32,602 nt of DNA from a virus (lineage: Duplodnaviria; Heunggongvirae; Uroviricota; Caudoviricetes): IMG/VR virus record IMGVR_UViG_2698536533_000006; one strand, given 5' to 3'. The notes below the pieces were generated by a model. It was not told where the DNA came from. It saw only the letters and a program-made list of their open reading frames with translations, and did not search any database. Position 1 is the stretch's first letter. Each line of letters starts with the position of its first letter. Both the position numbers and the translations under genes were made by a program. This document shows, piece by piece, positions 1-32,602 of this stretch.

Positions 1-1
1 G

Positions 2-199
2 CTATTACCTTCTTCAGAGAGCCCCCAGCTACTTCCTGTGACTCTCGATGCAGCTGCCGAACAGCCAGAATCGCTCGCAGAGGACCCGAAAACCCTCAGT
101 ATCAGCTGTGAGGTAACGTTCCGGCACGGGACGCTCCGCTTCAATGGCAATGTCAGCGAAAAGCTCCTGACTCTGCTGATACAGGAACTGAAGCGATGA
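2..199 (+). CDS. IS66-family TnpA (orf1), C-terminal fragment cut by window start
   Basis: Open frame from base 2 to TGA at 197-199 (tail ...VSEKLLTLLIQELKR); stop overlaps the next ATG in ATGA, the usual IS66 orf1/orf2 junction. Confidence 0.55.
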   Translation, partial: LLPSSESPQLLPVTLDAAAEQPESLAEDPKTLSISCEVTFRHGTLRFNGNVSEKLLTLLIQELKR

Positions 200-519
200 T
201 CCCGTTACCTTCCGGGATCAAAATTTGGCTGGTTGCCGGTATCACCGATATGAGAAATGGCTTCAACGGCCTGGCTGCGAAAGTACAGACGGCGCTGAAA
301 GACGATCCCATGTCCGGCCATGTTTTCATTTTCCGGGGCCGCAGCGGCAGTCAGGTTAAACTGCTGTGGTCCACCAGTGACGGACTGTGCCTCCTGACCA
401 AACGGCTGGAGCGTGGGCGCTTCGCCTGGCCGTCAGCCCGTGATGGCAAAGTGTTCCTTACACAGGCGCAGCTGGCGATGCTGCTGGAAGGTATCGACTG
501 GCGACATATAACCAGGTGA
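196..519 (+). CDS. tnpB: IS66-family accessory protein TnpB (orf2)
   Basis: 107 aa beginning MIPLPSGIKIWLVAGITDMRNGFNGLAAKVQ...FIFRGRSG...LLW, recognisable as IS66 orf2. No tnpC follows; the last codons may be phage-derived. Confidence 0.85.
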   Translation: MIPLPSGIKIWLVAGITDMRNGFNGLAAKVQTALKDDPMSGHVFIFRGRSGSQVKLLWSTSDGLCLLTKRLERGRFAWPSARDGKVFLTQAQLAMLLEGIDWRHITR

Positions 520-520
520 A

Positions 521-680
521 TCATTTGATACCGACAAGGGGTTTAGTGAAAGGAGGTGAAATCACCTGTAAGATACTGAAATAAAACAGGTGATGGCTAG
601 ATGTGCGGATAAGGTCTATTTGATACCGATTGTGCAATAATTAGTCATTTATTATAAAATCGGCAACTCATTTGATACTG
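521..680. repeat. Three direct repeats of a 13-bp motif at the prophage left end; candidate transposase binding sites
   Basis: TCATTTGATACCG at 521-533, CTATTTGATACCG at 616-628, TCATTTGATACTG at 668-680, all in the same orientation within 170 bp of the junction. Confidence 0.5.
555..592. promoter_or_regulatory. Overlapping palindromes between end repeats 1 and 2; candidate protein-binding site
   Basis: GGTGAAATCACC perfect palindrome at 555-566 and CACCTGT(16 nt)ACAGGTG inverted repeat at 563-592. Confidence 0.3.
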
Positions 681-733
681 TGGTTTTAGTCTTTTAAGGC
701 GTTCCAAACAATGCGAAATACTCGATATAGTGC

Positions 734-765
734 AAAATGCGGGCTAATGCTATTAACCCGCTTTT
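734..765. terminator. Bidirectional intrinsic terminator-like hairpin at the 3' end of the repressor gene
   Basis: AAAA, GCGGG (739-743), 13-nt loop, CCCGC (757-761), TTTT; it overlaps the repressor stop codon (753-755). Confidence 0.4.
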
Positions 766-1298
766 GGTTCTACCGCGTTAGATTTGCGACTTCTCTCAGT
801 TTCTTCCAAAATCTCTCTGACGCGTTCGTCAGACATACCTTCAAGCTGTAATGCAGCTATTCTTTTCCTTCCTTCTAAGCGGATTAGATCTTGATTTTCA
901 GGCTCTAACAACCGAGCTAAGTACTTGGCTCCATTCAGAACCAAATTTTTCGATAGCTGCTCTAAGTCTTTTTCATCAAGTGCGCTGATAATCGTCATAA
1001 TTATCTTCTTGCTTTCATCTTGATTTTCCTTGATCTCACACCGATTCACTTGTGATGCATCACTGAATCCACATAGCCACTCAACACTTACTCCTTCGAT
1101 AGACGCAATCTGAAGGGCGACACTTAAGGATGGCTCAGTGCCACGAGACAGATAATTGTTTAGTGTTGAAAATGAAAGCCCCCAATCTCTTGCTGCAGCT
1201 CTGACGCTGCGGGAGCCAATCAGCCTTTTCAGACGCTCAGCAATGCTTTCTTTTCTACCACCAGGAAAAGAAAGAGATGTTGTTGTTTGCTTGTTCAT
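753..1298 (-). CDS. Prophage repressor, XRE/CI-type helix-turn-helix
   Basis: 181 aa, leftward and divergent from the early operon as for Mu c; HTH-like segment WGLSFSTLNNYLSRGTEPSLSVALQIASIEGVSVEWL; RBS GGAAGAAAAG upstream of the ATG. Confidence 0.75.
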   Translation of the reverse strand: MNKQTTTSLSFPGGRKESIAERLKRLIGSRSVRAAARDWGLSFSTLNNYLSRGTEPSLSVALQIASIEGVSVEWLCGFSDASQVNRCEIKENQDESKKIIMTIISALDEKDLEQLSKNLVLNGAKYLARLLEPENQDLIRLEGRKRIAALQLEGMSDERVREILEETERSRKSNAVEPKAG

Positions 1299-1457
1299 TT
1301 TCTTTTCTTCCTATCAATTTGAAATTATTNNNNNNNNNNNNNNNNNNNNNNNNNNNNNNNNNNNNNNNNNNNNNNNNNNNNNNNNNNNNNNNNNNNNNNN
1401 NNNNNNNNNNNNNNNNNNNNNNNNNNNNNNNNNNNNNNNNNNNNNNNNNNNNNNNNN

Positions 1458-1593
1458 AGCTGGCGTGGGTCAGAACAATCTGTACAACGCGGTATACCGC
1501 CATGTTCCCAAGTATGAGGGGATTATCGCGGAATGCCTGGGGGTGCCGCCCGAGGAGATTTGGCCCAGCCGCTACATTCGTAAGGTCGCGTAA
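1458..1593 (+). CDS. ner: Ner-like DNA-binding protein, C-terminal part (start lies in N run 1330-1457)
   Basis: Visible tail ...NAVYRHVPKYEGIIAECLGVPPEEIWPSRYIRKVA resembles the Mu Ner C-terminus (EVIWPSRY); sits directly upstream of the transposase. Confidence 0.7.
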
Positions 1594-1595
1594 TT

Positions 1596-3683
1596 ATGTT
1601 TGCTTCAGTTAAAGAACTGGTTGGATTACCGGGGATGCCGGGAACGGAGCAAGGCGTTCGCTATTCAATCAGGAAGTATGCAACCAGCGAAACCAGCAGA
1701 CGCCGCAAGAAAGGCGCTAAAGGTTTTGAATACAGCATTGACTGTTTACCTGAAGTGACACAGCAGGCATTACGCGAACGTTATGCCCTGCAACTGATGA
1801 CGCAAAAAGCCGATGAATCACCGGCTCCGGTGGTGACAAAGGCCAGACGCTCGTCTGCCGTGGTTGATGCGGTGGAGGCATATCGCGGATCACCACAACT
1901 GATGGTCGAACGCCTCAATGCCCTGACTGAAAACCAGCGCCAGGTGGCAGACGCACGCATTGCGATCGTCAGTGAGGTGCTGAAATTCACGCAACAACCC
2001 GGTTTCAGCTGCGCTAAAGCTATCCGGTTCCTCGTTAACAGCCTGGCACGATCACAACTGGACGAGCGCATTGTGGCAATGGTTGAGACGGCGAACGCCA
2101 AAAAGGGAAACAGCCGCGCGTTGAGTGAAATCACGCTGAAACGCTGGATTGCGGCCTTTAACAAGGCACAGAACGCCGCTGAACGCCTGCTTTTACTGGC
2201 ACCGGGTAAACGCCAGGAAATAAAAGCCGAAGATATTAACTGGCTGCCCGAATTTCTGGCGCAGTATCGCCAGTCAAACGGCCGACCAATGACCGAGGCT
2301 TACGAGGATTTTGTTGCTGAATGGCAGCACCGGCACGCTGATGAGCCTTATATGCTCGATATCATGCCCTCTTATGACACCATTCGCCGCGCAATGAAGA
2401 AACTGCCGGAAGTGGTGAAACAAAAAGGCCGGGTAACTGGCAGTGAATACCGTCAGCTTGAGGGATTCACGCGCCGCGACTGGTCCAGAATGCCGGTGAA
2501 TTATGTCTGGATTGGTGACGGTCACGGCATGAAGCTGAAATGCGCGCACCCGGTTCACGGGCGGCCATTCGCACCGGAAGTGACCTTTGTTATCGACGGT
2601 GGCACGCGCTTTGTGGTGGGCTGGAGCCTTGACCTGGCTGAAAATGTTTTCGCCGTAGCCGGTGCCATACAGCACGGTATTCGCCATCATGGCAAACCGT
2701 TTCTGTATTACTCGGATAATGGCTCCGGGGAAACCGCCGACGTCCTGGATAAGGAGATTGTGGGGATACTGCCACGACTGGGGATTAATCACCCGACAGG
2801 GATTGCCGGTAATCCGCAGGGACGGGGCATTATCGAACGGCTTAACCGCACATTACCGATGCGCATAGCCCGTAAATACCGCACCTATTTCGGGAAAGGA
2901 GCAGATCGCGAGACGTTACGTAAAACCAACCGCGATTTACGCTCGGCATTCAGTGCCCTGCAACAGGGCAAACGGCTGAACGCCCGGCAGCAGTCAGCGA
3001 TGCGTGATTTACCGTCCTGGTCTGAACTGATTGATGCCATTCGTGACGGTGTTGAGTGGTACAACAACCGGCCGCACGATGAATTACCCATGAAGCCGAA
3101 CGGTAAACATTACAGCCCGGCGGAGTTCAGAAAAAAACGCCTGGCGGAAGAGGACACGGAAATTGAATGGCTGTCCGATGTTGAACTGCGGGATATGTTC
3201 CGGCCGATGGTGGAGCGCCCTGTAAGACGCTGTGAAATACGCTGGCTGAATAATATTTACTACGCGCCCGAGCTGCGTGACGAGCATGGCCGTAAGGTAC
3301 TTATCAGCTATGACATTCATGATGCCGAACGAATTACCGTGCGCCGCCCGGATGGCAGCGTGATTTGCGAGGCGGTATGGGACGGCAATAAACGCGAAGC
3401 CTTCCCTGTCAGCGCGGAATACTACAAACAGCAGCAGCGCCTTAAAGGCATGCGTAAACGCGCAGAGGAAAAAATCCGTGATGCCGAGGATGAGGTTGTC
3501 AACGTGCTGGAGCACAAGCCGCAGGAGCCCTGGCTGGAAAACATATACCGCCCTGTGGGTAATACGGTGACCGTTCAGCAACCGGTCGCTGACGATGAAC
3601 CTGATGAAGAATACGAGCGTAATTTCCAGCGGGGATTGCAACTGCTCGAAGCGAAATTAAAAGAAAGTGATCCGCTGGCCTGA
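1596..3683 (+). CDS. MuA-like DDE transposase
   Basis: 695 aa; N-terminus (SVKELVGLPGMPGTEQGVRYSIRKYA...KGAKGFEYSIDCLPEVTQQAL) resembles the MuA DNA-binding domain; size and position after ner match Mu A. Confidence 0.9.
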   Translation: MFASVKELVGLPGMPGTEQGVRYSIRKYATSETSRRRKKGAKGFEYSIDCLPEVTQQALRERYALQLMTQKADESPAPVVTKARRSSAVVDAVEAYRGSPQLMVERLNALTENQRQVADARIAIVSEVLKFTQQPGFSCAKAIRFLVNSLARSQLDERIVAMVETANAKKGNSRALSEITLKRWIAAFNKAQNAAERLLLLAPGKRQEIKAEDINWLPEFLAQYRQSNGRPMTEAYEDFVAEWQHRHADEPYMLDIMPSYDTIRRAMKKLPEVVKQKGRVTGSEYRQLEGFTRRDWSRMPVNYVWIGDGHGMKLKCAHPVHGRPFAPEVTFVIDGGTRFVVGWSLDLAENVFAVAGAIQHGIRHHGKPFLYYSDNGSGETADVLDKEIVGILPRLGINHPTGIAGNPQGRGIIERLNRTLPMRIARKYRTYFGKGADRETLRKTNRDLRSAFSALQQGKRLNARQQSAMRDLPSWSELIDAIRDGVEWYNNRPHDELPMKPNGKHYSPAEFRKKRLAEEDTEIEWLSDVELRDMFRPMVERPVRRCEIRWLNNIYYAPELRDEHGRKVLISYDIHDAERITVRRPDGSVICEAVWDGNKREAFPVSAEYYKQQQRLKGMRKRAEEKIRDAEDEVVNVLEHKPQEPWLENIYRPVGNTVTVQQPVADDEPDEEYERNFQRGLQLLEAKLKESDPLA

Positions 3684-3988
3684 AATAAAAAAATAACCCG
3701 AGGGGTGACTCAGGTTATTTGAGGTTTCAGTCTCNNNNNNNNNNNNNNNNNNNNNNNNNNNNNNNNNNNNNNNNNNNNNNNNNNNNNNNNNNNNNNNNNN
3801 NNNNNNNNNNNNNNNNNNNNNNNNNNNNNNNNNNNNNNNNNNNNNNNNNNNNNNNNNNNNNNNNNNNNNNNNNNNNNNNNNNNNNNNNNNNNNNNNNNNN
3901 NNNNNNNNNNNNNNNNNNNNNNNNNNNNNNNNNNNNNNNNNNNNNNNNNNNNNNNNNNNNNNNNNNNNNNNNNNNNNNNNNNNNNNNN

Positions 3989-4705
3989 CAGTTTGTGGAA
4001 ACTCAGACAGTCCAGGAGCTGCGCGCACTGTTTCAGGCGGTTCGCCTGATGGGCTGTATTAACGTTATTGTGGGCGTACCGGGTGTGGGTAAAACGGCCA
4101 CTGCCCGTAATTACTGCCAGGAGCAACCAAACACCTGGATGATCACCCTGTCACCCGCGCACTCCAGCGTCACGGAGTGTCTGCTGGAGCTGGCCGATGC
4201 GCTGGGGATTGATTACACCCGCGCGAACAAAGGGGCATTATCCCGCGCCATCCGCCGTCGCCTGATGGGAACGCGTGGACTGGTGATTGTGGATGAGGCG
4301 GATCATCTTGGTATTGACGGTCTGGAGCAACTCCGGGCAATTCAGGACGCCACGGGGATCGGGATGGTGCTTATTGGTAACCCGCGCGGATTGTTTAAAG
4401 GTGGACGCCGCGCCTTTGATGATTTATCGCGCCTGTTCAGCCGTCTTGCCCGTACAAAACAACTTCGCAAGGCCAAAAAGGCGGATGTGCTGGCCATTGC
4501 CATGGCGTGGGGGATCAGTGGTGAGGCCGAGCTGGCCGTCATGCAGGCTATCGCTGAAAAGCCGGGAGCGTTACGCGTTCTGACACATACGCTTAACCAG
4601 GCGTGGCTCACCGCCAGCGGTGAAGGCGCGGCGCTGACAGAAAAACATATTAATGCGGCCTTTAAAGAGGTTTATACCAACCCTGAATTACTCTCACAGG
4701 TGTGA
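3989..4705 (+). CDS. MuB-like transposition ATPase, start hidden in N run 3735-3988
   Basis: Walker A motif GVPGVGKT and Walker B-like VIVDEADHL; directly downstream of the transposase. True start is somewhere between about 3720 and 3988. Confidence 0.85.
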   Translation, partial: QFVETQTVQELRALFQAVRLMGCINVIVGVPGVGKTATARNYCQEQPNTWMITLSPAHSSVTECLLELADALGIDYTRANKGALSRAIRRRLMGTRGLVIVDEADHLGIDGLEQLRAIQDATGIGMVLIGNPRGLFKGGRRAFDDLSRLFSRLARTKQLRKAKKADVLAIAMAWGISGEAELAVMQAIAEKPGALRVLTHTLNQAWLTASGEGAALTEKHINAAFKEVYTNPELLSQV

Positions 4706-4929
4706 TTATGGCGGTATTTAATATTCCTGATATTTACGGACGCTTTTACCTGGTTAATTTCGATAACGTGAAGGTGATTTCACTGGCCGAAAATAAAGAA
4801 TGTGGCGATTTACTTTTTGAATTTAATGACCGCACACGAATGGTGATATCTGCCGGACTTGATCGCGAAGGTGCGACAGAAGTTTACAGCGGAATATGCC
4901 GTTCTGTTGGTGCGAAACAAGTCAGCTAA
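4702..4929 (+). CDS. Small early protein (75 aa), in the position of Mu kil
   Basis: ATG overlaps the B stop (ATGA); no recognisable motif. The kil assignment is by position only. Confidence 0.45.
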   Translation: MIMAVFNIPDIYGRFYLVNFDNVKVISLAENKECGDLLFEFNDRTRMVISAGLDREGATEVYSGICRSVGAKQVS

Positions 4930-4941
4930 ATGAGGTGTTAT

Positions 4942-5196
4942 ATGAATATGCAATCCTGCGGTAACAAAATGAATTTATTCGACTCCCTGAACAGCGCGCG
5001 CCGTCTGACCGAACTTGCCGGTGCGGTACTGGAACGCAGTAAGCGCTATCCGCAACGTTTTGCACTGAAAACCACGCCGCCGGTAGGCAACGTGCAGGGA
5101 ACCGGTGAAATTGAAATCACCATACAGACCAACGGCCTGCGCCGCCGTGTGAAGGCCACCCGCATCAGCGGCTGCACGGTTTACTGGGAGGTGTGA
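4942..5196 (+). CDS. Small early hypothetical protein
   Basis: ORF with GAGGTG RBS 4 nt upstream of the ATG at 4942 (the in-frame ATG at 4930 is an alternative); translationally coupled to neighbours. Confidence 0.45.
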   Translation: MNMQSCGNKMNLFDSLNSARRLTELAGAVLERSKRYPQRFALKTTPPVGNVQGTGEIEITIQTNGLRRRVKATRISGCTVYWEV

Positions 5197-5197
5197 G

Positions 5198-5479
5198 GTG
5201 AAAAAAAATCTCATTGCATGGGCGTGGTCGAGTGGTCTTATTGAGTTTGGTTACGTCCTGCCGGAAGGTGCATTGCCGATAGTTGCCGGAAAGCCTGCCA
5301 CGGTACGGCATGTGATTGAGGTTATGGCGCGTCATGGACGTGATGAACAGGAGCAGTTACTGGTTCCGGGGATACCGGAAGCGGTGACGGAGGAAGAAGC
5401 CTTTAATGCCATGATTCGGTTCTGCCGTGAGGTTAGACGCCGGGTCAGTTATCCAAACAGAACGAGGACCAGAGGATGA
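5198..5479 (+). CDS. Small early hypothetical protein (93 aa, GTG start)
   Basis: GTG start 1 nt after the previous stop, preceded by GGGAGGTG. Confidence 0.45.
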   Translation: MKKNLIAWAWSSGLIEFGYVLPEGALPIVAGKPATVRHVIEVMARHGRDEQEQLLVPGIPEAVTEEEAFNAMIRFCREVRRRVSYPNRTRTRG

Positions 5480-5748
5480 GTAAAGTCGTACGCATTATTT
5501 TCGAATACAAGGAAGATGTTATCTGCAAAAACTCTGATGGCAGCACGCACAGAGGGGTAAGTCTGGATATACGTTCAACCGGAATAAAGAAGAAAGATAA
5601 TGGACCCGCCATGATTTTTGGGGTGGTTATGCTGGCAGAAAGCAGAAACTTCGCAGAGTTTGTGGCAATGAAAGCCAGTGCATTCATGAAAGACAGAGGC
5701 ATGGCTTCCGGGGTTATTAACGGTAATGAATTTAATCAACAGGGGTAA
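5476..5748 (+). CDS. Small early hypothetical protein, paralog A (MSKVVRIIFEY...)
   Basis: ATG overlaps the upstream stop; N-terminus and an AEF-x-A-x-x-AS-F segment are shared with the next gene. Confidence 0.5.
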   Translation: MSKVVRIIFEYKEDVICKNSDGSTHRGVSLDIRSTGIKKKDNGPAMIFGVVMLAESRNFAEFVAMKASAFMKDRGMASGVINGNEFNQQG

Positions 5749-5752
5749 TTCC

Positions 5753-6046
5753 ATGAGCAAAGTACGCGTTATTTTTGAATTTAATCATGTTTCGCATGAC
5801 GAAAAGTTGGCAGGCAATGACTGTGTTGAAGTGCATGAAAAGATTGGAGTGGATGTGAAAACAGAACGTGATACGGATAACAGGCCGACGTCACTCTGTG
5901 ACGTTTATGCAAGTATTCTCCAGTATCACAGTCCTGCAATTATTCAGTTTCTCTCAGCGGAATTTCAGGCATCTGCACAGTCTTTTGGAGCGGATGCCAT
6001 CATTAAACGCCACCGCGTGCATAAAGCATCAGGCACACTGCAATAA
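5753..6046 (+). CDS. Small early hypothetical protein, paralog B (MSKVRVIFEF...)
   Basis: ATG at 5753 with AGGGG RBS; N-terminal similarity to the 5476 gene. Confidence 0.5.
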   Translation: MSKVRVIFEFNHVSHDEKLAGNDCVEVHEKIGVDVKTERDTDNRPTSLCDVYASILQYHSPAIIQFLSAEFQASAQSFGADAIIKRHRVHKASGTLQ

Positions 6047-6057
6047 GGAAAAACAAA

Positions 6058-6588
6058 ATGGCTAAACGCGTTACAAAATTAAAGGCCGCAGCCGAGGCGG
6101 CACCGCAGACCCGGGAAGAAGTCAGCCGTGATATCCGCACCCTGGGAGATATTCAGCGAGAGGCGCTGCGCCTGGAAACGGCGATGAATGACGAAGTGGC
6201 AGAAATCACCGCCCGTTATACGCCGCAGATTGAAAATCTTAAAAAGCAAATCAAAGTGCTTTTTAAAGGGATTCAGGACTGGTGCAAAACCAACCGTGAT
6301 GAGCTGACGAACGGCGGCAAAACCAAAACAGCCAATCTGACCACCGGAACGGTGTCATGGCGGCTGGGAACGCCATCATGCAGCGTCAGCCGTGATGTGG
6401 AAGGTGTGATTGAAATGCTGCGCCGTATGGGGCTTGAGCGTTTCATCCGCACGAAAGAGGAAGTGAACAAGGAAGCCGTCCTGGCGGAGCCGGATGCTGT
6501 GAAAGGCATTGCCGGTATCAAGGTGAATAAAGGCGCTGAAAGTTTTTATGTCGAGCCTTTTGAACAGGACGCCGGACTGAATAAATAA
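6058..6588 (+). CDS. gam: Gam-like host nuclease inhibitor (Mu Gam family)
   Basis: 176 aa; extended similarity to Mu Gam (MAKRVTKLKAAAEAAPQTREEV...LGDIQREALRLETAMNDEVAEIT...NGGKTKTANLTTGTVSWR...FIRTKEEVNKEAVLAEP...EPFEQDAG). Confidence 0.9.
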   Translation: MAKRVTKLKAAAEAAPQTREEVSRDIRTLGDIQREALRLETAMNDEVAEITARYTPQIENLKKQIKVLFKGIQDWCKTNRDELTNGGKTKTANLTTGTVSWRLGTPSCSVSRDVEGVIEMLRRMGLERFIRTKEEVNKEAVLAEPDAVKGIAGIKVNKGAESFYVEPFEQDAGLNK

Positions 6589-6733
6589 CACCGCATTAAT
6601 CAATTAAATATCACTTCATTTTAATTATGGCGCTCGCGTCAGGGGACTGCTTGCGCCTGAAAACAGAAAATAAGGGTTAAGAAATATGAAATACGTTTAT
6701 ATCGTCATTAATAATGTGGTGGGGAAATAAATC

Positions 6734-6914
6734 ATGATTGATGCAAAAGTGCTTGAAGGGGTTAAAAACTGGCTGTGTATTTATGGCCGCCTGACCTGCG
6801 GTGTACTGGCTGAAAAAATGAATATGCCGCCATCCTCCATGGTTTATTTTCTGCGTGATGCGGTTGATGCAGGCGTGCTGACGGAATGTAACGGTTTTTA
6901 TGATATTCCGCGTC
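6734..6914 (+). CDS. Hypothetical protein, N-terminal part (runs into N run 6915-7209)
   Basis: ORF beginning MIDAKVLEGVKNWL... with RBS GGTGGGGAAA; the C-terminus is not visible. Confidence 0.4.
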
Positions 6915-7238
6915 NNNNNNNNNNNNNNNNNNNNNNNNNNNNNNNNNNNNNNNNNNNNNNNNNNNNNNNNNNNNNNNNNNNNNNNNNNNNNNNNNNNNNN
7001 NNNNNNNNNNNNNNNNNNNNNNNNNNNNNNNNNNNNNNNNNNNNNNNNNNNNNNNNNNNNNNNNNNNNNNNNNNNNNNNNNNNNNNNNNNNNNNNNNNNN
7101 NNNNNNNNNNNNNNNNNNNNNNNNNNNNNNNNNNNNNNNNNNNNNNNNNNNNNNNNNNNNNNNNNNNNNNNNNNNNNNNNNNNNNNNNNNNNNNNNNNNN
7201 NNNNNNNNNCTGCCGGGATATCTGCGGAGGTGGCGTAA

Positions 7239-7753
7239 TGTTCTTTAAAACATCAAACCCTTCCGCGCTGGCTGCGTGGCAAAAATACCAGCAGGACTGC
7301 CAGAAAGTTAAGGATGAGGCAAAACGCCTTGAGGCCGTGCTGAATGTTGCGTGCCGGTCGGTATTTGTATCCGGTATCAGTGGATTTTACTTTAAGGGAC
7401 TGCGTTTTACGGAGGACAAATATCCTTTTCATCGCGACTTATGGCGAAAACCGACTGCGTCGAATGGCTGGAGCTGCACACCGCGCACATCACGTATCCC
7501 TAAAACCCTGCGTGTTGCCTCTGATGAACTGAACAGTCTGTGGCGTGAATATTCGCCCGTCACGTATGCCAGAACCGATGCGCTGTTGTTCTGGTTGGGT
7601 ATTGATTTCTCGGCAATCCTGTTTGGCCCTGTGAAGTGGTTCTGCGTTGACGATGTGATTTACCTTCAGTGCGGCGTAAAACCCGCAAAACAGAAAATGA
7701 CCGAAATACTGTCTGATGAGTTTTATGCTGCTGAAAAGCGAGTCAGGGGGTGA
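7239..7753 (+). CDS. Hypothetical early protein (171 aa)
   Basis: ATG at 7239 preceded by GGAGGTGG; an upstream frame ends with TAA at 7236-7238 (TAATG coupling). Confidence 0.5.
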
Positions 7754-7756
7754 TGC

Positions 7757-8308
7757 ATGATGAAATTACAACCCATGGGACTAAAAGGTCGCGCCCCCGC
7801 TCATGTCCGTCCGTGGACACCTGAAGAAGATGCGCTGCTGATTGCGCTTTATTCATCCACCCCGGTTAAGGATATTGCTGCCAGAATAAAAAGAACTGTC
7901 TGGGCTGTATATAACCGGACTGGTGTATTGCGCAGTTCATACCCGGAGTTACTGAAATATAAACACCCAAGATTTACACCTGATGAAGATAAGTTTATTC
8001 GAAAAAATGCCAGAACAATGACCTGCCAGCAAATGGGAGAATATCTCGGACGTAATAAAGATTCTGTCAGATGTCGGGCAGGAATGATTGGTGCTGGATT
8101 AACAAAGTGCGGAGAGTTACGCCCCGGCACGCGCATATCTGATGATGATGTACGTCTTATACGTGAGCTGCGTGATTCCGATTACCCACGCCGTCTGTCA
8201 TTCCGGGAAATTGGCGAAAAGTTTGGAATATCTGAACATTCTGCTCACGCAGTTTATTACCGTCGCCGGACTGCCGAGGACGCTGTATTACGGGAGTTAA
8301 CGCCATGA
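7757..8308 (+). CDS. Hypothetical DNA-binding protein with three internal HTH-like repeats
   Basis: 183 aa with three similar segments: WTPEEDALLIALY..., FTPDEDKFIRKNA..., ISDDDVRLIRELR...; lower GC than the phage average. Confidence 0.5.
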   Translation: MMKLQPMGLKGRAPAHVRPWTPEEDALLIALYSSTPVKDIAARIKRTVWAVYNRTGVLRSSYPELLKYKHPRFTPDEDKFIRKNARTMTCQQMGEYLGRNKDSVRCRAGMIGAGLTKCGELRPGTRISDDDVRLIRELRDSDYPRRLSFREIGEKFGISEHSAHAVYYRRRTAEDAVLRELTP

Positions 8309-8637
8309 TAACGACCTTATTTGTTGAATCAGATGAACCTCTTGTGTGTGCCGCCGGAATGCCGCTCTGTGGCGGAACGCTGACCGGCGTTTATTTCGGG
8401 GATTTGCGCGGTTATCCCTGGCATTCACTGGATGACGCATTTCCGCCTGATATGGAGGCTGTCGTGCTGATTGTTCAGTATGGTGACCAACAGGAACTGC
8501 GCATCGGCCATATGGGGTATGAAGGCTTTTTTATTGATGAAGAAACCGGAGCCTGCCTTGAAGATGAGGACGGACAGGTGACGCACTGGTGCCATCTTTC
8601 GGCCTTGCCGGAATTACAGGGGATACATAATGGATGA
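8305..8637 (+). CDS. Hypothetical phage protein, DUF551-like C-terminus
   Basis: 110 aa; C-terminal VTHWCHLSALPE resembles the DUF551 signature as I recall it. Confidence 0.5.
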   Translation: MITTLFVESDEPLVCAAGMPLCGGTLTGVYFGDLRGYPWHSLDDAFPPDMEAVVLIVQYGDQQELRIGHMGYEGFFIDEETGACLEDEDGQVTHWCHLSALPELQGIHNG

Positions 8638-8773
8638 GCAAATTGTTGAATGTCCCACCTGTGGAAATGAGGACCCGGAGTATCTGAAAGAGTGCCCACA
8701 TTGTGGTGAGATAAAATGTAACCACTGCGATATGGGCGACGACACTGCATGTATAAATTGTGAGGATGAATAA
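8630..8773 (+). CDS. Zinc-ribbon micro-protein (47 aa, four CxxC motifs); absent from the ORF track
   Basis: My translation: MDEQIVECPTCGNEDPEYLKECPHCGEIKCNHCDMGDDTACINCEDE; CAGGGG about 7 nt upstream of the ATG; stop TAA at 8771-8773. Confidence 0.45.
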   Translation: MDEQIVECPTCGNEDPEYLKECPHCGEIKCNHCDMGDDTACINCEDE

Positions 8774-8774
8774 T

Positions 8775-9062
8775 ATGGAAAAAGAAATCAAATTTGCGCC
8801 TAAATCTATCGACGAAGAACTGGCTAAAATCGGCATGCTTGAACGTATGCGGGACATTATCGAATATGCGATAAAAGAAAATCTTGCAGCCAGAGAAGCC
8901 CTTTTGATAATGGAGCGGGAGATTAACCTGATTAAGGATGCTGTATCTCTGGATAATAAAATAGCCCGCGAGGAATACGTTCGCCGTAGGCTCGGTGTTG
9001 ATGGTTCAGCAATTCTTACATCTGAACATTATGCAAAAATTTTTAATCTTTTTCAGCGGTAA
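8775..9062 (+). CDS. Hypothetical protein (96 aa) in a low-GC segment
   Basis: ATG at 8775 two nt after the zinc-ribbon stop; protein MEKEIKFAPKSIDEELAKIG...; local GC is visibly lower than the flanking phage genes. Confidence 0.5.
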   Translation: MEKEIKFAPKSIDEELAKIGMLERMRDIIEYAIKENLAAREALLIMEREINLIKDAVSLDNKIAREEYVRRRLGVDGSAILTSEHYAKIFNLFQR

Positions 9063-9282
9063 TCCCCATACAGGCCCGGAGATTGTCGAAATGCCAGTCG
9101 GTATTAATATATGAGCCATCCTGGATATCTTCTGCATTTTCCGGGGTAGAGTTTTTTTGAGCGAGATTGATAATATGTATTGCCTCCTCACGGGAAATCA
9201 GCCCCTTATCGAACAGGGTTACCATAAGATTTCCAGCCATTGTGAATGCGGCAACATCAAGTGCATTTTTTATATCTGACAT
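9043..9282 (-). CDS. Hypothetical protein (79 aa), convergent with the early operon
   Basis: Minus-strand ORF with RBS AAGGAAAAA 5 nt upstream of its ATG; 3' end overlaps the 8775..9062 gene by 20 nt; low GC. Confidence 0.45.
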   Translation of the reverse strand: MSDIKNALDVAAFTMAGNLMVTLFDKGLISREEAIHIINLAQKNSTPENAEDIQDGSYINTDWHFDNLRACMGITAEKD

Positions 9283-9310
9283 AGATTTTTCCTTTTATGT
9301 TAATTGACAT

Positions 9311-9338
9311 GGCGGTGCGGTAACACCGCCCATTTTTT
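9311..9338 (+). terminator. Rho-independent terminator-like hairpin upstream of the GemA-like gene
   Basis: GGCGGTG (9311-9317), loop CGGTAA, CACCGCC (9324-9330), then CATTTTTTAT. Confidence 0.45.
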
Positions 9339-9352
9339 ATGGAGCCACGATA

Positions 9353-9865
9353 ATGAATCGCGCTTCCCTGATTACCTTAATACATGTCGCAAAACGCGAT
9401 CTACAGCTTGACCATGATACCTATACATCCGCGCTGCTGGCAGCCACCGGCAAATCCAGTTGCCGTGATATGTCACCCGGTGAGTTATCCCGCGTGCTGG
9501 ATGTTTTCAAAAAACGCGGTTTTAAAGTGCGTCAGAAGCCGGTTAACCGGGCCTTAAAACCGGGTACGGTGACCGCCAAAATTCGCGCCATCTGGAAAGT
9601 GATGCACCGGCAGGGATTTATCTCTGATGGCGGGGAAACGGCCCTTAACCGCTGGGTGAAATCGCAGACGGCCGCGCAGAACGACGGCGAAGGTGTGGCT
9701 AACTGGCAGTGGCTGGAGCAACAACCCGCGCTGGCCTCTGATGTGCTGGAGCGTCTCAAACGCTGGCACCGCCGCAAAATGCTGGCAGCCCTGGATATGT
9801 CGGAACGTGCAGTGATGAGTTATGAGCGTGTTTGCAGGCTGTATGAAAAATCATTCCCCCGTTAA
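9353..9865 (+). CDS. gemA: GemA-like protein (Mu gp16 family)
   Basis: 170 aa; position immediately upstream of the Mor-like gene as in Mu; N-terminus (LITLIHVAKRDLQLDHDTYTSALLAATGKSS) fits my recollection of the gp16 family. Confidence 0.6.
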   Translation: MNRASLITLIHVAKRDLQLDHDTYTSALLAATGKSSCRDMSPGELSRVLDVFKKRGFKVRQKPVNRALKPGTVTAKIRAIWKVMHRQGFISDGGETALNRWVKSQTAAQNDGEGVANWQWLEQQPALASDVLERLKRWHRRKMLAALDMSERAVMSYERVCRLYEKSFPR

Positions 9866-9935
9866 CCCCAAATCCCGCCACAGCGCGGGATTTTTATTTT
9901 AAACTTGCCCTGTGTAATGATGACCGGAGGCGGGT

Positions 9936-10358
9936 ATGGCTGAAACACAGATGAGCATGTTTGGTGACAGCGAACAGCTGCACGCGCTGATTGACCGTCT
10001 GGATGATATTCCTGATGATGAGCTGAAAAAGAACTGGCCCGGCACGCTGCGGGACCTGGTTGATGTGATCAGTGCTGAACTGCACCGTCAGGGGATTGAA
10101 CCTGCTCAGGCGGGAATGCTTGCCCGTAAGGTTGCAGCCGCACAGGCCGGGTACATGGGCGGGCGTGGTTATTATCTCCCGGTCGGTGAATCCCTTTTCA
10201 CCGAACTGCGCAATAATGAAATTTTTTCCCGCTGGAGCCAGGGCGAAAAAATTGAAACCCTGCGCCGCCACTACCAGATGTCAGAGACGCAGATTTACTC
10301 CGTTATCCGCAACCAGCGTCGCCTGCATCAGGAACGCACGCAGCCACGGCTTTTCTGA
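9936..10358 (+). CDS. Mor/C-family transcriptional activator
   Basis: 140 aa; strong RBS GGAGG; acidic N-terminus and C-terminal HTH-like region (IETLRRHYQMSETQIYSVIRNQRRL) resembling Mu Mor and C. Confidence 0.75.
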   Translation: MAETQMSMFGDSEQLHALIDRLDDIPDDELKKNWPGTLRDLVDVISAELHRQGIEPAQAGMLARKVAAAQAGYMGGRGYYLPVGESLFTELRNNEIFSRWSQGEKIETLRRHYQMSETQIYSVIRNQRRLHQERTQPRLF

Positions 10359-10429
10359 TATTCCGCAAATCCTGCCCCCTTTTCCTCACGGTTACGCTGA
10401 CTCAGAGAACACCATGAGACAGCGTAACA
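10359..10429 (+). promoter_or_regulatory. Candidate Mor/C-dependent promoter region upstream of the lysis cassette
   Basis: 71-bp non-coding spacer between the activator gene and the endolysin gene; assignment is by position only, no motif confirmed. Confidence 0.25.
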
Positions 10430-10930
10430 ATGCCAAAACTCCCCGCACCCCTGCGTAAAAAGCTGATTGCCCTTGTTCTGGCCGGAGCCGGGACGTTCAC
10501 CATTGCCACGCACTACACCGGCTACTGGGAAGGGAAAGAAAACACCACGTACATTGATCCCACCGGCACCCCCACCATCTGTTACGGCCATACCGGCCCG
10601 GATGTGAAACCGGGGATGACAAAAACTGATGAAGAGTGTCTGGAGCTGCTGGAAAAGGACATGAAATGGGCCTTTGCGGCTATCGATCGTCATGTTCAGG
10701 TGCCGCTTACCCGTGGTCAGACGGTGGCGCTGGCCTCCTGGATTTTCTGGGCCGGTGAAACGAACTTTCGCAACTCCACGCTCCTGCGCCTTATCAATGC
10801 CGGGCAGATGCCCGCGTCCTGTAAGCAGTATATCCGCTGGATTTATTCAAAGGGGGTAAAACTCCCCGGTCTTGAGGCCCGCCGTTCGGCGGATGAATGG
10901 TTATGTCGTTACGATTTGCCGAAAGTCTGA
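10430..10930 (+). CDS. SAR endolysin (phage lysozyme, GH24-like, with N-terminal signal-anchor)
   Basis: 166 aa; hydrophobic N-terminus LIALVLAGAGTFTIA followed by a catalytic E-x8-D-x5-T-like segment (WEGKENTTYIDPTGTPT). Confidence 0.85.
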   Translation: MPKLPAPLRKKLIALVLAGAGTFTIATHYTGYWEGKENTTYIDPTGTPTICYGHTGPDVKPGMTKTDEECLELLEKDMKWAFAAIDRHVQVPLTRGQTVALASWIFWAGETNFRNSTLLRLINAGQMPASCKQYIRWIYSKGVKLPGLEARRSADEWLCRYDLPKV

Positions 10931-11042
10931 ACCGCTTCTGGCGACCGCTCATGATTGCGCTGCTGTGTGCCGTTGTGCTGCTGCGGGGTGTGCTGTGTCT
11001 GCGGTGAACAATCCCTTACCGGCCCTGATTGCCGGAGGCTGT

Positions 11043-11393
11043 ATGGCGGCGCTGGGGGTGATGAGCGTGCTGGCTGCCGTGGTATGGGGAATGCACCAGA
11101 AGACGCAGCGCCTTGAGGACAATAATCATGTGCTTGTGCGTGAACGGGACGAAGCCCGTCTGGTGCTGGCAAACCAGCAACGCACCCTGCAACTCATTTC
11201 ACAAATCAGCAAGGCGGCCACGAATGAAAAACAGCAGAACATGCAGCACAGCGAGGAACAGCAGAGCATTGTCCGCCGGTCACTGGCAACGGTGCCTGCT
11301 GCCGCTGTGCCTGTGCCTGATGATGTGGCTGACCGGGTGCGGCGGGCCGTCTGTGAAATACGTGCCGGTGAAGCCGGTGCCGATCCCCGCTGA
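11043..11393 (+). CDS. i-spanin (Rz-like inner-membrane spanin component)
   Basis: N-terminal TM segment (ALGVMSVLAAVVWGM) then a coiled-coil-like region; GGAGG before the ATG at 11043. Start is uncertain (upstream in-frame alternatives exist). Confidence 0.55.
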   Translation: MAALGVMSVLAAVVWGMHQKTQRLEDNNHVLVRERDEARLVLANQQRTLQLISQISKAATNEKQQNMQHSEEQQSIVRRSLATVPAAAVPVPDDVADRVRRAVCEIRAGEAGADPR

Positions 11394-11595
11394 ATGGCTG
11401 GCTGACTGCCTGGTCCCTCCCGCGCCGCAGCCGTTCACGTTTGGTGCATCGGTCACTTACAACCTGCAACTGCTGGCGGTGATTAAAAACTGCAACGTGG
11501 ACAAGGCCAGCATCCGCCGTCTGGAGACACAGCGACAGCATGAATTTACTGATATGGCCGGAACGACTGCTGTTCCGGCAGGAAAGACGAAGTAA
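11224..11595 (+). CDS. o-spanin (Rz1-like outer-membrane lipoprotein), begins inside the i-spanin gene in the +1 frame
   Basis: Lipobox LTGC after a hydrophobic stretch (CLLPLCLCLMMWLTGC) and a proline-rich mature region. Start is ATG 11224 or TTG 11269. Confidence 0.5.
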   Translation: MKNSRTCSTARNSRALSAGHWQRCLLPLCLCLMMWLTGCGGPSVKYVPVKPVPIPAEWLADCLVPPAPQPFTFGASVTYNLQLLAVIKNCNVDKASIRRLETQRQHEFTDMAGTTAVPAGKTK

Positions 11596-11605
11596 GGAAA
11601 AAGGT

Positions 11606-11833
11606 ATGGATGATTCAGATTGTGCTCAGGCAGTCATGGAGCGTGCAACAGAACGCGCCCTTTGTGACCGGCTGACACGTAAGCGCCGGGTGGCGGAGAC
11701 ACCGGGCAGGCGTGTATGCGCGGACTGCGGGGGTGACATTCCGGCTGCCCGTCTGGTTGCCGTGCCGGATGCCATCCGTTGTGTGAACTGCCAGAACATC
11801 ATGGAGGCCGGTCATGTGGGTCAGCATCGTTAA
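11606..11833 (+). CDS. DksA/TraR-family C4 zinc-finger protein
   Basis: 75 aa; CADCG...(19 aa)...CVNCQ four-cysteine finger; RBS AAGGAAAAAGG upstream. Confidence 0.65.
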   Translation: MDDSDCAQAVMERATERALCDRLTRKRRVAETPGRRVCADCGGDIPAARLVAVPDAIRCVNCQNIMEAGHVGQHR

Positions 11834-12125
11834 AGATTATGTCGTGCCGATCCTGTCGGCAACGGCCACAGCCGGGGGGATCTTCATGGCGCTGATGCGC
11901 AAAACCTTTGTCCCCCGCGAGGCCTTTGAAAAACTCTCCGACCGGGTTGAGCGGGTGGAGAGCCGGATTTCCGGCCTGCCCACGCAGCAGGAGGTGAACA
12001 GACTCAATATCGAAATCACCACCCTGCGCGGTGAGCTTAAGGCCACCAATGCCACCCTGAAATCCGTCTCCCATCAGAACGAACTGCTGCTGGAGCAGGC
12101 TGTAAGGAAAAAACACAATGAGTGA
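11814..12125 (+). CDS. Membrane-anchored coiled-coil protein (position of Mu gp25)
   Basis: 103 aa; N-terminal hydrophobic segment (VVPILSATATAGGIFMALM) followed by a heptad-like region; ATG overlaps the upstream gene. Confidence 0.5.
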   Translation: MWVSIVKDYVVPILSATATAGGIFMALMRKTFVPREAFEKLSDRVERVESRISGLPTQQEVNRLNIEITTLRGELKATNATLKSVSHQNELLLEQAVRKKHNE

Positions 12126-12408
12126 TTTCATTACTGAAGATCAGCGTCTTGTCATTCTGCGGTCGCTGGCGGATTACAACGGCGAACTGGGCGAATCCGT
12201 GCTTCAGGACTGCCTGGATGATTACGGTCACCGCGTGTCCCGCGACACCGTTCATACCCACATTGCCTGGCTTGCCGAGCAGGGACTGGTGCGTAAGCGC
12301 ACGCTTGTTAACGGTTATTTCATCGCTGAACTGACCGGCCGGGGTCAGGATGTGGCGGAAGGCCGCGCCACCGTTCCGGGTGTGAAGAAACCACGCGCAA
12401 GGGGGTAA
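12118..12408 (+). CDS. Hypothetical protein (96 aa), position of Mu gp26
   Basis: ATG overlaps the upstream stop (ATGA); no recognisable motif. Confidence 0.45.
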   Translation: MSDFITEDQRLVILRSLADYNGELGESVLQDCLDDYGHRVSRDTVHTHIAWLAEQGLVRKRTLVNGYFIAELTGRGQDVAEGRATVPGVKKPRARG

Positions 12409-12410
12409 CG

Positions 12411-12992
12411 ATGGATAAGCCAGCGCGTGGCCGTGTACGCAAGGTGGATTTGCTCCCCGACAGCATCCGTAAGCCGCTGCTGGAAATGCTGCGTGAAAAA
12501 CGTCTGACGCAGGTCCAGATCCGCGAGGAAATCAACCGTCTGATCCGTGAAGCAGGTCTGCCGGAAGAGCAGCAGCTCTCACCGGCGGCCATCAGCCGGG
12601 AAGCCTCCCGTAATGAGCTGATTGCCCGTAATCTGCGTGATTTACGCGAGCAGACAAAAGCCATGATGGCCGAACTGGGGGATAAGCCGACCGGTGAAAC
12701 CACGGCACTGATTCTGGAGATGTCCCGTGCCCTGATGTACCGCCGTCTGCGTGCCGCCACCGAATCCCTGAACAGCGACAGCGATGTGGATATGCGCCTT
12801 ATTAAGGACATCCTCCTGTCGGCACAGCGTGCAGAAAGTGCCGCCGAGCGCAGCATTAAGCGTGAAAAAGAAATCCGGGCCGCATTTGCTGAAGAGATGG
12901 CGAATGCGGTCACCGATGAGTTGCGCGGCGTGGATGGCATGAGCGAGCAGATCGAATTCCGTATCAGGCAGATGCTGCTGGGTAAGGCGTAG
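12411..12992 (+). CDS. Mu gp27-like protein, putative terminase small subunit
   Basis: 193 aa, immediately upstream of the large terminase gene; basic N-terminus. Assignment is by synteny and general resemblance. Confidence 0.55.
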   Translation: MDKPARGRVRKVDLLPDSIRKPLLEMLREKRLTQVQIREEINRLIREAGLPEEQQLSPAAISREASRNELIARNLRDLREQTKAMMAELGDKPTGETTALILEMSRALMYRRLRAATESLNSDSDVDMRLIKDILLSAQRAESAAERSIKREKEIRAAFAEEMANAVTDELRGVDGMSEQIEFRIRQMLLGKA

Positions 12993-13002
12993 GAGGTGAA
13001 TC

Positions 13003-13251
13003 ATGGCAACAGATAACCGCTCACTGATGAGCAGTGCCCATCAGAAAGCATTCAGTCTTGCAACACAGTTACCTCCTGAAACCATAAAGGTATGTCGTGA
13101 GTTGACTGAACTCAGCATTGCCGGGGAAATATCCCTGGAACAACTGCATTCGCTGCTGGCAGAGGCTGCCACTGATGAGTTGAGCGGCGTGGACGTGATG
13201 ACTGAAGAGCTTGAGTCCCGAATCAAAAGCATTCTGACAGGTAAAGCATGA
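13003..13251 (+). CDS. Small protein (82 aa) sharing its C-terminal motif with the upstream gp27-like protein
   Basis: C-terminus DELSGVDVMTEELESRIKSILTGKA versus gp27-like DELRGVDGMSEQIEFRIRQMLLGKA; stop overlaps the terminase start. Confidence 0.5.
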   Translation: MATDNRSLMSSAHQKAFSLATQLPPETIKVCRELTELSIAGEISLEQLHSLLAEAATDELSGVDVMTEELESRIKSILTGKA

Positions 13252-14915
13252 TGAACAAAGCCAGAGAAACGTCGCCTTCACTGATGCAAATGACGCCTCC
13301 CCGCAAAATTGATCTGTCAGGTGAAAAAGCCCTGCTGGGCGTGGATGTGCCGGACAGCCTTGATTTGCCCGGTGATATGCCGGTGTTTCTGGATTATCAG
13401 GCCCGCTGGTTTGCAGATGAAAGTCAGGTCTGCATCGCGGAGAAATCCCGCCGCACCGGTCTTACCTGGGCGGAAGCCGGGCGTAACGTCATTACTGCTG
13501 CAAAACCGAAGCGTCGTGGTGGCCGCAATGTGTTTTATGTGGGATCAAAGCAGGAGATGGCGCTGGAATATATTTCTGCCTGCGCGCTGTTCTCCCGTGC
13601 CTTTAACCAGCTGGCAGATGCTGATGTGTATGAGCAGACATTCTGGGATCGGGATAAAAAAGAAGAAATTTTGACCTACATGATCCGCTTTCCGAACAGT
13701 GGATTCAAAATTCAGGCATTGTCTTCCCGTCCGTCAAACCTGCGCGGCCTTCAGGGGGATGTGGTGATTGATGAAGCCGCGTTCCACGAGTCACTGGATG
13801 AGCTTCTCAAGGCGGCAATGGCGCTCACTATGTGGGGCGCGCGCGTGCGTATTATCTCCACGCATAACGGCGTCGATAATCTGTTTAATCAGTACATTCA
13901 GGAAGCCCGCGAGGGGCGCAAGGATTACAGCGTCCACCGCATAACCCTGGATGATGCCATTGCGGACGGGCTGTACCGTCGTATCTGTTACGTCACCGAT
14001 CAGGAATGGTCACCGGAAAGCGAGCAGAAATGGCGTGATGATCTCTACAAAAACGCCCCGACCCGTGAGGATGCCGACGAGGAATACGGCTGTATCCCGA
14101 AAAAATCCGGCGGTGCCTATATCCCCCACGCGCTTATTGAAATGGCGATGATCCGCGACATCCCGATTCTGACGTTTGAAGCCCCGGACAACTTCATCAG
14201 CCGTGCCGCATGGCTGCGTGAATCGGAAGTTTTAACCTGGTGTGAAGAACATTTAAAACCGCTTTTAGAGAAATTAAATCCCCGTTCCCGCTTCAGCTTC
14301 GGGGAAGACTTTGCCCGCACCGGTGACCTGTCCTGCTTTGTGCTGCTGGAAATCACCGAATCCCTGGCAAAGCGCGAGGTGTTTCGCGTGGAGCTGCGCA
14401 ACCTGCCGTATGCCCAGCAGGAACAGGTGATGATGTACATCCTGACCCGCGTTCCGGCGCTGGTCGGTGCGGCGTTCGACGCCACCGGTAACGGCGGCTA
14501 TCTGGCAGAGGCCGCACTGCTGGCCTTTGGCCCGGACATCATCGACTGCGTGATGTTGTCGCCGAAGTGGTACGGCGAGTGGATGCCAAAACTGAAAGCC
14601 GAGTTTGAAGATCAGAATATCCTCGTCGCCCGCCATCAGACCACGCTTGATGATTTGCGCCATGTGAAGGTAGTGAATGGTATCCCGCAAATCGACAAGG
14701 GGCGCACGAAGGACCAGAACGCAACGGCTGCGAACGCCCGCCGCCATGGTGATTTTGCCGTGGCGCTCTGTATGGCAAACCGGGCGTCATACATGGAGGG
14801 CTTCATCCTGGATGAATCAGCCTGTCAGGCGCTACAGGAGCGGTCGCGGGCAATGGAGGGCGGTTATCGTGATGACGATGAGGCATATCATGAATTTGAT
14901 CGGGGGGGCTGGTAG
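13248..14915 (+). CDS. Terminase large subunit (Mu gp28-like)
   Basis: 555 aa; position and size match Mu gp28; general resemblance to terminase ATPase/nuclease proteins. Confidence 0.8.
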   Translation: MMNKARETSPSLMQMTPPRKIDLSGEKALLGVDVPDSLDLPGDMPVFLDYQARWFADESQVCIAEKSRRTGLTWAEAGRNVITAAKPKRRGGRNVFYVGSKQEMALEYISACALFSRAFNQLADADVYEQTFWDRDKKEEILTYMIRFPNSGFKIQALSSRPSNLRGLQGDVVIDEAAFHESLDELLKAAMALTMWGARVRIISTHNGVDNLFNQYIQEAREGRKDYSVHRITLDDAIADGLYRRICYVTDQEWSPESEQKWRDDLYKNAPTREDADEEYGCIPKKSGGAYIPHALIEMAMIRDIPILTFEAPDNFISRAAWLRESEVLTWCEEHLKPLLEKLNPRSRFSFGEDFARTGDLSCFVLLEITESLAKREVFRVELRNLPYAQQEQVMMYILTRVPALVGAAFDATGNGGYLAEAALLAFGPDIIDCVMLSPKWYGEWMPKLKAEFEDQNILVARHQTTLDDLRHVKVVNGIPQIDKGRTKDQNATAANARRHGDFAVALCMANRASYMEGFILDESACQALQERSRAMEGGYRDDDEAYHEFDRGGW

Positions 14916-16504
14916 TGGGACGCATCATTGATACTGACGGAAAACCTTTCTCCTTTGACCCGGAGATGCAGAGTGCCGCGCTGGATATTCCGCAGATTGC
15001 CAGCCGTTATATTGAACATCCGGCTTCGGGTATCACCCCGAACCGGGCGGCGCAGTGCCTTCGCGGGGCTGAACGTGGCGATCTGATTGCCCAGTCCGAT
15101 CTGGCCGCTGATATTGAAGAAAAGGACACCCACCTTTTTGCGGAGCTGGGCAAGCGACGTCTTGCCATTCAGGGGGTGCCATGGAGTATTGAGCCGCCAC
15201 CGAACGCCAGCGCGAATGAGAAAAAGGACGCGGAAATGCTCGACGAATATCTGCATTCCGCAGACTGGTTTGATGCCATGCTGTTTGACGCCACGGATGC
15301 CATCCTGAAGGGCTATTCCTGCATGGAAATTGAGCACGGGATGCTCGGTAAAATGCACATCATCCGCGCCATCCGCTGGCGTGACAGCGGGCATTTCTGC
15401 CTTAACCCGGATGATTTGAGCGAACTGCGGCTGCGTGACGGCAGCCATGCCGGGGTGGCGTTTCAGCCCTTTGGCTGGATAGTGCATCAGTCGCGTTCAC
15501 GCACCGGCTACGGTGGTGCGACGGGGCTTGTCAGAACGCTTATCTGGCCGTTCATTTTCAAAAACTATTCCGTGCGCGATCTGGCGGAATTTCTGGAGGT
15601 GTACGGCCTGCCAATGAAGGTCGGGAAATACCCGTCCGGGGCAACACCGGAGCAGAAAAGTGCCCTGATGCGGGCGGTGATGGATATCGGGCGACGTACA
15701 GGCGGGATCATCCCGGCCGGGATGTCGCTGGAGTTTCAGGCGGCAGCGAACGGTCAGGCCGATCCGTTTGAAACCATGATTTCGTGGGGTGAGCGTTCCA
15801 TCTCCAAAGCAATACTCGGCGGCACGCTGACCACAGAAGCCGGAGACAAAGGCGCGCGCTCGCTGGGTGAGGTGCATAACGAGGTGCGCCGGGAAATCAG
15901 GGATTCTGATTTACGCCAGCTGGCTGCAACCCTGAACCGCGATCTGGTGTATCCGCTGTATGCCCTGAACACCGCCCACGCCATTGATATCCGTCGCCTG
16001 CCGCGTATCTGTTTCCAGACCAAAGAACCGGGGGATATCACCAAAATAGCCAGTGCGGTGATGCAACTCAGTGCGGGGATGGATATTCCTGATCCCTGGG
16101 TACGGGATCAGACCGGTATTCCACAGCCCACGCCCGGTGAAGCCATATTCCGTGTCCGTCAGAGCAGTAATGAACCGGCCATGCCTGACAGGGAAACGCT
16201 ACCGGAAAAACAGGAAAAGACAGAACAGACGGCGCTTTCAGCCCGACTGCCGGAAGCGAAAAACACGCCGCGTGATGAACTGGACGACATGGGGGACGCG
16301 GTGCCTGCCCGCCGCTTACAGGAGGCCATCGATCCGGTGCTGGAGCCGGTCATTGATGTCATCAGAACGCGGGGGCTGGCGGAGGCACTGGCAGACCTGC
16401 CTGCCCTTTACCGTGAAATGGATGATTCCCGCCTGATGACGCTGCTCAGTGATGCCATGTTTGCTGCGGAAATGAAGGGGATGCTGGATGGCTCAGGGGA
16501 TTGA
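14915..16504 (+). CDS. Portal protein (Mu gp29-like)
   Basis: 529 aa, GTG start overlapping the terminase stop (TAGTG); position after the terminase; acidic C-terminal region. Confidence 0.8.
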   Translation: MGRIIDTDGKPFSFDPEMQSAALDIPQIASRYIEHPASGITPNRAAQCLRGAERGDLIAQSDLAADIEEKDTHLFAELGKRRLAIQGVPWSIEPPPNASANEKKDAEMLDEYLHSADWFDAMLFDATDAILKGYSCMEIEHGMLGKMHIIRAIRWRDSGHFCLNPDDLSELRLRDGSHAGVAFQPFGWIVHQSRSRTGYGGATGLVRTLIWPFIFKNYSVRDLAEFLEVYGLPMKVGKYPSGATPEQKSALMRAVMDIGRRTGGIIPAGMSLEFQAAANGQADPFETMISWGERSISKAILGGTLTTEAGDKGARSLGEVHNEVRREIRDSDLRQLAATLNRDLVYPLYALNTAHAIDIRRLPRICFQTKEPGDITKIASAVMQLSAGMDIPDPWVRDQTGIPQPTPGEAIFRVRQSSNEPAMPDRETLPEKQEKTEQTALSARLPEAKNTPRDELDDMGDAVPARRLQEAIDPVLEPVIDVIRTRGLAEALADLPALYREMDDSRLMTLLSDAMFAAEMKGMLDGSGD

Positions 16505-17832
16505 TTTAGGTTATGCCGCCACGCTTCCCTCAAAAGAGACGGTGGCATACTTCCGCGCCAAAGGGGCGCATATCAGCTGGAACTGGTTCGAAACAGACGC
16601 GGATGTTCATGCCCGCTCATTCACGGCAGCAAAAACGGCACGGCTGGATGTGGTAACCACATTACAGGCCGAAGTGCAGCGGGCCATTGATGAGGGGATT
16701 TCACAGAAAGAATTTATCCGCACACTGACGCCACGCCTGCAAAAGCTGGGATGGTGGGGAAAGCAGATTGTGGTGGACAGCGACGGTAACGCGGAAGAAG
16801 TGCAGCAGGGCAGTCCCCGTCGTCTGGCGCTGATTTACAACGTGAACACCCGTGTGGCTTACAATGCCGGGCGTTACACGCAGATGATGAACAACACGGA
16901 CACGCATCCGTTCTGGCAGTATGTGGCGGTCATGGACAGCCGTACCCGCCNNNNNNNNNNNNNNNNNNNNNNNNNNNNNNNNNNNNNNNNNNNNNNNNNN
17001 NNNNNNNNNNNNNNNNNNNNNNNNNNNNNNNNNNNNNNNNNNNNNNNNNNNNNNNNNNNNNNNNNNNNNNNNNNNNNNNNNNNNNNNNNNNNNNNNNNNN
17101 NNNNNNNNNNNNNNNNNNNNNNNNNNNNNNNNNNNNNNNNNNNNNNNNNNNNNNNNNNNNNNNNNNNNNNNNNNNNNNNNNNNNNNNNNNNNNNNNNNNN
17201 NNNNNGGCGCCAGAACCATGACACCGGATGTGGGCTGGTCATATAACCCCGGCTCGGCAGCGTTCGGCACAGACCAGGCGCTGATCCGCAAACTGATCGA
17301 GGTGAAAAGCCCGGCGTTACGGGAAATGGTGGTTCAGGAGATGAACAACAGCCCGGAGCGGCAGCTGGCGTTCCGCATCTGGGCAAAAAACATCATGCAG
17401 ACCCGGCGAGGTGGTAACGATATCCGCACGCTGGGCTTTATGACTGAAAGCATTGCGCAGGCAGTGGAAAGCCGGACGGGAACGCCACCGGCCCGCCTGC
17501 TGGCGATGAGCGGTAAAAATGTGCTCCATGCGGACAGTGTGAAACATCAGAATGACGGCATCGCTCTGACGCCGGAGGACTTCGGGCGCTTACCGGCAAT
17601 GCTGGCAAGGCCAAAAGCGGTACTGTGGGACAAACGGCACAACAATCTGATGTATATCGTGGAAAATCAGGATGGCAGTGTGCAGATTGCCGTTAATGCA
17701 CCGTACAGTCTGAAACGTCAGCCCGACAAACTGGATGTGATTGTGAATGCTTACCGGGTTATCAATATGGATAAGCTGAAATCGGATATCCGGGGCGGAA
17801 TGCTTGAGGTGCTGGAAGGACAAATTGATTAA
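16488..17832 (+). CDS. Head morphogenesis protein (Mu F / gp30-like), interrupted by N run 16951-17205
   Basis: Open frames on both sides of the gap with combined size near Mu gp30. Frame continuity across the gap cannot be verified. Confidence 0.6.
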
Positions 17833-17916
17833 CGGTCAGTGGCGGGGGTCGAACCCGCATACATGATCCACCCGGAGGCAGGCACCGACTTTACCAGTTA
17901 AGCGTACACTGACCGC
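17833..17916 (-). other. tRNA-like structured element (9-bp closing stem plus T-arm-like hairpin); not a canonical tRNA
   Basis: CGGTCAGTG (17833-17841) pairs with CACTGACCG (17908-17916); inner hairpin GCGGG-GGTCGAA-CCCGC reads GCGGGTTCGACCCCCGC on the minus strand. Confidence 0.3.
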
Positions 17917-17953
17917 CTGTTTATTTTATATTCATCCTTTATGCGGAGGCAAT

Positions 17954-18427
17954 ATGTCATCCATTGATGCAGCTGTCGTTGTTGACGTTACGCGTCTCCA
18001 GCGAGTGTTTGCCCGGCTTCAGTTTGTGGGCGGCGGAAAAGACCTGGCCCGCAGTGTGGCGGCGAGTCTTCTGTCATCGTCAGAAATGGCGTTTGAGCAG
18101 GAAAAAGAGCCGGATGGTGAACGCTGGCATGACTGGTCAGATCCTTACCGTGAGTGGCGTACCCGTAAGGGATACACGCCCGGCAAAATCCTGACGCTGA
18201 ACGGCGATCTGGCCCGCCGCCTGACCACGGATTATGGCGATACCTGGGCGCTGATTGGATCAAATGAACCTTATGCAGCCATTCATCAGTGGGGTGGCCT
18301 GCCTGGTATGCCACCGGGACCGGCGGCCATTGGCGCACGTCCGTATATGGGCTTTGATCAGGTGGCAGAACAGGAGATCATGGACGAAATCAGAAAACGC
18401 TTTAAAAAGGCCACAGAAACGCCGTAA
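17954..18427 (+). CDS. Virion morphogenesis protein (Mu G-like)
   Basis: 157 aa; RBS GGAGG; size and position match Mu G. Confidence 0.7.
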   Translation: MSSIDAAVVVDVTRLQRVFARLQFVGGGKDLARSVAASLLSSSEMAFEQEKEPDGERWHDWSDPYREWRTRKGYTPGKILTLNGDLARRLTTDYGDTWALIGSNEPYAAIHQWGGLPGMPPGPAAIGARPYMGFDQVAEQEIMDEIRKRFKKATETP

Positions 18428-18604
18428 TGGTTTAAGGTATGCAAACGTATTACCTTACCCCCTTCAGGCGCGTGTCGTGATTTTCTAACCTGTATTTAAC
18501 GGGCTTTAAAATCTGCGTGAAGCGCCTTTCTCATTCCCCCCCTGTCAGCACTTTCTGAAGTCCCGCAAAACCAGCCCCAAAAATACCCGGCTTATGCTGC
18601 CGGT
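18428..18604 (+). promoter_or_regulatory. Non-coding spacer between G and I; candidate late promoter (position of Mu P-I)
   Basis: 177 bp without a credible ORF in an otherwise coupled operon. Confidence 0.3.
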
Positions 18605-19738
18605 ATGAAGACAGAAAATCACCCAAAAGACGCAAATCGCCCCTCCGGTTTAGCCGTGCTTTCAGCTTCGCTGACTGCATCCGGCGACGGATGGTGTCAG
18701 TTACTGCCAGCCGGTCGGGTAAAGGCCCGTGACGGTCGCCCGGAAAAACCGACTGAAGGCTGGCTGATTAACGAATCCGCCTGTAACCGGATGAAAGCCG
18801 GGCTTTCCGCCCTGCATCAGCCGTTACTGATTGATTATGACCATCACTCCGTGAATGCGCAGAAAAACGGATTCAAGGCTATTGCTGCAGGATGGGTTAA
18901 GCCGGAAAACATCGAATGGCGTGAGGGTCAGGGGATTTTCATTAAACCTGAATGGACACCACAGGCACAAAAACATATTGATGACCGTGAATATGCCTAT
19001 CTGTCTGCATATATGCATTATTTCGCTGACACCGGGGAACCCTACCTGTTGCGCATGGCTTCCCTGACGAATGATCCGGGTATTACGGGTATGAACCCTG
19101 TCGCGGCACTCAGTGCTGATGATCTCTATGTCGTTTCCCCTTCTCAGGAGCAATCCCCCATGAATGAGCAATTACGCCAGTTGCTGACGGCGCTCGGTCT
19201 GACCGTGGCTGACGGTGACGAATTTACACCGGAACTGGGCACGGCGGCGCTGTCTGCCCTTACCGGGATCAAAACCCGTGCGGATGCGCACGACACCCTG
19301 AAAACGCAGGTTGCCAGCCTGTCGGCAGAACTGGAAACCGCAAAAGGCACACCAACTGGCGGCACTATTGATCTGACGAAATATGTGCCCGTTGAGACGT
19401 ATAACGCCCTGCGTACCGAATATGCCGCGCTGTCGGCACAACACGGCAGCACCACGCTGGAGCAGTTGCTGGATAAGGCCGAGTCCGAAGGACGCATTTT
19501 CAAAAGCGAACGCGGATACATGGAAGGACTCGGACAACAGATTGGCGTCGCGGCACTTTCTGCACAGCTTGACGCCCGCCAGCCGGTTGCGGCTCTGACC
19601 ACTCTTCAGACCGACACCGTAACCGTGCCGGATAAAAAGACCGCCACCGCTGTGCTGTCGGCTGAAGATATCGCCGCCGCACGTCTGTTGGGTAAAACCG
19701 AAGCCGAGTTCCTGAAAATGAAAGAGGAAATGCAATAA
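18605..19738 (+). CDS. Head maturation protease / scaffold protein (Mu I-like)
   Basis: 377 aa, immediately upstream of the major capsid gene; Ala/Leu-rich helical C-terminal half as expected for a scaffold domain. Confidence 0.75.
   Translation: MKTENHPKDANRPSGLAVLSASLTASGDGWCQLLPAGRVKARDGRPEKPTEGWLINESACNRMKAGLSALHQPLLIDYDHHSVNAQKNGFKAIAAGWVKPENIEWREGQGIFIKPEWTPQAQKHIDDREYAYLSAYMHYFADTGEPYLLRMASLTNDPGITGMNPVAALSADDLYVVSPSQEQSPMNEQLRQLLTALGLTVADGDEFTPELGTAALSALTGIKTRADAHDTLKTQVASLSAELETAKGTPTGGTIDLTKYVPVETYNALRTEYAALSAQHGSTTLEQLLDKAESEGRIFKSERGYMEGLGQQIGVAALSAQLDARQPVAALTTLQTDTVTVPDKKTATAVLSAEDIAAARLLGKTEAEFLKMKEEMQ
19160..19738 (+). CDS. Possible nested in-frame scaffold protein (Mu Z-like) from an internal start in gene I
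   Basis: Internal ATG at 19160, in frame, preceded by AGGAG at 9-nt spacing; would encode the C-terminal 192 aa. Confidence 0.4.
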   Translation: MNEQLRQLLTALGLTVADGDEFTPELGTAALSALTGIKTRADAHDTLKTQVASLSAELETAKGTPTGGTIDLTKYVPVETYNALRTEYAALSAQHGSTTLEQLLDKAESEGRIFKSERGYMEGLGQQIGVAALSAQLDARQPVAALTTLQTDTVTVPDKKTATAVLSAEDIAAARLLGKTEAEFLKMKEEMQ

Positions 19739-20685
19739 TGCCTACCCCGATTACACCGGCGATGATCACCGCCCTGATGACGGGCTACCGTTCTGATTTT
19801 CAGGCCGGGATGTCCATGGCTCCGTCGCAGTACCAGAAAATTGCGATGACCGTGCCGTCCACCTCGAAATCCAACACCTACGGCTGGCTGGGGCAGTTCC
19901 CGCAGTTCCGTGAGTGGATCGGCTCCCGCGTCATCGAGAAGATGAAAGCCTATGGCTACGCCATCGTGAACAAAACCTTTGAAGGCACCGTTGCCATTAG
20001 CCGCGATGACTTTGAAGACGACAATCTCGGCATCTACTCCCCGTTATTCCAGGAAATGGGTCGTGCCGCTGCGGCACAACCGGATGAACTGGTCTTTGCT
20101 GCACTGCGTGATGGTCTGAATGCGGCCTGCTATGACGGCCAGAACTTCTTTGATACCGAACACCCTGTTTACCCCAAAGTGGATGGCTCCGGTGATGCAC
20201 AGATGGTCAGCAATATGTTTGTGGCAAAAACCGGCTCTGTCGGTGCACAGGCGGATTACAGCGGCCCGGCCTGGTATCTGCTTGACTGCTCCCGCGCGGT
20301 AAAACCGCTGATTTATCAGGATCGCCGCAAAGCCGAACTGGTTGCCCAGACAAAAGTCGATGAAGGCCGTGCGTTTACTGATAACGAGTTTGTGTTCGGT
20401 GCTTCCGCCCGTCGCAATGTGGGCTACGGCTTCTGGCAGATGGCCTACATGATGCAGTCACCGCTGACGCTGGATGCGCTGTGGCACGGCTGGTCAGCCA
20501 TGCGTGACTTTAAGGCTGACGGTGGCCGCAAACTCGGCATCAAACCCACCCATATTGTTGTCCCCACCTCGCTGGAAAAACAGGCGGTGCAGCTGCTGGA
20601 GCGCGAGCTGTTCGCAGACGGTAACGCCACAGTCTCTAACGAGATGAAGGGCAAGCTGGAGCTGGTTGTCGCGGATTATCTGTAA
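19738..20685 (+). CDS. Major capsid protein (Mu T-like)
   Basis: 315 aa; ATG overlaps the gene I stop (TAATG); position and size match Mu T. Confidence 0.8.
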   Translation: MPTPITPAMITALMTGYRSDFQAGMSMAPSQYQKIAMTVPSTSKSNTYGWLGQFPQFREWIGSRVIEKMKAYGYAIVNKTFEGTVAISRDDFEDDNLGIYSPLFQEMGRAAAAQPDELVFAALRDGLNAACYDGQNFFDTEHPVYPKVDGSGDAQMVSNMFVAKTGSVGAQADYSGPAWYLLDCSRAVKPLIYQDRRKAELVAQTKVDEGRAFTDNEFVFGASARRNVGYGFWQMAYMMQSPLTLDALWHGWSAMRDFKADGGRKLGIKPTHIVVPTSLEKQAVQLLERELFADGNATVSNEMKGKLELVVADYL

Positions 20686-20728
20686 ACGGTGAGCCGGGCT
20701 TACGGCCCGGCCCCTGCGGAGGGCAAAT

Positions 20729-21058
20729 ATGAATGAACATCACACTGTGGCAGCAACAGATGATTCAGGCCTTCAGGTCAGTGGTGACAGTCCTGTCACG
20801 GTACTGGCAGAAGTGCGTTGCAGTCGTACGCATTTTCGTCGTGCGGGGTTCCTGTTCATGCGGGGACGCCAGCAGGTTGACGTCACCCCGGAGCAGCTTG
20901 CCCGACTGGAAGCGGAGCCATGCCTCACTGTACGAATACTACAGACGCCTGGTGATGATGCGGGAGCCGTGGCGGGTGTGGTTCATGCAGAGACCGGTGC
21001 AGATTTAGCCGAAGCCGAAACCGTACAGGATGCTCCCCGGAAAAAGACCGGCAATAAC
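20729..21058 (+). CDS. Hypothetical head-region protein, N-terminal part (runs into N run 21059-21331)
   Basis: ORF beginning MNEHHTVAATDDSGLQVSGD...; the C-terminus is not visible. Confidence 0.4.
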
Positions 21059-21331
21059 NNNNNNNNNNNNNNNNNNNNNNNNNNNNNNNNNNNNNNNNNN
21101 NNNNNNNNNNNNNNNNNNNNNNNNNNNNNNNNNNNNNNNNNNNNNNNNNNNNNNNNNNNNNNNNNNNNNNNNNNNNNNNNNNNNNNNNNNNNNNNNNNNN
21201 NNNNNNNNNNNNNNNNNNNNNNNNNNNNNNNNNNNNNNNNNNNNNNNNNNNNNNNNNNNNNNNNNNNNNNNNNNNNNNNNNNNNNNNNNNNNNNNNNNNN
21301 NNNNNNNNNNNNNNNNNNNNNNNNNNNNNNN

Positions 21332-21523
21332 CTGTGCGATCAGCGGGCATCCGATCAGGCGCGTGACCGTTACCGTGAGGCGCTGGCCTGGCTGAAAGAT
21401 GTCATGAACGGTAACGTGCCGGTCGGCGTGGATACAGACGGTGCGGCCCCTGAATCCGGGGATTTACCGCAGGTGCAGTCTGATGCGGCGGTGTTCGGGC
21501 GCAACCAGAAGGGCTTTATATGA
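21332..21523 (+). CDS. C-terminal part of a head/neck protein (position of Mu gp36), start in N run
   Basis: Open frame from the gap to TGA at 21521-21523, overlapping the next ATG (ATGA). Confidence 0.4.
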   Translation: MCDQRASDQARDRYREALAWLKDVMNGNVPVGVDTDGAAPESGDLPQVQSDAAVFGRNQKGFI

Positions 21524-22083
21524 TTACGGAAACCGAGCAGGCGTACATCGCCCGTATCCGTGAGTATTTCGGGAATGAACTGGTGTCTGTTGACACACAT
21601 CCCGGCGACTGGAGCGACAGCGTACTGCGCACCATGCTGATTAACGCCCCGGCTATCTATGTTGCCTGGCTGGGTGCCGGTGAAGGGCGTACCCGTGGGC
21701 GTCTGGTCAGTCACTGGGTGTTCTACGTCATCGGCGACATGCTCAATGGCCGTGAGGTCAGCCGTCCCGGGCTTTATCAGATTGTGGCCCGCCTGATTAC
21801 CGTGCTGGACGGCTTCAGAGCAGAAAAAACCTCACCGCTTTACTTTGAAAAGGCGGTCAACGGTTACACCGAAACGCAGGCAGGCAGCGGTGCCGTGATG
21901 TACGCCCTGTATTTCTCATGCGAGGAAATGATCGACCCGCTGACGGATATCAGCTCGCTGGATGATTTCCTGCGCCATTACGAAACCTTTACCGAACCGG
22001 AAGGCACGCCGGAATTTAAGGCACACATCCGTCTGCCTGGTGCAACTGCCGCCGGTGAAAACGCCGGACTGTCAGAGGAATAA
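21520..22083 (+). CDS. Mu gp37-like neck/tail completion protein
   Basis: 187 aa; position between the head genes and the tail sheath gene. Confidence 0.55.
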   Translation: MITETEQAYIARIREYFGNELVSVDTHPGDWSDSVLRTMLINAPAIYVAWLGAGEGRTRGRLVSHWVFYVIGDMLNGREVSRPGLYQIVARLITVLDGFRAEKTSPLYFEKAVNGYTETQAGSGAVMYALYFSCEEMIDPLTDISSLDDFLRHYETFTEPEGTPEFKAHIRLPGATAAGENAGLSEE

Positions 22084-22086
22084 CAG

Positions 22087-22365
22087 ATGACAACCATTTT
22101 TATTAAACCTGCGCCGGGATGCCTGATCCGCGATCCCGACACGATGACTCCGCTCTCTCAGGACGGGGAAGAGAAACCCTTCACTCCGTTCTGGTGCCGC
22201 CGTCTTAATGATGGCGACGTCATTGTGGTGGATAAAACGGCGGAGCCTGCCCCGGCTGCCACAACTGCTAATACCGGCGCGGCGGCAAAACCAGCGGGAG
22301 CGGTAGCAGAAAAAACTGCGGCGGTGGCTGAAAAAACCGCAGCATCAGATAAGGGGACGTCCTGA
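22087..22365 (+). CDS. Small protein preceding the sheath gene (Mu gp38 position)
   Basis: 92 aa with an Ala/Pro/Thr-rich low-complexity C-terminus; stop overlaps the sheath ATG. Confidence 0.5.
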   Translation: MTTIFIKPAPGCLIRDPDTMTPLSQDGEEKPFTPFWCRRLNDGDVIVVDKTAEPAPAATTANTGAAAKPAGAVAEKTAAVAEKTAASDKGTS

Positions 22366-23867
22366 TGATTAACTTTGATTATATCGGCGATAACAATCGC
22401 ATTCCGCTGGTACAGATTGAAATCAATAATTCAATGGCCGTGACCGGCACTCCACCACAGCGTCAGGCGGTACTGTTGTTTGGTCAGGCTGCAATGAAAG
22501 ACACTACCATTCAGGGGCGCGGTCAGCTTGATGTACCAGTACGTATTACCCGAGCTTCACAAGCAAGAGAACTCTGGGGGCGAGGTTCCATGATTGCACT
22601 GATGGTAGAGGAATTTATCGCCATTAACCCTGACACAGAGTTATATGCCATTGCACAGGGGGCTGGAACAGGTCAGTCCAGGGCATGCGTGATGAATATC
22701 ATTGGAACAGCATTGGCAGACGGGGTGTTAAGTGTTTACATCGGCGGTCGCCGTTACCTCCTGCCCGTCAGTAAGGGGAAAAAAGGTAAAGAGCTTGTGG
22801 AAGAGCTGGCTAAGGTCATTAACGCTGACACTGATGCGCCATTCACTGCTATCGCAGCTGAAGTCAGTGGTGATAATGCTGAAGGACTTAAAGGCAGCAT
22901 GGGGGTTAACGCCCGCTTTATCGGTGAATGCTCAGCTCATGATTTACGGGTGAACTATTATGACGGTGAAACTACACCGGCCGGTCTTACGCTGGAGCTC
23001 GTCGCGCCAACACAGAAGGCAACAAACCCCGATATCACCCGTAGCGTCTCAGGGATGGGGAATCGTCAGTACAACTACATCGTCATGCCCTATAAGGATG
23101 CGGCAAATCTCAAAATTCTGGCGGATGAACTGCTGAAACGCTGGGGACCGGTAAAAATGTCGGACGGTATGGTCTGGATGGCGCATACCGGCACCTTCGG
23201 TACGGCAACCAGTTTTGGTGAATCCCGTAATGACTTCCTGTTTACCTGCACTTCTATTCCTAAAGCACCAGAGCCGGATTATGTCTGGGCTGCCTCCATT
23301 TGTGCGGTCTGTGCGCCCTCCCTGTCAACGGATCCGGCCCGACCATTACAGACACTGGCGCTGCCTGCCCGTATGGCACCTGAAGCACCGGATCGTCTGA
23401 CGCGGGAAGAGCGAAACAGCCTGCTTTATACCGGCATGTCCACGGTGACCGTCGCGGCCGCGGATGTGGTGCAGATTGAACGTCAGGTGACGATGTACCG
23501 TCAGAATGCATACGGCGAAATCGATCCCAGCTATCTGGATGTGGAAACCATCTACACCCTGTCATATCTGCGTTATTCCCTGCGCACCTTTATCACGCAG
23601 CGTTTTCCGCGCCATAAACTGGCTGATGACGGGACGCCCGTTCGTGCCGGTCAGAATATCGTGACACCGGAGATCATGAAACTTCAGTTAATTTCGCTGG
23701 GGGAAGAATGGGTGGATCTGGGACTGGTCGAAAATCTGGACACCTTTAAAAAGAATCTGCTCGTGGAGCGCAACACAAAAGACCGTAACCGTCTGGATGT
23801 GATGTGTACACCGGATCTGGTTAACCAGTTCCGCTTCATGGCCGCGCAGATCCGTTTCATTTTGTGA
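22365..23867 (+). CDS. Tail sheath protein (Mu L-like)
   Basis: 500 aa, followed directly by the tail tube gene; this gene order is diagnostic of a contractile tail. Confidence 0.85.
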   Translation: MINFDYIGDNNRIPLVQIEINNSMAVTGTPPQRQAVLLFGQAAMKDTTIQGRGQLDVPVRITRASQARELWGRGSMIALMVEEFIAINPDTELYAIAQGAGTGQSRACVMNIIGTALADGVLSVYIGGRRYLLPVSKGKKGKELVEELAKVINADTDAPFTAIAAEVSGDNAEGLKGSMGVNARFIGECSAHDLRVNYYDGETTPAGLTLELVAPTQKATNPDITRSVSGMGNRQYNYIVMPYKDAANLKILADELLKRWGPVKMSDGMVWMAHTGTFGTATSFGESRNDFLFTCTSIPKAPEPDYVWAASICAVCAPSLSTDPARPLQTLALPARMAPEAPDRLTREERNSLLYTGMSTVTVAAADVVQIERQVTMYRQNAYGEIDPSYLDVETIYTLSYLRYSLRTFITQRFPRHKLADDGTPVRAGQNIVTPEIMKLQLISLGEEWVDLGLVENLDTFKKNLLVERNTKDRNRLDVMCTPDLVNQFRFMAAQIRFIL

Positions 23868-23875
23868 GGTAAGGC

Positions 23876-24241
23876 ATGAGCGGAAAACAGTATCAGGGCA
23901 CGGCCACCATCCGTGTGAACGGGCAGGAGTACGACACCCTTGAGGGGGCCACGTTCTCCCCGTCCGGCTTTGAGCGTGAAGTGGTGAAAGGCGCGAAAGT
24001 TTACGGCTATCGCGAGAAACCCCGTGAGGCGACGCTGGACTGTAAATTCCCGGCGGGCGGAGAAGGTTCACCGGCTGCCGATGAAATCAACACCTGGACT
24101 GCGGTCACGATTGAGTTCGTGGCCGATACCGGTGAAGTCCACATGATGACGAAGGCCTGGAGCAGTGAACCGGCCTCGCTTGACGGTGGTGGTGATATCT
24201 CCGCGAAGTTCGCCAGCGCCACCAGTACCCGTGTCCAGTAA
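23876..24241 (+). CDS. Tail tube protein (Mu M-like)
   Basis: 121 aa immediately after the sheath gene; RBS GGTAAGG. Confidence 0.8.
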   Translation: MSGKQYQGTATIRVNGQEYDTLEGATFSPSGFEREVVKGAKVYGYREKPREATLDCKFPAGGEGSPAADEINTWTAVTIEFVADTGEVHMMTKAWSSEPASLDGGGDISAKFASATSTRVQ

Positions 24242-24255
24242 TCAGGAAAAATGTA

Positions 24256-24732
24256 ATGAGCACACGTAAGAAAAAAACGGCGGTTTCTGACGAGGCCGTG
24301 ATGGAGGCTATCCGGGATGCACTTGAAGACGGCGATCCCCGCACCGCCGGGCTGGCTGAACAACTGGCGAACGGCTATGTGGATCTGCTCGACGGTCTGC
24401 CGTTCGGGGAATCCCGTGAATACCGCGTCACCTTCCGCGAACTGACGGCAAAAGACAGCATTGATGCGGAGAGCGAGGCCGAGCGTCTTATGGAAACCCG
24501 AAACGGTCCGGTTCTTGTGGCCTCACCGGCACTGCGCGGCATTGCGCTGCTGCGCCGTCAGATTGCCGCTGTCGGCCAGATTGAGGGGCCATTGTCTCCG
24601 CGTCAGATAGGACAGCTCAGCGAGCGCGATCTCTCCCGACTGATGGCGGCAGTAAGCCTGCTTGATTCCGCGATGGCCGGAAAGCTGGTCGCTGAACGGG
24701 GGCGACCAGATGCAGTGCCGGGATCAGATTGA
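24256..24732 (+). CDS. Tail assembly chaperone
   Basis: 158 aa between the tail tube and tape measure genes, the conserved position of tail assembly chaperones. Confidence 0.6.
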   Translation: MSTRKKKTAVSDEAVMEAIRDALEDGDPRTAGLAEQLANGYVDLLDGLPFGESREYRVTFRELTAKDSIDAESEAERLMETRNGPVLVASPALRGIALLRRQIAAVGQIEGPLSPRQIGQLSERDLSRLMAAVSLLDSAMAGKLVAERGRPDAVPGSD

Positions 24733-24856
24733 AGAAGCCGCAATTGTGCTGGGGATGGTGACAAAAAGCGGCCCGGAGTGGGCGCTTAACCTCCCCTTAT
24801 CGCAGCTTTACCGGCACTGCCGACAGACCGAAAAAATTCTCAGAACGAAGCAGTAA
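24662..24856 (+). CDS. Possible frameshift extension of the tail assembly chaperone (+1 frame overlap)
   Basis: 64-codon ORF in the +1 frame overlapping the last 71 nt of the chaperone gene and ending 4 nt before the tape measure start; G5 run at 24688-24692 lies in the overlap. Confidence 0.35.
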   Translation: MIPRWPESWSLNGGDQMQCRDQIEEAAIVLGMVTKSGPEWALNLPLSQLYRHCRQTEKILRTKQ

Positions 24857-24859
24857 CCC

Positions 24860-26917
24860 ATGGCAAAAAACCTGAAAGCCTCCCTGATTGTCGATTTACT
24901 CGGCAATATTTCTGCCAAATCCCGCCAGTGGTCACAGGAGCTGGGGGCATTCTCCCGTTCCGGCAGGACGGGGCTGGGTGGTCTTGGAAATGCAGCACGT
25001 CGTGCCGGTCAGGAGACAGAACTTGTCGGCTCCCGTATGCAGCGAACGCTTGCCGGTGTTCGTGGCAGTATCCGCACGGTGACGTCAGATTTTGACCGCC
25101 TTCAGGGCAGCATTACCGGCACCATCGGGCGGATAAGCAACCTTTACGGGATGCTGGCGGGAGGGGCTGCGGTCTACGGGTTTAATAAAGCCTTTATCCG
25201 CCCGGCCGCAGAGATGGAGAACTATATTCTGCGTCTCAACGCCATTAATCATGGCGATACGGCAAAAACGGAAGCAGTGAAAGCCTGGGCGGTACAGAAC
25301 GCCAAAGACACCACCTGGGGGCTGGCGGGGGTTATGCAGGAATACGCCTCCAGTCGCGGGTTCGGTATGAGTGACAGGGAAGCCCGTCGCTTTATTACCA
25401 TGCTTCAGGATCAGGGCGGCTATCACGGCTGGTCACTGTCAGATGCACAGGGTGCGTCCCTGCAACTCAAACAGATGTTTGCCCGCCAGAGTATCCAGGC
25501 AGCGGACGCCAATATTCTGACCGGATACGGGATTAACGTTTACCAGTTGCTGGCCGATAAGCTGGGTGTAAACCAGAAGATCATCCGTGAGAAAGGCGAG
25601 AAAGGAAAACTGGGACCGGACAGCATTCGCCTGTTATTTCAGGTGATGGCCGAACAGGCAAAAGGTGCCCAGAAAAACGCCATGAATTCCTGGACGGGAA
25701 TGACGTCCATGATGGGCGATGTCTGGGACGGATTTGCCCGCGAGGTGATGGCAAAGGGACCGTTTGACAGCCTGAAAAAGAGCCTGAAAGGCTTTCTGGA
25801 TTATGCTGATGCGGCACAGAAAAGCGGCTTACAGGATAAGCTGGCCACACAGACGGCCTCAGCCCTGAATCAGGGATTTGAGTATGCCAGAGACGCTGCG
25901 ACCGGCTTTTACCGGGTCATTCAGAAAGTCAGGGAAACGCTTCAGGCACTGCGCGACGCCGGTTATGGCGATGCGCTGGATCGCATTGGTCAGGGTGCGC
26001 AGACCGCCGCAAAGTACCTGATGTATATGTATCTCGCCTCCCGTGCGCTGAAGGTGCTCAGGTTTGCGGGGACGGGGGCATTACGTCTCGGCGCAACCCC
26101 CTTACGCTATGGCATGGCGATGACCTCCGTGCTGACGTCGCCCTTCCGCAAACCGCAGACCACTGTACCGGGAACGCAGCCCGGACGCGCTGGCCGGTTC
26201 CTGAATTTCCTTACCGGGGTAAATCCGGCTGCCGTTCAGCCCGTGCTGGTCACCAATTGGCCTGCGGGTGGCCTGGCCTCAGGTGGCGGGGATGTGGTGG
26301 TCAGCGGTGACGGCAAAACCGTGCGCGGCCGTAAAAAACGCGGCCCCGGACGTGGACGGGGTGTCACGACCGTCGTGACTGCCGGTGAGCAACTGGCGGA
26401 GAGTGCCGGTAAACAGGGCTTCTTCGGTCGTATGATGAGCCGTGCCGGTGGTCTGCTAACGGCGGCCGGAAACCGCATGGGGCTGGGGCGTTTTGCCGGG
26501 CTGTTCCGTGGTGCCGGTCGGCTGGGTGGTGGTGCCCTGTGGGCCGGTGCCATGGCGGCTCCTGTACTGCTGGACAGCAGCGCCAGTGCAGCCGATAAAG
26601 CCGGTGCCGTGGGTTCCCTTGCCGGAAGTATCGCCGGTGGCGCGCTGGGGGCGGCTGCCGGTCCGGTCGGGGTTGCCATTGGTTCCACGGTGGGCAGCTA
26701 TCTCGGTGATTATCTGGGGGGCTGGCTGACGCAGGCCTGGCAGAAACTGCGTGGCGGCAGTGACGAAAACGGCGGACAGGCCACCGCGAAAACCGCCGCA
26801 CGGGTGGAGCTTGTTGCCCCTGAAGGCTGGCGGGCGCGCAGTATTGATGTGGATGATACCGCACAGCATGGCCTGGATGTGAACGTCTGGAACGGAGGGA
26901 ACTATGGCCTCTACTGA
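24860..26917 (+). CDS. Tail tape measure protein
   Basis: 685 aa; position after the chaperone; helical N-terminal part and Gly/Ala-rich C-terminal region typical of tape measure proteins. Confidence 0.85.
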   Translation: MAKNLKASLIVDLLGNISAKSRQWSQELGAFSRSGRTGLGGLGNAARRAGQETELVGSRMQRTLAGVRGSIRTVTSDFDRLQGSITGTIGRISNLYGMLAGGAAVYGFNKAFIRPAAEMENYILRLNAINHGDTAKTEAVKAWAVQNAKDTTWGLAGVMQEYASSRGFGMSDREARRFITMLQDQGGYHGWSLSDAQGASLQLKQMFARQSIQAADANILTGYGINVYQLLADKLGVNQKIIREKGEKGKLGPDSIRLLFQVMAEQAKGAQKNAMNSWTGMTSMMGDVWDGFAREVMAKGPFDSLKKSLKGFLDYADAAQKSGLQDKLATQTASALNQGFEYARDAATGFYRVIQKVRETLQALRDAGYGDALDRIGQGAQTAAKYLMYMYLASRALKVLRFAGTGALRLGATPLRYGMAMTSVLTSPFRKPQTTVPGTQPGRAGRFLNFLTGVNPAAVQPVLVTNWPAGGLASGGGDVVVSGDGKTVRGRKKRGPGRGRGVTTVVTAGEQLAESAGKQGFFGRMMSRAGGLLTAAGNRMGLGRFAGLFRGAGRLGGGALWAGAMAAPVLLDSSASAADKAGAVGSLAGSIAGGALGAAAGPVGVAIGSTVGSYLGDYLGGWLTQAWQKLRGGSDENGGQATAKTAARVELVAPEGWRARSIDVDDTAQHGLDVNVWNGGNYGLY

Positions 26918-28262
26918 CACGCCGGGGCGTGGCTCCTTTCGTGGCGTACCGTTCCTGGTTTATCAGGAGCAGCGGGAACGGGGCGGACGTAACATTGTGC
27001 GCCGTGAATACCCACTGCGTGAAAGCGGCGGTGCGGATGATCTGGGGCCAAAACTCCCGGAGTTCACATTCACGGTTCTGGTGACCGGAGACGATCTTCA
27101 GACACAGCGAAGCCGCCTGCGTGATGCGCTGCGTGCACCCGGTGCCGGTGAACTGATGCACCCGGATTACGGCACGTTAAACGTGCTGATAAACAGCTTT
27201 GAAAGCCGTTATAACGCCAGCGAGCAGGGAACGGTTGAGTTCACGATCAACGTGATCCCCGCCAGTGACGATACCGCCCCTGCGGTGGCAGAAGATACGG
27301 CAGCTGCGCTGGAGCAGAAAAGCGGCTCAGCAATGAATCAGCTGTTTAACACGCTTTCAGACGGCTGGACGGTGATTTCAGACGGTCTGCATGATGTACA
27401 GGCCATGACCGACACCATCAGCGATAAGATTGATGCACTGGAGAATGCCGTTTCGGGGATGGGGATTGTGCAGGATATCAGTGCCTTTACGGCCAGTTTT
27501 ACTGCCCTGAAAGGCAATGCCGCCGCCCTGATTAATGCGCCCCGTCGCATGGCTGAATCGCTGGCCGGAATGTTTGCCGTGCTGACCGGGCTGCCCGGCG
27601 ATCCTTCCCTGTCTCTGACCGGAAAAGCCGGAACGCCGTCCGGCAGCCTGACCACAAACCGTGACAGCATGGCAGAGCAGGCCATGCCGCAGCTGTACCG
27701 CACACTTTCCTCCCTGCGTTACACCCTCAGCGAACAGGATGATCCACAGCGCCTGATTGGCCTGACGCCTGCGGCACAGAAAAATATCCGTCTGCTGCGG
27801 AGCGTGATGCAGAGTGCAACCCTGGTGTCGCAGGCACAGACGCTCGGAAAACTGCTGGATCAGGTCATCCGGCAGAATACGACGCACGTTCAGGATACTG
27901 ACCGTTCGGGCGGACTGGCCTGGCTGGAAAGTTCTGCTGATGTGCAGCGTATCAACCGGGATTTGAGCGATGCCATGGAACAACAGGTGCTGGATCTGTC
28001 CGCACAGGGCTATACCGGGACTGCCCTTGCATTACGTGATGCAGGGCTTGCGCTGACAGAAGATTTAACCACACGGAGCGTGCATCTTCCCGGTGCTTTT
28101 CAGGTCATGGTTCGCACCACCGAACCGGCACTGGTCACGCTGTACCGTGCCACCGGCAACAGCAGTCGCTGGCAGTATTTTGTCCGCAGAAACAATATCC
28201 CCGATCCGGTTTTTGTTCCGGGTGGCCGCAGCGTGGAGGTGATCAGTGAGCAGCAGGATTGA
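26904..28262 (+). CDS. DNA circulation protein (Mu N-like)
   Basis: 452 aa directly after the tape measure gene, as Mu N is. Confidence 0.75.
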   Translation: MASTDTPGRGSFRGVPFLVYQEQRERGGRNIVRREYPLRESGGADDLGPKLPEFTFTVLVTGDDLQTQRSRLRDALRAPGAGELMHPDYGTLNVLINSFESRYNASEQGTVEFTINVIPASDDTAPAVAEDTAAALEQKSGSAMNQLFNTLSDGWTVISDGLHDVQAMTDTISDKIDALENAVSGMGIVQDISAFTASFTALKGNAAALINAPRRMAESLAGMFAVLTGLPGDPSLSLTGKAGTPSGSLTTNRDSMAEQAMPQLYRTLSSLRYTLSEQDDPQRLIGLTPAAQKNIRLLRSVMQSATLVSQAQTLGKLLDQVIRQNTTHVQDTDRSGGLAWLESSADVQRINRDLSDAMEQQVLDLSAQGYTGTALALRDAGLALTEDLTTRSVHLPGAFQVMVRTTEPALVTLYRATGNSSRWQYFVRRNNIPDPVFVPGGRSVEVISEQQD

Positions 28263-29370
28263 ACTGTATATCGGTGGCAGTATTTTTTCCGGCTGGCTGA
28301 CGGTCAGCGTCCGTCGCTCGCTGGAGCATCTGGCCGGGTCGTTTGAACTGGGGCTGATGCTGCCCGGTGAGCGCATCCCCTCAGCCCTGCGAACCGGTCA
28401 GTCCCTGACGCTCAGAATTAACGGGCAGACGGTCATCAGTGGCTGGCTGGATCAGGTCAGTCAGCGGATCAGTGCAACCCGTCATCAGATCAGCATCAGC
28501 GGTCGGGATAAAACCGGCGACCTGGTGGACTGTGCCGCCATCCATCCCGGCAGCCAGTGGCGCAACCGGACGCTGGCACAGATTGCCGCAGATTTATGTG
28601 CGCCCTTCGGGATAGCCGTGCGCTGGCAGGTTAACGACGACACGGCTGCACGCCCCTTCAGCTCTTTTACGCTGGAAAACTCAGAAACCGTGGCGGATGC
28701 GCTGACCCGTGCTGCCCGGCATCGCGGGGTGCTGGTGACCAGTAATGCTGACGGCGATCTGGTGTTCACCCAGGCAGGAAGCCAGCAGACGGACAGACTG
28801 GTGCTGGGAGATAACCTGCTTGATGCCGATTACAACACGGACTGGCGAGGACGATACAGCGAATACCGTGTCCGGGGACACGGGCGCGGTGGTGGCAAAC
28901 GGGGAGACAGCGAATCCGCCGCCCGTCTGGCAGCACCTGTGGGCGTCATCAGTGATGAGCAGATCGGCCGCTACCGGTCGAAAATCATCCTCGCCGATCA
29001 ACAGACAGACACCACCGGTGCACGGCAGCGTGCCCTGCGTGAAATGCGCCGTGCGATTGCCCGTTCAGAACGGTTTTCTGCCACCGTGCGTGGCTGGTTC
29101 CGGGATGATGGCCGGTTATGGGATGTCAATCTGCTGACCGGTGTTTCAGCCCTGCGTTTCGGTATAGAACAGACTGAACTGCTGGTCTGTCAGGTGGAGT
29201 TTTTACTTGATGAACATAACGGGGAAGTCACCCGGCTGGTACTGGCACCGCGTGACGGCTTTATCGTTCCGGCAGAGCCGGACAGTAAGGGCCGGGGTGG
29301 TTCCGGTGACGATGTTGATGCCTTTATTCGCCAGCAGATGAAAAAACAGGGGATCAGCTTTGATGAATGA
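28246..29370 (+). CDS. Baseplate hub / tail protein (Mu P-like)
   Basis: 374 aa; GTG start overlapping the N stop region; position matches Mu P. Confidence 0.75.
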   Translation: MSSRIELYIGGSIFSGWLTVSVRRSLEHLAGSFELGLMLPGERIPSALRTGQSLTLRINGQTVISGWLDQVSQRISATRHQISISGRDKTGDLVDCAAIHPGSQWRNRTLAQIAADLCAPFGIAVRWQVNDDTAARPFSSFTLENSETVADALTRAARHRGVLVTSNADGDLVFTQAGSQQTDRLVLGDNLLDADYNTDWRGRYSEYRVRGHGRGGGKRGDSESAARLAAPVGVISDEQIGRYRSKIILADQQTDTTGARQRALREMRRAIARSERFSATVRGWFRDDGRLWDVNLLTGVSALRFGIEQTELLVCQVEFLLDEHNGEVTRLVLAPRDGFIVPAEPDSKGRGGSGDDVDAFIRQQMKKQGISFDE

Positions 29371-29974
29371 TGAAGTGTTCAGCCGCCTGATTGCCCCGGT
29401 AACGCGCGGTATTCGCCTGTTGTTTGGCCGGGGCGTTCTGACCGGCACACATGACGAACTGAAAATGCAGAATGTGCAGCTCACCGGCATGGACGGCGAA
29501 ACCTTTGATGATGTGGAGCGTCCCCAGCAGTACGGGCAGATCAGCGTTCCCCTGCCGGGTGCGGAAACCTTTTTTGCCTGTCTGGGCGGACAGCGGGATC
29601 AGACTGTGGTGCTTGTGGTGGAAGACCGGCGCAGCCGCCCGACCGGACTCACAGCCGGAGATACGGGGGTGTATCACCATGAGGGGCACCGGATACGGTT
29701 AACAAAGGATGGTCGCATTATTGTGACATGCAAAATGCTGGAGATTTACGCCGATGAGGGGATGCGGGTGGATACGCCGGAGGCCACCTTTACGGGCAAT
29801 GTGACGGTGGATAAAAACCTGCATGTTAAGGGTAATTTCGTGCTTGATGGTACAGGTAAATCAGACGGGCTGTTCACGATGTCTGATGCCGTTATTGCCG
29901 GGATCACCTATTCCGGCCATGTGCATCAGGATAACGGCAAAGGCAGTAAGACAGGAGCGCCGGAGAATGGCTGA
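29363..29974 (+). CDS. Baseplate spike protein (Mu gp45 / gpV-like)
   Basis: About 203 aa from ATG 29363 (a TTG at 29360 is the alternative); position after P. Confidence 0.7.
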   Translation: MNDEVFSRLIAPVTRGIRLLFGRGVLTGTHDELKMQNVQLTGMDGETFDDVERPQQYGQISVPLPGAETFFACLGGQRDQTVVLVVEDRRSRPTGLTAGDTGVYHHEGHRIRLTKDGRIIVTCKMLEIYADEGMRVDTPEATFTGNVTVDKNLHVKGNFVLDGTGKSDGLFTMSDAVIAGITYSGHVHQDNGKGSKTGAPENG

Positions 29975-30404
29975 TATTGCAATTGTATGGGATCAGGGGT
30001 GCGGTTCGCTGCAACTGAACGGTGCCGACTTGCTGACGGATGACAGTCTGCTGACGGCCGTTCTGATTTCGCTGTTTACTGACCGCCGGGCGCTGGCATC
30101 GGATGAAATCCCTGACGGTACGCGCGACCGCCGGGGATGGTGGGGAGACAGTTTTCGCCCGCGCCCCATTGGCTCCCGTCTGTGGCTTCTCAGCCGGGAA
30201 AAAACGCTGGCCTCGGTGATAAGCCGTGCCCGTGCTTACGCGGATGAGGCGCTGGGCTGGCTCAGTCAGGATGGCGTGGCGTCATCCGTGGTCTGTCATG
30301 CAGAACGTGTGGGACACGCGCGGCTGGCGCTTTCGGTGCGCATAACCCTGCCTGATGGTTCAGTGAGGCCCATGATTTTTTATGCTGATCTTAAGGGGGA
30401 GTAA
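29967..30404 (+). CDS. Baseplate protein (Mu gp46 / gpW-like)
   Basis: 145 aa; ATG overlaps the upstream stop (ATGGCTGA); position before the J-like gene. Confidence 0.7.
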   Translation: MADIAIVWDQGCGSLQLNGADLLTDDSLLTAVLISLFTDRRALASDEIPDGTRDRRGWWGDSFRPRPIGSRLWLLSREKTLASVISRARAYADEALGWLSQDGVASSVVCHAERVGHARLALSVRITLPDGSVRPMIFYADLKGE

Positions 30405-31486
30405 TGCCTTATCAGCCTTTACCGCTGGCACAGTTAATCACGCAGACACAGCAGGATATCAGCCAGCGCCTGCCCGGCTCGCAGCCGGGTGTGAATGAAA
30501 CCACCCTGAATGCCATTGCTTACGCTCAGGCAGGGTTATCTGCTCAGGAGCATGAGCATCTGGCCTGGATTGCGCGTCAGATCATCCCGACCGAAGCCGA
30601 TGAAGCCGAACTGCTGAAACACTGTGCATTCTGGGGCGTCATGCGTAAGCCTGCCTCTCGGGGGGACGGGCCGGTTCAGCTGATGCTGACCACGGATGCG
30701 GGGATCAAGGAAGGTGTGCTTCTCCAGCGAAGTGATGGCGTGGTTTACCGTATCACCACCTCCCTGACCGGTAAGGCCGGTACGCTGAATGTCAGTGTGG
30801 AAGCCGAAAGTGCCGGTCGTGCGGGGAATGCCCCGGCAGGGACAAAACTGACATTTATCACACCGCAGGCGGGGATCAACCAGACGGCCACGGTGACCGG
30901 AACGGGGATCACCGGTGGTGCGGATGTGGAAACCGTGCCGGAGCTGCTTTCCCGTCTGGTTTTCCGGGTGCAGAATCCACCGTCCGGCGGCACGCAGTAT
31001 GATTTTGAACGCTGGGCGCGTGAAGTGCCGGGCGTGACGCGGGCATGGTGCCGCCCGGAATGGCCGCAGGCGGGCAGCGTGGGGGTAACGTTTGTTCAGG
31101 ATAATAACCCGGATATTTTCCCCGGTGACGGTGATGTTCAGCGGGTGGCGGATTATATCCGCAGTCATGATGATCCGGCGACCGGCCAGCCTGTCGGACA
31201 GCCTCTGGGGCCGACGGTGACCGTGTTTAAACTGACCAATAAGCCGGTGCCCTTCAGCATCAGGATCATCCCGAAAACACCGGAGAATCAGGCGGCCGTA
31301 AAACAGGCGCTGACCGACCTGTTGTATAACGAATCCCGGCCCGGCGGTCTGGTTCTGCCGTCGTCTTTCTGGCGGGCGGTGGCAGGGGTGAAAAATCTGG
31401 AGGATTTTGAAGTGCGCAGTCCGCTGACGTCAGTTCAGGCGGGAGACAGTGAGCTGCTGACGGTAGGAGAAATCACATGGCTGTAA
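30404..31486 (+). CDS. Baseplate J-like protein (Mu gp47)
   Basis: 360 aa; TAATG coupling with gp46; position in the baseplate block. Confidence 0.8.
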   Translation: MPYQPLPLAQLITQTQQDISQRLPGSQPGVNETTLNAIAYAQAGLSAQEHEHLAWIARQIIPTEADEAELLKHCAFWGVMRKPASRGDGPVQLMLTTDAGIKEGVLLQRSDGVVYRITTSLTGKAGTLNVSVEAESAGRAGNAPAGTKLTFITPQAGINQTATVTGTGITGGADVETVPELLSRLVFRVQNPPSGGTQYDFERWAREVPGVTRAWCRPEWPQAGSVGVTFVQDNNPDIFPGDGDVQRVADYIRSHDDPATGQPVGQPLGPTVTVFKLTNKPVPFSIRIIPKTPENQAAVKQALTDLLYNESRPGGLVLPSSFWRAVAGVKNLEDFEVRSPLTSVQAGDSELLTVGEITWL

Positions 31487-32037
31487 CCCTGACCCCGCAT
31501 CAGCGCGCCCTGTTGCAGTTACTGCCTGACGGGCTGGCATGGGACAAGCGTCCGTCATCCGTACTGGCATCATTATGTCTGGGCCTCAGTCATTCGACAG
31601 CGCGTGTATCCTGGACGGGTAAACAGCTGCTTGCCGAGCGTTTCCCTGACACGTCGCGCCTGCTGCTGGAAGACTGGGAGCGTTATCTCGGGCTTCCCGA
31701 GTGTGATATGGCCGGAGCCACCCTCACGGAGCGACAGCGTTATGCCGGAAATAAATACCGGATGAAGCCCTCGCTGAACCGTGAATTTTATATCCGGTTT
31801 GCGGCGGAGTTTGGTTATCAGATTGACATTCAGCCCTCACCGGATTCGCAGTGGGTCAGTATTGTCACGATTAACAGTGAAACCGGCTACCGGAATATGA
31901 ATGTGCTGGATGATATTCTCACGCCGCTGCGTATTTATGAAGGCGGTGCGCTGGAATGTATTCTGAACCGTTATAAGCCTGCATGGCAGACGTTTATTTA
32001 CGTTTATGCAAACAGCCATGAAGAGGAGACTATTTAA
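31477..32037 (+). CDS. Tail protein (Mu gp48-like)
   Basis: 186 aa; overlaps the J stop; immediately upstream of the tail fiber gene. Confidence 0.65.
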   Translation: MAVTLTPHQRALLQLLPDGLAWDKRPSSVLASLCLGLSHSTARVSWTGKQLLAERFPDTSRLLLEDWERYLGLPECDMAGATLTERQRYAGNKYRMKPSLNREFYIRFAAEFGYQIDIQPSPDSQWVSIVTINSETGYRNMNVLDDILTPLRIYEGGALECILNRYKPAWQTFIYVYANSHEEETI

Positions 32038-32602
32038 TGTTTCATGTTGATAATAATTCCGGCGTGGCGAATATGCCTGCGCTGGCACCGGCGCAGAGTA
32101 ATACCACCACCTGGTTTACCGAAGGTGACGGACAAAAAGGTATCAGCTGGATTGGTCAGGACTGGCTGAATATTCTCCAGGCCGAACTGCTGAATATTCT
32201 GGCTGAAGCCAGTATTCAGCCGGATAAGGCGCAGTTAAACCAGCTTACGCTGTCCATTAAAGCCATTATCGCTGCGAATGCCTTTTCCCGGAAAAATAAC
32301 CTGAAAGAAATTGCTGATGCCGGTGCGGAGGCCCAGCGTCTGGCCCGTGGTTATCTTGGTCTGGGGACGCTTGCCACAAAAAACAGTCTTGGTCCCGCTG
32401 ACGTTAATGCCCTGGCGAAGGATCAGAATCTCGCCGACCTGGAGAATAAGGGAACCGCCCGTAATAATCTGGATGTTTACAGCAAAAGCGAAGGTGATAA
32501 CCGTTACCTGCGCAGGGAGCAGAACGGCGCAGACATTCCGGATAAAGGGGCTTTTATCGATAACGTCGGTTTACGGGAAACGGTAAACAGGGCGGCGAAT
32601 GC
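32037..32602 (+). CDS. Tail fiber protein, N-terminal part (continues past window end); absent from the ORF track
   Basis: ATG at 32037 overlapping the gp48 stop (TAATG); frame open to the window end (188 codons); fiber-like segments such as NALAKDQNLADLENKGTARNNLDVYSKSEGDNRYL. Confidence 0.7.
   Translation, partial: MFHVDNNSGVANMPALAPAQSNTTTWFTEGDGQKGISWIGQDWLNILQAELLNILAEASIQPDKAQLNQLTLSIKAIIAANAFSRKNNLKEIADAGAEAQRLARGYLGLGTLATKNSLGPADVNALAKDQNLADLENKGTARNNLDVYSKSEGDNRYLRREQNGADIPDKGAFIDNVGLRETVNRAAN

Follow-up and report, generated by a model that had tools for sequence, protein, structure and literature searches.

A conserved tRNA-shaped RNA gene without an anticodon arm between head genes F and G of a Mu-like Escherichia coli prophage

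The stretch of DNA analyzed here (32,602 nt, hereafter the window) is a Mu-like prophage of E. coli. Positions 17400-18400 are 100% identical to the prophage of E. coli strain 600029, and five further aligned blocks of the window are 99-100% identical to it. Annotated genes of the strain 600029 prophage encode a transposase, Gam, Mor, a portal protein, F (head morphogenesis), G (virion morphogenesis), a protease, the major head protein, tail proteins, a Gin-like recombinase, Com, and Mom. In that strain, sgrR is split by the prophage into two annotated fragments (L036 3143-4216 and 42852-43001), and this location fits random Mu-type transposition into a host gene. Gene F of the window appears to be frameshifted, with two ORFs at 16488-17246 and 16921-17832. 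This frameshift is spurious and comes from a stretch masked with N (16951-17205), the length of which differs from that of the real sequence; F is unbroken from 16488 to 17832, with the N run translating to unknown residues. Masking probably also explains four other segments of the window (approximately 1330-1457, 3735-3988, 6915-7209, and 21059-21331), for which no alignment to the prophage of strain 600029 was obtained.

F ends with TAA at 17830-17832 and G starts with ATG at 17954, and the gap between them is occupied by a tRNA-shaped element encoded on the minus strand (Table 1). In phage Mu, F and G overlap, leaving no spacer at this junction, and the element is absent; L067 likewise has no tRNA-shaped element. 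The only other non-coding gap in the late region of the window lies between G and I (18428-18604), at the position of the strong gyrase site of Mu, and two terminator-like hairpins are found on the minus strand at its right edge (18587-18645). The element was also considered as an equivalent of the strong gyrase site and rejected in that role, as the Mu site is in the G-I gap and the F and G genes of Mu overlap.

Table 1. Components of the tRNA-shaped RNA gene and of its putative promoter, in window coordinates.
Feature	Position	Strand	Basis
Whole tRNA-shaped RNA gene, positions -4 to 76	17831..17917	-	Covariance model R1, 95.6 bits; RF00005; RefSeq
Closing (acceptor) helix, 5′ strand, GGCG + GUCAGUG	17907..17917	-	Sequence, alignment
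D-arm, GCUU AACUGGUA AAGU, one extra C before it after U8-A9	17888..17904	-	Rfam alignment
Elongated arm without anticodon	17863..17885	-	Covariation of basal pairs, folds
Variable loop, GUAU, 4 nt, last U can pair with A15 (Levitt pair)	17859..17862	-	U48/A15 invariance
T-arm, GCGGG UUCGACC CCCGC	17842..17858	-	Sequence, Rfam alignment
Closing helix, 3′ strand, CACUGAC + CGUU	17831..17841	-	Sequence, alignment
-10 box, TAAAAT, sigma-70-type promoter of the RNA gene	17923..17928	-	Promoter scan, conservation
-35 box, TTGCCT, 18-nt spacer	17947..17952	-	Promoter scan

A sequence-only reading of the window had described a tRNA-like structured element in this gap, with a 9-bp stem enclosing about 84 nt and a near-consensus T-arm placed next to it on the minus strand. 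The stem is present (CGGTCAGTG at 17833-17841 and CACTGACCG at 17907-17915), but the enclosed sequence is 65 nt long (17842-17906). The T-arm does adjoin the first stem strand, with 17842-17858 reading GCGGG-TTCGACC-CCCGC on the minus strand. That neither a D-arm nor an anticodon arm could be folded was borne out for the anticodon arm, which the Rfam tRNA alignment leaves unaligned, but not for the D-arm: GCUU-AACUGGUA-AAGU (17888-17903) folds and is aligned by Rfam. Of the span of 17833-17953 proposed for the element, 17918-17953 is outside the RNA and holds its predicted promoter and the ribosome-binding site of G. At its other end, the RNA shares the last bases of its closing helix (3′ strand) with the stop codon of F on the opposite strand. 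The elongated arm of the window copy consists of a basal helix (GUG/CAU), an internal loop (C vs. AU), and a distal helix (CUGCC/GGUGG) capped by a UCCG tetraloop at 17873-17876.

Rfam family RF00005 (tRNA) matches 17834-17913, on the minus strand only, with 31 bits against a gathering score of 29 (E 9.4e-5, 351-nt local search). This marginal match was seen only in the small, less filtered search of the locus, and a search of the whole window at gathering thresholds reported nothing. The alignment covers the acceptor stem, U8-A9, D-arm, variable loop, and T-arm, and leaves 24 nt unaligned where 18 model positions including the anticodon arm belong. Relatives of the element scored 31.4, 26.9, and 24.5 bits against the same model. 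ARAGORN found no tRNA or tmRNA in the window and no tRNA in 10 related loci. A tmRNA (a tRNA-like domain with a tag reading frame) also had no Rfam match at threshold, and the other families of Rfam 15 gave only chance-level matches in the locus (E up to 10) and in six related loci (E up to 1). RefSeq annotates the same 80 nt as "tRNA-OTHER" in many E. coli genomes, including the identical locus of strain 600029. In strain TOE17 (L002), the one A58C record inspected for its annotation, this single T-loop change coincides with loss of the tRNA-OTHER label. No canonical tRNA with these D- and T-arm sequences was found by an exact-pattern scan of one genome from each of 185,579 species, and a single-sequence fold of the window copy is only modestly more stable than those of shuffled sequences (z = -1.9). 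The ARAGORN, Rfam, and RefSeq results agree with the original description of a tRNA-like element on the minus strand that is not a canonical tRNA.

Of 5,426 complete E. coli genomes, 227 carry the element, O157:H7 strains among them, and in nearly all of these it sits in the F-G gap. Further copies were collected by pattern scans and searches with the G protein, drawing on IMG/VR prophage contigs, gut and environmental metagenomes, and Citrobacter braakii, for a set of 26 distinct sequences. Twenty of these, from Mu-like prophages of E. coli and Citrobacter, metagenomes, and satellite-like islands, were placed in one alignment (A1). Several copies are irregular. A58C (TTCGACC to TTCGCCC) recurs both in prophage copies (L002 and L003 2996-3077) and in satellite copies (the second copy of L085). 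A metagenomic copy at L088 642-719 has a 3′ end (…CCGTCGGCACCA) that does not pair with the 5′ strand and resembles a true tRNA 3′ end, and is possibly an integration junction. In L076, also metagenomic, a second, more degenerate copy (119-198) is found, and the two copies flank an F-like fragment.

Comparative evidence that the structure exceeds chance is decisive. In A1, 92% of cells in the predicted cloverleaf are paired, compared to 39-52% when the partners are slid by one to three columns. Double-sided (compensatory) changes occur in 13 of the 23 pairs, and the observed covariation score was reached by none of 500 shuffles. Each of the four helices has compensatory changes, that at the base of the arm among them. 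In the acceptor stem, with its seven pairs, pairing is seen in 139 of 140 cells, and the T-stem is 100% paired, with compensatory changes from C-G to U-A and from G-C to A-U. A covariance model built from A1 (R1) scores the window copy at 95.6 bits (E 1.3e-21), and at E values up to 1 it did not match the genuine tRNA-Ile gene of L072. Both observations proposed as able to refute the element, namely no covariance-model hit and no conservation of paired positions in related phages, can thus be answered: a hit is present, and the element and its paired positions are conserved in related phages.

The same pairs indicate which strand is folded. Among the 21 pairs from -2:74 inward, G·U outnumbers A·C by 41 to 1, pointing to the minus strand as the one that folds. 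This bears directly on an alternative in which the sequence serves instead on the plus strand, as a structure of the late mRNA affecting its processing or stability, or as a DNA-level site such as a recombination linker or a protein-binding site near the prophage center. Its location at a module boundary where recombinants occur, 0.5 kb from the gap that corresponds to the strong gyrase site of Mu, would suit such a role. However, pairing works on the minus strand only, the tRNA loop consensus (UUCGA, and GG of the D-loop) reads correctly on that strand only, and Mu has no spacer here at all, its F and G genes overlapping. This alternative is therefore scarcely credible, and the evidence points to a discrete RNA gene in preference to a signal within the late mRNA. 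The earlier suggestions that the element might act as an RNA processing site or a protein-binding structure do describe possible roles for it.

Sequence conservation is concentrated where a tRNA would need it. U8, A14, A15-U48, G18G19, and A21 are invariant in 20/20 variants, as is U54-U55-C56 of the T-loop. The T-loop reads UUCGACC in 15/20; the other five vary at positions 57-59, four of them being A58C or G57A. A tRNA needs these core, D-arm, and T-arm nucleotides to form its L-shaped core and keep its elbow intact, although A58C should weaken the elbow. Between phages that share only 60-70% identity in the adjoining F and G DNA, the D- and T-arms are 87-100% identical, and the element is more conserved than neighboring coding DNA in Citrobacter as well. 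The elongated arm can also be highly similar, with 96% identity between divergent phages, which could reflect recent cassette exchange instead of selection. A mosaic junction was observed at the tRNA-like gene in L059 (IMG/VR contig 2675903650_000009) upon comparison with window positions 17500-18250: G is 96% identical, identity falls to 70% at the end of F, and the arm of the tRNA-like gene belongs to the other class. The conserved RNA gene may act as a recombination joint between head-gene modules.

These data argue against the proposal that the element is a passive tRNA remnant. In its fullest form, this explanation holds that a tRNA pseudogene is decaying and seems conserved owing to close kinship of the prophages or to exchange by recombination. 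It would account for the destroyed anticodon arm, the rejection by ARAGORN, the position at a mosaic junction (with the L059 values for G and F), and the existence of degenerate copies, which include A58C in L002, the L088 copy, the second L076 copy, and the first copy of an array described below, which has a 4-nt insertion. Neutral decay should leave no compensation and conservation no higher than in the flanks, whereas all four helices have compensatory changes and the element is conserved above flanking coding DNA, both among phages 60-70% identical to each other and in Citrobacter. Promoter geometry is also maintained, as are arrays of the element in satellites. A decaying pseudogene is thus quite unlikely, and the covarying stems, the D- and T-arms conserved above their flanks, and a conserved predicted promoter of its own favor a maintained gene. 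Identification of 17831-17917 (minus strand) as a conserved RNA gene is well supported.

The RNA departs from a decoding tRNA at both of its functional ends. A tRNA has an unpaired base 73 followed by a CCA end. In the element, the pair -1:73 is formed in 20/20 variants by four pair types (G-C, U-A, A-U, and G·U), the pair -2:74 is formed in 17/20 with covariation, and many copies have the extra pairs -3:75 and -4:76, both of which are G·U in the window. The closing helix is consequently 9-11 bp long, with no unpaired discriminator and no encoded CCA. Every member also has one additional C between A9 and the D-stem. At the opposite end, the anticodon arm is replaced by a bulged arm of 8-12 bp which folds predict to be usually capped by a tetraloop, in place of the 5-bp stem and 7-nt loop in register (U33, anticodon, purine 37) that decoding demands. 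The sole 7-nt arm loop, in L068, is on an arm three bp too long. The basal arm helix has 3 bp that covary between the two main classes (U-A to C-G, G-C to A-U). Beyond it come a bulge or small internal loop and then a distal helix that is variable in length and sequence; this distal part of the arm is hypervariable between lineages. Most arms have four-base loops (UCCG, UUCG, UCAG, UCAA, and GUAC among the 20 aligned variants, UAAC and GUAA in two copies outside the alignment), while several class-2 arms have loops of 5 to 14 nt. Five different loops occur on one conserved arm stem (ACCC/GGGU), indicating that the stem, and not the loop sequence, is selected. From these features, the RNA is predicted to be incapable of decoding.

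Charging with an amino acid also appears unlikely, because base 73 is C, A, or U and the pairs 2:71 to 4:69 vary freely. One feature does run the other way. G1-C72 is invariant while the neighboring pairs covary, which suggests RNase P-type recognition; processing by RNase P, possibly with a freed 3′ end, would reopen the possibility of charging. According to this alternative, RNase P would cut at G1, the trailer would be trimmed, CCA would be added, and a synthetase blind to the anticodon would charge the RNA, which would then act as an amino-acid donor or sink. The invariant G1-C72 and the complete T-arm, D-arm, and core are in its favor, as is G-1:C73, found in 12/20 variants and resembling an acceptor feature of tRNA-His. 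A histidine-like identity was ruled out, given that this pair is U-A, A-U, or G·U in the remaining 8/20. More generally, the variable base 73 and pairs 2:71 to 4:69 leave no conserved synthetase identity set, covariation keeps -1:73 and -2:74 paired, contrary to a free acceptor end, and no CCA is encoded. A chargeable RNA is therefore very unlikely.

Upstream of the RNA gene, a promoter scan identified a consensus match on the minus strand, TTGCCT-18 nt-TAAAAT (17952-17923). The TAAAAT box is conserved in nearly all prophage variants. The -35 box overlaps the plus-strand Shine-Dalgarno region of G (GGAGG, 17945-17949), and its conservation may be explained by the ribosome-binding site of G no less than by the promoter. 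Between the -10 box and G1 lie 8, 9, 10, or 14 nt, in copies with 2, 4, 4, and 7 extra closing pairs, respectively. Transcription usually starts 7 nt after the -10 box. Because this spacing tracks the number of extra pairs, counting 7 nt on from the -10 box leads in each case to the outermost base of the helix or the one next to it, and the transcription start is accordingly predicted at the base of the closing helix. Such an RNA would begin 38 nt before the start codon of G and extend into F. Promoter geometry thus supports a sigma-70-type transcription unit belonging to the RNA gene itself, antisense to the late operon. No terminator was found by a scan of the 500 nt following the prophage RNA gene, so the 3′ end would be made by processing or be undefined.

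The element also occurs in a second genetic context. Outside Mu-like phages, the copy closest to that of the window (85% identity) comes from E. coli JNEC-KY179, where it is annotated as tRNA-Tyr. An 8-kb island adjoining tRNA-Ile (L072 1507-9668) ends, on its far side, with this copy and another in tandem, and has genes for an integrase, an Ash-family protein, an Icd-like protein, a RepA-family helicase, SSB, PerC, and Mor, a content that suggests a satellite-like island. The tRNA-Tyr assignment of this copy was examined and rejected: its arm is a perfect 16-nt palindrome, CAGCCUGUACAGGCUG, forming a 6-bp stem with a 4-nt loop, and there is no anticodon arm in register. Of the two labels in use in databases, tRNA-OTHER and tRNA-Tyr, the latter is probably wrong. 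In metagenomic and genomic relatives, two or three copies form an array that combines different arm types, and such arrays occur in 14 complete E. coli genomes. The first array copy has its 4-nt insertion in the acceptor strand. Upstream of the array, a promoter-like site (TTTACC-17 nt-TACTAT) and a block of GTGAAA-type repeats were read by eye. Positions 1-1500 of L091 were likewise read as part of a satellite-like island with a terminal array; there, about seven such repeats with a spacing of about 10-11 nt lie at approximately 985-1055, between the satellite Mor gene and the array, and could be origin iterons or regulator binding sites. A terminator-like hairpin after the array was seen by eye only and was not listed by the scan.

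The island copies are antisense to no gene, which suggests that the RNA acts in trans. By contrast, the orientation of the prophage copies invites an explanation in which the RNA is a cis-antisense regulator of the F 3′ end and the F-G junction, with the tRNA-like fold as a 5′ stabilizing or processing module. The gene does read against the late operon, no terminator was found in the 500 nt after it, and small phage regulatory RNAs processed by RNase P, such as C4 of P1 and CI of P4, provide a precedent. However, antisense action would have no use for invariant tRNA tertiary nucleotides, a tight cloverleaf is a poor pairing partner, the RNA has no Rfam match to C4 or any other regulatory RNA family, and the satellite-island copies have no gene opposite them. 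Cis-antisense regulation is for these reasons unlikely. Pairing of the arm with a target in trans was also considered; nothing complementary to the arm was found elsewhere in the window beyond chance-level matches of 9-11 nt, where by our own estimate about 0.3 eleven-mers are expected by chance.

An insertion at a gene boundary that is absent from Mu and L067 and has a conserved promoter-like site has the features of a moron. Morons usually have a terminator as well, and a scan after the prophage copy found none. The reading we prefer is that the element is a small, self-contained moron inserted between head genes F and G and encoding a tRNA-shaped non-coding RNA. This RNA keeps the D-arm, T-arm, and core nucleotides needed for the L-shape and elbow. 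It would imitate the tRNA body in trans, and would bind a shape-recognizing tRNA partner protein so as to titrate or block it. Candidate targets are nucleases or toxins that attack tRNA, or enzymes that process it. The hypervariable distal arm might tune specificity, or might drift under a constraint to stay closed. Selection preserves the elbow and core, making mimicry of the tRNA body the most economical role, and accessory carriage by both phages and satellites fits an anti-defense or host-manipulation function. On the other hand, a decoy would compete with a very large pool of tRNA, and the common A58C variant (L002 type), with its presumably weakened elbow, speaks against a mimic in which the elbow must be intact. 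Taken as a whole, the statement that a separately promoted, tRNA-shaped moron RNA acts in trans as a tRNA-body mimic or decoy has, in our judgment, an even chance of being correct. Our confidence is far higher in the identity of the RNA gene than in the decoy mechanism, which is a guess. A broader and doubtful extension would see the closed-end, anticodon-less mimics of Mu-like phages and satellite-like islands as RNAs that inhibit or decoy immunity enzymes or toxins directed at tRNA, or another protein that reads the tRNA elbow, with the hypervariable capped arm and multi-type arrays as the footprint of an arms race.

The element is a real, conserved, and so far uncharacterized tRNA-like RNA family; full-text searches of the literature found no paper on it. 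The family is compact, strongly conserved, widespread in pathogenic E. coli, and common to transposable phages and satellite-like islands. To our knowledge, non-decoding tRNA-shaped RNAs are rare in bacteria, and each one characterized has revealed a new use of the tRNA fold. Should the RNA prove to be a decoy for proteins that recognize the shape of tRNA, the present view of phage-host conflict over tRNA would gain an RNA-based counter-measure. At the least, annotators gain a defined family with a covariance model, and miscounted tRNA genes can be corrected.

Among known RNAs, canonical tRNA (RF00005) shares with the element a 7-bp acceptor stem with G1-C72, U8, a D-arm with A14, G18G19, and A21, a 4-nt variable loop with A15-U48, and a 5-bp T-stem with a UUCGACC loop. 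Unlike canonical tRNA, the element has no 5-bp stem with a 7-nt anticodon loop, its positions 73 and 74 are paired with -1 and -2, it encodes no CCA, it has an extra nucleotide between position 9 and the D-stem, and RefSeq gives it no isotype. In a functional sense, the element falls outside the tRNA family, as neither an anticodon arm nor a free NCCA end was found when looked for. By analogy, it probably works most like the non-decoding tRNA mimics, such as pseudo-tRNAs and the tRNA-like module of bacterial Y RNA. The pseudo-tRNA "tRNA-Other" of Bacillus cereus is also tRNA-shaped, has no amino-acid assignment, and is presumed to have a role outside translation. However, its anticodon arm is normal, its acceptor end is free, and it can accept an amino acid, whereas the element has neither structure, and the two have no sequence relationship. 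The tRNA-mimic domain of the bacterial Y RNA YrlA is likewise a non-coding mimic of the D/T elbow that does not decode. In YrlA, both ends of the RNA are located in the stem replacing the anticodon arm and the acceptor-like stem is capped, the opposite topology to that of the element; YrlA works with Ro60/Rsr, and no Rsr gene is present in the prophage annotation. C4 of P1 and CI of P4 are small structured RNAs of temperate coliphages and satellites, matured by RNase P and acting in trans via exposed loops. The element resembles them as a small structured RNA of such hosts, its islands having Icd-like and Ash-family genes, and differs in its mostly four-base arm loops, in that no target was found in the window, and in having no Rfam match to them. 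Finally, engineered tRNA scaffolds join a tRNA body to an extended anticodon stem with an arbitrary capped insert and are highly stable in E. coli. The intact tRNA body and elongated capped arm of the element follow the same plan; while the scaffolds are artificial and have a normal acceptor end, the element is natural and its acceptor helix is closed.

Follow-up and report, generated by a model that had tools for sequence, protein, structure and literature searches.

The tail assembly chaperone gene of a Mu-like prophage very probably undergoes a programmed -2 ribosomal frameshift of the type known from phage Mu. The gene is located in a stretch of 32,602 nucleotides (IMG/VR virus record IMGVR_UViG_2698536533_000006), here called the window, which is a Mu-like transposable myophage present as a prophage. 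Phage Mu is already known to have the phenomenon, the protein family, and the exact site, and this prophage is a further member of the group; the -2 frameshift appears to be conserved here, at a site identical to that of Mu, in a phage whose chaperone has diverged from the Mu protein by about 50%.

The window carries Pfam domains of the Mu transposase A in 1596-3683 and of MuB in 3719-4705, upstream of tail genes arranged in the order tube, chaperone, tape measure. A tail sheath gene (22365-23867, Pfam) is followed by the tail tube gene, which is Mu gpM-like (23876-24241, plus strand; PF10618 Tail_tube, E 3.4e-30; phrog_185 tail tube, E 6e-36). As the upstream neighbor of the chaperone gene, the tail tube gene fixes the conserved tube/chaperone/tape measure order. 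On the other side lie the tape measure gene (24860-26917, plus strand; PF20155 TMP_3, E 2e-17; phrog_973 tape measure, E 3e-198) and a Pfam match to the DNA-circularisation protein N-terminal domain, DNA_circ_N (26904-28262). Identical or near-identical copies of the prophage are carried by E. coli chromosomes. Five masked runs of N are present in the window (1330-1457, 3735-3988, 6915-7209, 16951-17205, and 21059-21331), and they give rise to artefactual ORFs. The overlap of ORFs 16488-17246 and 16921-17832, considered as a second frameshift in a split Mu gpF-like head morphogenesis gene, was rejected as an artefact of the N run at 16951-17205, and ORF 20729-21523 (264 aa) covers two separate genes of the E. 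coli JE86-ST05 prophage. The RefSeq record of the latter (locus L090) also contains a feature named 'tRNA-OTHER' at 2659-2738 on the minus strand, corresponding to about 17834-17913 of the window; it sits on the opposite strand between the head morphogenesis and virion morphogenesis genes, and ARAGORN reported no tRNA anywhere in the window.

The 0-frame chaperone ORF, a homologue of Mu gp41, extends from 24256 to 24732 on the plus strand and encodes a protein of 158 aa (16,975 Da) that ends in AERGRPDAVPGSD at the stop codon TGA, 24730-24732. It matched Pfam family PF23746 Gp41_Mu (E 3.3e-32, 111 bits against a cut-off of 27) and the tail assembly chaperone family phrog_508 (E 5e-45). Identity to Mu gp41 is 49.6% by tblastn, in a match that covers residues 33-155, and values of about 50% were obtained with the gp41 proteins of Mu, D108, SfMu, and Yersinia Mu-like phages; tblastn also detected remoter relatives in phages of Pasteurella, Klebsiella, Alteromonadaceae, Shewanella, and Vibrio. 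The +1 frame (24662 mod 3 = 2, against 24256 mod 3 = 1) contains a second ORF, 24662-24856, which overlaps the chaperone ORF from 24662 to 24732 and closes with the TAA at 24854-24856, leaving 3 nt between its final stop base and the tape measure ATG at 24860. The original prediction, made from the letters of the DNA, had described a chaperone ORF between the tail tube and tape measure genes, overlapped for 71 nt by a +1-frame ORF that ends 4 nt before the tape measure start; the Pfam assignments, the gene order, and the coordinates bear out this arrangement. It had also noted a GGGGG run within the overlap, which is correct, but had placed it 10 nt too early, at 24688-24692 (in fact GTCGC) instead of 24698-24702.

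This G5 run forms part of the slip site CGG GGG CGA, identified by direct reading at 24697-24705 on the plus strand. In the 0 frame the codons are GAA, CGG (24697), GGG (24700), and CGA (24703), 10 codons before the 0-frame stop. The 12-nt sequence GAACGGGGGCGA matches phage Mu exactly (locus L001, 1855-1866), where it has the same codon register and lies close to the 3' end of gp41. The -2 frameshift of the Mu tail chaperone was reportedly described by Xu, Hendrix, and Duda in Mol Cell in 2004. In the GenBank record of Mu (AF083977) the short form is Mu_41, and Mu_56 is a joined CDS carrying the text 'verified -2 translational frameshift in PMID 15469818; tail assembly chaperone frameshift product'. 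The verification of the -2 shift in Mu is taken here from this note and from secondary citations, and Mu is cited as a -2 case in reviews and papers. In a 2025 preprint, about 14% shifting into the +1/-2 frame was obtained with the Mu 10-mer alone in PURExpress, a purified system; the preprint calls this value the first quantification of the Mu site, and the result suggests that the short site is sufficient. The motif alone is not rare, since GGGGCGA was found three times in the window against an expectation of 6.65. A full-text literature search for GGGGGCGA returned a single match, an unrelated table of ribosome-binding sites.

By the proposed mechanism, most ribosomes would translate from 24256 to the TGA at 24730-24732 and release the 158-aa chaperone. 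A minority would pause while the P site holds tRNA-Gly paired to GGG (24700-24702) and the A site holds CGA (24703-24705), which is poorly decoded. The tRNA-Gly would then move two bases back to GGG (24698-24700), and decoding would restart at GGC (24701-24703) and run to the TAA at 24854-24856, yielding a fusion of 200 aa (...AERG-GDQMQCR...) with a C-terminal domain of 51 residues. The computed product consists of residues 1-149 plus these 51, with a mass of 21,947 Da and GGDQMQCR as its junction peptide. CGA is a rarely used codon, representing 5.5% of the Arg codons in the phage's genes, and its decoding by I:A wobble is inefficient. We infer both the slip mechanism and its efficiency in this phage, and the re-pairing step would follow the result recorded for Mu.

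The conservation of the site and of the downstream frame was assessed in a comparison set of 90 sequences, made up of 80 IMG/VR loci, nine annotated phage loci, and the window. In 89 of the 90, the motif NNG GGG CGA is found in register shortly before the chaperone gene ends, and in every one of these 89 sequences the +1 frame is open for the 47-52 codons from the motif to the tape measure start. Among representatives of lineages with less than 80% nucleotide identity (23, or 24 including the window), GGGGCGA is 100% conserved, whereas flanking positions range from 26 to 91%. Downstream of the motif, the 24 representatives contain no +1-frame stop in 1128 codons, against 48 in 1200 codons upstream. 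In Mu-like lineages, +1-frame stops appear as near as 3-4 codons upstream of the motif, and none after it. Given the local density of stops, a single open +1 frame of 47 codons would arise with a probability of about 0.15 and is thus not in itself beyond chance; the significance of the open frame comes from its conservation across diverged lineages and not from the window alone. The candidate programmed frameshift into the +1/-2 frame put forward in the original prediction is in this way supported by orthology to Mu, an invariant site, and a conserved open frame: the comparison with Mu-like phages, which it had proposed as a check, identifies the locus as the orthologue of Mu gp41/gp41.5, and the overlapping frame is open in every lineage examined. 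Its remark that the shift is +1 (or -2) rather than the common -1 was accurate as to direction, although the feature is a documented hallmark of Mu-type phages and not a novelty.

The frame downstream of the slip site encodes a homologue of Mu gp41.5. This -2 (= +1) frame extension, 24701-24856 on the plus strand, comprises 51 codons and a TAA stop and reads GDQMQCRDQIEEAAIVLGMVTKSGPEWALNLPLSQLYRHCRQTEKILRTKQ. It is 53% identical to the Mu extension (BLASTP, E 2e-22), matches phrog_12783 (E 1e-38), and has with Mu the common block SGPEWAL.LPLS..(Y/F)RHC. Substitutions were counted in the non-overlapped part, 24733-24853, against relatives at 75-91% identity. Differences at third codon positions of the +1 frame amounted to 8/10, 8/11, and 11/14, and the changed codons in this frame gave synonymous to non-synonymous ratios of 8:2, 7:2, and 11:3; in the other two frames the changed codons were almost all non-synonymous. 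The substitution pattern indicates that the extension is under purifying selection in the +1 frame only. Because of this selection, and because it is homologous to the Mu extension, the extension is most probably translated.

These results also bear on another explanation, namely that the overlap arose by chance, with an unexpressed +1 ORF and an untranslated intergenic spacer at 24733-24859. The probability of about 0.15 for one open frame of 47 codons is compatible with such a coincidence, and RefSeq leaves the stretch without annotation in an identical prophage of E. coli (NZ_AP022815.1, locus L090, where the 127 nt at 9534-9660 correspond to 24733-24859 of the window). However, a frame open across 24 lineages, an invariant motif, frame-specific substitutions of the coding type, and homology to the Mu extension make a chance overlap practically negligible as an explanation.

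The extension might also be an independent small gene, initiated at ATG 24710 or TTG 24662 with the G run as Shine-Dalgarno sequence and producing a free peptide of about 48 aa. This is the sole alternative with local support, as ATG 24710 is in frame and lies 7 nt downstream of GGGGG in this window; in addition, the D108 record (NC_013594) annotates gene 41.5 as a separate CDS for a 'hypothetical protein', and in PHROGs the extension forms a separate family (phrog_12783). The start codon is not conserved, however: Mu has its first canonical start at codon 28 of 51, L065 at codon 28, L070 at codon 32, and the nearest relatives of the window (L003, L019, and L030) at codon 15. The CDS named 41.5 in D108 begins where the identical Mu sequence has CTG. 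Conserved residues start right at the G run, with RGG(D/E), and the distribution of +1-frame stops in Mu-like lineages, which come within 3-4 codons upstream of the motif and then disappear, also argues against a separate gene. Independent initiation is thus highly improbable as the general explanation; in this phage in particular, some initiation from ATG 24710 could occur alongside the frameshift.

Within the slip site, several nucleotides are conserved irrespective of the amino acids that they encode. The G at -1 is invariant though its codon specifies R, K, Q, or S according to lineage. The G at -2 is conserved to 87%; in 20 of 23 lineages Arg is encoded by CGG or AGG, and the common codons CGT and CGC do not occur. 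The C of CGA never varies, even though a change to AGA would be silent in either frame. These three observations indicate that selection acts on the nucleotides as such. [quoted passage not shown] This comparative support for selection at the nucleotide level is a modest point.

The same positions help to separate the -2 shift from a +1 shift at the same site, in which tRNA-Gly would slip from GGG to GGC and decoding would resume at GAC (24704). The product would be a fusion of 199 aa (...AERG-DQMQCR...), with a computed mass of 21,890 Da, one Gly less, and the junction peptide GDQMQCR. A +1 slip leads to the same target frame and therefore explains the same conserved open frame; the invariant CGA would suit a hungry-codon mechanism of the prfB type, relatives with a run of four G lose perfect -2 re-pairing yet keep GGG_C unchanged, and the reporters of the 2025 preprint could not separate -2 from +1. 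On the other hand, the conserved G at -1 and G at -2 are needed for -2 re-pairing and are irrelevant to a +1 slip, which favors the -2 direction, in agreement with the Mu record, which gives the shift at the same 12-nt sequence as -2 and as verified by experiment. Furthermore, re-pairing from GGG to GGC would be mismatched at the wobble position. For this phage, -2 and +1 are not separable by sequence alone, but the sequence appears to favor -2, and we consider a +1 shift improbable.

The relatives with a G4 run are 8 of 68 distinct relatives, in which the site reads AAG, CAG, or TCG GGG CGA, and they form three lineages (L030-L034, L040/L041, and L073/L074) in which the downstream frame is still fully conserved. 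In a G4 run the -2 re-pairing is mismatched at the first codon position, so the direction of the shift might vary across the family; these lineages may use a +1 shift, or the mismatch may be tolerated.

A lambda-type -1 shift was rejected as the conserved event, since the -1 frame is closed in relatives, with 58 stops in 1128 codons among the 24 representatives. In the window itself, slipping back by one base on the G run would allow perfect GGG to GGG re-pairing and would add 19 residues before a stop (24699-24760). This -1 frame ends 29 nt beyond the stop of the 0 frame and is not conserved, so any -1 product would be a by-product. No explanation for the preference of -2 over -1 was found in the sequence.

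The G run could also be a site of transcriptional slippage, with RNA polymerase dropping one G or adding two in G5 and thereby generating a subset of mRNAs with fused frames. Homopolymer runs can cause RNA polymerase to slip, and one relative provides an example of an indel in the run, be it in the DNA itself or introduced by sequencing. This relative, L036 (IMGVR_UViG_2758568005_000002, about 1540-1620), is the sole exception to the conserved motif; it has one G fewer (CGGGGCGAG), a loss that places gp41 and gp41.5 in one reading frame, and about 60 nt further on, at a GGGG run, the frame changes again. The cause is apparently either a sequencing error in a homopolymer or decay of the prophage. 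In bacteria, the known slippage sites consist of long A or T runs of about 7-9 bases or more, and compared with these a G5 run, or the G4 run of 8/68 relatives, is short. Slippage of the polymerase would also leave the invariant CGA after the run unexplained, and the Mu site is recorded as a translational frameshift; we therefore regard transcriptional slippage as barely plausible.

No convincing stimulatory RNA structure was found in the clade of the window. Single-sequence folds were no better than shuffled sequences (z = -0.38 for the window and z = 0.00 for Mu), and RNAalifold gave only four trivial pairs for the clade. When the minimum-energy fold of the window itself was placed on the clade, 72% of the positions paired with weak covariation, a value that is biased because the fold derives from one member of the alignment. 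Rfam gave no family matches, a scan for promoters and terminators found none between the genes, and a search of the PDB found no sequence homologues of the fusion. These results are consistent with a short site being sufficient.

A hairpin was observed in a group related to Pasteurella phage Pmp9 (L004, L078, L081-L086, and L088). It has 11 bp, begins 6 nt after CGA, and spans +12 to +49 from the GGG codon; 91% of its positions are paired, against 23-51% in slid controls, and five pairs change on both sides (CAA/TTG to CAG/CTG). The observation is based on eight sequences, and the changes are synonymous and track host codon usage. The hairpin is absent from the clade of the window, where imposing it gave 55% pairing, no better than slid controls. 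It may be a lineage-specific frameshift stimulator.

A broader reading would be that the orthologous site switches direction during evolution while keeping the same target frame, with a -2 shift in G5 sites, a +1 or mismatched -2 shift in G4 sites, and a hairpin stimulator only in the Pmp9-related group; for this window in particular, the 9-nt site would act alone and would also give a third product by a -1 slip. We regard this reading as rather unlikely.

The closest known system for the programmed -2 shift proposed here is the gp41/gp41.5 pair of Mu (Mu_41/Mu_56). Both belong to the Gp41_Mu family, lie between the tube and tape measure genes, contain GAACGGGGGCGA in the same register, and have the same target frame; the extensions are homologous, equal in length at 51 codons, and stop just before the tape measure start. 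They differ in that the chaperone domains are only about 50% identical, and the window protein exceeds Mu gp41 in length by 14 aa (158 against 144 aa), its first 32 residues being outside the tblastn match. Past the site, the 0 frame continues for 10 codons in the window and for eight in Mu, and the in-frame ATG at codon 3 of the extension is without counterpart in Mu. The frameshift of Mu is recorded as experimentally verified, whereas that of this phage is predicted from its sequence.

The gpG/gpGT system of lambda has a comparable position directly upstream of the tape measure gene and a comparable pair of products, one short and abundant and the other extended and rare, in a fixed ratio; both products presumably bind the tape measure protein in each case, with the extension recruiting the tube protein. 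The -1 frameshift of lambda, at G GGA AAG, was reportedly described by Levin, Hendrix, and Casjens in 1993 and by Xu et al. in 2013 and 2014. Lambda differs in having a -1 shift, an X XXY YYZ heptamer with tandem slippage, and a non-contractile tail. The combination that characterizes the lambda type, a heptamer with a -1 frame open up to the tape measure gene, does not occur at this locus, and a Pfam scan of the window gave no matches to a lambda-type family.

In P2, gpE/gpE+E' (PF10109 Phage_TAC_7) belongs to a contractile tail, as does the chaperone described here, and has the same position and role, whereas its shift is -1, according to a note on Mu_41 in the Mu record. The window chaperone matched PF10109 weakly (E 5.5e-5, 23.6 bits, below the cut-off of 25), which suggests that the P2 gpE family is at most distantly related. 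If lambda gpG/gpGT and P2 gpE/E+E' are taken as models, both products of this phage would coat the tape measure protein, the rarer long form would recruit the tail tube protein through its extra domain, and the efficiency of the frameshift would set a fixed ratio of chaperones for tail assembly; neither form would remain in the virion. We infer this division of labor between the short and long products from those systems.

Two other frameshifts that are not of the -1 type are comparable in part and are unrelated to the window site by sequence or function. In E. coli prfB, a single P-site tRNA likewise slips with the aid of a slowly decoded A-site codon, in contrast to the window in the +1 direction, at a stop codon, and with an upstream Shine-Dalgarno stimulator. 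The arterivirus nsp2TF is the other well-known -2 frameshift, but it is eukaryotic and needs a trans-acting protein.

The main value of these findings is for annotation, as biologically nothing new is added: the invariant NNG GGG CGA signature would allow the long isoform to be annotated in all Mu-like phages and prophages. At present, the records of other Mu-like phages mostly omit the extension, and a joined CDS is given only in the updated Mu record.
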